This document shows, one piece after another, positions 1 to 64,000 of a stretch of 64,000 bases of DNA (position 1 is the stretch's first letter; the number at the start of each line of letters is the position of its first letter). The position numbers and the translations under genes were made by a program. The DNA is from Selaginella moellendorffii. Its lineage: Eukaryota > Plantae > Lycopodiophyta. The notes beneath the pieces are model-generated. The model had not been told where the DNA came from. It saw only the letters and a program-made list of their open reading frames with translations, and made no database searches. The stretch spans positions 776,897 through 840,896 of the forward strand of contig NW_003314306.1 of the NCBI RefSeq assembly GCF_000143415.4. Reading direction: 5' to 3'.

Positions 1-2084
1 GGAAGGATAGTGCCAAGCAAGGGTCGAAACGTATGTCCAATCCTTCAGAATCAGCAGTGTGCCCAAGTGATATCGGTCTTAGTTCCTCAATAGCAGTTGA
101 TGGTAAATACAATATAGTCGATTCAATGTGCTAATGAGTTTGTTTTTAGTAGCACGGGAGGATACCATCTCAATCGAAGGGAGATATTTGGACATGCATA
201 TGGATCCGCCAGTGGACTCTACTTGCCTGCAAGAGTCATCAGAGCTGGTGGAGGCTACTATCCATATCAGCGCCAAGCAAGCTGACCACGCTCCACTTGA
301 TGCTGCCCATACCACTGAGTCAATCTTGTCCACGTATCCAACTGACGGTGACCAGGCGCCATTGGACCCGCATGAGGCCGCCCCAGCCGTTGAGCCGGTC
401 GTATCCTCATTTCCAATGGACTCAATATGTGCCCAATCGTCTGACTACGCGCTGTTGGAACCTCCCTACACCGCCCCTGCTGCCTGTTCGGTCATGTCCA
501 CTTTGCCAACGGAGGCACCAGCTGAAATGGCGTGTGATCACACGCCATCGGAACCACCCCATGCCACTGTTGAGCCAGTTGTACCAGAGTCTACAGCTGA
601 AATGGCATGTGCCCACACGCCATCGGATGCAATTGACCCCACATTGCAGAGGAGAGTATTTCTGCCCTTCACATTTCCTCGACCAAAACCCTCTCAACGA
701 CCATCGGGAGCACCATTCGCTAATATTGTAGATGGTAAAATTGACTTGTACCATTTTTTATGCTGACGCATTTCATTTCAGAGTCATGGCGAAGGTACTG
801 TATCATTTTTTATCTGAACGGTGTCCTTTTCTCCCATGAGCGTGGCTCGTCCTCGAATGTCATTGCACCCTCCAAAGCCTGCGGTCGCAAGTTGGTCAAA
901 AAAGACAGATTCACATTAATCACACGGGAGAAACTGCGGGATCTAATAATGACCATGCGACACTTAAAACAGAGGGCCGGGTTCAATTTGCAATTGGGAG
1001 TTTGGACATCCATGATGCGCCACAATGCATTAACGTTGCTACAGATGATGCACGATCAGACGCGAGTAATATTACCATTTGACTTTCTCCTAACGCAGGA
1101 GGATTGCTTGACTATGGTCCATGTGAGGGGTAGCAAGCCCATCTTCATCAAGCCAGAGGCTGTAGTGATGAACCAGACTGCTAGCTCAAGTGAAATCCTC
1201 ATCATCAATGACTCGCCGATTAAAACTGCAGCGAACACGCACACATATGCAGTGCACCCCATCTCTTGCAGTATGGAAACTAGGGAGAAGAAACCATATG
1301 TTCTGGGGGACCTTGCAAAACGGCTTGGAGCGATGGTGATAGAGAACCGGCCAGTCCAGGAGGTGGCTGCAGAAATCAACCAAATGGCAGATGGAACGGT
1401 ATATCAGAAGCCATTTGATCGGACAGACACCAGTCATCATTTATAGCATGTATATTGTCTAGCCAAGCACTATCCACATCTCCATAATCTGCTCAACCAG
1501 ATGGGTTCTTCGACCACTGAACATGAGCGTGGACGTATTAGAGAAGAGATGGCATTACTATTGGGTTTAAATCCTGATAGTGTGGAGAGTGATGAAATTC
1601 CAAGATTATTGTATAGGCGTTGGAGGCAAAAAATAACAGTCTGAGATGGCATGTATTTATTTTAAAATGTAACTTATTATGGCATGGGGTTCCATGCCAT
1701 TGTATTAATATTAAAAGACAATTCTTTGAGAGGATTTGCATTATACTAGAAGTGTTACAGCATGTTATTGGAAGTCTACGAAGTTGTTTTATTAATAAGG
1801 GGAAAGTAAAGATTGAATGGGGACTTGGGCTCCACCTAGACTCGGAGCAACTGAGCCAATATTAAAAGGATGGAAAGAAATTGGACGATGATGACAAGGA
1901 GAAGAGAGAGGTGAAGCAGTGGCAGGGGGAGGAGAAGTGATTGAGTAGACATTTCCTTGTTTAAAATAAAATGGCATGTGCCTCAATGCAGTTGAATTTT
2001 GTTATATTTATATACTATATAAAGGTTTGGAAACCTTATTTTACAAGTGGGATAATGACAATTCCCACTTTAACGAAATAGAGC
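1..2084 (+). mobile_element. 3' part of a TIR DNA transposon (copy A) carrying an FCP1/HAD-like gene; runs off the left edge of the window
   Basis: Near-identical inverted copy at 62301-64000. Homology stops at ...TCCCACTTTAACGAAATAGAGC (2084). The same terminus forms both TIRs of the MITE at 7543-7826. Confidence 0.8.
153..1644 (+). pseudogene. Spliced transposon cargo gene: Pro/acidic linker plus FCP1/NIF (HAD-superfamily) phosphatase-like domain, 5'-partial, premature TAG at 1444-1446
   Basis: ORFs 128-766 and 760-1446 join in frame through a GT..CTGAC..AG intron (735-781). Motifs IIFYLNGVL, LGVWTS and ILIINDSPIK match the DLNG/VWTS/IIDDSP pattern of FCP1-like domains. Copy B has TGG where this copy has TAG. 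Confidence 0.65.
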
Positions 2085-4353
2085 TTATTAGGGATAATTG
2101 ATTATCCTTGTCAAAGGTTTTGCTTGATTATCATTAATCTAGATTGATTTGCTATTTTTCGGGATAGTGGATTCCTTCTTAGACGATGATTCTGCATATA
2201 TCTTTTTGATGCGATGATTGATGATCTTTCATGATAGTTGTTCTCCTTGATAGTTTATGGCTTTTTGCATTACCACATGTTCTTTGTGGTTTGCTCTGGA
2301 TTGGTCTCTTGGGTTTAAGATATCGATAGAATGTTGCTAACACTTGCTTAAGCAACTCTAGTTCCTTGGTATTAATGACCGGGATCTATTCAAATTGGCT
2401 AGTGCAATAGTTGACATGACTGAGTGTTTGTTGGTCTTACCACATTCATTCTGTTCTATTGATTTTTGCTCAAGTTAATTTTGGTAGGTTGGGATGTTAT
2501 TTCCTTCAGGTTATACATGGTTGGGATGTTATTTCCTTCGGGTTATACATTCGCGAGCATTGTGCTTGTCAGTCAATGATAGGATGTTGCTAACACTTGC
2601 TTAAGCAACTCTAGTTCCTTGGTATTATTGACCGGGATCTATTCAAATTGGCTAGTGCAATAGTTGGCATGACTGAGTGTTTGTTGGTCTTACCGCATTC
2701 ATTCTGTTCTGTTGATTTTTGCTCAAGTTAAGACTACATTCATTCTGTTCTGTTGATTTTTGCTCAAGTTAGTTTTGGTAGGTTGGGATGTTATTTCCTT
2801 CAGGTTATACATTCGCGAGCATTGTGCTTGTCAATCAATGATATTTGTGTTCTTTGAGTTGTGTTTTGTGAGTTGTTTGGCATGCTATCTGCCATTTTCG
2901 GTAGTTAAGTTTCTGTAAGCTCTTGAGTTTGGTTTTCTCGGGAGGTCACCTAACCCAGTACTATTCAAACCCAAGGACGCTTAACCCCAAATATTCCAAG
3001 ACCCTTAACCAATTGGAAAAGGGGGTGCACTTTTATTCATGGGTCCTTTCCCTCTATATTTGAACCCCATGGATCGTTTCTCAAGTCATTCCCTTTGGTT
3101 GCTTATAATCCACCACGCTTCCCTGCAAGTTCAGGCCCTCATGAACGGAAGCTAAGAGCCGTAGCTCTCCCGAGAGCCCCGCTCTCTTGACACCCACCAC
3201 GCTTCCCTGCAAGTTCATGCCCTTATGAACGAAAACTGAGAGCCGTAGCTCTCCCGAGAGCCCCACTCTCTTGACACCCTACCCCTCGGGTCGAGCCTAG
3301 CGGGAGCAAACCGGACTAGCCAGATGTCAATCAATATGTGGTGTGATTCCCCTAGCCAACCAATAAAGTTGGACCTGAGACCCTTCTGATACCAAATGTA
3401 AGCTCCTGAGTTTGGTCTTCCCGGGAGGTCACCTAGCCCAATACTATTCAAACCCAAGGACGTTTAACCCCAAGTATCCTAAGACCCTTAACCAATTGGA
3501 AAAAGGGGTGCACTCTTATTCATAGGCCCTTTCCCTCTATATTTGAACCCCATGGATCGTCTCTCGAGTCGTTCCCTTTGGTTGCTTACAGTTTCATCAT
3601 TGAGTTTACTTGATGATCTACTTGCTATTGAATTTTTTTAGATGGTGAATCCTATGTTTTCCAAAGATAGTGATCTTGGTGGTTCCTATCCTATAATGCT
3701 AGTTTATCAGATGATAACTTACTTAAAATACTTTTGTGTTCTACTCTACGGTATATTCATTGATAATTAAGTCTCTATGATATCATTGTCTATGACTTTG
3801 ATATTGTCCATATATTGATCTTTTAGTTTGGGCCAGTATAGGCAGACTGGCTTTGGCACTTTGTATGCATGTTGAAATCTTTAGTCATAGGGTAGCTACT
3901 GTCGACTGATCACATAACCTGCCTCTCTATTGATGTTCCTTATTCCGTTCAAAGGGCGTGACCGTGTAAACAACTCTAACTGCCTGTTTACAGTAGTCTA
4001 TCTAAACCTTACCGACGGGTTTGGTTTCTTTGCTCAAGAGGGTTGGGGCCTCTGGCTTCTCTCTCTATGTCCTTGCAGGTAGGGGCATATCACACTTTTG
4101 TAAGCTGGGTGACTCTCAGAGTAGCAAGGGTGGCTAACTCCGTTGGTCATTTCCTTGTCGGCGATGGCCGGAAGGTGTCTGAGCTGGTAGCGCATCCGCA
4201 TTAGACAAAGAGGTTGCCTTGTAACTCATTTAAGTCGGTGCATTTTTCACATAGTGTGAATATCATGAACTTTTTCTTGAGTTGTTTCCTTAGTGGTATT
4301 ATAGACTCAAGTATGCATCGACAAGGACGTCGATCTTCCTTAGGAGGGGAGAG
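2085..4353 (+). mobile_element. Highly decayed Ty3/gypsy internal region (integrase/chromodomain-like remnants) ending in a polypurine tract
   Basis: No long ORF. PPT-like AGGAGGGGAGAG directly precedes the TG start of an LTR at 4354. Contains a ~250 bp tandem duplication (about 2325-2840). Confidence 0.55.
2914..3590 (-). mobile_element. Cassandra-type TRIM with 5S rRNA-derived segments in both LTRs
   Basis: Two 194-bp LTRs (2914-3107 and 3397-3590; TGTAAGC...GCTTAYA) and a 5-bp TSD GTTTC (2909-2913, 3591-3595). Minus-strand PBS TGGTATCAGA (tRNA-iMet) and PPT GGGAAGCGTGGTGGAT. The LTR core GGTTAAGCGTCCTTGGG...GTACTGGGTTAGGTGACCTCCCG matches the plant 5S A-box/C-box region. The interior holds an ~84-bp tandem pair. 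Confidence 0.92.
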
Positions 4354-5499
4354 TGTCGTGAATGTGACTTTGGGTATCGAAAGTTACCTGTCGGCCAGTC
4401 CTTATAGACACTCTTACCTTACTGCCACGATGGCAAGAGGTCGGTATTGCTGGACCCGTTATCAGTCTCCGCCTAAGCTAGTTGAGAAACTGGTCATCAC
4501 ATGTGCACTTAGACCGAAAGGGCACTAAGGAAGGAGATCCTAAGTTATCATTTAGTCAAGCAGACTTGACACAATGATAAGAAACTCATGATGTCGGCTT
4601 ACACTTGCTAGTGTTGGGAACCCTTGCGATATTGAGTTTGGTCCCTCAATATCGCTAGATGATAGCTTACTGTGTCTGTCAAACACCCTCACTATCATGC
4701 CCTTTGTGTTAGTCTCATTCCGGTCTTAAATACTATTTATGGAAAGTGTCTAGATTTGCTCATTTGGCATTCTACGGAATGTAGAGATTGGCCTGAACAC
4801 AATGGTGTTCGTCCCGTGTCCAAATTCGCATTCTAACACCATTCCATATTTAGTAAGTTTCGAGCTTGTCCCAAAGACTAACTCCTGATACTAAGGGAGG
4901 CTTGGGGTGAAAGCCCAAAGCGTGTGTTCCTCAAGGGGGGGGGCTGTGGGGGGTTCCAAATGTATAGTAGGGATAGTGGGTAGGTCGGGCATGGCCGACC
5001 AACCTGAGGCATAGTTTAACTCCCGCTTGCGTGCCTGTCCTTGTTCTGCATCTGGCTTAGGCCTAAACCCAAGCTCCACACCATGCTAGCTGGTGGAGTA
5101 CCCATATCCTCACGTTAGGCCACCGGTATGCTAAAATAGTGCCAAACTCCGTTTGGCTCCGTTTTGCGTGCTGGTCCTGGCATTGGGATGCTAGTTACTC
5201 TAGGATTGTTCCAAGTCGCTCCGGGGTCCTATCCCTTCGCTCCTTGGGCTGAATGCTCGGGAGTTGCTCCATGGTTGGGTTCCATCACTCCTTGGTTCCA
5301 CGCTTGGGAGTTTGGCACCGTTCCTTCGTTCAGTGGCCCAAGGCCCTGAACCTTGGGTTCTGCACCATTGTCCTTTGGACACGTGGCATATGACATGTGG
5401 CATGTGTCACGTGGCATAAAGAGGGTTTAGGTTCCACTTTGTAGTGTTATCCTATGGTAAACCACCATAGGATAAAGGGTAAAATCCACATGCGCTACA
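4354..5499 (+). mobile_element. Gypsy 3' LTR
   Basis: TG...CA ends and preceded by a PPT. The start matches 53968, the middle matches ~54070-54350, and the end matches ~57740-57949, which is followed by a PBS. Confidence 0.75.
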
Positions 5500-7002
5500 T
5501 GCATGAAACCATGTTACATTGGTTGGATGACTTGCTAAGCGAGAGTGGCAAGTTAGGGGAACAAATCCCCTAGTTGAAGGTGCTAACTTCAAAAGGGGTG
5601 GCCTATGGGGCTAAGCATGGAGGGGTCTATGCATGATCATAGACTTGTCAAGTGAGAAGACTTGACAATTTGGAAGGACTAAGTTCCTAAGTTATGATCC
5701 GTAGCGCACTTTGGGTATAAATTGGTGCACCGGCGTGGGGAGTCACGCCAAGCATCCTAAGTGATGCTATCTGTAGATGCATATACGGAGGTTGGGTTCG
5801 AGTCCCAACCCTCTAGTGCTTGGGTTCGAGTCCCAAATCACTAGGGCGTCGTGATGGTTTGGAATATGAGGACACTCATATTTCGGTGGTCATGGACTCT
5901 TAATGAGGAGATTGGTTTGAGCACACCGCCAAGTGGGGGATGCCCCGGAGTCGTGATGCACAATTATATTGCTTAGAGTGAGAGTTTGGCATATCTAACT
6001 TTGGTGCAAAGGGCACCAAAGACGTGGTGAATGAGATGGGGACACCCAGTCTCAGTTGCTATGGATCTTTGGTCGGAAGGGCTGGCTTGGGTGCACTGCC
6101 AAGTGTGGGGGATGCCCCCGGGGTCATAGTCAACAATTTAAAAGGGTCTGGAAGACCTAGTCCCTATTGGCAAACCTATTAAGGGGTCAAGATGAGATCA
6201 CTAGGTGATCTTGTGGCTAAACAAGGACAAGGTATTTGTTTGGGTTAAAGAATATGATTCTTAGTTCAAAATGTTGATTTAAACTATTGATAATAGTGTG
6301 GCTTGGTCAAGGTGACTAAGTGGGAAGGACACCTAAAGGGAAATCAGTTGTGCCAATACGATGGTATAGTAAGTCCAAGAAAGTAGTTTCTATGAGAGAC
6401 TTATGGGAAGGTCGCAAAGTTGGGTCGTGGATGGAGCCCGTAGCAAAATATGCTACTACGAGTGAACACCCTCTAGACTTAGCAAAGTAGAGCCTTTGCC
6501 ATGGAACCAAAAGGACCACGAGCTTGGGCGGGAGGACAGTTTGAATGGTCACAATACCTACGATGGTATAATATTCTCTCAGAAATATGGTGTAAGATCG
6601 CACTGCGAGGATGGAAAATGGAGGTTGAGTACCTATAGTCTACTGGGGCTGCTAGAGCCATCATCCCCCCGCGCAGCCCGTCGAATGCCACCCCTTTTCT
6701 GCACACTGGCTTGCCGCAGGGGGGGTGCGGAGGAAGGCCTCTCCCTGGGCAATGGCTGCTGCTGCTACTGCTGCTGGACAATCGGCTGGGTGGTCGGAGG
6801 AAACGACTGTGTTGGGCATTGCACGAAAGAAAACGGATTCACCCCACTTGTCAAATGCCCTGTCCGTGCTGCTCGTCCCATGTTTCCTCGCAGGGGTCAG
6901 TGCGCACGACTTTCTATGGGGAGGCACCACAAGCAGCAGCGCTCGGACCAACTGGCGGGGAAGGACAACAACAACATGCCACCTTCTTCTTCTTCTTCTT
7001 CT

Positions 7003-7480
7003 TTGGGAATCCAAGTGAATCAATGCATAATGTAGGATTGGTTTGGGATGGAAAATTGCCATCTAATGCATTTGAAGCTGAGTATATCACTCTAACCATA
7101 GTATGCAAGGAACTTGTGTGGCTGAGATAGCTATTGAAGGACTTTGGGGCTGAGCAACTAGGTTGATATTCAAAGCAACATCACCATGATTTGCAATCCT
7201 GTTTTCCATGGGCACAACAAGCACATCCTTGTGCAATTTCACTATGTGAGGGAGCAGGTTGAAGCTAACATCATATGTGTTGACTACTTGTCGACTGGGA
7301 AGATGCTTGCAGATGTGCTGACAAAGCCTTTGGGACAGTCACAAGCTTGTCACCTTTCAGATGCAGCTTGGGATCCATTGAGTTTCCATCTTATGGGGGA
7401 GTGTTCAGATATAAGCTGGAACTCAAGTAACACTACACTAGGGTTTTTTCCTTTTGCACCTTTGAGTTTTCTCTAACAAA
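7003..7480 (+). mobile_element. Ty1/copia RNase H remnant with PPT and LTR start (duplicate of ~12162-12650)
   Basis: NPVFHGHNKHILVQFHYVRE...MLADVLTKPL is the typical copia RNase H end, followed by GGGGGAG|TGTT. Confidence 0.85.
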
Positions 7481-7542
7481 GATCAAGACATGAAAACCAA
7501 GTTAAGAATGGCAGAGAAAAAGGAACAAAAAATCACTAGTAT

Positions 7543-7826
7543 GCTTTATTTCGTTAAAGTGGGACTTTTCATTATCCCACTTATGGTGTGTGGCCACATG
7601 CCATTTTTATAACAACAATAAAAAATTGAAGTTTTAACTTTATAATTTATAAATTAAAAATTTTTCATATGATTTTGTGTTATAATATTGTGAAATATAA
7701 AAAAATAAATTAAAAAACTGATAGAAATATTAATAAATATTAATTAAGTACTAGGAAATGGCATGTGGACACATGCTAATTAATGTCCCACTTTACTGAA
7801 TAAATCCCACTTTAACGAAATAAAGC
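7543..7826. mobile_element. 284-bp AT-rich MITE of the same family as the 1-2084 and 62301-64000 elements
   Basis: 22-bp TIRs GCTTTATTTCGTTAAAGTGGGA. Flanks are ACTAGTAT and ATTAGTAT. The paralogous site at ~12705 is empty, with a single ATTAGTAT. Confidence 0.9.
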
Positions 7827-7836
7827 ATTAGTATGT

Positions 7837-7838
<2 letters not shown>

Positions 7839-7878
<40 letters not shown>
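7839..7878 (+). repeat. (GA)n microsatellite (shorter copy at ~12715-12733)
   Basis: Seen directly. Confidence 0.95.
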
Positions 7879-7879
<1 letters not shown>

Positions 7880-8376
7880 AAGAAAGTTTTGTGATATACC
7901 TTTGCATTGCGTCTCTCTTCCTGAGAGCTACACTCTGTCGTATACACCACCATAAAATCTGAGGAAAAATGGGCTCTATAGTCAGATTGGAATGAGCCGC
8001 AACAGCTCAAGAATTTTGACAGATTGGGGCTTTGCTCCAGCCAGTGCACCTAAACCCCACAATTTTTATGGCATCCAGCAGCTCAATGATGACTCAGCTA
8101 TACGATCACGGCGATGTTTCTTCCCTTCAAGTAGAAAAACCATTGGTAGGATTTTGTAAAAGAAACTACCAAAGAAAGGCGTTTGACTTACAAATTCATT
8201 CGTACATCGATTAATTGCCTTCCACACACACTTTTTAAAGGCAAAAAGCCTGTTTTTCCTCTCTTTTTTTCATTCACCTTAAACCAGGTTTGTTATGTTC
8301 ACTTTCATCTCTATGCTTACACGAGTTGTTCTGTTCCCCTTGAAATCGAAAACCACTTCAAAAATATTAAACTATA
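7879..8376. pseudogene. Scrambled fragments of the MAK-like kinase gene (5' region inverted, internal pieces in sense)
   Basis: AGAAAGTTTTGTGATATACC is the reverse complement of 25093-25112. TTAAACCAGGTTTG matches the RDLKP exon/intron junction. Confidence 0.75.
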
Positions 8377-8803
8377 GGGGGTTTTCACACCCACCATTAA
8401 CTTTGTAAATTTAATGGTAATTCGTTCACACCATTACATTATTATATTAAATTTGTAAACTTTAATTTAACTATTAAATTTAATGGTAACTTGTTCACAC
8501 CAGAAATTAACATTAAAATAAGCTAATGTTTCCATTAGCATTTCTTACGCATTTTTTCACTAAAATCCTAATGCTACACTTTTGTAGCATTAGGATTAAA
8601 ATATTCACGAATATTCTATAGGGCTTTCACTTGCTTTTGTTTTGGCGTGGCTTGCAGTGCATGGTGTTGTTAGCTACGAGTAGTGGCAATGCCCATGGAG
8701 CGGCGAGGCGTGGTGTTGGCAAGCATACCACGGCGGAAACAAGGTAAGAGATCAATCCTAGGCATTTCTAGCACATTTTAGAGCATTTTACTTCTAGCCA
8801 AGC

Positions 8804-9990
8804 ATGCTATGGATGACTGGAGCAGGTTTTCACGGTGTTGGTGTTGGAGGTCTTGGCCTAGGTTCTCACGGTGTTGGTGCTGGAAGTCTTGGCTTAGGTG
8901 TTGGTGGAACTCTTGGCCCAGATTCTCATTGTGTTGCTGCTGGAAGTTTTAGACCAAGTGCTGGTGGAAGTCTTGGTGCAGATTCTCATGGTGTTGCTGT
9001 TGGAGATCCTGGACTAGGTGCTGGTGGAACTCTTCTTCCTAGAGCAGGTGCAAGCTCTCATTGTCTTGCTGTTGGTGGAAGTGGAAGCAGTGGTAGTGGA
9101 TCAAGTGTAGGAACTCTTGTTCCTAGTTTTGGAGCTACTGCAAGTTCTCATGGTGTTGCTACTAGTGTTCCTGGTGGAGGTATCATGAGTTTTGGTGGTC
9201 CAAGTGTTCGTGATCGACAATCCAATTGGACTCACGATGAAGTGATGGTGCTGATTCGGGAGAAGAGGATTGAGCTCGAACAATACAAAGGCACATCTGA
9301 TAGAGAGCGTATGGTTTGTTTGAAAGAGAAGTGGGAGAGGATCTCGGCACGGCTTCAAGTTGAAGGCTATGACAGGGATCCTGAGAAGTGTAGGATAAAA
9401 TGAACGAACTTGATGACTGTCTACAAAGCTGTCAAGCTCTATGATCATTCCACTGGCTGTGGCAATTACTTTGCGCTGACGACCAAGGAGCGAAGTGCTG
9501 CGAAGCTTAGAATTATTGAAAAAGAGGCTTTTGATGAGATTGACGAGTTTCTCTCTGCAAAGCCAAATATCACTCCAGCAAAGCTTCGTAACAATATCAG
9601 TCGTCCTCCTACAAGATCTGGTGGTTCTGGCAATGGTTCTCGTAGCAGCAACTTTGGCACAGGTATTGAAAACGAAGACAGAGGCACAGCAGAAGAAGTC
9701 CATAGTCCACTGCTGCAGCAGGAAAACTTAGGCAACAAAGAAGCTAGATCGACTGGCCGGGCAAAGAAGAAGGCAAGAAGGAGTGATCTCCTTGCATTAG
9801 CTGATGTCCTCAAGGAAGGGAATGAGGCATTGCTCAAGATGTTCACTGTTGCTGAAGAGACGAGATTGAAGCTGCATCAAGAGCAAATGGAGCTAGAGAA
9901 AGAGTCCATTCACCTTGAGCAAGATTGATTAGCCATGGAGAAGGAGACAAACCTTGGCATAACCACAGCTTTAGTTGCAATAGCATTGAC
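8804..9990 (+). pseudogene. Harbinger Myb/SANT-like (trihelix-type) DNA-binding protein with Gly-rich repeats; in-frame stops
   Basis: NWTHDEVMVLI...KWERISARLQVEGYDRDPEKCRIK*TNL, with TGA at the conserved Trp, then a C-terminal coiled coil. Confidence 0.8.
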
Positions 9991-10185
9991 CATTCAGCAA
10001 GGTAGGATAGATGCATTCATGTTAGATTTAATTGGTATTTTCCTTTCTAACAATCCTTTTTTGGTTAATAGGTTTGCATCGTTAGTGAGTCACTGGGGAA
10101 CAAAAAATAAAAACCTGAATAAAGATAGCTAGTAAGTATAGTTTATGTTCTTTTCTTTCTCAAAATGCTATTATATTTTCAGGAA

Positions 10186-10950
10186 ATGGATCCCCTTCAC
10201 CTTGTGTTGCTGGTCTTGGTTATATGCCACTGGATATCAATGCAAAAAAGGGATCAAGAGTTCCGAGTAAGGCAGCAACAAATAAAAAAGAAGAGAAGAC
10301 AAACTATAGATAGCTTAGTGGAAATGGATAGATAGGAGCAGAAACGACTGATGCAACTGCGGTCTTTTCACTCTCATGTTGTGGCTGCTACATCAAGTTC
10401 TCAACAACCACAACTAGAACGGATTTGGTGGGTGAAACCGCGATCAACAGTGTGGTTTGATAGGTTTGTGGATAGATACTATGATGATAAGCGGTGGAAG
10501 GAGAACTTTGGAATGAAGAAGCAAACTTTCAACAACTTGGTTGATTGTTTGCATGACTCAATTGTGAAGCAAAACACACACTACCGCATGGCTATACCAG
10601 TTCGTGTTCGTGTTGCATGTGCCATCTACAAGTTCCGGCATGGATCCAAGCTTCTTTCATTGTCTGAGAGGTTTGGGATTGGGAAGAGTACAGCATTTGA
10701 GGTTATCAAGGAGACATGTGCAGCAATTCTTGAAGTCTTTGCAGATGTGATCAAGTTTCCTACATCATCCTCAGATTTTAAAAAAGGTTATAGATGGATT
10801 CCAAGGGATTACAAAACTACCAAATGTTGCAGGGTGCATAGATGGATCACAAATAAAAATAGAAAGACCGTGGGATGATCCTGAGGTCTACTTCAAGCAC
10901 CATTGCTACAGCATCACGTTACAAGCCATTGTGGATAGTAATGGAATGGA
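10186..10950 (+). pseudogene. Harbinger (HARBI1-like) DDE transposase, frameshifted and truncated
   Basis: WWVKPRS..WF, WKENFGMKKQTF, AIPVRVRVA and FGIGKSTA, then GCIDGSQI in a shifted frame. Confidence 0.85.
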
Positions 10951-12650
10951 AAATTTAGTCACTTACAGGAAGACCTTTAAAGAGATATGGATAGAGAAGA
11001 AGCTAAATGTATCTCACTTTCATGTTTTTGGTTGTGCCACCTTCAAACATATCCCTAACTAACTATGCAGAATGCAATCACAAATCATACAAACTTTGGA
11101 ATTGGGCAACCAAGAAGATAATCATCAATACGAATGTGATCTTTGTCGAAGATAACTTCTCATAGTAGAGCCAAGGTGAATAACTATCCATTAGCTTTGT
11201 TAATGAAGATCTTTTAGTTCTTATATTCCCTTTTGGCTTCGAAGAGGATGCATTGATTGTTGATGAAGTGAGGATTGTTACCTTTGAGCATGATCCATTG
11301 AATGATGCTCAACTAGAGCTAACTCTAGTCCTTGAACTTGTTGGTCAGTAGCAAAATGCTTTATATCCTTGCTATTAGCAAGGAATGCCACATTTTGCAC
11401 CTCTAGTTAAGGGTCCACACATAAGAAAGCCCTCTTTAAAAGTTTTGGAAAATATCACATCTTTGCTCAACCAAGATGAAGTTGAGCTTTGCATATTTAT
11501 TGATGAAAATGTCCCCTCAACTTATGATAAAGCCATGGGTGGTTTAGAGTCTCACTTATGGACAAAGGCCATCAACAATCCTTTACTCAAGAATAACACA
11601 TTTATAAAATGTGGTTCATTGACTATAAATGGGTCTTTAAAAAGACATATAATGCTAATGGTAGTGCTCCTCACTACAAAGCATGCTTGGTTGCAAAAGA
11701 GTTAACACAAATATGAAGTGTGGGCTATAGCAAAACTTTCTCACCAATTGTCAAAATGGCTAGCATGCAAACAATCTTTGCGGTAGCAAATGCCCAGAGG
11801 TGGAAAGTTCACCAAATGGATGTGAAAATAATTTTTTTTAGTGATCTTAATAAAGACATCTTTATGCATACACCACCTGAGTTTCATAGCCATGAGATAA
11901 CATAAAAGCTCAAAAAAGCCTTCTATGGTTTCATGTGTTTAATATCAAAAGTTTGATGTGGCCTTGTGTTAAGAGGGCTTTTGTTATGCCTCAACAAACC
12001 TGAACATCTATATCAATGACAATTATGGCATCACTATAGCTTTTTCATTATATGTTGATGACCTCCTCATCATTGGGGGCAATGATAGTGTTATCTCGGC
12101 ACTAAAGGCATTTTTGGCTAAACATTTTCAGATGAAAAACCTTGGGGAAGTCAAAACATTCTTGGGAATCCAAGTGAATCAATGCATAATGTAGGATCCC
12201 TCTTGGAATGGTTTGGGATGGAAAATTGCCATCTAGTGCACGAGAAGTTGAGTATATCACTCTAACCATAGTATGCAAGGAACTTGTGTGGCTGAGATAG
12301 CTATTGAAGGACTTTGGGGCTGAGCAACTAAGTCAATATTCAAAGCAACATCACCATGATTTGCAATCCTGTTTTCCATGGGCACAACAAGCACATCCTT
12401 GTGCAATTTCACTATGTGAGGGAGCAGGTTGAAGCTAACATCATGTGTGTTGACTACTTGCCGACTGGGAAGATGCTTGCAGATGTGCTGACAAAGCCTT
12501 TGGGACAGTCACAAGCTTGTCACCTTTCAGATGCAGCTTGGGATCCATTGAGTTTCCATCTTATGGGGGAGTGTTCAGATATAAGCTGGAACTCAAGTAA
12601 CACTACACTAGGGTTTTTTCCTTTTGCACCTTTGAGTTTTCTCTAACAAA
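10950..12650 (+). mobile_element. Degenerate Ty1/copia pol (integrase end, RT, RNase H) with PPT
   Basis: TFSPIVKM, WKVHQMDVK, LYVDDLLI (~12048) and RNase H ADVLTKPL; many stops. Confidence 0.85.
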
Positions 12651-12733
12651 GATCAAGACATGAAAACCAAGTTAAGAATGGCAGAGAAAAAGGAACAAAA
12701 AATCATTAGTATGTGAGAGAGAGAGAGAGAGAG

Positions 12734-13430
12734 CAAGAAAAGTTTTGTGATATACCTCTACATTGCGTCTCTCTTCCTGAGAGCTACACTCTGTCGTATA
12801 CACCACCATAAAATCTGAGGAAAAATGGGCTCTATAGTCAGATTGGAATGAGCCGCAACAGCTCGAGAATTTTGACAGATCGGGGCTTCACTCCAGCCAG
12901 TGCACCTAAACCCCACAATTTTTATGGCATCCAGCAGCTCAGTGACAACTCAGCCATATGATCACGGCGATGTTTCTTCCCTTCGAGTAGAAAAACAATT
13001 GGTAGGATTTCGTAAAAGAAACTACCAAAGAAAGGCGCTCGACTTACAAATTCATTCGTACATCGATTAATTGCCTTCCACACACACTTTTTAAAGGCAA
13101 AAAGCCTGTTTTTCCTCTCTTTTTTTCATTCATTTGTAGAGATCTTAAACCAGGTTTGTTCTGTTCACTTTCATCTTTATGGTTACACGAGTTGTTCTGT
13201 TCCCCCTGAAATCGAAAACCACTTCGAAAATATCAGACTAAGCTTTAAAGGCTCCCATCGCTGCCGAAGAATAAAGGTATTCAACTGAACTCAAGGTTTA
13301 TAGATGAAGCACCTCTGACGCCGATACCTGAAAAGCAATTCTAGGAATGACTTATAGAAAACGGACTATAACGTATATGGTGCCGAGTCCAAAATCAGCC
13401 CCTTTGATAACATCATCGGATTTCTGTTCT
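12734..13430. pseudogene. Second scrambled copy of kinase gene fragments
   Basis: Duplicate of 7879-8376, extended by an inverted block (~13205-13415) carrying the DFGLA and YRAPEV exons. Confidence 0.75.
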
Positions 13431-13509
13431 CTTTCTGGATTAGTTTTTGACGAGCCTGCTGGGCTGCAATCTTTCTAGGTTCATTGTGGATTCCTGAATA
13501 ATTCCCGTG

Positions 13510-14406
13510 GTGACATGGACAGGGGACAAGACATATCTGGTGTGAATTTGTGGTTGCCTCAGGAATTTCGACGACTACGACATGCCTCACCATGACAGAT
13601 TTCTCTGGAGAGCATCAAGGCCGAGGGCTTGCTCACCGAGGACGGAGGTGGTCAGGCATCTGGCGGCTAGTTCTTCTCAAGAACCTTGGCGTATGACGAG
13701 CCTCGCCGGAACGGCAAGGTACCCCACTCACAGGATCTTTCCGGCGGTGAAGTATAGCATCTGGGTCGATGGAAAGATGGAGCTGGTCGTGGACCCAATT
13801 CTCATACTTGAGAGGTTTGGAACCTCCACCGTCTCTCTCACCCTTGTTTCTAACTCGTTCGTTCGTTCGTTTGCATAGGCGGGCATAAGTTCGCCTTCGC
13901 TCGACACAAACACCACAAGAGCATTTACGAAGAGGCGGAGGAAGAGATACGCGAGGCCGCTGATAGACAAACACATGGAGATCTACAAGCGCGAAGGCAT
14001 GCAACCATGGAGCAAAGCCAAGCTCCCAGTTCTTAGCGGTAAGTCAGCTCCAATTCTTCCAACGTTCCTCGGAGCAAAGTTCGATATTTCCAGATGTTCC
14101 AGAGGGAGCAGTGATCATCCGCGAGCACACTCCACTCACGAACTTGTCTGCTGCCTGTGGTTCAACGAGGTGAATCGATTCACGCCGCGCGACCAGCTGA
14201 GCTTCGGCTACGTTGTCCACCGATTGAACGGCTCCTTCCCCTTGTTCATGTTCCCAAACTGCGAGTACAACGCGCTCTTCGTCCTCCACAAGCACACGCG
14301 CGAGCACTCGTCCAAGGTGGAATGGGTGAAGACGCTGGACGAGCTCAAGGACGAGAGCATCGCGTTCGAGACGAGGGCCGGGCTGGGCTTGCTCGGGGAT
14401 CGTTGA
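13510..14406 (+). pseudogene. 5'-truncated DUF616 (TOD1/MUCI70-like) gene fragment, copy 1
   Basis: HRIFPAVKYSIWVDGKMELVVDP and WFNEVNRFTPRDQLSF motifs. Small deletions relative to copy 2 and no N-terminus. Confidence 0.8.
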
Positions 14407-14500
14407 CCGCCCGTTGGCCGACCGTTAATCGCAGCCGGAATCCAACGGCTGCGATAACCATATAAAAACGTCTAGGGGGGGATTTCTAGGGTTCTAACAC
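14400..14500 (+). promoter_or_regulatory. Core promoter: AACGG/CCGTT (MSA-like) motifs, TATA box and telo-box-like TAGGGTT
   Basis: CCGTTG, CCGTTA and CCAACGG at 14410-14448, TATAAAAA at 14461, ATG at 14504. Confidence 0.45.
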
Positions 14501-14503
14501 AAA

Positions 14504-16332
14504 ATGGAAGAGGAGGTCGATGACGCTATGTACGAGCGTAACAGGAGAGAGAGAGTGATGAGAGATCCATTCTTTCTGTCAGAGCTAGATCTCATAGTAC
14601 AAGAGCCTAGATCACGCGTGCTGGATGAAGCGAGGCTAGCGCTAGAAAATGTGCCTAGGCCTAGGTATAATGCGTACGCATACGCAAACGCGGTGCATCA
14701 CACGAGTTCTTCGGATGGCAGCAGCACACCAGTGCTCAATCTTTCCGTAATATCGAGTCCAAACGCTTCCGGTGAGGTTTCGAGCAGCTCTGGGGCCAGC
14801 GAGATCGAGGATTCAACCGATTCAGAAGATTCTAGTGAAGACTCTAGCAATTCCGGTACTGTACTATCGACTCAGGGCAGCGATCCGGGCTCATCCAGTG
14901 CCACGCCTTGGATTTCAGGGTATCCGCCGATGGTCGCGAGCTCAAGCGGCGAAAATCCGGACTCCTCCAGCGTAATCTCAGGTCTACTCTCTCGCAGGGA
15001 GGAGCCGATGGCGATATCGATTCCAAGGTCTTCCCGGGAGGGTCCTAGCAGCTCCGGCGCCGTAGGTCTAGGCTCGTCATCGAGCGCCAAAATATCGTCT
15101 CCAGGCGATCCGAGCTCGTCCAGTGCCACGGCAAGCGCTGTTCTTCCAGGTCCGCGCTCATCGAGCACCGCCTCGATTCCAGAGGATCCGAGCTCATCCA
15201 GCGCCGTAATATCGTCTCCAGGGAAGGACCCGAGCTCGTCCGCCGCAGCAAGCTTTCATCTTCCAGGTCCGAGCTCATCGAGCGGGGCAGCCTCGATTCC
15301 AGAGGATCCGAGCTCATCCAGCGCCATAATATCGTCTCTAGGCATGGATCCGAGCTCGTCCGTTGCCACAGCACCAGGTCCGAGCTCATCGAGCGCCGCA
15401 ACCGCGATTCCGAAGGATCCAGGCTCATCCAGCGCGTCTCCAGGCAAGGATCCGAGCTCGTCCATTGCCGCAAGCTATGGTCTTCCGGGTCCGAGCTCAT
15501 CGAACGCCGCAGCCTCGTTTCCAAAGGATCCAAGCCCATCCAACGCTATAATATCGTCTCCAGGCAAGGATCCGAGCTCGTCCATTGCCGCAGCAATTCC
15601 TGGTCCAAGTTCATCCAGCGGCAATCTTCCAGGGAGCGCCTCGACTCCAAGCTCATCCAACGCCATAATAAATCTTCCAGGTCTGAGCGCCGCAACCTCG
15701 CCTCCAGGTAAGGATCCGAGCTCGTTCCAAGCTCTAATCATGACATCTTCCAGGTCTGAGCTTATCCAGGGCCGCAACCTCCGATCCAAGTTCATCTAGC
15801 TCCTCTCCAGGTAACGAACCGAGCCCGTCCAGTTCCACAGCAAGCTCTAATCGTGAGCTTTCCAGGTCCGAGCTCCTCTCCCACAGCAAGCTTTGGTCTT
15901 CCCTCATGGAGCGCTACGTCGACTCCAAAGGCGAGTTCATCATCAAGCGGCTGGGATATCGAGCGGAGCTCCTCCAGCGCGATTCCAAGCTCCTCCGGCA
16001 CGGCTACTCCAAGTAGCATCATCCCGGGTGGATTCGGCCATGGTCCGTCACGCCCTGGCCCGATCGCGAACGGCGGCAAAGGCAAGTGGATACTGATCGC
16101 CAGCAAATCATCCACCGGCGTTTCCAGGATCACCACCCGCGTCGCCACCACCCCATCAGTGCCAGAAGTGCTGTACGTGCTCGAGCGGCTGTACCATCCT
16201 CTAGACATCTTTCGTTCTTTCTGTTTTCCCGGTATGTTCTTCGTCCTCGTTCCCTCGATTGGTCGTTCGCAAGCCCTACCATCAATTGATTGCTGCCCAT
16301 GGCACGGCTATACGCGACGACCAGCCCGGTAA
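14504..16332 (+). CDS. Orphan Ser/Pro-rich low-complexity protein with ~40-aa tandem repeats (PGKDPSSS/PGPSSSS); introns at 15708-15753 and 15811-15865; 3' end uncertain
   Basis: The long ORF 14504-15799 is joined to ORF 15853-16332 by two short canonical introns. A duplicated two-exon-like module follows (~16270-16465 and ~16750-16980). Confidence 0.55.
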
Positions 16333-17225
16333 GCGTGAATTGAAGCATTCCTGATTGTTTTTTGACGCGTTTTTTCGTTCTTCAGTTTCAGCGACCTTTT
16401 TCCTCTTTACCATGGTATTCGTTTGCTATGGTAGCTGGACGGCTTATTTTTCAGCTCCAGGTAAGCTCGGAATGTTTGAATCGCCCCTAGATTTACAGTT
16501 TTTTCATTCTTTTCAGTTTTTACAGTTTTTCGTTACCAATCACTCAATCAACCTCCTACAAACAAACCAAGAGAACTACTGTTCCAGGGAGAGCTTTCTA
16601 CCATCAGCTCCCAATCCCATCTCAGGATTGTTCATCCGAGGCCTACAGTCCACGTCCTGGTGCTCGCTCCTCTAGATCTTTTGTTCTCTTTCTTTCGTCG
16701 CCTTCTTCGTCCTCGCTCTCTCGTTCCGTCGATTGGTCGTTCGCAAGCTCTTCTATCGATTGATCGCTGCCCATGGCTATAAACGCGACGACCACCCCGG
16801 TAAGCTTGACTCTTTGATTGTGTTTTGACACACGTTCTTTCCTTGGACAGCTCTTTGATCTTGGCCATCATTTTCGTTTCTATTTGTGTTTTTTTCCGTT
16901 TTCGAGAGTACGTTACTAAAGAGCAGCTTTTTTCCATCTCATGGTAGCTGGGATGGACCTTCGTCTTCAGCTCCAGGTAAGCTCTTCCGATTTTAAAGCC
17001 TCCCGTCGATTTACAGTCTGTCAGATTAGTCAAGTGCTCGGGCCCTCAACGAACCTAAGGAGAGAACTATTGTTCCTGCGAAGGCAAATCGTTCACTCGA
17101 CCTGCCTCATGATCGAGAGTACTGTTCCAGCGAAAGCAAATCGTTTGTAAGTAGCCATTTACAAATTCGTTTCAAACGTTTACAAGGCAGGCCAGTAGCG
17201 TGACAATCTCCTCAAACTTGACTGC

Positions 17226-19595
17226 TCAGTCGTCCAAGTAATAGTAAGACCCGGTAGCCTTTTGCTCACGATCTTTGATGGAGTCGAGCTTGTTGATCCG
17301 CGGCCTAAAGTTCGTGGGATCACGCCGGAAGGTGATGTCCAGGTGCTGCGCAAAGCGAAAAAGTGGAATCAAATCAGCCATGAACGCCTGGAGAAGGAGA
17401 GAGAAAACGCTACTCACCGAGAGGAACAGGTTCATCCCCGTGAGGAGACTCTGGGGCGAGTTGGCAACGCACTCCACCGACGGTTTTCCTTCGTAGACGA
17501 TGACCCTGTCCGCCAAGTACGTTGCCATGATCAAGTCGTGCTCCACCACGAAGGCCGTCTTCTTGGCGTGGAGGATGAAGCGCTTGATCACCTTGCACGC
17601 CACCAGTCGCTGCTCGGAGTCCAAGTGAGCGCTGGGCTCGTCGATCAGATAGATGTCCGCGGGCTGCCAAGGCAAATGGTTAGATATGCTGCGAGGATAA
17701 GTTCAAGGAAAAGCGCTACTACCTTTCCAAGGCAAAGGCAAATAGCAACGCGCTGGCGCTCTCCACCCGATAAGTTGGCAACTTCCCGGTCCATGAGTGC
17801 CTCAATCTGGAGAGGCTTCATCACGTCCGTGTTGAATTGAGGATGAAAGCACGAGTCCCGGATCTTGGTGTGCAGCAAATGCCGGACCGTGGACTGGGAA
17901 TTGGAGTTGACATGTTGTGGCTTGTATGAGACGTTGAACTCGGGAATTTCTTCGGAGTCACGAGAATCGTCGTCGGATTTTAGTAGCCCAGCCTGAGATT
18001 GGAAGAAACCTTACAGGTGAAAATGGAAATGACTTTGAAAACTTACCAGCATTCTTATGAAAGTGGTCTTTCCGGTTCCATTCTCCCCGAGCATCACAAT
18101 AATCTGTGAGTCTGTGAAGTCCCCCTCCTTGATTTGAAGCTTGAAGCTTCCTTGAGTCCTTGACATGGCAGGATACTTATACCGAGTGTACGCCTGGACT
18201 TCCTCGGCGCTCTCTTGAGCGCTCTCAGCAACCTTGCATTGACATAATCCCCGTTTTAATTGAAAAATTAGTGAAAACAATTCTTACCTTGAATGTGAGG
18301 GACACATCACGGAATCGCACATTTTCCGTAGGAATATATCCAGCGAGGAATACGTTTATGCCTTCCCTCACGGAGAAAGGGAGCGTCACAACGCCATAGG
18401 CACCGGGCTTCCCGTAGAGGCAGCAAATGTAATCAGACAGATAGTCAAGAACACTCAGGTCATGCTCCACGACGATCACATAGCTGCATTGCAAACTCAA
18501 AGTAAGTTGAGGAAAACCAAAAAAGAAAGGAGTTCGTACTTGGTTGGCGTGAGAAGGGACCGAATGACTTGAGCAGCCTTGAGCCTCTGCCGAACATCCA
18601 GAAAGCTGGATGGCTCGTCAAACATGTAGACGTCCGCCTTCTGCACGGCCACCTCGGCTATAGCAAAGCGTTGGAGCTCTCCACCGGACAAATCCTCCAG
18701 ATTTCGGTCCAGGACGTCGATCAAATCAAGATCACGGCAAACATCCTCCATCGCACCTCTTTCATCCTTCCGCGAAAGAGCTTCACCGACGTTGCCTTTG
18801 ATCACCTTAGGAACTTTGTTCACGTCCTGCGTTTTCGTGACCACCTGAGACAGCAGGCTTCGTTAGGAAATCACTAGAACTAGAGTCCTGTCTCCATACC
18901 TTCAAATTATCTTCTACACATCGCAAGAAGTAGTTCTGGAGTTCCGATCCTCTGAAGTATGTCAAGATCTCTTGCCAGTCCGGAGGATTCTACAACGTAA
19001 AGCTGTCAGCTAGGAACTAGGCAAATAGCACAATAAATACCGCAAAGTTCCCCAAGTTGGGCTTGAGGTATCCGTGAAGAACTTTCAAGGCGGTCGTCTT
19101 TCCAATTCCATTCGTCCCAACAAGGCCCAAGACCTGGCCTGGCTTTGGAGTAGGAAGCCTGTTTAAGTGAAGTCAGCACCACCACCCACAAGGCATCCAC
19201 CAAGCAAACCTGTGTAACTTGAAACTGTTCGCTCCATATCGATGTGTGGTTTCTTTGTCCAACTCCCTGGGAAGATTGATGATCTCTATCGCCCGAAATG
19301 GACATTTCTGCCACATACAAGATATGAATAGAAGAAAGAAAAAAAAGGGAAAACGCACTTTCACGCAAATACCACAACCAATGCACAGCTCCTCCGAAAT
19401 GGACGAGATCTTGGATGCTGACGAGACCTCGACGCACAGCTTCCCTGAAAATTCGAATTCATTCTACCATTCGAGAGAGGAGAAGGAAAGCTTGCCTGTT
19501 TTCACCACGGGGCAGCTCTTCTTGCACTCTTGGTTGCACTTCTTGGGCTTGCAACGATCGGAGTTGACGACGGCGATCCTAGTGAGACGACTCAT
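17226..19595 (-). CDS. ABCE1: ABC transporter E family member (RLI/ABCE1 ribosome recycling factor), multi-exon
   Basis: N-terminus [24 protein letters not shown] and CIGCGICVK Fe-S motifs. Two ABC cassettes ([24 protein letters not shown]). C-terminus [10 protein letters not shown]. The first intron has a GC donor. Confidence 0.95.
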
Positions 19596-19624
19596 TGTTA
19601 AAAAGGGAAATGAAGACCTAGTTT

Positions 19625-20260
19625 CGTAAAACCAGCTTTATACTACTTTGGACGGCTCGATACGCGCTCCAGTAAACGGTTGCGATAGGCCCAAACCAAC
19701 GACCCACCCTAAAAGGCTGTTGAGAATGCTTTAGATTATTGCATCCAGCAGCTCAGTGACGACTCAGCCATATGATCGCGGCGGCTACCCGGATGTTTCT
19801 TGTCTTCGAGTATATGGTAGGATTTCGTAAAAGAAACTACCACCTCGACTTACAAGTTCATTCGTACATCGATCAATTGCCTTCCACAGACTGCCATACG
19901 TACCTTTTAAAGGCAAAAAGTCTTGTTTTTCTTCATTCATTTGTACCGATCCAGAGATCTTAAACCAGGTTTGTTATGTTCATTTTCATCTTTATGCTTA
20001 CATGAGTTGTTCCGTTCCAACAGTGATGCTATCAAAGGGGCTGATTTTGGACTCGGCACCATATACGTTGTAGTCCGTTTTTTATAAGTTATTCGTAGAA
20101 TAAAATTATGTTTTTCAGGTATCGGCGTCAGAGGTGCTTCAGGCAGGTACGCAATTGGTATGTCTATAAACCTTGAGTTCCGTTGAGTACCTTTATTCTT
20201 CGGCAGCGAGCCTTTAAAGCTTAGTCTGATATTTTCGAAGTGGTTTTTGATTTCAGGGCT
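19625..20260 (+). pseudogene. Third collapsed copy of the kinase gene, including its upstream region
   Basis: 19627-19692 matches 24560-24630. TTTCTTGTCTTCGAGTATATGGTA, AGAGATCTTAAACCAGG, GCTGATTTTGGACTCG and TTTCAGGTATCGG follow in gene order with large deletions. Confidence 0.8.
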
Positions 20261-20359
20261 CTTTCTGGATTAGTTATTGACGAGCCTGCTGGGCTGCAAT
20301 CTTTCTAGGTTCATTGTGGATTCATGAATAATTCCCGTGGTGACATTCATCCACGGGAC

Positions 20360-21305
20360 TGGGGACAAGACATATCTGGTGTGAATTTGTGGTTGCCTCA
20401 GGAATTTCGACGACGACGACATGCCTCACCATGACTCCTCTCGATAGATTTCTCTGGAGAGCATCAAGGCCGAGGGCTTGCTCACCGAAAACGGAGGTGG
20501 TCAGGCATCTGGCGGCTAGTTCTTCTTGCCGTATGACGAGCCTTGCCGGAACGGCAAGGTACCCAAGCTCCTCACTCACAGGATCTTTCCGGCGGTGAAG
20601 TATAGCATCTGGGACGATGGAAAGATGGAGCTGGTCGTGGACCCGATTCTCATACTTGAGAGGTTTGGAATCTCCATCGTCTCTCTCACCTTGTTTCTAA
20701 TTCTCATACTTGAGAGGTTTGGAACCTCCAGCGTCTCTCTCACCCTCGTTTCTAACTCGTTCGTTCGTTCGTTCGCATAGATATCTCTGGCGAGGCGGGC
20801 ATAAGTTCGCCATCGCTCGACACAAACACCACAAGAGCATTTACGAAGAGGCCGATGCCAACAAGCGGAGGAAGAGATACGCGAGGCAGCTGATAGACAA
20901 ACACATGGAGATCTACAAGCGCGAAGGCATGCAACCATGGAGCAAAGCCAAGCTCCCAGTTCTTAGTGGCCAATTCTTCTTGAGCAAAGTTCACTGTTCT
21001 CCCTCTCTCGATTTTTCCAGATGTTCCAGAGGGAGCAGTGATCATCCGCGAGCACACTCCACTCACGAACTTGTTCTGCTGCCTGTGGTTCAACGAGGTG
21101 AACCGATTCACGCCGCGCGACCAGCTGAGCTTCGGCTACGTTGTCCACTGATTGAACGGCTCCTTCCCCTTGTTCATGTTCCCGAACTGCGAGTACAACG
21201 CGCTCTTCGTCCTCCACAAGCACACACGCGAGCACTCGTCCAAGGTGGAATGGGTGAAGACGCTGGACGAGCTCAAGGACGAGAGCATCGCGTTCGAGAC
21301 GACCG
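20360..21305 (+). pseudogene. 5'-truncated DUF616 (TOD1/MUCI70-like) fragment, copy 2
   Basis: PYDEP.RNGKVPKLLTHRIFP, HKSIYEEADANKRRKRY and HTREHSSKVEW. An exon-end segment is duplicated at ~20699-20745 and there is a frameshift. Confidence 0.8.
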
Positions 21306-21481
21306 GGGCCGTTGACCGGCATGTTGACCAACCGTTGACCAAAAGCCCGAACTTGGATTTAGGGCTGACCTGCAATAGGGCATTTTTTTTTCTGTGGGAT
21401 CCAGCTCTCTCCGACAGTCTTTCCAGCGATCGATCGAGCTTGCGATCTTCATGAGGTGACTTTGTAGATTCTCTCTGGGTG

Positions 21482-22645
21482 ATGGGATCTAGTAGCGAGG
21501 TCTCGGAGGACATCGAGTGGCACTCCCCGGGAGGAGTGCCAGCGGCGGCTGCGCCATCGCCAGCCCCGCCGGAGGAGGCGAAATTGATCGCGCCCATCAA
21601 AGGCAAGCGGAGCTGCGGGATCAGGAAGAGGAATTCGAGCGTGAAAAATCGCAAGGCTGAAGTGGTGGAGGAGGAGCCGGAGGAGAAGAAGTTGAAGAAG
21701 GCGGCGCCAAAGCGGAGCTCGACCAGGGATCGCCACACCAAGGTGGAGGGGCGGGGGCGGAGAATCAGGATGCCGGCGGCGTGCGCCGCCAGGATCTTCC
21801 AGCTCACGCGGGAGCTGGGCAATAAGTCTGAGGGCGAGACCATCGAGTGGCTGCTCAAGCAGGCGGAACCTTCGATCATCAAGGCCACGGGCACAGGTAC
21901 CATCCCGGCGCTCGCCTTCTCAGTGGCGGCGCCGCTGGCCCTCCGCCAGGCCGCCGCCAATTACGTCTCGCCGATCGCCGTCGCCACCCGCTCCAGCCTG
22001 CCGCTGGATTTCGCGGCGCCGCGAGTGGACAACGCTAACGCCACCACCACCACCACCACCACCACCACCACTATCACCACCGAGGGTGGCGGCGGTGGTG
22101 GCGGTGGCGGCGATGAGAACTCCAACGAGAGCCATCGAAGGTACGAGTTCCAAGAGAATGGGGACAGTGGATCCATCGGAGACGATCATGGAGAGGGGAA
22201 CGCCAAGAACTTGCTCACTAGCTTGAAAGATGATCCACGATCTCTCCAATCCAAGCAACAGCAAGCTCTCGACGACCACCACCAGCATGACCAAGAAGAA
22301 CTCGCGATCCATCACCAGCAGCAGCAAATCTCTTGGCCCGTGCCAAACCTGTGGATGCTGCCAGTTCCATCTATGGGTGATCACTCGTGGGCATACACCA
22401 CTTCGACTTCGTGTCCCTCGAGCTTCTCATCGTCGGCGGCGATGATCCAGCAGCAGCTCCAGCGGATGAATGCGAGCAGCCTGATCGAGCTGGGGCCTCT
22501 GGGATCGATGCTGGCGATGCAGCATCACCCGGATCTTTGCGCCCCTGGCAGCGATAACTTCAACCTCTTTGCCGCGACGTACCACCACCATCTCCAACGC
22601 CAAACATATGATCCTCACGTTACTTCACGAGACGATAGCGGCTAG
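21482..22645 (+). CDS. TCP: Class I TCP (PCF-type) transcription factor, single exon
   Basis: [57 protein letters not shown] is a class I TCP domain. Confidence 0.95.
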
Positions 22646-23892
22646 CATTGTCATGCTTAAAATCCCCTCCACTTGTAAAACATTTCAACTGTTGTCATCT
22701 TGGACGTTCAAATTTTTGGTTTAAGGAATATATAAATATTGATTTTGCAATGTGTTTAAGTTTCTTAATGGCTGCAGGTAACTTCCCACCTACCATACGA
22801 GTAGAATTTTTCTTCTCTGAAAAGCCAGCAGAATCTAAGATAAGTTTTTTCCTCGTTTTACTCTTCTCTCCAGATCATTTTTAGAAATTACATCAATATG
22901 AAAGTTTGATTTAGAAAAGTGACTTTTTAAGATTGCATAAATTTTATTTTGCACTAAAACAAGTATGCTTTTTGGCTTTAAAAACCCATGTACCTAGAAT
23001 ATTCAAGTATATTCTATCCTTAGACTTAATTAATATCCCGCATCAAAAAAATTAATGGGAGAATAACTATACCTTTTGTGCTCCATTTTCTACACCCTCT
23101 TAGTCAAGTTTCAAGTGGCTTTCAAAAAGTAGGGTCTTAAAAAAGGAAGGATATTGATTCATCTGTGACTGTGTTAGAGATTTCCATTCGAGGAAAAGCT
23201 TTAGGGAGCATAATGTTCTGTGCTTTTGCTCACAGAATTCAGGCAGGCAACCTTTTGCATAGATCCATAGAGACATAAATTCAAGCTTCTAAATTTTTTA
23301 GTATTCTTCCAAGTTCATTTAGCACCAACTTGTTATTTCTTGCGAAGCCACTCTATATGACTTCGTCTCCAACACCGTCTACATCAAATGGCTTATTTTC
23401 GCAGGTACTTAGCTTTCGATTGATTCTCTTTGCGTTTTTCTCGAAGTGCCTTCGTATACTTCTCCCCTTGATAAATTCTTGGTGTGGTTCTTTATCTTAG
23501 AGAATTTACACATTGTCATTGCAGGCCTGATACAAGTTCTTTCATGCAATTGGCAAATGCATGTTACCCGCTGCCAACTCGAGCACTCTACCTCACTCTC
23601 AGCAATCTTAGCTTCGGGATTAGTATGGCAAGCCAAGGGGGAAGCTCCACCAGGGAGCTCAAAATGCTCATGTTGTGTCTGGGAGCTTAACAATGGGGCA
23701 GCATCTCGAGCCTCAAGTCTGCTGGCCAAAACCATAACCATTTTCTCGTTCCTCAGAAAAAAATCGGGGGTTGCATTGCAGGGGATCACTGCCATGGTTG
23801 AGAATGACAAGGATCAGCCAGGAAATGCAAAAGCATGACATAACAGGCTGTCACACAGATGACAAACTTGGTTACTCTGTCCAAGTTTGAAT

Positions 23893-23976
23893 GGAGTTTG
23901 ATAGTATACTACGAGCCACTAATTAGTGGCTTAATTAGTAGCTTAATTAGTGGCTCCCAACATACTATCAAACTCC
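23893..23976. repeat. 84-bp inverted repeat/hairpin
   Basis: GGAGTTTGATAGTAT pairs with ATACTATCAAACTCC, and GAGCCACTAATTA pairs with TAATTAGTGGCTC. Confidence 0.8.
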
Positions 23977-24985
23977 TCATCATTCTACCTCAGCCTCTCC
24001 AAGGCTGGCTCAGCTTGGGATTCTTTTAACTAATGCAACCTCTTCAATTTGTGAAGTTGGCCACAAGTATTGAAATTGTTCTAATTTCTTAAATGCTTCT
24101 TGATGTTTTCATCTTGTATGGTTTTTTTTATTAAAAAAAACTATTTTAAATTCCCAAAGCAAACCAATAATTTTTATAGCACAATAAATTACTTAATGGT
24201 CCAGAAATTCGTTTAAAGGTGTTTTAGTAGTTATGGTGTTATTGATTTTCTTTGAGATCTGGCCAAAAAAATTGCTTTAAAAGTGACTTTTGGTATGTGA
24301 GTGGTGTATTGGGATTAGATCCCTCCTTGTGAGTGTTTGAGGTGCATTGGTGGGTTTTGCAGTTAAGACATTATAACTTATGTGACGCTAAATATTCATT
24401 AAGCTATGTAGGGAATTAACATAAATTTCTTTTTGAAATTATTATCCACCAGAAATTAGCCTTGAGATAGCTTTTTTACTATTGAAAAACACATTAACTT
24501 AGAAATGGACCAGCCTCGCCTAGGGACAAACCGTGGCTGAGCTCTAAATTTCGTTGGTGTAAAACCAACAGCTGCGATATGTTACCTTTGGACGGCTCGA
24601 GACGCGTTCAAGTAAACGGCTGCGATAGGCCATGCAACCAACGGCTGCGATAATTGCACCCCGTTGTCTCTTCCAAGTTAGGTCACCCTAATTCCCAGAG
24701 GGATTGATTGGAGGGAGCGGTGCGGAGCGAGCGAAGATCTTGTCGTCGCCTGTTGGGAATGATCCATGCCCGGGTAGGCGCCGCTGGCCAGTGTGATGAG
24801 ATCGTATGGACGAGGCAAAGGAATCGCAGCGGTCACTGAGCCGCTGGATTGATGACGGGATTTGTCCATGGAAATTGTGGGGTTTAGGTGCAATGGCTGG
24901 AACGATGCCCCGATCTGTCAAAATTCTCGACGATTGCTGTGCTGCTGCGGCTCATTCCTTAGACAATCCGATTATGGAGCCCATT

Positions 24986-25085
24986 NNNNNNNNNNNNNNN
25001 NNNNNNNNNNNNNNNNNNNNNNNNNNNNNNNNNNNNNNNNNNNNNNNNNNNNNNNNNNNNNNNNNNNNNNNNNNNNNNNNNNNNN
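24986..25085. other. Assembly gap (100 N)
   Basis: Run of N. Confidence 1.
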
Positions 25086-27056
25086 ATGCAGAGGTATATC
25101 ACAAAACTTTCTCACTCTCAGAGTTTTTTTCTTCCTTTTTTCTCCTTTAAAAGGTACCAAGTCATCAAACAAGTTGGAGATGGAACGTATGGCAGTGTGT
25201 GGAAGGCAATTGATCGATGTACGAATGAATTTGTAAGTCGAGCGCTTTTTTCTGGTCCAGTTTTACTTATTCTTGTACGTTTTGCGTTTCAGGTTGCAAT
25301 CAAGAAAATGAAAACCAAGTTTCACGGATGGGAAGAATGCATGAATTTGCGGGAAGTGAAGGTCAGTTTCCTTGCTTTTTGTTTAGCATCGTGAATCTTA
25401 TGCGGAAGTTTTGGCTTCAGTGTCTTCAACGCTTAGATCATCCCAATATTGTCCAGCTAAAGGAGGTGATCTGGGAACATGGAGAGCTGTTTCTTGTCTT
25501 CGAGTATATGGTAAAAAAATCTATTGATGGTTTCGTGACACGAACTTGTTTTTCCATTTTTTTTTTTTCAATTTGTAGGAATGCAACTTGTATCAAGTCA
25601 TGAAGGACCGATCCAAGATGCTTTCGGAAGAGCGAATTAGGATCTGGAGTTTCCAGGTGCTTCGAGCATTGGACTACATGCACCAACATGGGATATTTCA
25701 CAGAGATCTCAAACCAGGTTTGGTATTTTCATCTTTAGGCTTTCATGAGTTTGTAATGTATTCTGTTCCAACAGAAAACCTTTTAGTTTCCGATGAGGCT
25801 ATCAAAGTGGCTGATTTTGGACTCGCTCGAGAAGTATACTCAGTGGCTCCATATACTGATTACGTTGCTACGAGATGGTAGTCCGTTTTTTTATAAGTCA
25901 CTTCTAGATTAACGTTATCTTTTCAGGTATCGGGCGCCAGAGGTGCTTCTTCAGGCACCTTCTTACAGTTACGCAATTGGTATGTCCGCTATAAAGCTTG
26001 AGTTCCGTTATTCACCGTTATTTTTTGGCAGACATATGGGCAATGGGAGCCATTATGGCCGAGCTTTTCAATTTGCAACCTTTGTTCCCAGGAGCCAGGT
26101 GTGTAACTTGTGAAGCTTAGTCTGAGATTCTTAAAGTCCTGGTTTTGCAGTGAAGCAGACGAGATTTACAAAATATGTTCTGTTCTTGGCTCTCCGAACT
26201 ATCACACTTGGCCGGATGGGATGCAACTCGCTGTTCGTAAAGGCTTTCGATTTCCTCAGGTGATGTTCAGCTCTTTCACGATTAGTTTTTGACGATTCCT
26301 TTGGCAGTTTGCGCCGGCGGGGCTGCAAAGTTTAATACCTTCGGCTAGCCCAGCTGCGGTGGACATGATATCTGTAAGTTTGTTTGAATATAGATCCACC
26401 AGAGCTAATGTAAATTGCTTTCCTTGCAGGCTATGCTGTGCTGGGATCCAAACAGGAGACCGACGGCGTATCAACTGCGACAGCATCCTTTCTTTTACCA
26501 GTTTGGCTTATGCATTCCTCCTCCGATTGAAAGGCCATACGTCATCACCATCGACCCAGACGAGCAAGGTAAAATCTTTTGAAACCAAACTCAAAACTCA
26601 CGGCGAGCTCTGGCAGCTGATTATAACTACTACCGCCGAGGGCAGATTCACAATACAGGCTACAGCCAACCACTGCAAGAGCTAAGCTTATTCCCTTCTG
26701 GCAAGCTGAGAAACCAGCAGCATTCGAGTCTGGCTTCCAAAGGTAAGTTTGCGCTTTTGGTTTTTGGCTTGGAACTTAGCTAAAGTGACAACTTTGCAGC
26801 TTTCTCGTATGGTTTTCCTGATGTCATACCTTGCATCAAGCGGCCTGTGGCTGGACTTGGCATCAGCAGCAAGTAAGTGGAACTATGGATAAAATATCGA
26901 AAGGATGCTTGACGTGTTTGCTTCTTCTCTTCCAGGCATGTTTGCTCGGGTGAGGATCTAAGCTTGAGCACGGCAAGTGGTGGAGGTAGGAATCCAATGC
27001 TGCAATTTGGGGAGAATGACTACTTGGCTCTTCAAGTATACCAGGGATACCCGTGA
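25086..27056 (+). CDS. MHK: MAK/MHK-like (RCK family, CDKF;4-like) Ser/Thr kinase, multi-exon
   Basis: MQR|[35 protein letters not shown] and [22 protein letters not shown]. The C-terminal exons splice in frame to TGA at 27054-27056. Confidence 0.9.
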
Positions 27057-27111
27057 TGATCTTCTCAGCTTCTAGCAAAGGTTTCAAAGATATTAATGTT
27101 ATTCCTAACAG

Positions 27112-28833
27112 ATGACACATAAAGAAGACTATAAATCTATGGATCAAACAGAATGCCTTCGTCTAATCAATTCTTGTGGCAATCTTTCACGAGTCCGGGA
27201 AGTTCACTCGATCTTGAAACGCTCCCATGGAAACGCTCTTCTTGGAGATTCCTTTGTTTGTAACAAGCTCATTGAGATGTATGGCAAGTGTGGGAGCCCT
27301 GGCGATGCCAAGTCCGTGTTTGACGAGATGGGCTTCTCGAATTCCATCTCCTGGGGCGTGCTTCTCCTGGCATACACTCGAAATGGCCTCCTGGGCGATG
27401 CCAAACTCCTCTTCGACTCCATGCCTGGCAAGAACATCGTCTGCGCCACGACGATCCTCACTGCGTTTGCGCAATCTGGAGACGTTGCCAGAGCCAAGGA
27501 GGCCTTTGATTCCATGCCTTTGCACAATTTGGTGGCTTGGAATGCGATTCTAAGTGCCTTTGCCAGACATAGGCATTTGGAAATCGCGAAGGCGGTGTTT
27601 GATTCTATGCCGGAGCACGATCTCATATCGTGTACTACACTTCTCACAGCTTATACACAAGATTACTTTCTTCTTCACGCAGTGAAAACGTTTGAAACAA
27701 TGCCAGAAAGAGATATAGTTTCGTGGACGGCAATGTTAACTGCATATGCCGTGTCCGGGAATCTTGAATCTGCGCATGATACTTTTCAAAACATGCCGGA
27801 GCGGAATCTCGTCTCGTGGAACGCCATGTTGGCGGCATATTCGCAAAGCGGGAATCTTAAAGAAGCTAGGAATCTTTATAGAGATGTCCCCGAGACGGAT
27901 CTTGTGACCTGGAATCTCTTGCTCACTCTAGATGCCCAAAGCGGGAACCTGTCACTGGTAAAAGAAACTTTTGACGTGAAAATGCCCCAGCACAATCTGG
28001 TCTCCTGGAACGTAATACTGTCGTCATACTGTCAAGCTACGCGTATCGAAGACGCCAAATGTATTTTTGATTCTATACCATCACTCAACCTCATTTCTTG
28101 GAACACAATGTTGGCAGCATATACTAGAGCAGGGCATCTTGATGATGCTAAGTTCTTGTTTGAGAGAATGCCGCAGAAAGACATTCTATCCTGGACATCT
28201 ATTCTGACTGCTGTTTCTCAAGAGGGTGATTTAGAGTGCTTTGAGTCTGTTTTCTATCGCATGCCAGCCAGAGATTCCTTCGCCTGGGCCACCATGGTTA
28301 TGGCGTACACCCAAAACGGGCATCTTCGCAAAGCAAAATTTTGCTTTGATCGAATTCCAGTGTGGGATATCATCTCCTGGACTTCTGTTCTTGCGAGTTT
28401 TACTCACAAAAGAAACCCCGCAGAGTCTCTACACCTCTTTGGATCGATGGAGATGCTGGATCCTCCAGACCAAGCTTGCTTCACGTCAGTTTTGATCTCT
28501 TGCAGCCACGGAGGCAAGGTTGAGTCGGGAAGATCCTGTTTCCTTTCCATGAGAATGAACTATGGGATCCAACCCACAAGGCAGCATTTTTGCTGCATGG
28601 TGGATCTTCTAGCCAGAGCTGGGCATCTGGTGGAAGCCCAAGAACTCATCACAAACATGCCTTTTGTTCCTGATGCTTTCGACTGGACTTGCTTGCTCTC
28701 GAGCTGTAGAAGCTACAGAGACTTTGATCAAGGTGGCGAAGCTGCGAAACAAGCGATCTCCATGTTTCCAACCGGAGAAGCTGCGTATGTTTTGCTGGCA
28801 GCGAATACCATTCAAGCTCTTCATCCCGGATGA
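27112..28833 (+). CDS. PLS-class PPR protein made mainly of 31-aa SS-type motifs, E-domain C-terminus, no DYW
   Basis: Repeated (N/D)xVSWNxML.AYxxxG units, then HFCCMVDLLARAG and MPFVPD..W..LLSSC. Confidence 0.92.
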   Translation: MTHKEDYKSMDQTECLRLINSCGNLSRVREVHSILKRSHGNALLGDSFVCNKLIEMYGKCGSPGDAKSVFDEMGFSNSISWGVLLLAYTRNGLLGDAKLLFDSMPGKNIVCATTILTAFAQSGDVARAKEAFDSMPLHNLVAWNAILSAFARHRHLEIAKAVFDSMPEHDLISCTTLLTAYTQDYFLLHAVKTFETMPERDIVSWTAMLTAYAVSGNLESAHDTFQNMPERNLVSWNAMLAAYSQSGNLKEARNLYRDVPETDLVTWNLLLTLDAQSGNLSLVKETFDVKMPQHNLVSWNVILSSYCQATRIEDAKCIFDSIPSLNLISWNTMLAAYTRAGHLDDAKFLFERMPQKDILSWTSILTAVSQEGDLECFESVFYRMPARDSFAWATMVMAYTQNGHLRKAKFCFDRIPVWDIISWTSVLASFTHKRNPAESLHLFGSMEMLDPPDQACFTSVLISCSHGGKVESGRSCFLSMRMNYGIQPTRQHFCCMVDLLARAGHLVEAQELITNMPFVPDAFDWTCLLSSCRSYRDFDQGGEAAKQAISMFPTGEAAYVLLAANTIQALHPG

Positions 28834-28859
28834 ATCACTTTGGCAAGAGTGTGAAATTT

Positions 28860-31141
28860 CTACCAGTACTCACCACAGGAGCAAGTTCCATCCCTGTAAA
28901 CATGGAGCCTGCTTGCGTCCCGGCAGACAATGCTCCGCCCCTCCACCCTCGAGATAAACCCAAGAACTTCATGACACTCGTCGCAAACTCTCAGATTCTT
29001 GCTGATCCGGATCGTCGTTCCAGGAGCCGTGTTGACGAGCGCGCAAGCCACAGCGATCCTCTCGCAGTGCCCGCACAGCGACACCATCTTCTCGCCACCG
29101 CCACCCTCGAAACCCCGAAGAACATCCCGCAACTTCGCCGCGATCTCCAGACTTTGGGGATGGTTCTCGAGATCCCCGGCCATGAAGCAGTGAACTATAC
29201 CAGATCTGTCGCTCCACCAGCATCGCCCAGCTTGTTTCCAGTCGCCGCAATCCCTCCGGAGCCACTCCACTCGAAGCTGCTCGCTCCACATCCCTGTGCT
29301 CGCGTACAAGCTCGACATCAAGAGATAGACCGCCGTGTCTCGCCGATCCAACCGAATCAAGCTCTCAAACGCGATCCTTCCCACGGCCACATTTTTCCAC
29401 TTCTTACACGCCGCCAGGAGCGTCCTCCAAGTCACTGTGCTTGGCTCGAAAGGCATGGCTTGGATCAAAGCGAGAGCGTCGTCTACCCGGTTTGCTCTGC
29501 CGCGGATATCAACCATGCAGTGGTAGTGCTCGATGCTTGGAGTGACCGCAAACTTGGAGCTCATCGATCCAAACCAAGCCTCGCCAGTCTCCACTAAACC
29601 AGCGTGGCTGCAAGCGCTGAGTATGCACAGCAGCGTGATCCCGTCAACTTCCAACCCCTCGTCCACCATTCCATGGAAGAGATCAAACACTCCTTTGGTA
29701 TCGCCCTGGCGGCCATAGCCAAAGAGAAGCGCCGTCCAAGTTACCGAGTCTCGGGACGAGAGTGACTCAAAGATCCGGTGTGATTCATCCATGCTTCCAC
29801 AGCGAGAGTGGAAATCAAGCACGCAGCTCGCGAGCCCTGCCTCGTTTTCCAGACCAGTCCGGCAAACTTCAGCGTATATCTTCTTCCCCGCGTCGAGAGC
29901 TACGAGGATCTCACAAGCTTTGAGCCCAGCGGCGAAAGTTCTCGCGTCTGGAGCGTATCCTTCGAGCTTCATGCGCGAGAAGAGCTCAAGGGCGGCATCG
30001 CCATGGCCGTTCTCGGCGTAGCCGAGGATGAGAGCGTTCCAGGAGACCAAACTTCTCGAAGCCATCCTCTCGAAGACACCCCGAGCATCGATCACGCTCC
30101 CACACTTGCAGTACATATCCACGAGCGTGTTGGAGACGAAGGTGGTCATCTCCCTGCCGAGGATCATCTCGGCCTTGCGGTGGATCTCTCTCCCTCTCTC
30201 GAGGCTCAAAACTTTCACGACTCTCCCGTCGATCTGCTCGCCGGTTTCCTTCTCGGCCAGATTCGAGCAAGCCTTGAGCGCCGCGAGGAAAGTTCTAGCG
30301 TTTGAAACGCAGCCTCTTTGTTCCAATCCTTTCAGCAAATCCATAGCCGCGACTTCTTCTCCATTTTCGGCAAGTACCAGCATCAAAGCGTTGCAAGAGA
30401 CCAGATCGTGCTGAGGCATGCTCGCGAAAACTCTCCGAGCGTCGCCCAAGCTCCCACACTTGGAGTAGAAGGTGACGAGAGCGCTCGCCAAGAACAAGCT
30501 CGAGCATCCATCCTTCACAGCCCCGTCATGGACCTCCATCCCCTTCTCCAGAGCTCTAACTTTCACGATCCTTCCATCGGCCAGCTTCTTCCCAGGCTCT
30601 CTAGCGGTCAGGCTCGAACAAGCTCTCAATCCAGCCAGGTAGCTCGCGGCATCTAGACGAATCCCGGAAGAAGTCCTGAAACTCGAGAAGAGCTTGATCG
30701 CGAGCTCTGGCTCATCGTTGTCTACGTAGCCATTGATGAGCGCTGTCCAGGCGATCACGTCGTGGTTCTCCATCTCGTCGAATGCTCGCTGCGCTTCCAC
30801 CATGCTGCCACACTTGGCGTACATATCGATCATCGTGTTCGCGACTACCGCGCATTTCTTCGCTGAGTCACCAATCCCGGAAGCCTCCATCTCCGCGTGT
30901 GCTCTCCTCGCCCTTTGCAAGTCCCTGGACATGGCGCAGCCCTTGAGCGTGGCGATGAGCATGGAGATCTTGGTCCTCTCCTTTCGAATCGCGGCGGCCT
31001 GGTCACTTGCAAGGAGATGGAGGTGAGAGATCGAGGATTTCTTGTAGATAGCACTTACATTGTGAATTGGAGGCCATCGCCAGGGAGAGACGCGCCCTCA
31101 TGGATCCATCGCAAGCGAATGGGCTGTGCCCATCGACGCAT
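28860..31141 (-). CDS. PLS-DYW PPR RNA-editing factor, with an upstream exon encoding a likely organellar transit peptide
   Basis: HCERIA...KNLRVCDECH...CSCGEYW. Exon 1 (MRRWAQPIRLRW...) splices in frame via GTAAGT..TTGCAAG. Confidence 0.9.
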
Positions 31142-31300
31142 TCTATAAACCCTAAACCTAAGTCCATGCCACGTAGGTGCCAAGTGTGCTATTTGACCGT
31201 AATTGACCGTCGGTCGTTGACTTTCTTTGAAACGACGAATATGCCACACGTGTCTCAAGGAAGCCCGTGAATATAGGGCTTGCAGTTTTGCCTCGCTAGT
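31142..31300. promoter_or_regulatory. Divergent promoter region between the PPR-DYW and LOV/LOV genes (telo-box, G-box/ABRE)
   Basis: AAACCCTAA at 31148 and CACACGTGTC at ~31244. Confidence 0.45.
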
Positions 31301-32028
31301 GATCTAGGAGAATAATCGTCGTGCGTGGCGCATTCCTGTGTCGGGGCTCGCGATTTCTACGCGCCGATCATTCCACCGGCGCCACAAAGGTTATCTGGAT
31401 CTAGTCGGCATTCCTGCTCCTCTTCTTGCTAGTGATCGGATTCCAGCTACAGTCGCTCGCGATTGCGAGGTTTCTTGCGAAATATTTGCTGTCGAGTGTC
31501 GAATTCGTCATTCCGGAGCTCGGCCGATTCGCCGCTCGCGGGATTTCTTGAAAGCTCCTCTTCCTAGTCTCGGATTCTTCATTCTCGTTCCTCTCTCGGA
31601 TCCACGGTACCGACGTTTGTGAGGTTTTCTTGCTTCCTAGAGTCGAATTCGTTCCCCTTGCTCCCAATTTTTGTGGGATTTCTTTGACTTTGTGGTCGAA
31701 TTTCGCATTCTTTCTCTCCTCTTCTAGCGATCGCTGTCGAGATTTCTTGAGCTGGGAGAGTGATCAGCGGCATTTCCCATGGAAGATTTCTTGCAAGATA
31801 GAGTGTCAGCAAATTTGTACTGGTCTTTATCCGAGACTTAACTTTTATCGTTTACTTCTCGCAGGGTAAAGTTACTCAAACTCAAAGATAAGCTGGCGCG
31901 GCGACTAGATTTTTTCTTTTAGATTGCGTTCCGTGAATCACGCAATCTCGGCCACCGATCACAGGCCGAGAATCAAGCTTTGACGATCTCCATCGATCTC
32001 TTTACGGGGGGCCACACCACACGTATGG

Positions 32029-33541
32029 ATGGCGCTACAAAATGGATCCCTCCTTTCATCAGACCGGAAATGTGTGAGGAGCCCGCGCATGAAGAACCAC
32101 AAGCTCATCGTCTCCCAGTCCTTGATCCGCTCCTACCGCGCCAGTATCCAGGATGAGCTCCAGAAGCACGCCTACAACTTCGTCCTCTGCGACCCAGGCC
32201 TTCCGGACCATCCCATTGTCTACGCCAGCGATGGTTTTCTCGAGATGACGGGGTATAGCAGGGACGAGGTCCTGGGAAGGAACTGCCGGTTTTTGCAAGG
32301 CCGGGACACGGACAAGCGGGCTATCGTCGAGATACGAGAGGCGATTCGTGAAGAACGGGACTGTCAGATCAAGATCCTGAACTACACAAAGGCTGGCAAG
32401 CCGTTTTGGAACCTGTTCCATTTGGCGCCCGTCTTCTCGCAGCAGGATGGCCGGGTGGTGCATTTCGTGGGAGTTCAACTTCCCATATCTTCGAAGCTTG
32501 CGGCTCGCAAGGACGGGCATTTGACGGGGCTGGAACTTTCGTTTGACGAGCTCGAGTTTGAAGAACATTTTGGTAAGGCTTTTGTTGTTTCTTTTGCTTG
32601 AACGATGAATCTGTTCACCCGCAGATAACCCCTCGTGCAAGAATTATCACTTGAGCGAGGAAGACAAACAAAGAGCTTTCGCGGCAGTCAAGGCTGTGCT
32701 ACAGGAGCTGGCCAACTCGAGCTGCAAGGGAGTCAGTTCTATGAGAAGTAAGTCTTTCTCCGAGGGTGTGATCCCTCCAGGATTCGTGGCCACCTCGTTG
32801 TTGTTGGCTCTAACTAGAATCCCACACAGTTTCGTCCTGTAAGTTCAGTAGCTCTCTCTTTCGCTTTCGTTTTTGTCTTGAGGCTTGATATAGTTTGTTT
32901 TTGCAGAACAGATCCTCATCTTCCTGATATGCCGATCGTACACGCGAGCCTTGAGTTTCTGGAGCTAACAGGTTTTGTTCTACTTTAAATGTAGAATTCT
33001 AATGCATGGCCATGAAACCGTGCAGGATACACGCGAGAAGAAGTCATTGGTCGGAATTGTAGATTCTTGCAAGGACCTGACACTGATCTAGCGCCAATCG
33101 AGGAGGTAAACTTTGTTGAAGCTACAAGTTTCCTGCTTCATCCTTATCTTTCGTCAGCTACGATCGAGTATATCTGAGGGGCAAACTTGCACTGTCCGCA
33201 TTCTAAACTACAGGTAACATTCTCCTCTCGGCCTGTTAATAAACGACTTGATAATCCTTGCTACCAGGAAGAACAAGGAACCCTTCTGGAACTCCTTACA
33301 CATTTCTCCGGTGCGAAACTCAAGTGGAAAGGTTGTAAGTCTATTTCTTACGCACTCCTTGAAATGTTCTCCTTTTCAGGTAGCATACTACGCGGGAATT
33401 CAAGTAGCTGTATCTCATTCTAGCGAAGAGGACGAAGGGAGAGCTCGTATGCAGCAGTTGGGCACTTTGGGAGCTATAAAGGTGGCAGTGAGAAGCATAC
33501 AGACTGGGGCGGTACTGCGAAAATCGAAAACCATAAGTTGA
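32029..33541 (+). CDS. PLP: LOV/LOV protein (PAS/LOV, LLP/PLP/TLP1) blue-light sensor
   Basis: Two LOV domains, each with GRNCRFLQG, and no kinase or F-box. C-terminus [14 protein letters not shown] is typical of LLPs. Confidence 0.92.
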
Positions 33542-34757
33542 AAACATATCAACGCGATTTGTGAAAATGTGATCACAGGTTTGTAATGTTTTGGATTTGA
33601 GATCAGGCAACCTTTCGTTGCTCCTTTGAAGTAAAATTTTCTCCAAGCCAAAACTTATAACAAGGAAAAATGCAAAAATAAACTCTCTGTGTGTGCTTGT
33701 TTATATATATATAATAATTTTGCCTAAGTTAGTATGTAGATTGTTAATTTAGGACATTTACTCTTATATCCCTCACAAAATGATGTTTAAGTTTAAGGTT
33801 TTTTTAATTTTTATTATTAATAATAAAATATATATAAATTAGAGGGAAGAAAAGTGTGGCACTTATTATTTTACGAATAATTTTTTTTAGATGGTTATTG
33901 ATTAGCTAATTGATATTAGCTTAAAATTGTTATACTTTATAGCTTTCTAAAAAAAATATTAGAAATGAATGATATGTTCAGAAAATAGTTACTTAAAAAA
34001 ATGGCATCTTTATAATTAATCATTTATAATATTCAAATGAATATCTCTATTTTTTATTATTTAATTTTAATAACATTTTTTATCAATTGCTATAATGTAA
34101 ATTTTTCTCATAGAATTACTAAATTTATAAAACTTATTCAATGTTATTATAATCTTTGATTGTTCTTCTGCATTAAACCATAACCTGTTTACTATGAGTT
34201 TGTTTCTTCCATGTGGATGAAGAAGATTGAAATTCTCTTGTTTGGAAGTTCATTTATAGAGTGCTCACAAAAAGTAAATAAATGTGATATCTAACATTTT
34301 TATTCTTGTCAAAGTTTATATTAAACATTTATTTTAATTTCACAAAATCAAAATTATACTTCCCATTATTAGGAAAAATGCTATTACAAACTGTATGTTT
34401 AGCATCATAAGAATTTTTCTACAAATATAATAGCCTAAATTATTAAAAGATGTAAATTGAAAAACTATAGAATAGTCAAAGAATTAATTTTGTAAACATT
34501 TAAACTCATGCAAGTAAGAAATTGTTTTTTCTGTTAGTGATTTTATATATCCTTATGCTTTCAGGATAACTTCATGCCCATGTACGGTTGTCCCCAGGCT
34601 AAATGTAAACGATTAAATTTCCTCAGTTCTTTTATCAACTTGAAAATGCTAAAATGTGGTAACTGCTAAGATTTTGGCTAAAATTTTCGTTAGAGCGGGG
34701 TGGAATTTGATACATGGCACAGATCAAGCACTGGAGTAGCCTGCATTGTTCGTTCTT

Positions 34758-35196
34758 TCACGATTCATACTCTAGAACAAGGAAGAGTACGTAGAAAAGT
34801 TGTGTTCCTCCCGCTACAATCGCCAAGGCCTCAAGAATTTTCTGCAAGCATCCAAGAAATCGAGTTTGGGAGAAAGAAAAGAAGGGAGAAGATTTCACTT
34901 ACCAGTCTATCCTGTTTGACAGAACCCAGGATGATGTGCTTGGCAGAAAAGCTGTCAAAAAAGAAGTGGGTTGTAGGTAAATCTTCTTAGAACTATACCC
35001 AGCGGCAAGAAGTAAGAGGACGAGGGCGATGACTCCCACGCACACTGCTCCCACTATAGTTTCATGCTTATGATGCCTGGCATGTAACAGTCCTATCATG
35101 GCCGATGCCACTCCCACTGCGGCGGCTGTGAGGGAGAATCTCACCAAGTCGAAGATGGCGTTGTTGTCTACACACATTTTCCATGGAGGATTCATG

Positions 35197-35264
<68 letters not shown>

Positions 35265-35404
35265 TTACCTGCTAGCGCGGAGAGGTCATTGAGTTGATGG
35301 TTTACTTCAAAGCTTGCCAGGCCCAAGAGCGTGAGATCAGCAGAAAGAGCTAGAACCAGCAAAGCCAGCAGAGGAGATGAGCTTTTTCCTCGCTTCATTG
35401 CCAT
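34758..35404 (-). CDS. AWPM-19-like (PM19L) membrane protein, 3 exons
   Basis: Four hydrophobic helices: LLVLALSADLTLLGLASFEVN, NNAIFDLVRFSLTAAAVGVAS, VIALVLLLLAAG and ILEALAIVAGGTQLFY. Intron 1 carries (CT)n(CA)n. Confidence 0.7.
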
Positions 35405-35800
35405 ATTCCTACTCTTCTCTTTGAATCGATCTTCTAGCCGCAAATTCTATAAGATTTCCAACAAATTTATCACAAACACCACCTATTTCTTTCTTTTCTT
35501 TCACTCCCTCTTGCAAGCCCCCAAACATTTCTTTTATACCGAAGCTCGACGATCAGAATTTTGGAACTTCCTGTCCTCGCCCCTCGTATGCATCGTGCCG
35601 TACCTATGCATTTCTGCGTGTGAGAGGAACAGTACACTATAGAGTGCTTTGAATGTTTAGTGAATATGCCCTTCAACGGTCAACACGAGCATTATCTCCT
35701 AGTCAACGCAAAATAAACGTGGGGCATTTGCAAGATCTAGGCATGGCGCTTCTCTTCTCTTTCCCCATTGATTTCTCCAAAAGCGAGGAATTGGATCGAG

Positions 35801-37165
35801 ATGGCGACTGGTGGTGGCACTGATCGGCGAATCGTGCACGGTGTGCTCATCTTCACCCAGATCACATTCGGCATCACTTACGTTCTCAACAAGGTTGCTC
35901 TCAACAATGGCGTCAACAAGATCGTCTTCTCGGTCTACCGGGATATCGTGGCCATCTTGTTCTTGGCACCTCTTGCTTACTTCACCGAAAGGTATGAAAT
36001 CTATAGCTTCAATGTCTTGCGATAGTTTCAACCCACTCAAACATCAGGAATGAGAGGACCCAGCTCAATGCCAAACTTTTCAGCGCCGTGTTTCTTCTGG
36101 GATTCATCGGGTAATCTATGAGTTCTCCAGCGGTGAAAGTTCACGTTTCATTCTTCTTCGTTTTTTACCTTTCTATTTTCACAGGGTCTATGGTGCACAG
36201 CTTCTAGTGCTTACTGGACTCTCATTGACATCGTCTGGCTTTGTATCTATCATGCAAAGTGTAACTCCCGTGTGTGCTTTTCTCATTGCCATGGTTTTCA
36301 GGTACGTTACTTTTGTATGATCTTCTCAAAAAGCTTTCGATCTTGCCTACAGGCTGGAACACATTCGAGTCAAAAGGATAGACGGCCAGGCTAAACTCTT
36401 GGGAGTGATACTGTCGATCGCAGGAACTTTCATAGCCTCGGTCTTTAAAGGCCACGCAGTTGTTGGAGCAAGCAATGGTTTCACTTTAGATCTCTCGCCT
36501 TGGAACCTCGGTGCACTTGTCCTTGCTGCAAACAGCTTGTGCATTGGAGCTTACATAAATCTACAGGTTCGTAGTTCTTGCAAAGTTTGCGATCACTGGT
36601 ATCGATTGTTTTCTTCTTTTCGATAGGCGCCAATTCTCAAGCACTATCCAGCACCATTTTCATTGACAGCACTCTCGTACGTTTGTGGAATGGTCTGCCT
36701 AGCGGCCACAGGAGCGTTTACAGTAAATCTGTCGGTTTGGGGGATCACCAAGCTTGTAGATGTGATTGCTTTCACTTACGCGGTACGTAAGATCAGCTTT
36801 CTTCTTCATTGTTTGCCAGTTCGTGAATTTATCATCTCTTCTTTCTTGTTCAGGGAATCGTTTCTTCGGGCTTAAACTTCGCATTGCAGACGTGGTGCGT
36901 CCACAAAGTCGGGCCTTTCTTAGTTATCGCGTATTTTCCCCTCCAGGCCATTGTTGCAAGCTTCCTAGCATTCATATTCTTGAAAGACTCCCTCTTCCTT
37001 GGAAGGTAAAATAGACCACTTTGGAGGTTCTTACCTTTTCTTCTTTTCCCCAGCATTGTTGGCGGACTACTTATCGTATCAGGACTCTACCTTGTGACAT
37101 GGGGACAAGTCAAGCAAAAAAAGCTAGACGCTCGAGAAGAACCCACAGAACCTTTGATCGCCTAG
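35801..37165 (+). CDS. WAT1-related/UMAMIT (EamA, nodulin MtN21) transporter
   Basis: KVALNNGVNKIVFSVYRDIVA..LAPLAYFTE, GQAKLLGVILSIAG, LQTWCVHKVGP and GGLLIVSGLYLVTWG. Confidence 0.9.
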
Positions 37166-37344
37166 ATTTATATCACAGTTAACTCTGAAAGGATCCTGAC
37201 GAGGCATTCAGAACACCCGTTCTTTCATACCTGTGAATGAAAGAAACAGATGATCACGAACATTCAAGAAACAACATTCCTCACCTGGAAATCAATCTAG
37301 GGGTCTAGAGAGCACGAAAGAACTCTGAAACCAGTTCTTCTTTG

Positions 37345-38776
37345 TCATCTCTGGTTGAATCCCAAAGCAGCAGCGGCACCAAATCCCGATAGCTGTGCTC
37401 GGTGGCTCGACTTTGGGCTCTTGCTTCGCCTCAAGCGCTCTGGCACTGGCGACTTCGCTGATCCCAGCCGCAAAGAATCATATACGTCGCTGCTAGACTT
37501 CAGCTTGCCACGGTCCATCAGCCCCGTGCTTGACAAATCCTGGCTTGGAAACTCCACTCCTTTCCAGGCCACCGATCTCGCCGGCTTCAACAGTGGTTTC
37601 TTCGTGCCGGTCATCCAGTCGTAATGGTTGTCCATGCCTTGGAGCTCGGAGAATACCTGTGTCACCGAAGGAACGACTCTAACTTCGTCCTCTTGCAACA
37701 CCGATCTCCTCCGGAGTGGAATGGACGGCGTTGTGGGACGATCCCTGGCCTTGTCGTCACTCGAGCTCTCGGTGTATTTGGCAGAGACCGGAAGTGGAGC
37801 TGGCTCGATGTCTATGTCTGGTTCTGGTGTCTTGTTTACGCGGCGGCCGTGATATATCTCCTTGGCTCTTGGAGAATCGAGTAAGGCCACTGCGCAGGAC
37901 TTCTGGTTGCCTCGGATGCAATCGCAAACTCGGCTCTGGACCCTCATGTCATCCGGACATGAACTGTCAAAGTATGCGTTGTAGATCACAAACTGATTAG
38001 CCTGCGAGAGAAAAAAAAGCTCCGAGACAGAAAATATGAAAGCAGCAAACCTGAGGATAAAATCTTTTCAGGTTGTAATGCTTAGCGAGGAACGAGAGAA
38101 GTTTTTGTGATGGTCGATCGTAACTGAAACCGCAAAGTTCCATATCAGCTGCGGTTTAAACAAGGAGAAAAGCAAAAATTACCCGATCTGGTACGCAAGT
38201 TTCTTCGTATGAACAAGCATGGCGTCGAAAATCTGCCGACCAAGACCGATTCTGTTCTATGACCTTGTCAAAATTAGAAGAACAACTTAATCTCTGAACT
38301 GAGCCGAGAGAAAGAAAAAAGAAACGACGAGAGAAAGAGGAGAATACCTTTGGCACGAAACGTGGACATAGAAATCCAGCACGCACAATGGATTGATCTC
38401 CACGAGAGCACCGCACTCCTTCCGGATGAACAAGTTCTTCTGCCCAACTTTGAGCAGCCCCTTGACGAGGATCACGTCTTTGCTCGGCCCGCTGCTCGTG
38501 AGGAGGTATAGAGCCTGCGAACCCAGACGAATGCGCTCGTAGTCTGTGATGGGAACTTTCAACTTCTGTGCCTGCGCTGACAGCCTTCCCATATCGTCGA
38601 TCACTCTTCTCATATCTTCCTTCTCGGCAGGATTCAAGCGACCTGGACGAAGAGAGAAAACTGTTAAAAGTTGCCAAAGCGCTCTTCAAGTTACCAAGCT
38701 TTTGGCCGTCCCAAATCGTGACTCTAGCTCCTTGCGGTCCACTCTTTAAACAAGCGATGCAGTTCTGTGCCTCCAT
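37345..38776 (-). CDS. ATAT1: Alpha-tubulin K40 N-acetyltransferase (MEC-17/alphaTAT1) with a disordered C-terminal tail
   Basis: VIDDMGRLSAQAQKLKVPIT, GLLKVGQKNLF, PLCVLDFYVHVSCQR, YDRPSQKLLSFLAKHYNL and NQFVIY. Confidence 0.9.
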
Positions 38777-39279
38777 GCCAGGATCACCTCTTTAAGTTCC
38801 AGTTTGTTCCATGATAGCAGGGACGAAACACGTCGCGTGGAGAGCCCTAGAAGCTCTCATCGTCATCCCAAACAACTGAAAAAACAAAACAAAACCGTTA
38901 AAGTTAGTTACCTCCGCGTCCGAACTAAACAATACCTTTGCAGGTAATCGCGCAGTCCGGCAAATTATAGAAGTAGCTTTCGCGCAAGCTATGGTACAAA
39001 TCCACCACGCACATAAAAGCATTAACAATTAAATTTAACAATTTAGAAAATCCGTTAGAAGAATTAGGCTATGATACATACTCTACCTTTGAAGCCAGAG
39101 TTTCATGGTACCGCGCGTGAAAAAGAAAGGACAGGAGCTCGCAACAGCTTACATTTCTTTCTCTCATGGGGGCGATGCCATTGTGCGATATCATTCCTGT
39201 CGATAGAAATCTTCTGCCCTAAAATGTGATCACAAAAGATATGTTGAAGATTTAAGCGATGAGTGTTTAACATGATCAG

Positions 39280-39351
39280 ATCAGAGTGGCGCAGCGGAAG
39301 CGTGGTGGGCCCATAACCCACAGGTCGGAGGATCGAAACCTCTCTCTGATA
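39280..39351 (+). tRNA. trnM: Initiator tRNA-Met (CAT)
   Basis: ATCAGAGTGGCGCAGCGGAAGCGTGGTGGGCCCATAACCCACAGG...ATCGAAA...CTCTGATA, with an A1:U72 pair and initiator-type T-loop. Confidence 0.95.
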
Positions 39352-40204
39352 AACCGAACAATCTAAGTTTGGTAGTGGGTTTTGACCAATCTTCTGAGAT
39401 GGGTTTGTGGAATATAATTTTGGTTGATGTAACTACCTAGATTGTCGACGTCTGGGGTTTTGCGTCTACCAATCTTCTGAGAATTGCTTGGAGATGGGGT
39501 TGTCGACAGGAGCTTGCTTGGCCCTTTTCTGCTTCTTACTGTGCTGCCAAGCCTCAGGTATCATCACCCCATTCCTCGCAGAGTTTCATACTCGCCGTCA
39601 ATGCACGATCGCAGGGGCCGATGAGGAGACTCTTCCAAGTTAAAGCTCGTAAGTTCTTCTTCTCCTGTCTTGGTCTCTTGCTTCGATCCCTGCTAAGCTC
39701 TCCACTTTCGTTTTATCGATGGCTTTCCACTTTACTTGGAGGCTCTTCTCCCAGTTCCATAATAACTTTCTCGGTTTAACTGAGCCGTTGGGGGTTAAGG
39801 CTTAACTAAACCCCTTATGTAGAAGAGAGACGCAATATTTTTCAAGTGATCAACCCTGGGAAGACTGGCCAGCCCAGGGACCTGAGGGATAGTCTTGTAG
39901 AGCCGATCCCGGGTTCGAACCCACCCGAAGAAGAGGGACCCTCAAATAAAACAAACTGATCACTCCTTTTATTTTCCCAAGCATGTCGGGGCACGGATTC
40001 GAACACATCACTCTTTCGTACTTGGCCGAATTTGGTGCTTCGCATTGTTTGATCTACACGTCCTGAAAGAACTGCCGACGAGGATCTCTCAAGCTTGCGA
40101 TGGTGGCGCGCTTCGCACTTCAAATCACTCCGCAAACTTTAATACATCAGAGAGAAACTGGACACTTGTTCTAGCCTTGGCGGATTCTGTGTAGGGAGAC
40201 GAAC

Positions 40205-40850
40205 ATGTTCCATGTTTTCAAGGATGGGAGGTGCTGCTGCGGCTGTTCTATCCAGGAGATCATGCAAGTCGCTCTGTGACAGTCGTCGCAAGTTCTCAGT
40301 TTCTGCACGATTTATCCCCGATGTAGTGTTGATAACAGCACAGAAGATTCCTTACCTGCCTCGAGCTCCTCCTTTGCAATCTCTTCGGGTGTCTTTAGCC
40401 TATCCGAAGTCTGTGCGTGTATTTCAAATGCCATCTCCATCAGCTTGTCGAGTCAACGTTAGCACAAATATATAAAAGCAAAGTATTGCAGGGAAGTCTG
40501 CCAAGTACCTACTCAGTATCTTGCGAGTGGATCGAGCTTTGGGGAGAGACGCGACCTTTACAAGTCTTCCATCCGCTTTCTTCTTTCCCGGCCAAGCGAA
40601 TGCAAGCTTTGAGAGCAGCGATGTGGCTTCCGTCTGGAGCACCGTCCGTGAGGCTCCGGTACATGATCTCAATCACATTTATTCACCAAGTCCTGCAAAA
40701 CACCGAAGTAAGAATCACACAGAGATTTCCAAGTGACAATAGCCACGGTCGCTCCTCTCTCACTTTACCACTTTCTAGTACAACCCCATCACCAAGTCCT
40801 GCAAAACACCAAAGTATATACAAAGACTTCCTCTGCCTGGAATAACGTAA
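40205..40850 (-). pseudogene. Mosaic of collapsed fragments of the adjacent PPR-DYW gene and inverted 3' exons of the CCAR1 gene
   Basis: 40247-40300 matches 41046-41100 and 40545-40635 matches 43045-43145. The reverse complement of 40645-40850 matches 48070-48270. Confidence 0.75.
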
Positions 40851-40963
40851 GCTTAAACAAAGACAACGAGGAAACTTACCAAGCCTCCAAACAGTCGTCG
40901 ACGAAGGGGTGGCGCGTTTCGCATTTCCAATCACTCCTCGAAACAGCAACACCTACGCTTCTT

Positions 40964-43629
40964 CTACCAGTAGCCTCCACAGCAGCACCTCCCATCCTCG
41001 AAAACATGGAACCTGTTCGTCTCCCTGCACAGAATCCGCCGCTCTTCTATCCGGGAGATCATGCAAGTCGCCCTGTGGCAGTCGTCGCAAGTTCTCAGGT
41101 TCTTCACGATCCGGACTGTCGCCCCCGGCGCAGTGTTGATAAGAGCACAGGCGATGGCGAGCCTCTCGCTATGCCCGCACAGGACATCCTCCTTGTCCTC
41201 GTCGGACGTGCTTCGCAGCACACTCCCCACGTCCGCGACGTATCCTTGCTCTTTCATGGCCACCAGGAGATCGTCCAGCTTCGCCCGGATCTCGTCAATC
41301 TGTGCGTGGCTAGAATCACCAGCCGAGAACTTATGCACCACTCCCGCGCTGTCCGTCCACCAGCTGCGACCCTGTCCAGGCTTTCTCCAAGCTCCAGCAC
41401 TGATCCTCATTGTCTCGATCCTGGCGTGCTCCTCCCACATTCCCAGGCTCCAGTATATCTGTTCCATCAGGATATAGACTCCAAACTCGGAGTCGTCCAG
41501 CTTCAGTAGATTCGCGAAAGCGAGCTCGCCAAGCACCACATTCTTCCACTTCCGGCAAGCACCGAGGACCGTCCTCCATGTCACCGCAGTCGGCTCGAAA
41601 GGCATCGATCGTATGAGTTGCACGGCAGCGTCCAGCTGGTTGGCACGGCAAAGTATGTCGAGCATGCAGTGGTGGTGCTCGAAGCCGGGAGAGACGCCAT
41701 ATCTGGAAGCCATCGAGCTGAAGAGACCCCGGCCTTTGCCCACGAGGCCGGCATAGCTGCAAACCGCGAGCACGCACAGCAAAGTCACGCTGTCCGCCTT
41801 GAAGCCTTCGTCCAGTATCTCGTGAAAGAGATGGAACACCTGGCTTGCCTCGCCTTGGCGGCTGTATCCTGCTATAAGCGTCGTCCATAGCACAATGTCC
41901 TTGGCGATGGAAACGTCGAAGACTCGTTGAGCAGCGTCCAGGCTCCCGCATCTCGCCAATGCGTCGACCATGGTGTTGGATAGAATCACGTCATTCTCGT
42001 AGCCACCTCTACAGACTTCACCATAGATGACCTTCGCGTTCTCGAGTGCCAAAACGCTGCCGCATGCTTTCAACACGGCCGCAAAGGTCCGAGCGTCGGG
42101 CTCGCATCCTCGAGGTCTCATACGCCGGAAGAGCTCCAAAGCCATCTCGCCTTCACCGTTCTCGGCGTATCCCAGCAGTAGCGTTGTCCACGAGACTGAT
42201 GTCTGGGAGGGAATGCTGTCGAAGACACGGTGAGCATCGGCCAAACTCCCACACTTCGCGTACAAGTCCACCAGCGTGTTGATGAAGAAGTAGTCTGCGC
42301 AGCCGCTTCCCTCGGCCTGCGAGTGAATCCGCATCCCCTTCTTCAGGCACTCGAGCTTCACAAGCTTCCCGTCGACTAGCTCGCCTTGCTCTTTCGCAGC
42401 CAGCTCGTTGATAGCATTTAGCGCCGCAACGAAAGTCCTGGCGTCTGGTGCGCAAGCTTCCGGCCTCATGCTCGAGTAAACCGCTAGAGCCATTTCACCA
42501 TCGCCATTCTCGACGTATCCCAGTATCAGCGACGTCCAGGAAACCACGCTGTGGCACGACATCCGGGAAAACACGCGGTGAGCGTCGGCCATGCTTCCAC
42601 ACTTGGAGTACATGTCCACAAGTGAGTTTGAGACGAACGTGTGTGTGTCACAGCCGAGCTTGGACGCTTCGCGGTGCACGGCCATTCCCTTTTCAAGTGA
42701 TTCCAGCTTCACCATCTTTCCAGTGACCAGCCTCCCTTGTTCTTTCGCTGCCAGCGTCATGCAAGCCTTGAGCGCCGCGACGCAAGTGAGGGCGTTTGGC
42801 TGGCAGCACTGCGCGATCATCCGGAAGAAATGCTCGAGAGCCACATCTCCTTCCCCGTTCTCAGCGTAGCCCAGTATCAAAGTCGTCCAGGACACCACGT
42901 CGTGGTGAGACATCCTGGAGAAGATCCTGCTAGCTTCTGTCATGTGGCCACACTTCGCGTAGAAATCCACGAGCGTGCTCGCGACGAAGATATCCGACTC
43001 CCAGCCGGCCTTGGAAGCCTGCGTGTGGATCGCGATCCCTTTGCCGAGAGACGCGATCTTCACAAGTCTTCCATCTGCTTGAGCGGTCCCTTCCTCTTTC
43101 CCGGCCAAGCGGATGCAAGCTTTGAGAGCAGCGATGTAGCTTCCACCGTTTGGAGAGCAGCCGCTAGACTCCATCCTCGAGAAGAGCTTGAGAGCAGCGT
43201 CTTCTTCTCCCTGTGACGCATAGCCCAGTAGCAGGGAGTTCCAGGAGACCACGTCTCGCGACTGGATCCTATCGAACACCCGGCGAGCCTCCACCAAGCT
43301 CCCACACTTGGCGTACATGTTTACCAGGCTGTTTGCCACGAAAACGTTGGAATCGTAGCCCCTTTCCATGGCCTGCGCGTGAACTCTCTTCCCCCTCTCC
43401 AGATTCTTGGCGCTCGCGCACGATCGCAATGCCGCCAGCACCGAGAAGACGCTGCTCGCTTCCGCCTTGTCGTGCCGAGAGCCAACCACGATTTCACATA
43501 CCGCGGCATTCTGCAAGAAAAATCGCTCGGATCGAATCTCGGACCGGAAATCCTCACACTTACATGATAGAATCGCAATGCGATCCAGCGCCAGCTCCTG
43601 CGTGATGAGCGCCTGGAGAGATAGCGCAT
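40964..43629 (-). CDS. PLS-DYW PPR RNA-editing factor, with exon 1 encoding a likely mitochondrial presequence
   Basis: HSERLA...KNLRTCDDCH...CCCGGYW. MRYLSRRSSRRSWRWIALRFYH|GTAAGT..TTGCAG|NAAVC splices in frame. Confidence 0.92.
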
Positions 43630-43794
43630 TTCGCGCGAGATAGAAACGAAACAAACGTTTCCTCCATAGCCACGAAGAGCCCTAGATTTGGTGCGAATAT
43701 CCTCTAGCTATCCAACGGCGAGGATGGGGTCCATATAATCTTCTTTCTCCCTGCATGGTTAGGGCTAGGTTTAGGGTTTGCTGAGAGGGATCCG

Positions 43795-46700
43795 ATGGAT
43801 CAGTGGAATTTGCGCACGGCCGCGGCTCACTTCGGCCACTTGACGCAACAGGTTTGTGTTCTCGCGATTCTCAGCTGGAATTTCCATCATGTTTCTCTCT
43901 CGAATCCTATAGAGCGCGCAGAGTGGCTCGGCGCAATACTCGTACACCTCGGGCGCTTACGCGGGGCAGCAGCAGCCACAGCAACAGCAGCAGCAGCAGC
44001 AAGCACCATCGTCTGGCAGCGCTGCTTACAATCAAGCGTACCTCCAGCAGGTAAATTCCCCCAAAATCTCGCCAAATTCGCTTGGTTTTTTCTTGGCCTT
44101 CCCATTGTTCTTGGCCTTTTCTTTCCTTCTTCTCGGCTCTTAATGGCTTGGTTTTCCAGGTAGCACAAGCCGGCTATAACACTTCCTCCTACGGAGGCCA
44201 GCAATTGTGGTCGACGAGACAAGCCCAAGGCCAGCAAGCGGACCAGCAATCGCAAGCCGCCTATGGAAGTCGCGTCGGAGGCGTCGCCCAAGTCCCCTCA
44301 AGCGGCACCGCGTCGGCAAATCAGTACGCTGGTCAATACTATGGAGTGTCGCAGCAACAGGTAACTCCATCCTTGACGCTCCATGCATGGTCTTGTCTGT
44401 GGCTTGGCATCACTGCACGGTGTTCTTCCGGAATACTACATGCTTTGGTAGTCAAGCTCACAACTTTGCGTCCTTTGTGTTGGAAGTTTGGCGTTAAACA
44501 TTGTAAACCGATTCTCAGCCGCATCCCGTTGCCTTTGCTTCCCACCGTTTGGTTTTCTTTTCTGCTCGTTTGTCCTTGCTTTTTCTATTTTTTCGTCTTC
44601 GTGTTGCTGATCAAGAGACTTGGTGGCCTCTGTGGGGGCAGCTTCTGGGAGTAGCTTCCAAGGCGTCGGACTACCAGGCCTCGGGAGGAGCGGCTTCCAG
44701 GACGTCAAGTGCTTACGGCAATGGCGGTCAAGATAGGCCTGTTAGTGGAACCTCTTATGTTGGCGGCGGCGGAGGTGGCGGTGGCGGCGTCTCGTCAGTG
44801 AGCGTCTCGGGAGTCTATGGCGGCGCCGCTGACTCCGCCAAGTATCTCTCGGGTGGCGGCGGTGGCGGCGGTGGTGGTGGCGGATATGGGACGTCAGCAG
44901 GCAACCAGTACGGTGGCCAGAAATCTTCGAGCGATCAGTACGCTACGACCGCCGCGGCGTATCAGGGCGTCAAGTCGTCCGACTATGCGAGCCAGTTCTA
45001 CGAGCAGTTCCAACAAGGTGATTCAAACAAGGATCAACTTGAAAGTTTTTTTCTCCGGTTTACGTGTGGTTCCTACTCGTTTTCTTCTATTTCTTCTCCT
45101 TTTTTTTCTTTCTTGAGACTTGAGACCTCTAACTTGGTAGTGCAGTTGCTCGAGCCGCGGCTGCCACTGGAGGATATGGAAGCAGCGGGACCGGTGATGC
45201 GTCGGGTCTGCTCGCCAGCTTAGGTGGTGCTGTGGCGGCGATGCCGGGAGGGAACTTATCGGGCCAGCAAGCCAGTAGCGCGTATGGTTCTCTGTCCGGG
45301 AGCCGAGGACTCAACACCCCGCAAGTATACCCGGCCAGCCCGACTATCGGCTATGGAGGTGTGAGCTTACCACCCGGCAGAGACTATGGAACTGGCAGAA
45401 TCTCGACAGGGGGCTCCATGTTCCAACGTGAAGGAAGCTACGGTCGGTCCGAGAGGCCGAGCATTGGGAGCAGTAGATTCGACGATCGGTCGCGGGACCA
45501 TGAGAGAGACGTGGAGCGCGAGCGGGAACGAGAAAGGGAACGAGAACGCGATCGCGAGCGTGAAAGGGAGCAGCGGGAGCGAGAACGGAGGGAGAGGGAG
45601 CGGGAAAGGGAGCGGAGGGAGGAAGAGAGGCGAAGAGAACGAGCGAGTCCACCGCCTCCGCGAGCGAGGAGGGAGTCATCGCCATCGAGGAGGGACGACA
45701 AGAGTAGAAGAGAGTCTCCTCGTCGAGAGTCGGGTTCTCATAGGTACTACTACTGCTACTACTGCTGGCTTGCTTTGCATGGCTCATTGTCCTTGTTCTA
45801 CTCACAAGTTTGCTTTTTCTTCTTTGGTTTTGCTAATGTTTTTTCCAGGCATTCTTCTCCGTCCAAGGACAAGAGACGGGAGTACCTGTGTAGAGTAAGA
45901 TGGTTGATTGATTTATGACTTTGGGATCTAAGATTGTTCCTTTCCAGATCGACAGCAACAACGTGCTTGAAGCTGAGCGAGACTATAACTCGATCACTAA
46001 GCGCTACACGAGGCTGTCCGTCGTGCCAGAGTTTTCTAAGGTTTATTTCTATCTTTCTTCTAGACTGGTGTGATAATATGTTTTGATGTTGTTTTTAGCT
46101 AGTTCTGTCTTGGATGGGGAAGGAGGACAAGATTCTCATCGAGAGGCCTATCAGGTTTGTCTTGCTTGTGCTTTACGTGGAGTAACTTTCTATGTTTTGA
46201 CAGCTTTGAGCACGATTGTATTGATGTGGAAGAGGAGGCTGAGACGAAAGAAACCACGAAATCTAGCGATAAGATTCAAAAAGGATCCACCGTGTGGAAT
46301 GTGAAGGTGATACATGAATACTTTTTAGTTTTTGTCCTCCACGCGTAATGGTTCTTTTGTTCCTGCAACACAGGTGATGCTCATGAGTGGTTTAACAGAA
46401 GAATATGTCGCAGACCTCCTTTCGGACAAGCCTAGTGACAAGCCTACAAGCTTCCAAAAGATGCTGAAGTTTGTGGCCTTGCGGAAAGATCGAAATGCGA
46501 TTATGGCCGCTGGTACGCGGTGGGATAAGTCTCTCGATGGTGGCGATCCAACTGTGGATGATAGCGGTCTAATTAGAGCTGCCGTGAGAAGTTTGAAAGA
46601 ACTGATCCAGCTCGACTTGTCCGAGTGCAAAGATTGGTTTCGCTTTGCTGAGGTACGCACGAGTTATTTTCTTTTTTACTTCTCTTTCTTGAGTATGTTC

Positions 46701-48297
46701 CTTCTTCAGGTACATTATGAAAGAGTGGACGAAGATGGCTTTCCAAGTCACAGAGAGATCAGTGTCATTTTCTTCCCTGATATGTCCTCGTGCGTTCCAT
46801 CTTTTGAGAATTGGTGCTTGCAATGGAATCAGAGAAAGCAGGCTAAGCTTGAGAGAGAAGGACAAAGCAAGAAGGTATTAATTTCTATGCTGATAATGTC
46901 ACTTATTCTTTTTTCTTTTTTTTTTGTGTGTGTAGGAGGTCAAGCCGAGCGAAAAGAAAGACGCAGCTGAGAAAGAAAGTAAGTTCATTTCAACATGCTT
47001 TTAAAGAACATAACGCTGGCGTATGTGAGCAGGCATAAGCGAGGGGACCCCAGAGACAGACGTGAACAATGGCGAGCCTGTTGCTGCTAAAGAGGAAGAA
47101 AAGAAAGAGAAGGAAGAGAAAAAGGAGAAAGATCCGCCCAAAGATAGCGAGGTTAAGAAGGATGAAGCTCCAGAGCACCCAGGATTCTTATTGATGACGA
47201 AGCGCACTAAAGCCAGCAAGGTTTCTTCGTTTTTCCTACTCATTTTGTGCGACTTACAAGGGTTATTATACAGTTACGTTCCATGACAATTTCTCTGGAC
47301 GGGCTTCTTGACTACGACGAGAATGACAAGGACGAATGCACATTTGAGGTATGCTGTTTGTGCTTCATTGCTACATGCTACAATTGTTGTTGCAGCTGTC
47401 ACTATTCGCTGAGGCGTTTGCGGAGATGATCCAGTTTAGAAAAGGAAGCCAGATTCTAGCCAGCTTGGAAGTAAGAGTCCTAGAAACTTTCCCTAAAATG
47501 TTTTTGAGCTTTGTTGGTCTCTTTCAGAACTTGCGTAGGACTAGCCATACTCGTAGAAAGGAAGAGAAGAAGCGTAGCCGGCAAACAGAATCTGGAAACG
47601 ACGCGAAACGGGTCAAGATGGAGCAAACCGCAAAGGCTGCAGAAGAAACTCCCAAAACAGAGGAAGAGAAGCAACCCGTGGCCGACGCTATGGAGGAAAC
47701 TCTCAAACCGGAAAAGGAGAACGAAGACACTGAAAGCGAGGCAAGGGCCGTCACTCCTCCAACCTCTGAAGCCAAAGAAGCCAAGGAGACGAAAGAAGTA
47801 AATGAAGGAGAACAAGACGAGAAGAAAGAGAAGAACGGCAGCGGTAAGAAGGACAAGGACAAGGATCCCAGCAGCAAAAAGGAGAAGAAAGTGGTGGTGG
47901 ACAAAGAGTTACTCAAGGTGAGCGCTTTGCTTCCTCGTCAAAGATTTCACATTCCCGACCTGTGTCTTGTTCACAGGCGTACAGATACTTCGACCGGAAC
48001 AAAGTTGGCTATCTAAAGGTATGCTTCCTCTCTCGCTCTCTTCTTTTTTTTTGTTCCAGTCTTGAGCTCGCGTTATTCCAGGCAGAGGATCTTAGAAAGC
48101 TGCTACATTCACTGGGGAAATTCCTGTCGCAGAGAAACGTTAAGGTAGTCTCTGTATTATTGCAGCGTCTGTGTGATTTTTACTTTGGTGTTTTGCAGGA
48201 CTTGGTGAATGGAGCTGTGCTAGAAAGTGGTAAAGCAAGAGATGAGAAAGTCATGTACCGGAGCCTTACGGACAAAGAAGCGGTGGCTTCGTCTTAG
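43795..48297 (+). CDS. CCAR1: CCAR1-like protein (Arabidopsis RSA1/EMB1579 homologue): Q/G/S/Y-rich N-terminus, RE repeats, DBC1 domain and EF-hand
   Basis: VMLMSGL, SLDGGDP...LIRAAVR, WFRFAEVHYER, ISLDGLLDY...TFELSLFAE and AYRYFDRNKVGYLK. Confidence 0.88.
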
Positions 48298-48349
48298 GTG
48301 ATTCTGTTATAGGGTGATCGATTGCAGATTATCCTTCCAGGAAATCCCG

Positions 48350-48370
48350 AAACCCTAAACCCTAAACCCT
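48350..48370 (+). repeat. (AAACCCT)3 telomere-type/telo-box repeat
   Basis: Seen directly, ~50 bp after the CCAR1 stop codon. Confidence 0.85.
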
Positions 48371-48989
48371 CACACGGATTAGGGCTTTCCTGTAGCATAG
48401 AAGAAACGATTGCTATCCAAAATACCTTCAGAAGTCGTGGACCACACTAGTTTGCGGTTTCTCCCGCGTTGGAGATGTTAAATCTGCCGAGGAGTGCTTC
48501 AAGGGAATGCCATTTCGGAACTTGGTTTTGTGGAACTTTTAGATTTAAATTTGTGATGCCATATGTTAATATTAGCATAGTAGGTTTTTAGTAGCCATTA
48601 AATTGGTTTTAGTAGATGCACATTTTTTATATTTCTTTTCTATATTCCATGAGTTTTTTCCATTTCATTTATTTTGTTCTTTTCTTTTGGGATTTTGGTT
48701 TAAATATAATTTTTGCATTGTTTAGATCTCCCTTTCCTTTTAGTTTTTTTCATTTCTTTTTTTTTTGCTTTTTTTATTATGCTATGTGATTGCAATTAAA
48801 TAATCAAACTTAGTTAATGGTAATATTCACAACACGTGGTACTAGTCTGTCTCCTCAATGTATGTCACTACATACTCATCTGTGGCTTGTAAACATCCCT
48901 GGACACAAAAAACCGCAATGTGAGCAAACACTCGCACTGTAAACATGAGAAATCACCTGATGAAAATAGAACAAGATCTCATTTCCATA

Positions 48990-49434
48990 GTTAGGAACCT
49001 CTTTCCTATTGATCAACAAAACTGGTGCTAACCTGAGGTCAAAGGAAACATCTTGGAGTTCCTAACAAGGAATATGTGCACGTCCATATCTCCAGCAGTG
49101 TAGACCCATCCGTCATGAACGGTAACTGTTAACCCTCGTAGCCAGAAACACTATGGAACTGTAGTGCCTTCGTCCACCCTAACCATAAAAATCAAACTCA
49201 CCTTTGAAAGCCAGCTTCCAGAGCAGACTTGATGTCCACTGCTGAAGGCTTCGTCCAGTGCATCGAGTATAGAATTGACTGATTCGCAGATTCACAACCA
49301 GAAGAAGACATACCTGGACCAGTGCCCTCTCGATCGTTTCCCACATAAGCATCATGAAGTGCAGCAATCGTGAGAGCTACATGTTGCCTGTGTGTGTCAG
49401 GATTGAAGGGCCCTTGAACCGCGTAATACTCCAT
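48990..49434 (-). pseudogene. Possible decayed PP2C-like phosphatase remnant
   Basis: DIKSALEAGF and LTVTVHDGWVYTAGDMDVHIFLVRNSKMFPLTSG loosely resemble PP2C motifs. Stops are present and the catalytic motifs are not intact. Confidence 0.3.
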
Positions 49435-49698
49435 TGCGCACAAAAACTGTAACATTTGGTGCACACAGCATGTATACTCTGCATTAGGGTTTCTGGATTG
49501 AGATGGCAAGTTGCAAGATTCAATTGCAAGTTGCAATTGAATTGCAAAATAGATTGCAAAATTGCAAAATTTAATTGCAAAATAGAAAATGTTGAGGCCT
49601 GGTTTTTTGTATTCAAATCTTTCTCTTCAGTCCTGATAAGTATTCCAAATGCAGAACCGGAGGAGGTGAAAAAGCAGTAAACACGAGTACTATTTAGT

Positions 49699-52008
49699 TC
49701 ACATATAGCTAGACGTCTGGGACAGCTTGTAGGTATACTTGCTGCTGCAATAGAAACTCAAGGCGCAGCATATGACGAAGGCTATAGTTTCAGAGACCAA
49801 GGCGGCCACCAAAATGTCTTGGATCCCATCATCACTTATAGGATGAGCAATATTTGTCAGAACTGGTGGATCAGCAGCAAAACACTTGGTTGGAAGTGGC
49901 AAGCCACAAAGTTCAGGATTTCCTTCAAAGCTTCCTCCTGTGAAAGTAAAAAACTGTCCGCTTTGTGGAATACGGCCAGACAAGTTGTTGTACGAGACAT
50001 TGAAGAGAAACAGGAATGTGAGCTGCGAGAGCGAAGCGGGTATACTTCCATGCAGAGCATTCTCTGATAAATCCAGGACTTGCATACCCTCAAGGTTGCC
50101 TAGAACTTCAGGAATCCGGCCACTGAGATTGTTGTGTGCAACATCCAAGATCAAAAGACTGCGCATGAGTCCAATTTCTTCAGGAATCTCTCCACTCAGC
50201 TGGTTATAAGAAAGCTGAATGATGAGCGGGCTGCTGATGTTCAACACGTAAGGTGGATTAATGTTCAAGGGAGCAAAGCAGCCAGTCCTTGCAAACAAGT
50301 GCCGCTCAAGATCATGAAGACGGATCCCGTGTACAATGAAGAGCATGTTACTGCCTTTGCATATGGGACCAGGTGTTCGTGCAACTACATACATGCTGTC
50401 AACAATAGACCCGGTTATTTCAACTCCGCTGAACTTGCGACCAATTCTACCAGGTAGTTTTCCACTGAACGAGTTGCTTGCAAGCTCCATCACGTACAAA
50501 CTCTTGGATCCATCCATTTCTTTAGGAATTTCACCCTCTAAGGAGTTGTTGGTCAGCTGCAGACAGACCAAGTTATCTAGCTCCCCAAATGAAGATGGTA
50601 TCTTTCCAGTCAGATAGTTGCTACCTAAGCTTAGCCACCAGAGTTTGTGCAGACCAGATAGCTGAGTAGGTATGCTGCCATTGAGATTATTGTGACTGAG
50701 AAGAATAGTACTCAAGTTGACGCAGTTACCCAAGGTTGACGGAATGGATCCCTGGAGGCCATTCCCCCAAGCATGTAAATGCTGCAGCTTAGGAAGGCTG
50801 CTGCATAGCTGGTCGGGTATTCCTCCAGTTAACTCATTAAAACTCACATCTAGCAACTGCAACCTTCGGCAGTCGACTAGAGAGTCTAGTAGTGGACCGG
50901 TCAACCTGTTATTAGGCAGGAGCAAGTTCCTTAGCTTTGAATCAGTGGGACAGATGTTGCTGCTTGTTTTGGTGAACATGTTGGAGCTGAAATCCAAGTG
51001 CTTCAGATTCGCATGGAATTTGGGTAATTCACCTGTGAACGAGTTGTAGCTTGCGTCCAGAACTTCAAGAGACGAGTGTAGTTCCAAGTTCTTAAGCCCC
51101 AACGACAATAAAGGCGGCCCTGAGTAGAAGTTACTAGAGATATTCAGCACTTTGAGTGAAGAGCAAGTTGAATCGCTGCTGTTGAAGATATTTCCAGAAA
51201 GTCTGTTGTAAGAGACATCTAGATGTGTCATGTTGAGACATGGAACTGCTAGCTCGCTCAGAGAATTTGATGCAAGAATAAGCCGCTGAATGGTGTTGGA
51301 GTTTGAAAACTCTAATGCCTCGAAAAAGTTGTTGCTTGCTAGATTGACATCCTCTAGAACGGGGCAGTGGGTAACCATCTGCGCTGGAACACTTCCAGCA
51401 AATTCATTGTTTGAAAGATTGAAGTAGTGCAGGCTGTTACAACTTTGGAATAGGGAGGATGGAACTGTGCCATTGACGTTGTTGTTTGAAAGGTCGAGTG
51501 TCTCCAGTGTCCTGCCAATCACAGAATTGGATCCAAGTTCACCATCAAGCTGGTTATGGGAGAGATTTAGCAGCCGTAATGAGTTTTTGCAGTGGAGCAC
51601 AAGCTCTGTAGGAAAACTGCCTCGTAAGATGTTGTTAGACAAGTCAAGTACCTCCAAATCACAGCCTGGCAAACTTAAATTGCTGCTCAATGGTTCTGCA
51701 AATTGGCTCCTTGAGACGTGCAGCTGACGGAGGTGAGACAGCATCTGGATTGTCAATATCAGTAAATCGGAACTTGGTAGTGTTAAAGATTGAAGATGGA
51801 GCCCTATGACTCGGCCTTGTTGTGAGGAACAATCCACGCCTTCCCACTCGCAACAACTCACAGTCTTGTTCCAGCCTCTCAATGTTCCCAGTGGATCTCT
51901 GACACCATGTTTCAGCCGTAACAGTGCTGCTGCTGAATCAACTGATGAAATGGCCTTCCCATCGACAACCGTCATAAACACGATGAGAAGGAACAGGAGG
52001 GAGAACAT
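49699..52008 (-). CDS. LRR receptor-like protein (signal peptide, LRRNT, ~20 LRRs, island domain, C-terminal LRRs, TM, short tail) with a BRI1/BRL-like ectodomain
   Basis: 769-aa single-exon ORF with CEWEGVDC cap, an island domain, GNPELCG..L..C cap, a TM helix and a ~16-aa cytoplasmic tail. Confidence 0.9.
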   Translation of the reverse strand: MFSLLFLLIVFMTVVDGKAISSVDSAAALLRLKHGVRDPLGTLRGWNKTVSCCEWEGVDCSSQQGRVIGLHLQSLTLPSSDLLILTIQMLSHLRQLHVSRSQFAEPLSSNLSLPGCDLEVLDLSNNILRGSFPTELVLHCKNSLRLLNLSHNQLDGELGSNSVIGRTLETLDLSNNNVNGTVPSSLFQSCNSLHYFNLSNNEFAGSVPAQMVTHCPVLEDVNLASNNFFEALEFSNSNTIQRLILASNSLSELAVPCLNMTHLDVSYNRLSGNIFNSSDSTCSSLKVLNISSNFYSGPPLLSLGLKNLELHSSLEVLDASYNSFTGELPKFHANLKHLDFSSNMFTKTSSNICPTDSKLRNLLLPNNRLTGPLLDSLVDCRRLQLLDVSFNELTGGIPDQLCSSLPKLQHLHAWGNGLQGSIPSTLGNCVNLSTILLSHNNLNGSIPTQLSGLHKLWWLSLGSNYLTGKIPSSFGELDNLVCLQLTNNSLEGEIPKEMDGSKSLYVMELASNSFSGKLPGRIGRKFSGVEITGSIVDSMYVVARTPGPICKGSNMLFIVHGIRLHDLERHLFARTGCFAPLNINPPYVLNISSPLIIQLSYNQLSGEIPEEIGLMRSLLILDVAHNNLSGRIPEVLGNLEGMQVLDLSENALHGSIPASLSQLTFLFLFNVSYNNLSGRIPQSGQFFTFTGGSFEGNPELCGLPLPTKCFAADPPVLTNIAHPISDDGIQDILVAALVSETIAFVICCALSFYCSSKYTYKLSQTSSYM

Positions 52009-53094
52009 GGTAGGACTCTCACTCAGCCACAGAAAAAACCTAGGCTAGTTGAAACAAAGGTATCCAAGTGACCTGATTATGAAAAACCTTAGGCTGCAGA
52101 AAAACTAGACTTGTCTATAGGTGACTTGACTTCACGACTTTGCTTGTTTCAGCGATTTTGAAAACTTTATTATTCGTACTTTAAAATTCTAGAATTTTAA
52201 AGCACTCATTTAAGCTTGTAATTTTTGTCAAGGCCTTACTTTCAATCACTTGCATTCCATTACAATTTGGGATTGCACGCATTTGCATTGCAAATGCTCG
52301 ATAGATAAACTACTTTGTCTAAGACTATGAATCCTAATACTATAGAAAAGATTTATATAAGCACAGATTTTAGAAGTCAAGTCAATTTTGAGAAGTTAAG
52401 TCAAGTCATGTCTTGGCCACGGCAGCCCATTTTGTGTGGTGTTGATGGTTTGATTTTTGGCTTTTTGGCTTGATGTGGAGATTTTTGACATATTGATGGC
52501 TTCTAGTTGCCATGAGAGAGGGTTGCAGCTGTCCCTATTGACAAAATTAATACTGGCTGTTGATGTATACTGGCTCATGCAGGAGTATAGATACCGCATC
52601 AGTTGTCTTGAGTCACATACTTTCTGAAATCCTGTTTAGCCTTCTTGAAATAAAATTTGGACATAGCCTAAGTAACTCATAAAAGAAATTTCACCACCCA
52701 ATGGTCAGTCATATTTCCTGTTTAGAAATGAGAAACAACTGGAATGAAGCTCATTGTGCTGCTTGTCCCAATAATGCAAAGAGCAGTTATCAAGTTGAAT
52801 CCCATGCTAGGCTCTTAAGTATTAACAGTCTGCTCGGAACAAACAGACACCTCAGTTAGAGCAATCACTTGCATTGCATTACAATTTGGATTGCACACAT
52901 TCTATCATTCTGCTTTTTGACCTTGCTACAGCAGCCATAGATACTCAACACATGATACCTCAAGCAGAACTTACACATGGAATTTGGAACGTTTGAAGCA
53001 GAAAGTTTTGATGCTCTATTAAGCTAGGCCAAGCAAAACAAAGTAAGACAAAGGAATAGAATTGTGAGAGAAAATGAAGGGGTCTGTGGATTAT

Positions 53095-53967
53095 AAGTGG
53101 GTGTTTATAGATCTTAAAAAGTTAGTAACAACTCCTCCAGTTTTGGCATATCCTAATTACACTTAATTTTTTATTTTGCACGTAGATGCTTTTGATATTA
53201 GTTTTGGAAGTGTATTGATGTAAGAAAGCTTAAGTGTGCCTAGTTAACGCTATCTCATGGCATATTTTAGCTATATATTACAACCAATGGAGTCCATGAC
53301 AAAAGAGTGTTTAGCAGTAGTTTAGGGTTTCAATAAACTTTATGCATTCTTAAACATTACTAGAAAGTGATTATGTTGTAGTTATTTCATTATTGAAGTG
53401 GAAGAATTTGGTTGGTTGTATTACTTAGTAGGCTTTGAAGCTTCAAATATATAATTTTGATGTTATTCATCACTTAGGGAATTCTATAGCTAATGTTAAT
53501 GCCCTTTCTTTATGTTTCTAACTAGCTTGTTATTCTAACATTTCTGAATTTTTTAGACAAGGATTCCATGCCATCGGCAATTGTTGTATTTGATATTCAA
53601 TGTTAACAAGGTGTAGAGCAAGATTTACCTTCTCTTGACAAGGTTTATAAGACCTAAAAAATTAAGCCATGGATTTGAACATTTTGTGATGGGTTTGAGA
53701 ATTCTACATTAGTTGCTGCCATTTTTGGCAATATCACTTTGAGGACAATTTTCTTTATTTTGTGAGGATGTATCTTAATGATCATTTATGGCTAGTGATG
53801 CCTTTAATTTTAATTCCACACTTTCTCCATACCTCCCATGATTCTCTTATTCTAGGTGGATATATAGGATATTATTGTGTGACCGAGAAGTTGCACAAGT
53901 CTTTCTATTAACCGAAAATGCAACGTGATGTTATCCGATATATGTGTAATTGCGTTTGGTGCCAAGC
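53095..53967 (+). mobile_element. Old gypsy RNase H/integrase remnant, interrupted by a younger LTR at 53968
   Basis: TTPPVLAYP and HVDA motifs, with a zinc-finger-like C..CQ at the junction. Confidence 0.65.
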
Positions 53968-56900
53968 TGTCGTGAATGTGACTAAGGGTATTGAAAATTA
54001 CCTATCGGCTAGTCTTTTTGGATATTCTTTCTTTATTGCCATGACAGTAGAAGGTCGTTGCCAATTGTATAATAGGGATAGTGGGTAAGTCGGGAATGGT
54101 TGACCAACCTAAGGCATAACCTAGCTCTCACTTGCATATTTGTCTTTGTTTTGTGTCCGGCTTGGGTCTAAGCTGAAATTCCACACCATACTAGTTGGTG
54201 AAGTACCCATATCTTCATGTTACGCCACTAGTATGCTAAAATTGCGCTAAACTTTGTTTGGCTTCATTTTACGTGCTGATCCTAGCATTGGGATGCTGGA
54301 TGTTTTTTTACTGTTCTAAGTCACTTTACGCTTCTGTCCTTTCATTCTTTGGGTTGTACGCTTATGAGTCACTTCGTGCTCTAGTACCTTCATATAAGAG
54401 ATTAAATTTTCCATTCTATTTTCATCACTTAACCACACCTCCGACTACTTGGAGGAGTTTCACTCACAACCTCCATAAGTCATATTCCAAACTTGGGGAC
54501 TTGGTAGCCCCACACATGGCATCTATGCCACTCAGCCTTTGTATTTAATTCAAGTGTTCCACGTATTTGATATGATGATCAACACCCCAGAGGTACTATT
54601 GACATATCAGCCTATTACTCTAAGGCTATATCCATTTACCTTTGTTTTATTGGTAATCCTAAACCACCCATACCATAGTCTTATCTCTCAAAAACTAGGC
54701 CATTTGTCCATGAGTGGTCATCCCATACCACACTTTAGCATCCATAGGATGCCAAAGATAGAGGAAACACCTTTCCCTAATATCCCTTCTTCAGTCCCCA
54801 CCAAGTCCTTCTCCATCCATGGTTGTCCTTGCTAACATCGCCACTAGGTGAGGACCCAAAGGCCTGACCATTAAGTCTCATTGATCTCTAGGATTTCCTC
54901 ACTATGTGACCGTATCCTTGGTCACACTACACAAGAGGATTGCTCCTTGTCCTTTCCATAATCTAGGACTTTAAGACAACACTTCAAAACATTGTGGCTC
55001 TACGTGGGCCTTATAAGTACTCTCCCCACCTTCCACCTTTGGGTGCCCTAGCCATGTGGCTAGAGCGAGGTTTCGATGGGCCACACCAAGTATCCAAGTA
55101 GGTAATACCACCCATACTTGGATTGGGAGTATTGACCATTCAGTTTTTTGGGGGAGCTAAAATTGGCTTTTAAACACTTTACTAAGCTACCTCACTTGTT
55201 TGTCCATATTCATTCCAGCCTTGGACTCCTTAGTGATTATAACATCACCCAAAATGTAGATATAACTTTCTTTGGTCACATTAGCCTTTCTTGGGCAAAC
55301 TAGCTCCACTAAAGTCCTCCCTTTATTATACTTTTAGAGCTCACCAAACCCTTTAGGGTCTGGGAGACGATTGCTTTGGGCTTTCACCCTCAAACTCATA
55401 CTTGGATTTAGACTCAGACTCAGACTCAGACTCAGACTTGGATTCGGACTCGGACTTGGACTTGGTCTCGGACTCAGTTTCGAACTCGGTCTTGGACTCG
55501 GTCTTAGTCTCGGTCTTAGTCTTGGTCTCGGTCTCGGTCTTAGTCTTGGTCTCGATCTCGGTCTCTTTCTCGGCCTCGACCTCAAACTCCATCTTGGGTC
55601 CAGCTCGGACTCCATCTCAAGTCCATCTTAGACTCCATCTTGGGTCCATCTTAGATCCATCTCAGACTCCATCTTGGGTCCATCTTAGATCCATCTTGAA
55701 CTCCATCTTAGACTCTATCTTGGATCCATCTCAGACCCCATCTCGGACTCCATCTCAGATTCCATCTCGGGTCCATTTCGGGTCCATATCAAACTCCACC
55801 TCAGACTCCTTCTTGTTCTCCTTTTTGGACTCATTCTTGACACTTCTGTAAGTGACTAAATTTTCCATTCTACTTTAGTCACTTAACCACACCTCCGACC
55901 ACTTGGAGGAGTCTCATTCACAACCTTCATAAGTCCCATTCAGGACTTGGGGCTTGCTAGCCCCGAGAATGGCATCCATGCCACTCAACCTTTGCACTTG
56001 GTCCAAGTGCTCCATGTGTCCAATCCCATGAACGACACCCCAAGGTACCACTGATGTATGAGCTCGTTACGCTAGGCGACGCTCATTCACCTTGGTCATA
56101 TCGATGGTCTAACACCACCTGCATTGCAATCCCGTCTCTCCAAGACTGGGCCATTTGTCCATAAGTGATCATCCCAGATCCACTCCATAGCATCCTTAGG
56201 ATGCCCCCAGACATGGGGAATCGCCTTCCCCAATATCCCCTTTCCGGTCCCCACCAAGTCCCTTTCTGCTCATGGCCGTGTTTGCCAACACTGCCCCTGG
56301 ATCGAGGCCCACAAGCCCGACCACTAAGTCCCACGGTCCTCTGGGACTTCCTCGCCACACGACTGTATCCTTGGTCTCTACTCCAGAGGACTACTCCTCT
56401 TCCTTTCCACAGTCTGGGACTTTGGGACAACATTTCGGAACACTGTGGCCCTACGCGGGCCTCATGGGTACTCTCCCCGCCTTCCGCCTTTAGGTGCTCT
56501 AGCCATGGGCTTAGAGCGAGGTTCCCTTGAGCCACACTAGGTATCCAAGTAGGTAGTGCCACCCACACTTGGATTGGGAGCATCGGCCAGTCGATCTCCC
56601 GGGGGAACTAGAGCCGGCTCTTGAACACTTCACCAAGCTACCCCGCTTGTCGGTCTGTATTCACTCTAGTCTTGGACTTCCCAGTGGTCAGTTCATCACC
56701 CAACACTAGGTTTGGCCTTCCTGGGCCAAACTAGCCTTTCCTAGCCAAATTGGCTCCACTGCAGTCCTCCCCCTTACTATACTTTTGGAGCTCACTAAAC
56801 CCCCTAGGGTCTGGGAGACGAACGCTTTGGGCTTTCACCCTCTCAGACTCGAACTCGAACTCGGACTCGGACTCGGACTTAGACTCGGACTCAGACTCGG

Positions 56901-59900
56901 ACTCGGACTCGGTCTCGGTCTCGGCCTCGGCCTCAGTCTCGGTCTCGGTCCCAGTCTCGGTCTCGGTCTCGGTCTTGGTCTCGACCTCGGACTCCATCTC
57001 GGGTCCTTCTCGGACTCCATCTCGGATTCCATCTCGGGTCCATCTCGGGTCCATCTCAGACTCCATCTCGGGTCCATCTCGGACTCCATCTCGGTCCATC
57101 TCGGACTCCATCTCGGACTCCGGCTTAGTCCATCTCGGACTCCATCTCGGACTCCGTCTCGGGTCCATCTTGGACTCCATCTCGGGTCCATCTCGGACTC
57201 CACTTCAGGTCCATCTTGGACTCCATCTCGGACTCCACTTCGGGTCCATCTCGGACCTCATCTCGGACACTTCCACGTGTCATGTGTTGGTCCTTTTTGG
57301 GTCCCTTTTTGGAGCCTTGCTTATTGGTTGCCTCGTGCTCACTCCTCGAGCACTTTGTTGGGAGTTCCACTCCCGCTCTCGACCTTTCAAGTCGGAGCTT
57401 TTAGTCCAAACGTGTTACACTCTTTTGGCTTTCGCTTCGGCCACTACCACGTGGCGCCCTTCCGGCTCCACTTTAGGGCCTGGGGATTTTGTGTCTCACA
57501 ACTTCTATGTATCATGACTGTGTCAGTCCTTCTTTTGTCCTTTTTTAGAGACTCATTTACCAATTGTTTCATACTCATTCCTTGAACACTTTGTTTGGAG
57601 TTCTAGTCTTGCTCTCAACTTTCTGAGTTGAAGCTTTTAGTCCAAATATGTTACGCTTGTTAGACTTTTGCTTTGACCACTACTATGTGGCACCCTTTCT
57701 ACTCCACTTTGGGGCTTAAGGATTTGTGTCTCATACTTTGCTCCTTGGCTTGATGCTTCGGAGTTTGGCTCCATTCCTTCATTTAGTGGCTCAAGGCCTT
57801 GAAACTCAGGTTTCACTCCCCTGTCCTTGGACGCATGGCATGTGGCACATGGCATATGATATGTAGCACATGGAGGGTTTAGGTTTTGCTTCGTAGTTAT
57901 CTTATGGTAAATCATCATAAGATAAAGGGTGAAAACCACGTGTGTTATATTTGGTATTAGAGGATATGTCTCAGTGAGTACTATTTAATGAGATTGGGCA
58001 ACTAGTCTTGTTACATACGCAGAGATGAAAATAATGATCTGAGTGGGTACATATTTAGGTGCCAAGACTTCACATTTGTTCTTTGGGTATGGATTTTGGT
58101 TTTTATACCATATTGTGTGAGCTTGGGCTTGGGCTCAAAAGATAGATGTAAATGTTTCGTTTGCACAAGTTTGCTCTTGGGCTCGTGAGTGAGGCATATT
58201 AGCAACTCAAGGTTACGCTTTGAGTTGGCAGAATTAATGTTAGCCTATCGGTGGTTCCATAAATTGTTCTTTATACCATGGGTAAAAGTAATTACCTCCC
58301 ATAGGTTTGTTATGAGTGGCATATAAACTAATCTGTAGCTGTTTAGCACGACATTAGTGGATCCTTCCTAGGCATGATTATAAGTACTTAAGTGTAAGTA
58401 ACTAAATTTTCCATTCTACTTTAGTCACTTAACCACACCTCCAATCACTTACAAGCTCACTCACAAAAGTTTCACTCACAACCTCCATAAATCATATTCT
58501 AAACTTGGGGACTTGCTAGCCCTGTGAATGCCACTTAGCATCTGCACCTGGTTCAAGTGCTCCATGTATCCGATCCCATAATCAACACCTCAAAGGTACT
58601 ACCTATATATTAGCTTGTTATATTAAAGCTATGTCCATTTACAGTTGTCTCATTAGTGGTCCTAGACCACCTATGCCATAGTCCTATCTCTCAAAAACTA
58701 AGCCATCTATCAATGAGTAGTCATCCAAGAACCACTCTTTAGCATCCTTAGAATGCCTAGAGACATAGGGAATAGCCTTCCCTAACATCCCTTTTATAGT
58801 CCCCACCAAATCCCTCTCCGTCCCTAGTTGTGTTTGCCAACATTGCTATTGGGTCAAGGCCCGAAGGCTTAACCATTACATCCTATTGACATTTGAGACT
58901 TTTTTGCCACATAACCACATCCTTGGTTATTACACAAGAGAATTGCTCCTCTTCCTTTCCATAGTTTGGGACTTTGGGATAATATTTCAAAACACCATGG
59001 CTCTACAAGTGCCTCATAGGTACTCTCCCCACCTTCTGCCCTTATGTGCCCTAGCCATGTGGCTAAAGCAAGATTTCGGTGAGCCATGCTAAGTATCCAA
59101 GTAGGTAGTGCCACCAAAACTTGGATTGGGAGTATCGGCAATTTGATCTCCTATGGGAACTAAAACCGGCTCTTGAACACATCACTAAGTTACCTCACTT
59201 GTTTATCTATATTCACTCTAGCCTTAAACTCTTTAATGGTTATAGCATCACCCACCACATATATATAGCTTTCCTTGGTCACACTAACCTTTCTTGGCCA
59301 AACTAACTCCACTGGAATCCTCCCCCTACTATACTTTTGGAGCTCACCAAACCCCCTAGGGTCTGGGAGATGATTGCTTTGGACTTTCACCCTCGGACTC
59401 AGACTCGGACTTGGACTCAGACTTGCACTTGGTCTCAGACTTGTTCTTGGACTTAGTCTCGGTCTCGGTCTCGGTTTTAATCTTAGTCTTGGTCTCAGTC
59501 TCTTTCTTGGCCTTGACTTCAGTCTCCATCTTAAGTCCATCTCGGACTTGACCTCGAACTCCACCTCAGACTCCATCTCAAACTCCATCTCAGGTCCATC
59601 TCAGACTCTATCTCAGATCCATCTCAGATCCATCTCAAATCCATCTCGGACTCTATATTGGACTCTATCTCAGACTCCATCTCGAAATCCATTTCGGACT
59701 CCATCTCAGGTCTATATTAGACTCTATATCAAACTCTATCTTGGACTCCTTCTCAGACTCCTTTTCGGACTCATTTCTGACACTTTCATATGTCATGACA
59801 CTTGCCATGTGTCAATCCTTCTTGTGTCCCTTTTTAGAGACTCATTCACCAATTGTTTCATGCTCATTCCTCGAGCACTTTGTTTGGAGTTCCACTCCCA

Positions 59901-59990
59901 TTTTCGACTTTCCAAGTCAGAGCCTTTGGTCCAAACATGTTACGCTTGTTGAACTTCCACTTCAACCACTACCATGTGGCACCCTCCTGC
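53968..59990 (+). mobile_element. Nested gypsy LTR cluster with three ~1.45-kb related units (starts ~54393, 55847, 58393) and a PBS at 57952
   Basis: Repeated start TAAATTTTCCATTCTA, (GACTCR/GTCTCG)n hexamer and GGACTCCATCTC arrays in each unit, LTR end TGTTATA followed by TTTGGTATTAGAG, and homology to 4354-5499. Confidence 0.75.
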
Positions 59991-59999
59991 TCTTGGTGG

Positions 60000-62300
60000 T
60001 AATCCTCGCGTTCGGCTAGTTTTTTCATGGGAATCTTGGGGATGATATGTACTGCTAGTTTGATCACTTCACAGTGATTGCCACATATCATTCTTGGGAT
60101 GATGCTTGATGTTTGCATGAGTTTCCCATGTGTCTCCAAGGGATGGCGCTCCAGTGGTACAATGGTTTGAGCGTAGCCACTTGTAAGGATTGGAGTATTC
60201 TCCTAGATGTCTTTAAATGCGCATTTGGACATGTTGACGATTGTGATGATACCTTCTAACAATTGCATCATCTTTGTCAAGGGCCATCTGAGTCGGTGAT
60301 GCAATTTGGTGTTTGTTTTCGAAGCCTCTTGCTTCGTGCGGAGCCAAATATGTTGAACCGGATCAAGCTGGGAATGTTGTGGCTAACACTTCATCAAGAT
60401 CTTGTAGGACTTATACATGCCTTTGCTCCAGCCACCCTTGATGATACCCTTCGCATGGCACAACGTTATGAGACATTGTCTCTTCCACTTCTTGTTGTAC
60501 ATCCTTTAGCTCCAGTTCATGTGGGAGATGGTCCTATTCTAATGGAGGTTGATACTATTGCTGTTCGAGTTCAAAGATAAGGGTGAGGACATAGCTGTGG
60601 CCATGATGTTTGTTGTTAGGTGTGTGATGAAGTTGATCATACTTATTAGTGTTATCAGCATTTTCTAGATTGGTAGCCTCCATTTCCTTGGTGGAGACCT
60701 TGGCATCAACAACATCCTATTGGTGCTACTGTAGTGGAAAGTTTGGACACCGAGATGTATCTAGAAAACAAGGAGTTGCACGAGTAACAGAAGGATCTTG
60801 CGTAAATAAATCAATGACCCCTTTATCTTTCTTTTGGGAGTATCATCAAGGGGTTCACTTGGCACTAGTTCATCCAGTGTTTACTTTCCAATCTCGTTTT
60901 TATAACAAGAGGTTTTATATTATTCTCTCCGTATTGGTTGATATAAGTTCAAGTTTATCTTCTATTGCTTGACCTGTTGCTATACATTACCATCTAGATC
61001 TGTGTCATGCGGCAGAGCCAGTTTTCATTCTTTATGGCAATGGCTATACACATGCATGTGCATAGGATAAGGAAAACCTCTCAAGTTTGGGATGCAGCCA
61101 TTGCGGGTGGTGCTAAGTCAAGCTTTTGACATCATTCTTGGTATGGATTAGTTGCATCGCAATGATGTTAAGTGTGATTTTGAGGTTTCTCCCCTTTGTC
61201 TCATACTTCTTTATATTTCATCCATTCATCTTACTTCTATACCTCTTTGTCCCTTTGCTTCTCTGTTTCCATTACTTTTGTCTCACTATTACTTCCTCCT
61301 CTATTTCCATCTTGTTCTGCTCTTCTCTTTTCTAATCCTTCCGACAATCTTTGTGTTGTAGTAGTTGACTAGCTCATGAAGAAGTATGCCAATTTCTTTG
61401 AATTTGAACTATCATCTGGCACTAGGATTGCTACATGTCATTCAATTCCAACTGAGGATGCTCGTTCAATCAAAGTTCTTATTTGTTTTCGGTCACCCAA
61501 AAAGATCAAGATATTTACATGCAAACGTTAAGGAGATGTTGGAAAAGGGTGTTATTAGAAAGTTGTAGAGTCCTTAAGCATGAGAACCTCATTTTGTGAC
61601 GAAGCCTGATGGGAGTATTCGTTTCTACATCGACTATCGTCTATTAAACGAAGTAACAATCCCAAATGTGTGCCCTCTTCCTCACATTGTTGATCTTTTA
61701 GATCGTCTGGGGAGAAGTCGTTAGTTTACCAAGTTAGATCTTGCTTTTAGGTATTGGTAAGTACTATGGCTGAAGAAGATATTCCTAAGACTACTTTTCG
61801 TACATCATTTGGTTTGTATGAGTTCTTAATGATGTCGTTTGGTTTGAACAATGCTCTAGTGACTTTCCAACGAATGATGAATGAAATTCTTTGTGATATG
61901 CTAGAGGTGACTACTGATTTCATTGATGATATTTTGATCCACTCAGAGGGGACGTGGATATCCATCTTCATTGGATGACAAGGGCATTGATGATCATGAC
62001 AGATCGAGTGAAACGGACTCAGTACTTAGGAACACATTCATGATGTTTGTAAAGTGTTGGATTAGCTACAAGAAATTGGTTTAAAGTTGAAACGGTTCAA
62101 GTGTGTGTTTGGGTCCAAAGACACGATTTATCTTAAGTACCATATTTCTCGTGAAGGTTTGCAAGTTAATCCTGACAAACTTATAACTATTCAAAAGTTT
62201 CATACTCCAAAGTGTGTGAATGATGTGCAGCACTTCTTGGGCAAGATGCAATATCTCAATCATTTTGTGGATCATTTTTTTTATCACACTGCACCATTAA
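60000..62300 (+). mobile_element. Degenerate Ty3/gypsy gag-protease-RT, cut by the TIR transposon at 62301
   Basis: ALQWY, QGPSESV, GPILMEVD, a CCHC-like motif, KTTFRTSFGLYEFLMMSFGLNNA and FIDDILIHS; ends at APL. Confidence 0.85.
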
Positions 62301-64000
62301 GCTCTATTTCGTTAAAGTGGGAATTGTCATTATCCCACTTGTAAAATAAGGTTTCCAAACCTTTATATAGTATATAAATATAACAAAATTCAACTGCATT
62401 GAGGCACATGCCATTTTATTTTAAACAAGGAAATGTCTACTTAATCACTTCTCCTCCCCCTGCCACTGCTTCACCTCTCTCTTTTCCTTGTCATTGTCAT
62501 CCAATTTCTTTCCATCTTTTTAATATTGGCTCAGTTGCTCTGAGTCTAGGTGGAGCCCAAGTCCTCATTCAATCTTTACTTTCCCCTTATTAATAAAACA
62601 ACTTCGTAGACTTCCAATAACATGTTGTAACACTTCTAGTATAATGCAAATCCTCTCAAAGAATTATCTTTTAATATTAATACAATGGCATGGAACCCCA
62701 TGCCATAATAAGTTACATTTTAAAATAAATATATGCCATCTCAGACTGTTATTTTTTGCCTCCAACGCCTATACAATAATCTTGGAATTTCATCACTCTC
62801 CACACTATCAGGATTTAAACCCAATAGTAATGCCATCTCTTCTCTAATATGTCCACGCTCATGTTCAGTGGTCGAAGAACCCATCCGGTTGAGCAGATTA
62901 TGGAGATGCGGATAGTGCTTGGCTAGACAATATACATGCCATAAATGATGACTGGTGTCTGTCCGATCAAATGGCTTCTGATATACCGTTCCATCTGCCA
63001 TTTGGTTGATTTCTGCAGCCACCTCCTGGACTGGCCGGTTCTCTATCACCATCGCTCCAAGCTGTTTTGCAAGGTCCCCCAGAACATATGGTTTCTTCTC
63101 CCTAGTTTCCATACTGCAAGAGATGGGGTGCACTGCATATGTGTGCGTGTTCGCTGCAGTTTTAATCGGCGAGTCATCGATGATGAGGATTTCACTTGAC
63201 CTAACAGTCCGGTTCATCACTACAGCCTCTGGCTTGACGAAGATGGGCTTGCTACCCCTCACATGGACCATAGTCAAGCAATCCTCCTGCGTTAGGAGAA
63301 AGTCAAATGGTAATATTACTCGCGTCTGATCATGCATCATCTGTAGTAACGTTAATGCATTGTGGCGCATCATGGATGTCCAAACTCCCAATTGCAAATT
63401 GAACCCGGCCCTCTGTTTTAAGTGTCGCATGGTCATTATTAGATCCCACAGTTTCTCCCGTGTGATTAATGTGAATCTGTCTCTTTTGACCAACTTGCGA
63501 CCGCAGGCTTTGGAGGGTGCAGTGACATTCGAGGACGAGCCACGCTCATGGGAGAAAAGGACACCGTTTAGATAAAAAATGATACAGTACCTTCGCCGTG
63601 ACTTTGAAATGAAATGCGTCAGCATAAAAAATGGTACAAGTCAACTTTACCATCTACAATATTAGCGAATGGTGCTCCCGATGGTCGTTGAGAGGGTTTT
63701 GGTCGAGGAAACGTGAAGGGCGGAAATACTCTCCTCTGCAATATGGGGTAAATCGCATCCGATGGCATGTGGGCACATGCCATTTCAGCTGTAGACTCTA
63801 GTACAACTGGCTCAACAGTGGCATGGGGTGGTTCCAATGGCGTGTGATCACACTCCATTTCAGCTGGTGCCTCCGTTGGTAAAGTGGACATGACCGAACA
63901 GGCAGCAAGGGCGGTGTAGGGAGGTTCCAACGGCGCGTAGTCAGACGATTGGGCACATGTTGAGTCCGTTGGAAATGAGGATACGACCGGCTCGGCGGCT
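62301..64000 (-). mobile_element. TIR DNA transposon copy B (inverted relative to copy A); runs off the right edge
   Basis: Begins GCTCTATTTCGTTAAAGTGGGA inside the gypsy RT and is the reverse complement of ~385-2084. Confidence 0.85.
62741..64000 (-). CDS. FCP1/HAD-like cargo gene of copy B; last exon open, intron acceptor apparently mutated (AG to AA)
   Basis: 294-aa open frame with IIFYLNGVL, LGVWTS and ILIIDDSPIK. Confidence 0.55.

Follow-up and report, generated by a model that had tools for sequence, protein, structure and literature searches.

The window analysed here, a 64,000-nt stretch of Selaginella moellendorffii DNA, contained a TOD1/MUCI70-like ORF (Pfam PF04765) and, past its stop codon at 14404-14406, a Ser-rich gene on the forward strand. 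A TATAAAA motif ~55 nt past this stop may act as the core promoter of the Ser-rich gene. Without splicing, the gene comprised an ORF of 431 codons that ran from the ATG at 14504 to a TAG at 15797-15799, the point at which the original prediction had the unspliced frame halt, and encoded a Ser-rich tandem array. RefSeq names the product 'FLO11-like isoform X2' (491 aa, XP_024541360.1 / XP_024541479.1), with numbered isoforms at two loci. The parts of the gene under the splice models considered below were as follows (a slash marks an exon-intron or unit boundary).

14461-14467, + strand: TATAAAA motif, 37 nt 5' of the ATG at 14504; candidate core promoter.
14504-15707, + strand: first exon of the Ser-rich gene, 401 full codons and one extra base.
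15708-15753, + strand: intron 1, 46-nt form, phase 1, with GTAAGG donor and CTTCCAG acceptor; donor present in RefSeq X2, acceptor at 15753 putative.
15708-15769, + strand: intron 1, RefSeq X2 form, 62 nt; alternative acceptor TTATCCAG/gg, 16 nt past 15753.
15754-15810, + strand: exon 2, 57 nt, B and C units; reads GLSLSRAATSDPSSSSSSP in the repeat frame once the 46-nt intron is removed.
15797-15799, + strand: TAG closing the unspliced 431-codon ORF.
15811-15865, + strand: intron 2, 55 nt, phase 1 in the original prediction, with GTAACG donor and TTTCCAG acceptor; both boundaries present in RefSeq X2.
15866-16332, + strand: exon 3; Ser-rich frame (codons from 15868) open to a TAA at 16330-16332, X2 frame (from 15866) stopping at 16094-16096.

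Exon 1 extended over 1.2 kb without introns, passing from a unique N-terminus (approximately residues 1-75) through Ser-rich sequence into the tandem array, and its translation was 100% identical to residues 1-401 of XP_024541360.1 / XP_024541479.1. This entry was the sole match when exon 1 (residues 1-110, then 1-401) was used in word searches of proteins of 220-859 aa, in which isoform X1 was not found. No Pfam family was matched by either ORF, and the N-terminus (MEEEVDDAMYERNRRE...) was acidic and basic and not a signal peptide. Identity as a FLO11-like flocculin was rejected, as the protein had neither the Flo11 domain nor secretory/GPI signals and the RefSeq name mirrors Ser-rich composition only. 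Coding of the repeat from the minus strand was likewise rejected, since the longest minus-strand ORF was 164 aa and lay within the repeat, whereas the plus-strand ORF has an ATG, a unique N-terminus and annotation. When the Ser-rich-frame product of exon 3 was the query, an exhaustive HMMER search against 1.84 billion representatives returned 0 matches, so that conservation cannot decide on this frame. The gene is probably a lineage-specific, Ser-rich gene of S. moellendorffii that encodes a disordered protein.

The tandem array was built from sub-units of 30-48 nt (types B, C and A) arranged in super-units of 111-120 nt (TRF periods 111-120), and each sub-unit carried a TCCGAGCTCATC-like core translated as DPSSS. 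The core GGATCCGAGCTCRTCC was matched 12 times in the window against 0.03 expected, each time within the Ser-rich gene, a repetition far beyond chance. As originally described, the coding units followed the pattern ccag/G(G or C)AAGGA(C or T)CCGAGCTCGTCC...CTTCC(A or G)G/GTCCGAG and remained in frame. The array and its coding A-type units were located as follows.

15060-16010, + strand: tandem array, from TRF, repeat families and core spacing.
15105-15149, + strand: coding unit A1, 45 nt, in frame, ccag/GCGATC...TCTTCCAG/gtc; acceptor-like site intact, donor position poor.
15222-15266, + strand: coding unit A2, 45 nt, ccag/GGAAGG...TCTTCCAG/gtc; neither GT nor GC at the donor position.
15342-15377, + strand: coding unit A3, 36 nt, ctag/GCATGG...AGCACCAG/gtc.
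15444-15488, + strand: coding unit A4, 45 nt, ccag/GCAAGG (a good GC-type donor); end TCTTCCGG, without AG.
15564-15602, + strand: coding unit A5, 39 nt, ccag/GCAAGG; end AATTCCTG, without AG.

Two intron-like segments were recovered as predicted, reading cag/GTAAGG...CTCTAATC...CTTCCAG/gt (46 nt) and cag/GTAACG...CTCTAATC...TTTCCAG/gt (55 nt), each one nucleotide over a multiple of 3. Both matched an A-type coding unit from boundary to boundary, with 78-89% identity to units A1-A5 over aligned positions, and the DPSSS-coding core was still present in each. Intron 1 retained it as GGATCCGAGCTCGTTC, with one mismatch to the coding consensus, and intron 2 aligned over its full length with A1 and A2 except for 3 nt (at the donor or mid-unit) and a 7-nt insertion. 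Core-to-core spacings were divisible by 3 in 21 of 23 cases; the other two (40 and 49 nt) were the steps out of the cores inside the intron-like segments, and both deviated 3' of the core, at the site of an insertion of 7-8 nt that the segments share and that was missing from all five coding A units. As judged from these alignments, the segments appear to derive from in-frame repeat units, and their sources still lie next to them. At this one locus, five sister units are coding and in frame while the introns keep the DPSSS core, and we take the direction of change to have been from coding sequence to intron. In the reverse case, an old intron would have been copied with its exons during expansion of the array, and the upstream A units would be exonized copies of it. 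Tandem duplication of an exon-intron block is known (TOUCH3, as cited in PMC4974935), and every A unit has intron-like ends, but such a history is highly improbable: it would require five independent exonizations, each a multiple of 3 and stop-free, and both A units and introns hold the DPSSS core of the B and C units, which were never intronic, something for which there would be no reason in an intron.

Ten introns of the neighbouring ABCE1 gene, anchored on conserved peptides, served as a small reference sample, used in place of an unsupervised ORF-bridging scan for more local introns that had given hundreds of false candidates. They were 51-72 nt long (n=10); 55 nt was the modal length for the locus and 62 nt fell inside the range, with 46 nt below and 158 nt above it. 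The distribution of intron lengths in S. moellendorffii groups qualitatively with those of fungi and is sharply unlike that of other land plants (PMC6157073). The 5' ends of both segments, cag/GTAAGG (15708) and cag/GTAACG (15811), were near the U2-type AG/GTAAG consensus, and verified local donors included GTAAGA, GTAAGT and GTGAGT. For the 3' end we looked for a pyrimidine-rich YAG end with a CURAY branch motif ~15-40 nt upstream. In intron 1, CTAAT spanned 15734-15738, which puts the branch A (15737) 16 nt before the AG of CTTCCAG; in intron 2 it spanned 15847-15851, with the branch A (15850) 15 nt before that of TTTCCAG. Both distances agree with the 16-18 nt found in those ABCE1 introns whose branch motif, CTAAC or CTGAC, is clear. 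The U-rich, GC-poor composition of plant introns, as seen in the ABCE1 set, was found in neither segment. GC content was 0.48 and 0.55, just slightly under that of the coding units (0.59-0.64), while local introns ranged from 0.29 to 0.49, and T content was 0.26 and 0.20, lower than in every local intron (0.29-0.55). A GC content intermediate between exon and intron fits the expectation for a young intron.

RefSeq X2 (491 aa) was the exact translation of 14504-15707 joined to 15770-15810 and 15866-16096. Its exon 2 comprised 15770-15810 only, read in a different frame (PQPPIQVHLAPLQ), and its C-terminus lay outside the repeat frame. Local translation with both segments removed, as originally proposed, gave a continuous open frame (...SPPGLSLSRAATSDPSSSSSSPGPSSSPTAS...) of 575 codons ending at 16332, in which the units of exons 2 and 3 stood in the DPSSS frame and the Ser-rich frame remained open for 155 codons past intron 2. 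Of the proposed boundaries, X2 agrees with the donor at 15708 and with the intron at 15811-15865 but not with the acceptor at 15753. Since X2 ends intron 1 at 15769, both the 46-nt form of this intron and an unbroken Ser-rich frame are predictions. Use of acceptor 15753 would yield a product of 575 aa; with 15769 the product would be 491 aa long and end in a frame-shifted tail; retention of both segments would yield 431 aa. In the NCBI pipeline, numbered isoforms derive from transcript alignments, so some RNA support is likely. We infer that the segments are really spliced, and that the candidate acceptor at 15753 may be used. The Ser-rich frame was also restored by removal of only 15708-15865 (158 nt) or only 15708-15769 (62 nt), giving extended ORFs (556 and 588 codons). 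The main event could on that account be one 158-nt intron, with the 57-nt exon 2 skipped, or excision of the 62-nt intron while intron 2 is kept; 62 nt lies within the verified local range, which 46 nt and 158 nt do not, and intron retention is the most frequent type of alternative splicing in S. moellendorffii (PMC5310277). Either is nonetheless hardly probable, as RefSeq X2 includes exon 2 (from 15770) and removes intron 2, and in the word searches of the collection (220-859 aa) nothing that shares the N-terminus of the Ser-rich gene was 556 or 588 aa long.

Alternatively, splicing may be absent. A frame-breaking insertion would then have arisen in one unit that was later duplicated, the gene would end at the TAG at 15799 (431 aa) or be decaying, and the RefSeq introns would be gene-finder constructs that bridge frameshifts. 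Consistent with this, the gene is an orphan by the word and HMMER searches above, the RefSeq tail is not in the repeat frame, and for introns the segments contain little T and much GC. Moreover, 53 single GT..AG pairs (40-200 nt) also yielded ORFs of at least 480 codons, so that frame rescue by itself argues for splicing only weakly. Log-odds of codon usage, trained on local genes, were uninformative within the repeat and favoured the Ser-rich frame weakly in 16011-16332, past the array. Against an absence of splicing, precisely the two units that break the frame, and 0/5 in-frame units, combined a consensus donor with a branch motif at the distance usual for local introns and a CAG acceptor rich in pyrimidines; the repeats of exons 2 and 3 keep the DPSSS frame when both segments are taken out; and numbered RefSeq isoforms at two loci usually denote transcript evidence. 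We therefore regard this explanation as unlikely.

We consider it probable that the coding tandem array produced a young spliceosomal intron, which was later block-duplicated into the two segments. Introns 1 and 2 were 89% identical over 45 aligned positions and had in common the GT donor, AAGCTCTAATCRTGA with its CTAATC branch motif, and the insertion; in addition, the unit 5' of each was GTCTGAGC, and all other units read GTCCGAGC or a close variant. A single origin is favoured by these shared features, and on sequence grounds one birth followed by block duplication appears likelier than two births. The original prediction held up in deriving the introns from coding repeat units, given their homology to in-frame units, but its two separate intronizations, one per unit, are less parsimonious, as three derived characters are shared. 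The unequal lengths of the segments (46 and 55 nt), their differences at several positions, and the resemblance of the middle of intron 2 to A1/A2 and of the first 18 nt of intron 1 to A4/A5 would fit independent events; these are nevertheless improbable, as one origin with block duplication or gene conversion explains three derived characters within ~50 nt more simply.

Under this single origin, the starting state would have been 45-nt A-type coding units with CAG/G on both sides and a pyrimidine-rich ...TCTTCCAG/GT end, which makes such units already intron-like except at the donor. By our count, the scheme comprises four changes in one source unit, in an order that we can only propose. A point substitution at its donor position would have changed CAG/GC(AAGG) or CAG/GG to CAG/GTAAG, substitutions would have turned TTCATC into the branch-like CTAATC, and the insertion of 7-8 nt would have made the unit frame-breaking, after which the DPSSS frame of the downstream repeats would depend solely on splicing. 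The block of a GTCTGAGC-type B unit and the intron would then have been copied within the array, giving two segments that have since diverged. Duplicated CAG/G proto-splice sites, invoked by the original prediction, account for part of this: the acceptor CAG/GT pre-exists in the units, but a GT donor was not ready-made and a point change was needed. The segments were homologous to the adjoining exonic sequence of the Ser-rich gene, as in the Rogers model of tandem duplication, but GT and AG did not both stem from one duplicated AGGT, the coding units having CAG/GC or CAG/GG. The two units with GC donors (A4 from 15444, A5 from 15564), suggested earlier to be intermediates, do exist, and a real local GC-AG intron has a donor of the A4 type (cag/GCAAGC). 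They end in CGG and CTG, and without an AG neither A4 nor A5 can be spliced as a unit; they are plausible as steps on the mutational path and not as functional intermediates. More tentatively, and with doubt, the array may preserve the steps from exon to intron (donor GG to GC to GT, acceptor CGG/CTG to CAG, branch TTCATC to CTAATC, and the frame-breaking insertion), with each coding unit 'disarmed': good GC donors occurred with lost AGs, intact AGs with a dead donor, and one unit was too short. If this were true, selection would actively prevent splicing of the coding units while keeping the frame-broken units spliceable, which would make the array a natural experiment showing what a 50-nt plant intron minimally requires.

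Recent intron gains with an identifiable source sequence are rare (PMC4974935), and few gains traceable in this way are known from plants. In the Ser-rich gene, a stretch of 800 bp contains the source units together with a possible mutational series and an alternative acceptor, and introns of the genome as a whole are at a sharp minimum length. If the junctions were confirmed by RNA, the gene would be a compact model locus in which a few point changes may show what makes a 45-nt coding unit an intron, and it would show a tandem array multiplying an existing intron. Tandem-duplication gain and intronization are established mechanisms, and the value of the locus would be that of a clean example and a test bed, with no new principle.

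Intron gain under the Rogers model has a precedent in ATP2A1 (2011, PMC3265369), and the introns of fission-yeast SPOG_01682 and SOCG_00815 arose from 24-bp AGGT repeats, according to the account of Zhu & Niu 2013 given in PMC4974935. As in tandem-duplication gains generally, the Selaginella intron consists of duplicated exonic sequence, its ends lie on a repeated CAG/G boundary and un-intronized copies adjoin it; it shares with the two fission-yeast genes an origin in a short tandem repeat of coding sequence. Unlike in those gains, the Selaginella repeat supplies only the acceptor CAG/GT, with the donor arising by a point change from CAG/GC or CAG/GG, and its splicing is a prediction from sequence; the unit also gained a frame-breaking insertion, so that the encoded peptide is not simply unchanged.

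Intronization of coding sequence was reportedly also described by Irimia et al. in 2008. In the treatment of Catania & Lynch 2008 (PMC2586383), nonsense-mediated decay favours removal of the stop-bearing segment. Similarly, the Selaginella segments would be formerly coding sequence with latent flanking splice sites, and the retained form, disrupted by segments that each break the frame, meets a premature stop at TAG 15797 in place of the long frame; unlike in intronization cases, the intron-less ancestor is read from sister repeat units and not from orthologues. Alternatively spliced human introns are said to have been born from tandem arrays (Zhuo et al. in 2007). There, too, units with splice-site-like ends yield new, often alternatively used introns in repeat-rich coding exons, but Selaginella is a lycophyte with minimal introns of ~51-60 nt, and one repeat unit equals one whole intron. 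In potato RdRp, an intron was gained when a tandem duplication spanned the border between an intron and an exon (Ma et al. 2016, PMC4974935). Whereas most of its signals came from a pre-existing intron and the Selaginella case involves no older intron, both are plant genes in which the source of the new intron is identifiable within the same gene.

The plus strand carries an open reading frame of 431 codons, from ATG 14504 to TAG 15797-15799, and a second plus-strand frame, in a different register, extends to 16332. The translation of exon 1 matches a Selaginella moellendorffii protein at NCBI with 100% identity, and a Pfam scan found plant genes among the large ORFs of the window (PPR, PPR-DYW, TCP factor and LRR receptor-like), so the host gene of the tandem array is a lycophyte nuclear gene. 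Its putative parts are as follows.

14504-15707, plus strand, exon 1
15708-15753, plus strand, segment 1 (intron 1)
15754-15810, plus strand, exon 2
15811-15865, plus strand, segment 2 (intron 2)
15866-16332, plus strand, exon 3

Neither the 431-codon ORF nor that reaching 16332 matched a Pfam family, and exon 3 read in the Ser-rich (repeat) frame had zero relatives among 1.84 billion representatives searched. This Ser-rich gene is an orphan, and its RefSeq label, 'FLO11-like', mirrors composition only. Over the non-repeat region 16011-16332 codon log-odds weakly favour the Ser-rich frame (0.004 per codon vs -0.27 and -0.20 in the others), which is stop-free there until the terminal TAA. Overlapping and just past the end of this frame, a unit of ~480 nt occurs in tandem (16195-16670 and 16671-17160), without a Pfam match. 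Its initial ~150 nt are about 88% identical, with GCTGCCCATGGC...ACGCGACGACCA(G/C)CCCG|GTAAGC, and a second conserved piece reads CAGCTCCAG|GTAAGCTC. These pieces look like small exons with donors, and may be 3' UTR exons of the Ser-rich gene or belong to a separate small gene.

Tandem Repeats Finder (TRF) reported periods of 111-120 across 15077-15663. The window contains 12 copies of a 16-nt core, GGATCCGAGCTCRTCC (0.03 expected), all of them within the Ser-rich gene. The array is built of sub-units of 30-48 nt of three types, ordered B-C-A in super-units of 111-120 nt.

Sub-unit types and coding A units of the array (plus strand)
B sub-unit: GTCCGAGCTCATCGAGCGCC...
C sub-unit: ...AAGGATCCGAGCTCATCCAGCGCC...TCTCCAG
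A sub-unit: G(C/G)AAGGATCCGAGCTCGTCC...TCTTCCAG
A1, start 15105: coding, 45 nt; CAG acceptor intact, GCGATC at donor position
A2, start 15222: coding, 45 nt; CAG acceptor intact, GGAAGG at donor position
A3, start 15342: coding, 36 nt only
A4, start 15444: coding, 45 nt; ccag|GCAAGG donor, ends CGG
A5, start 15564: coding, 39 nt; ccag|GCAAGG donor, ends CTG

All five coding A units are translated and have lengths divisible by 3. In the final two super-units the putative introns stand in the place of the A unit, and they align with coding A units over the full stretch between CAG| and |GT; 15754-15865 is one complete super-unit, with B and C forming exon 2 and A forming intron 2. The strongest internal argument is core-to-core spacing: 21 of 23 successive spacings are divisible by 3, showing that the array was maintained in frame across many indels, and the other two, of 40 and 49 nt, lead out of the cores inside segments 1 and 2. 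Frame-breaking lesions of the array lie only in the 3' halves of these two GT..AG units, and the exonic units after each removed segment regain the DPSSS frame. From sequence comparison, the origin of both segments in coding repeat units appears solid.

The original prediction, of introns born by intronization of repeat units, had described segment 1 (46 nt, cag|GTAAGG...CTCTAATC...CTTCCAG|gt) and segment 2 (55 nt, cag|GTAACG...CTCTAATC...TTTCCAG|gt) exactly, and was right that removing both leaves a continuous frame, open for 575 codons and reading ...SPPGLSLSRAATSDPSSSSSSPGPSSSPTAS.... Frame rescue by itself is weak evidence for splicing, since ORFs of at least 480 codons likewise result from 53 single GT..AG pairs spanning 40-200 nt, and removal of 158 nt (15708-15865), or of 62 nt alone (15708-15769), also regains the Ser-rich frame. 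Exons were queried individually, joined models serving for translation only. The sole protein matching the gene in a 5.8-billion-cluster collection was a RefSeq model of 491 aa (P0001; XP_024541360.1 and XP_024541479.1, 'flocculation protein FLO11-like isoform X2 [Selaginella moellendorffii]'). It is identical at every residue to translated 14504-15707, 15770-15810 and 15866-16096, and therefore has the predicted donor at 15708 and both boundaries of intron 2, but ends intron 1 at 15769 (62 nt, TTATCCAG|gg) and not at 15753. As X2 removes 117 nt in total, its tail (PQPPIQVHLAPLQVRAPLPQQ...) falls out of the repeat frame, terminating at 16096. At 15770 (acceptor 15762-15769) the exon 2 B unit reads GCTTATCCAG|GG, where sister units read GCTCATCGAGCG; these changes give X2 its pyrimidine-rich acceptor, 16 nt 3' of that at the repeat boundary. 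The 'X2' label and its occurrence at two loci imply another isoform and, given NCBI pipeline practice, presumably transcript support; no isoform X1 was found among proteins of 220-859 aa. The sequence observation is confirmed and its interpretation supported in part: splicing of the segments has support only by way of a RefSeq model that itself differs at one acceptor.

As a local standard for introns we used ABCE1 (RNase L inhibitor), a neighbouring gene (17229-19637, minus strand) whose exons were fixed by conserved peptides. Its ten introns (51, 51, 51, 51, 55, 56, 55, 54, 59 and 72 nt) have GC of 0.29-0.49 and T of 0.29-0.55, with recognisable CTAAC or CTGAC motifs 16-18 nt ahead of AG. 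Intron 2 has typical geometry, with a length of 55 nt and its branch A 15 nt ahead of AG, whereas intron 1 (46 nt) falls below all ten in length. Both have less T (0.26 and 0.20 for introns 1 and 2) and more GC (0.48 and 0.55) than the ABCE1 introns, a composition intermediate between true introns and coding units (GC 0.59-0.64) that fits a young intron and also fits a non-intron. The first ABCE1 intron (19495-19445) is GC-AG, with donor cag|GCAAGC, as confirmed by the conserved CPVVKTGK|LCVEV junction. The GC donors of A4 and A5, units suggested as possible intermediates, exist and are of this type, but neither unit ends in AG and neither is removable as a unit. Each of A1-A5 lacks at least one splicing requirement, which with five units may be fortuitous or may reflect selection against splicing.

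The Ser-rich gene and ABCE1 are flanked by a 1.2-kb direct repeat (13138-14374 and 19953-21302; pieces 92-99% identical, spacing about 6.8-6.9 kb) that contains the 3' end of a TOD1/MUCI70 glycosyltransferase-like gene (Pfam PF04765). Similarity ends at 14374 and 21302, ahead of the Ser-rich ATG, the second copy terminating shortly before a TCP transcription-factor ORF (21479-22645). In or beside the copies lies a 78-nt inverted repeat pair (13338-13415 and 20024-20101; 94% complementary). Elsewhere in the window are an assembly gap of 100 N (24986-25085), a tRNA-Met (CAT) gene on the plus strand (39280-39351; ARAGORN and Rfam agree) and three intronless PPR genes (27112-28833, plus; 28860-30962 and 40964-43654, minus), two with E/E+/DYW deaminase domains. 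Such genes are typical of the Selaginella genome, which is rich in RNA editing.

The segments share a GT at the donor, a stretch AAGCTCTAATC(A/G)TGA and 7-8 inserted nucleotides separating ...ATC from TTCCAG, all absent from the five coding units; their CTAATC corresponds to TTCATC of A2, altered by substitutions. The B unit ahead of each starts GTCTGAGC, whereas those in complete upstream super-units start GTCCGAGC or GTCCGCGC; one that lies closer reads GTCCAAGT. Across 45 aligned positions segments 1 and 2 share 89% identity, and they are at least as similar to each other as either is to any coding unit. Two independent intronizations, one per segment, as originally proposed, explain these shared derived characters less well than a single origin: probably one intronization was followed by duplication of the block of B unit and intron, or by gene conversion. 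The direction from coding unit to intron is favoured because the segments retain the DPSSS-coding core common to A, B and C units; the reverse, in which introns became coding A units, would require five separate exonizations, each in frame. The repeat supplies only the acceptor CAG|GT ready-made, and the donor CAG|GT would have needed a change from CAG|GC or CAG|GG, so the mechanism would be a hybrid of the tandem-duplication model of Rogers and intronization.

Introns are known to arise from duplicated exonic sequence, a mechanism reportedly put forward by Rogers in 1989, and human introns are said to have arisen out of tandem arrays (Zhuo et al., 2007). This mechanism has been reproduced experimentally with ATP2A1 (PMC3265369), and in fission yeast, as cited in one later paper, introns arose from short coding repeats with AGGT (PMC4974935). 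Catania and Lynch argue for intronization in which mRNA surveillance plays a part (PMC2586383). The Ser-rich locus adds a probable lycophyte case of this kind, its source units being unusually well preserved.

Follow-up and report, generated by a model that had tools for sequence, protein, structure and literature searches.

The closest described systems to the gene analyzed here are the receptor kinases BRI1, BRL1, BRL3 and BRL2/VH1 (LRR-RLK group Xb), with which its product shares a leader, an LRRNT cap, about 21 leucine-rich repeats (LRRs) collinear with those of BRL2, and a 70-aa island that sits four LRRs before the C-cap and bears the same Cys pair, Leu615 and GIR motif. The peptide receptors PSKR1 and PSY1R, also of group Xb, likewise have an LRR ectodomain with an island, albeit a shorter one, four LRRs before the cap, and their known members signal in a SERK-dependent manner. 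A different likeness links the gene to the receptor-like proteins (RLPs) Cf-9, EIX2, RLP23 and RXEG1, which are also kinase-less and consist of LRRs, an island, four further LRRs, an acidic stretch, a transmembrane (TM) helix and a short tail, and which share its family's birth-and-death behavior, with tandem and broken copies. EMS1/EXS belongs to the same RLK superfamily and has a long LRR ectodomain, and published work indicates that its kinase can stand in for the BRI1 kinase; published searches of Selaginella bring up EMS1 as the nearest BRI1 relative. Papers and reviews through 2026 describe Selaginella as having no BRI1/BRL homolog, yet as making brassinosteroid (BR)-like compounds and elongating on BR, and a 2023 search of Selaginella for BRI1/BRL-like sequences retrieved only EMS1 orthologs.

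Our analysis of a 64-kb window, the whole stretch of DNA that was analyzed, from the Selaginella moellendorffii assembly GCA_000143415.2 (scaffold GL377610.1) shows that, in contradiction to this literature, BRI1-like genes are present in Selaginella. A prior reading of the window made from its letters (hereafter, the sequence-only reading) had stated that the plant is reported to be BR-responsive and to have no canonical BRI1; the literature says the same, but kinase-less genes with a BRI1/BRL-type ectodomain are present here. Earlier surveys were framed around receptor kinases, and no discussion of kinase-less BRI1/BRL-type genes of Selaginella was found in the searchable literature.

Gene structure, transcription and selection

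The features of the gene are collected in Table 1. Its open reading frame (ORF) proved intact, as the sequence-only reading had claimed; all the peptide strings quoted there, including the island and four LRR motifs, are present in it, and the island position given there (about 50225-50450) matches ours. The leader, LRRNT cap, LRRs, island, TM helix and short tail mark the product, judged from its sequence, as a type-I membrane protein, with an acidic stretch between the last LRRs and the TM helix. The probable signal peptide was called from the sequence and the alignment with BRL3, and the AF2 model places a helix of low pLDDT at aa 2-12 of this probable signal peptide region. The TM helix of the window allele carries Glu740 (codon 49789-49791); the other allele has Gly there (SNP 49790 T>C), as do at least 90% of the rows of an alignment of 49 seed-plant BRI1/BRL sequences with those of Selaginella. 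In known RLPs, a GxxxG motif in the TM helix forms the SOBIR1 interface; it is absent from the window allele, and some Selaginella paralogs have Gly-rich helices.

Table 1. Features of the kinase-less receptor gene, in coordinates of the 64-kb window
Feature	Position	Strand	Basis or remark
Full ORF, kinase-less LRR receptor-like protein with BRI1/BRL-type ectodomain	49699..52008	-	769 aa + stop, intact
Probable signal peptide, aa 1-17	51958..52008	-	Inferred: hydrophobic N-terminus; aligns with BRL3 leader
LRRNT_2 N-terminal cap, aa 26-61	51826..51933	-	Pfam PF08263, E 1.1e-9
46-nt GT..AG intron inside the ORF (exitron)	51606..51651	-	Join 51605>51652 in X5 and X17 RNA contigs
Val506 codon, position of BRI1 Trp564 (LRR core)	50491..50493	-	Alignment: Trp in 49/49 seed-plant BRI1/BRL
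Island domain, aa ~522-596	50221..50445	-	Alignment, Pfam scan, AF2 model
Site of 15-nt in-frame insertion in the other haplotype (5 aa after residue 536)	50401..50402	-	
Four C-terminal LRRs after the island, aa ~595-700, then capping Cys pair C701/C709	49909..50226	-	
Transmembrane helix, aa ~732-757	49738..49815	-	Hydropathy and C-terminal comparison; AF2 helix 729-765
Short cytoplasmic tail, ~12 aa, without kinase	49702..49737	-	
3' UTR, to the limit of RNA contigs	49177..49698	-	X17 contig 49177-51584; X5 contig from 49593

The protein is kinase-less at both the DNA and the RNA level, because the Pfam and tblastn searches were negative and the RNA contigs end without a further join. The Pfam scan of the 769-aa protein returned LRRNT_2 and LRRs and no kinase domain, and tblastn with four BRI1/BRL kinase domains against the whole 64-kb window gave no match (best E 0.11, on the opposite strand and 24 kb off). 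RNA-derived contigs from three runs, the kind of evidence that the sequence-only reading had proposed for excluding a spliced kinase, end between 49177 and 49593, past the stop codon, and join no further exon. Downstream, a convergent and well-expressed gene on the plus strand ends at about 48.4-48.6 kb. A downstream kinase exon is thus ruled out by the tblastn result, the convergent neighbor and the ending of the RNA contigs in the 3' UTR.

The earlier description of the gene as single-exon holds for the DNA, in which the ORF is continuous, but not for all of the RNA: a frame-breaking 46-nt splice inside the ORF was found in two of the three RNA assemblies (X5 and X17), the X1 contig being unspliced. 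This exitron begins exactly after codon 119, and its removal shifts the frame and brings a stop after 131 aa; transcripts spliced in this way would be able to give only a 131-aa stub. The skip is not a genomic deletion allele, since the 46 nt are present or absent in one and the same ~98% allele depending on the run, the segment has GT..AG ends with a pyrimidine tract, and the DNA of the other haplotype contains the identical 46 nt. In the deep RNA run X24, the one verified run with raw reads (12% read), zero reads fell on the gene, with a depth of 36-170 on the neighboring gene. The gene is expressed weakly or conditionally, and some of its RNA undergoes unproductive splicing. The RefSeq model of the other allele has 564 aa, equal to the ORF from M211 (559 aa) plus the 5-aa insertion of that allele, and thereby starts without the leader; it fits the spliced form, though its start also lies downstream of the first ATG. 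The allele with the 15-nt insertion is the one seen in the RNA contigs.

The unproductive splice, the absence of reads in X24, the RefSeq model from M211 and Glu740 in the TM helix would all be accounted for by a locus becoming a pseudogene, with low transcription, mostly unproductive splicing and little or no functional protein. Decay does occur in the family: the locus of the nearest paralog is broken within the island, and a tandem copy elsewhere is reduced to fragments. The comparison of haplotypes speaks against such a fate here. Both carry a complete ORF (769 aa in the window, 774 aa in the other) free of stops and frameshifts, and the only indel between their coding sequences preserves the frame, in contrast to the many indels of the flanks. 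The coding sequences differ at 19 synonymous and 23 nonsynonymous sites (pN/pS 0.37, binomial P 0.0014), and over the first 210 codons, whose translation depends on retention of the exitron, the ratio is 0.39, on just 9 differences. Between haplotypes the ORF shows purifying selection, and an unspliced transcript exists (X1), so that the gene is neither untranscribed nor neutral, the two states that the sequence-only reading had named as contrary to its view; we consider loss of function at the locus unlikely.

Lineage of the ectodomain

Alignment, phylogeny with approximately unbiased (AU) tests, and fold ranking support a BRI1/BRL-type ectodomain, not one of the PSKR, EMS1 or generic RLP type, in line with the central claim of the sequence-only reading. 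In phmmer searches against the PDB, BRL2 aligned in a single collinear stretch (q21-707), which bears out the earlier view that the LRRs flanking the island follow the BRI1/BRL register, and BRI1 (q256-709) and BRL3 (q356-723) both aligned through the island. PSKR1, unlike these, aligned well over the last LRRs only (q591-704). By blastp, the Selaginella paralogs and the BRI1/BRLs gave single HSPs of 288-451 bits, those supporting BRI1/BRL collinearity spanning 288-379 bits, and all other sequences reached at most 229 bits. Whole-ectodomain identity to the BRI1/BRL family was 35-38%; when a length limit kept full-length BRLs out, the sole listed matches to reach 37-40% identity were truncated BRLs with PF20141. 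The generic RLPs stood at 26-34% identity, and the EMS1-like P0452, a single sequence, gave 213 bits and 32% identity and has no PF20141 island.

Outgroups were collected with a 585-aa piece of the query, so that the length window left out full-length BRLs; PSKR was not among the best 120 matches of this search, whereas two PSY1R-named proteins were, and these were used only after their collinearity with PSKR1 had been confirmed. A search of protein representatives with aa 470-769 was uninformative on relatives, its best 150 matches being giant multi-LRR proteins that scored by repeated stretches. A profile search with seven Selaginella sequences yielded no additional lycophyte, fern or bryophyte relatives and gained one EMS1-like outgroup.

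In the maximum-likelihood tree (38 taxa, 751 columns, LG+C20), which holds two PSY1R-like sequences and no fern, bryophyte or other lycophyte BRLs, the Selaginella sequences formed a kinase-less clade of their own (support 100/100). This clade, lycophyte-only and with long branches unlike BRI1/BRL, was sister to seed-plant BRI1+BRL1/3+BRL2 (100/99) and not nested inside them. The support remained 99 when the one EMS1-like sequence, which fell in an outgroup polytomy, was added. It was also 99 without the island columns, and an artefact of shared island columns was rejected on this ground. Union with the PSY1R/PSKR type, represented by the two PSKR1-collinear PSY1R-like ectodomains, which fell with the outgroups, was rejected by the AU test (p 0.014). 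Union with generic RLPs, and with it common descent with the Cf-9-like proteins despite the shared architecture, was rejected as well (delta lnL 47.2, p 1.2e-5), and six generic RLPs grouped with the outgroups. Such an ectodomain phylogeny had been proposed by the sequence-only reading, and the protein does not group with PSKR-type, EMS1-like or generic RLP sequences.

The predicted fold points in the same direction. Foldseek with the whole model placed BRI1, BRL1, BRL2 and BRL3 chains at ranks 1 through 22 and PSKR1 at rank 41, and BRI1/BRL were the top matches for the island segment too. As the sequence-only reading had anticipated, the modeled island segment (aa 440-715) superposed on BRI1, BRL1 and BRL3 with a TM score of 0.81-0.86 and an rmsd of 3.1-3.7 A over ~280 columns, values to be read with an island pLDDT of just 45-85, given as 45-68 for this superposition, and a folding MSA of BRL sequences that may have biased the model to the BRI1 fold. 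The same segment fitted PSKR1 (TM 0.55-0.60) and RXEG1 (TM 0.65-0.69, rmsd ~10 A) less well.

Island scaffold and steroid pocket

The scaffold of the island is kept (C550, L556, G561-I562-R563 and C577). The Cys pair and the GIR motif, whose retention the sequence-only reading had noted, align with C609, C635 and G620-I621-R622 of BRI1, and L556 corresponds to Leu615. The pocket is largely replaced. Six positions (Trp564, aromatic 599, Leu615, Tyr642, Gly644 and aromatic 658) are invariant in 49 of 49 seed-plant BRI1/BRL sequences, and Leu615 is the sole one kept in the Selaginella protein, which has V506 for Trp564, V542 for 599, I583 for Tyr642, P585 for Gly644 and I596 for 658; the changed island pocket residues comprise V542, I583, N584, P585, P586 and I596. 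BRI1 Gly644, the bri1-6 site, is without a counterpart because, whatever the register, the stretch from C577 to S600 contains no Gly. Tyr597 and the equivalent of Lys601 (Arg, as in BRL3) are also kept. Trp564 and Gly644 were retained in none of nine Selaginella sequences, position 564 being V, Q, H, D, M or T among the paralogs, and F557 and P585 are invariant in seven Selaginella sequences. The island segment gave no match at E<=10 to the Pfam profile of the brassinosteroid receptor island domain (PF20141; gathering score 23.6 bits), which in the same scan scored 74.5 bits with BRL2, 106.7 with BRI1 and 12 with the best Selaginella paralog; blastp of the island found weak collinear similarity to BRL2 islands (E 0.002-0.1 in a 125-sequence set).

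These replacements bear on the proposal of the sequence-only reading that the gene encodes a non-canonical brassinosteroid sensor, which would hold a castasterone-type steroid in a reshaped pocket and signal via SERK and a partner kinase. Such a sensor would account for the BR response of Selaginella in the absence of BRI1, and the placement of the ectodomain in the BRI1/BRL lineage, the predicted superposition of the island and the retained Leu615, Tyr597, Arg and Cys pair are consistent with it. A 2026 structural paper (PMC13481262) found the BR pocket highly plastic and tolerant of many substitutions, so that loss of consensus residues is no proof of lost steroid binding, and BRL2, long regarded as a non-binder of BR, has an affinity of about 200 nM for BL. 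However, Trp564 of BRI1 is essential for steroid binding, W564H alone lowering binding ~100-fold and giving a bri1-null phenotype, and Tyr599 and Tyr642 place the ligand in the orientation that SERK recruitment requires (PMC13481262); the Selaginella protein has Val, Val and Ile at these three positions. The loss of Gly644, the variation of position 564 among paralogs, the lack of a PF20141 match and the weak expression and partial mis-splicing of the locus also count against the sensor. The pocket residues predict no BR binding in the canonical mode. The gene product is probably not a classical steroid sensor, and even a non-canonical one is very unlikely.

The Selaginella family and its possible function

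The family comprises at least five loci, each with two haplotype alleles, in addition to the broken copies. RefSeq automatic names for its genes include BRI1, BRL2 and BRL3. P0002 (66% identity), a candidate paralog, turned out to be the allele of the other haplotype in an outdated, faulty gene model. Every Selaginella match was kinase-less among the matches listed, and no RLK kinase was found within 10 kb on either side of the paralog loci. Because every family member is without a kinase, the loss of the kinase is older than the family expansion.

A kinase-less protein with a ~12-aa tail could also act as a decoy or negative regulator, one that sends no signal itself and draws a ligand or a SERK-type co-receptor away from kinase-bearing receptors. 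The best conserved region, consisting of the last four LRRs and the C-cap, is the part that faces the co-receptor in BRI1-type receptors, and purifying selection on the ORF would agree with such a role. Yet the matches listed from Selaginella, all of them kinase-less, include no kinase-bearing BRL for whose ligand it could compete, and a set of at least five diverged paralogs whose pocket residues differ is better explained by diversified recognition than by one decoy role, which makes titration distinctly unlikely.

We consider it reasonably probable, rather, that the gene belongs to a Selaginella-specific family of kinase-less RLPs whose ectodomain came from the BRI1/BRL lineage and which perceives a non-canonical ligand through a partner kinase. 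The tree places the ectodomain of the family in the BRI1/BRL steroid-receptor lineage, with the juxtamembrane and kinase domains of BRI1/BRL now missing and the kinase lost before the family expanded. Its island retains the residues that determine the fold (the Cys pair, the Leu615 equivalent and GIR) and not those that hold brassinolide or orient it for SERK. We infer the signaling part of this explanation (ligand, partner and localization) by analogy. The groove between island and LRRs may still bind some ligand, other than castasterone or brassinolide; a SERK-type co-receptor may be recruited by the four conserved LRRs that follow the island, as it is in BRI1, PSKR1 and RLPs with an island; and signaling output would require a partner kinase. 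The amount of full-length protein may be kept low or conditional by exitron splicing and weak expression.

A bolder version, in which the Selaginella family is the missing perception module for brassinosteroids, a lycophyte-specific steroid or another small hydrophobic hormone, acting through the reshaped pocket marked by Phe557 and Pro585 via SERK and a separate kinase, appears highly improbable. If true, steroid sensing would here rely on a split receptor, either older than the fused receptor kinase or a replacement for it.

As a test candidate, the locus analyzed here is handicapped by its exitron and low expression and ranks below the intact, normally modelled paralogs P0004, P0006 and P0124/P0125. 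The presence of a BRI1/BRL-type ectodomain, including the island, in a lycophyte, and there in kinase-less form only, corrects the gene-presence map used for dating the origin of steroid perception. The family provides a natural case of a BRI1-lineage receptor converted into a receptor-like protein and offers clonable candidates for how Selaginella senses BR.

Transcripts and coding capacity of the kinase-less gene

The 769-aa receptor-like ORF lies on scaffold GL377610.1 of the Selaginella moellendorffii assembly GCA_000143415.2, and its deposited model comprises the last 510 aa only, starting at Met260. All peptides quoted in the sequence-only reading are present in this ORF. Pfam recognized LRRNT_2 and LRR families only, with no kinase and no island family (the island being the ~70-aa domain between LRRs). 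Four BRI1/BRL kinase halves used as tblastn queries detected no kinase DNA anywhere in the 64-kb window, the best match (E 0.11) lying on the opposite strand 24 kb away. RNA was compared in four sequencing runs over window positions 47100-52900 (5,801 letters). Contigs from X1, X5, and X17 carry the neighboring plus-strand gene without its six 47-63-nt GT..AG introns, and these runs are therefore RNA-derived. Their contigs cover the receptor gene from 49177/49593 to 51916/52047, showing that it is transcribed, with nothing past 52144, a gap towards the neighbor, and zero joins to a downstream exon. As far as these data go and the RNA contigs reach, a spliced kinase exon is ruled out, and the receptor is kinase-less, as had been proposed. 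In X24, the sole raw-read RNA run (12% read), 0 reads fell on the receptor gene while neighbor depth was 36-170, so the receptor gene is expressed either at a low level or conditionally. All RNA contigs represent an allele ~98% identical to the window, with a 15-nt in-frame insertion behind 50401. The X17 RNA allele also lacks 13 nt at 49560, in the 3' UTR. Runs labeled with either of two further organism codes, B and C, contained ~40% of the words sampled from 49699-52008, near-identical, as did organism A runs; these codes may be the same species labeled differently.

The description of the gene as single-exon holds for the ORF, which is continuous, but not for all RNA. In X5 and X17, 51605 is joined to 51652, while the X1 contig is unspliced. 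This 46-nt exitron, an intron inside the ORF, begins directly after codon 119 with GT following GAG, ends in a pyrimidine tract plus AG, and encodes a portion of an ordinary LRR alignable with BRL3. Its removal shifts the frame, with a stop after 131 aa, so that the 769-aa protein is obtainable from intron-retaining RNA only. The next long ORF of the spliced RNA starts from Met211 and lacks the leader; RefSeq XP_024521174.1 (other allele, 564 aa, named 'BRASSINOSTEROID INSENSITIVE 1') equals this Met211 ORF plus a 5-aa insertion.

The second haplotype (L002, GL377687.1) holds an intact 774-aa ORF with an identical exitron, differing from the window protein by 22 substitutions and a 5-aa insertion after residue 536. 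Nei-Gojobori counting gave 19 synonymous and 23 nonsynonymous differences (pN/pS 0.37), with synonymous changes exceeding the neutral expectation (binomial P 0.0014), which argues against neutral evolution. For the first 210 codons, coding only when the exitron is kept, pN/pS was 0.39 on just 9 differences (P 0.15). Indels are numerous in the flanks, whereas none in the coding region breaks the frame. Within the TM helix, the window allele carries Glu740, and the other allele and at least 90% of the rows of alignment A1 (ectodomains with 49 seed-plant BRI1/BRL sequences) carry Gly.

The convergent, well-expressed neighbor contains six or more tiny GT..AG introns (joins 47218/47272, 47346/47394, 47470/47528, 47915/47975, 48016/48080, and 48142/48197). 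Its product has no Pfam match and a Lys/Glu-rich C-terminal part. Three nucleotides at 47627 are missing in 58/119 RNA reads, probably an in-frame allelic indel in a charged repeat. Within the intergenic stretch 48896-48956, one X17 contig of low depth skips 59 nt with non-canonical ends (CC..CA), probably through a difference in assembly or between alleles.

Table. Features of the window and window-protein residues aligned with BRI1
Feature	Position	Strand	Basis
PPR protein with DYW deaminase domain, 896-aa ORF	40964-43654	-	Called genes of window locus
Convergent neighbor gene, modeled 1036 aa	43795-48612	+	RNA and gene model
Receptor-like protein ORF, 769 aa, uninterrupted	49699-52008	-	ORF listing
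LRRNT_2	aa 26-61	-	Pfam
BRI1 Trp564	Val506		Alignment A1
BRI1 Tyr597	Tyr540		Alignment A1
BRI1 Tyr599	Val542		Alignment A1
BRI1 Lys601	Arg544		Alignment A1
BRI1 Cys609	Cys550		Alignment A1
BRI1 Leu615	Leu556		Alignment A1
BRI1 Gly620-Ile621-Arg622	Gly561-Ile562-Arg563		Alignment A1
BRI1 Cys635	Cys577		Alignment A1
BRI1 Tyr642	Ile583		Alignment A1
BRI1 Gly643	Asn584		Alignment A1
BRI1 Gly644	Pro585		Alignment A1
BRI1 His645	Pro586		Alignment A1
BRI1 Phe658	Ile596		Alignment A1
BRI1 Phe681	Leu619		Alignment A1

Ancestry and fold of the ectodomain

The nearest relatives in a large protein collection were kinase-less S. moellendorffii proteins of 650-800 aa, named BRI1, BRL2, or BRL3 in RefSeq, followed by angiosperm BRL2 at 35-38% identity over full length. 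Single-HSP blastp scores formed two groups, 288-451 bits for Selaginella paralogs and BRI1/BRLs and at most 229 for all others; a length-window control leaving out full-length BRLs returned only truncated PF20141-bearing BRLs at 37-40% identity. Against the PDB, phmmer aligned BRL2 in one stretch (q21-707), BRI1 over q256-709, and BRL3 over q356-723, all through the island, and PSKR1 at best over q591-704 only. Ectodomain-only trees, a quick one of 52 taxa and a careful one of 38 (751 columns, LG+C20 PMSF), were concordant. They placed the Selaginella kinase-less proteins in one clade (100/100), sister (100/99) to a seed-plant clade of BRI1, BRL1/3, and BRL2 (100/99). Two PSY1R-named proteins, both confirmed beforehand to be collinear with PSKR1, sat among the outgroups with generic EIX/Cf-type RLPs. 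The AU test rejected joining the Selaginella proteins with the PSY1R-like ones (delta lnL 22.0, p 0.014) or with generic RLPs (delta lnL 47.2, p 1.2e-5). The grouping with BRI1/BRL kept SH-aLRT 99 after island columns were taken out and 99 after an EMS1-like ectodomain was added, which fell among the outgroups. These placements apply to representatives per named group, leaving out most of the ~490 fetched proteins, with a single EMS1-like sequence and without fern, bryophyte, or other lycophyte BRLs.

The AF2 whole-protein model (pLDDT 84.8, pTM 0.80) ranked all 22 BRI1/BRL1/BRL2/BRL3 chains on top in Foldseek (E 1e-45 to 1e-36), above MIK2, HSL1, and FLS2 (~1e-32), with PSKR1 at rank 41. A separate model of aa 440-715 superposed along its whole length on BRI1/BRL1/BRL3 (TM 0.81-0.86, rmsd 3.1-3.7 A), compared with TM 0.55-0.60 on PSKR1 and 0.65-0.69 on the RLP RXEG1. 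Because island pLDDT was modest (45-85) and the folding MSA consisted of BRL sequences, this superposition supports a BRI1-like fold rather than proving it. Alignment, score gap, fold ranking, and phylogeny together support the proposed BRI1/BRL-type ectodomain, as opposed to a PSKR-type, EMS1-like, or generic RLP one.

The island and the steroid pocket

In BRI1, Trp564 is essential, W564H lowering brassinolide binding ~100-fold and phenocopying the null; Tyr599, Tyr642, and Lys601 position the ligand so that SERK can be recruited, Leu615 is invariant, and bri1-6 is Gly644Asp (PMC13481262). BRL2 binds brassinolide at ~200 nM (PMC13481262). Trp564, Leu615, Tyr642, Gly644, and both Cys occur in 49/49 seed-plant sequences of alignment A1, in all of which positions 599 and 658 are aromatic and position 601 is basic. 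The window protein retains the Cys pair and Gly-Ile-Arg, as noted from the sequence alone, and Trp564, Tyr599, Tyr642, and Gly644 are replaced. The loss of Gly644 is independent of alignment register because no Gly lies between Cys577 and Ser600. Neither Trp564 nor Gly644 is kept in any of nine Selaginella sequences; the residue at position 564 differs between paralogs, and Phe557 and Pro585 show no variation across the family. Pfam PF20141 did not match the window protein's island and gave 12 bits on the best Selaginella paralog, versus 74.5 for BRL2 and 106.7 for BRI1. The island scaffold is thus retained without the steroid-contact set, and, judged from these residues, the suggested role as a brassinosteroid sensor is unlikely.

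A lycophyte family of receptor-like proteins

Five loci were resolved in the tree (window gene; P0009; P0004/P0122/P0045; P0006/P0123; P0124/P0125/P0007), most with two haplotype alleles. Family C-termini consist of an acidic patch, a TM helix, and 10-25 aa to the end. P0124 and P0007 have a ~28-aa alternative C-terminus without TM helix, which may reflect either secretion of this isoform or a difference in modeling, their allele P0125 having a normal TM helix and tail. No RLK-kinase DNA was found within ±10 kb of three fetched paralog loci. The closest paralog, P0009 (RefSeq 'BRL2'; L003 9878-12072, GL377569.1), is split at the island into ORFs of 562 and 159 aa, and its RefSeq model, which lacks the leader, leaves out one LRR as well as half of the island; this locus may be a decaying copy or contain a real intron. 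A tandem copy in fragments (ORFs of 166 and 558 aa) occupies L004 5597-7770 (GL377594.1), with P0004, an intact 749-aa paralog, following 2 kb downstream. Copies are thus born and lost in this family, given the interruption of P0009 in its island and the fragmentary copy beside P0004.

Selaginella is reported to respond to brassinosteroids and to have no functional BRI1 homolog (Cheon 2013, PMC3862569), and no receptor homolog is reported for S. moellendorffii (Zheng 2022, PMC9223546), in agreement with the sequence-only reading. In a 2023 oak study, EMS1 orthologs were the only sequences retrieved from Selaginella, and a 2026 review confined brassinosteroid receptors with ligand-binding domains to seed plants. 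We found no mention of kinase-less BRL-like lycophyte genes in the full-text-searchable literature, subscription-only papers being outside this scope. The window locus is a family member with weak expression and partial mis-splicing, and the family is best described as a BRI1-lineage ectodomain in a lycophyte, surviving there only as receptor-like proteins.
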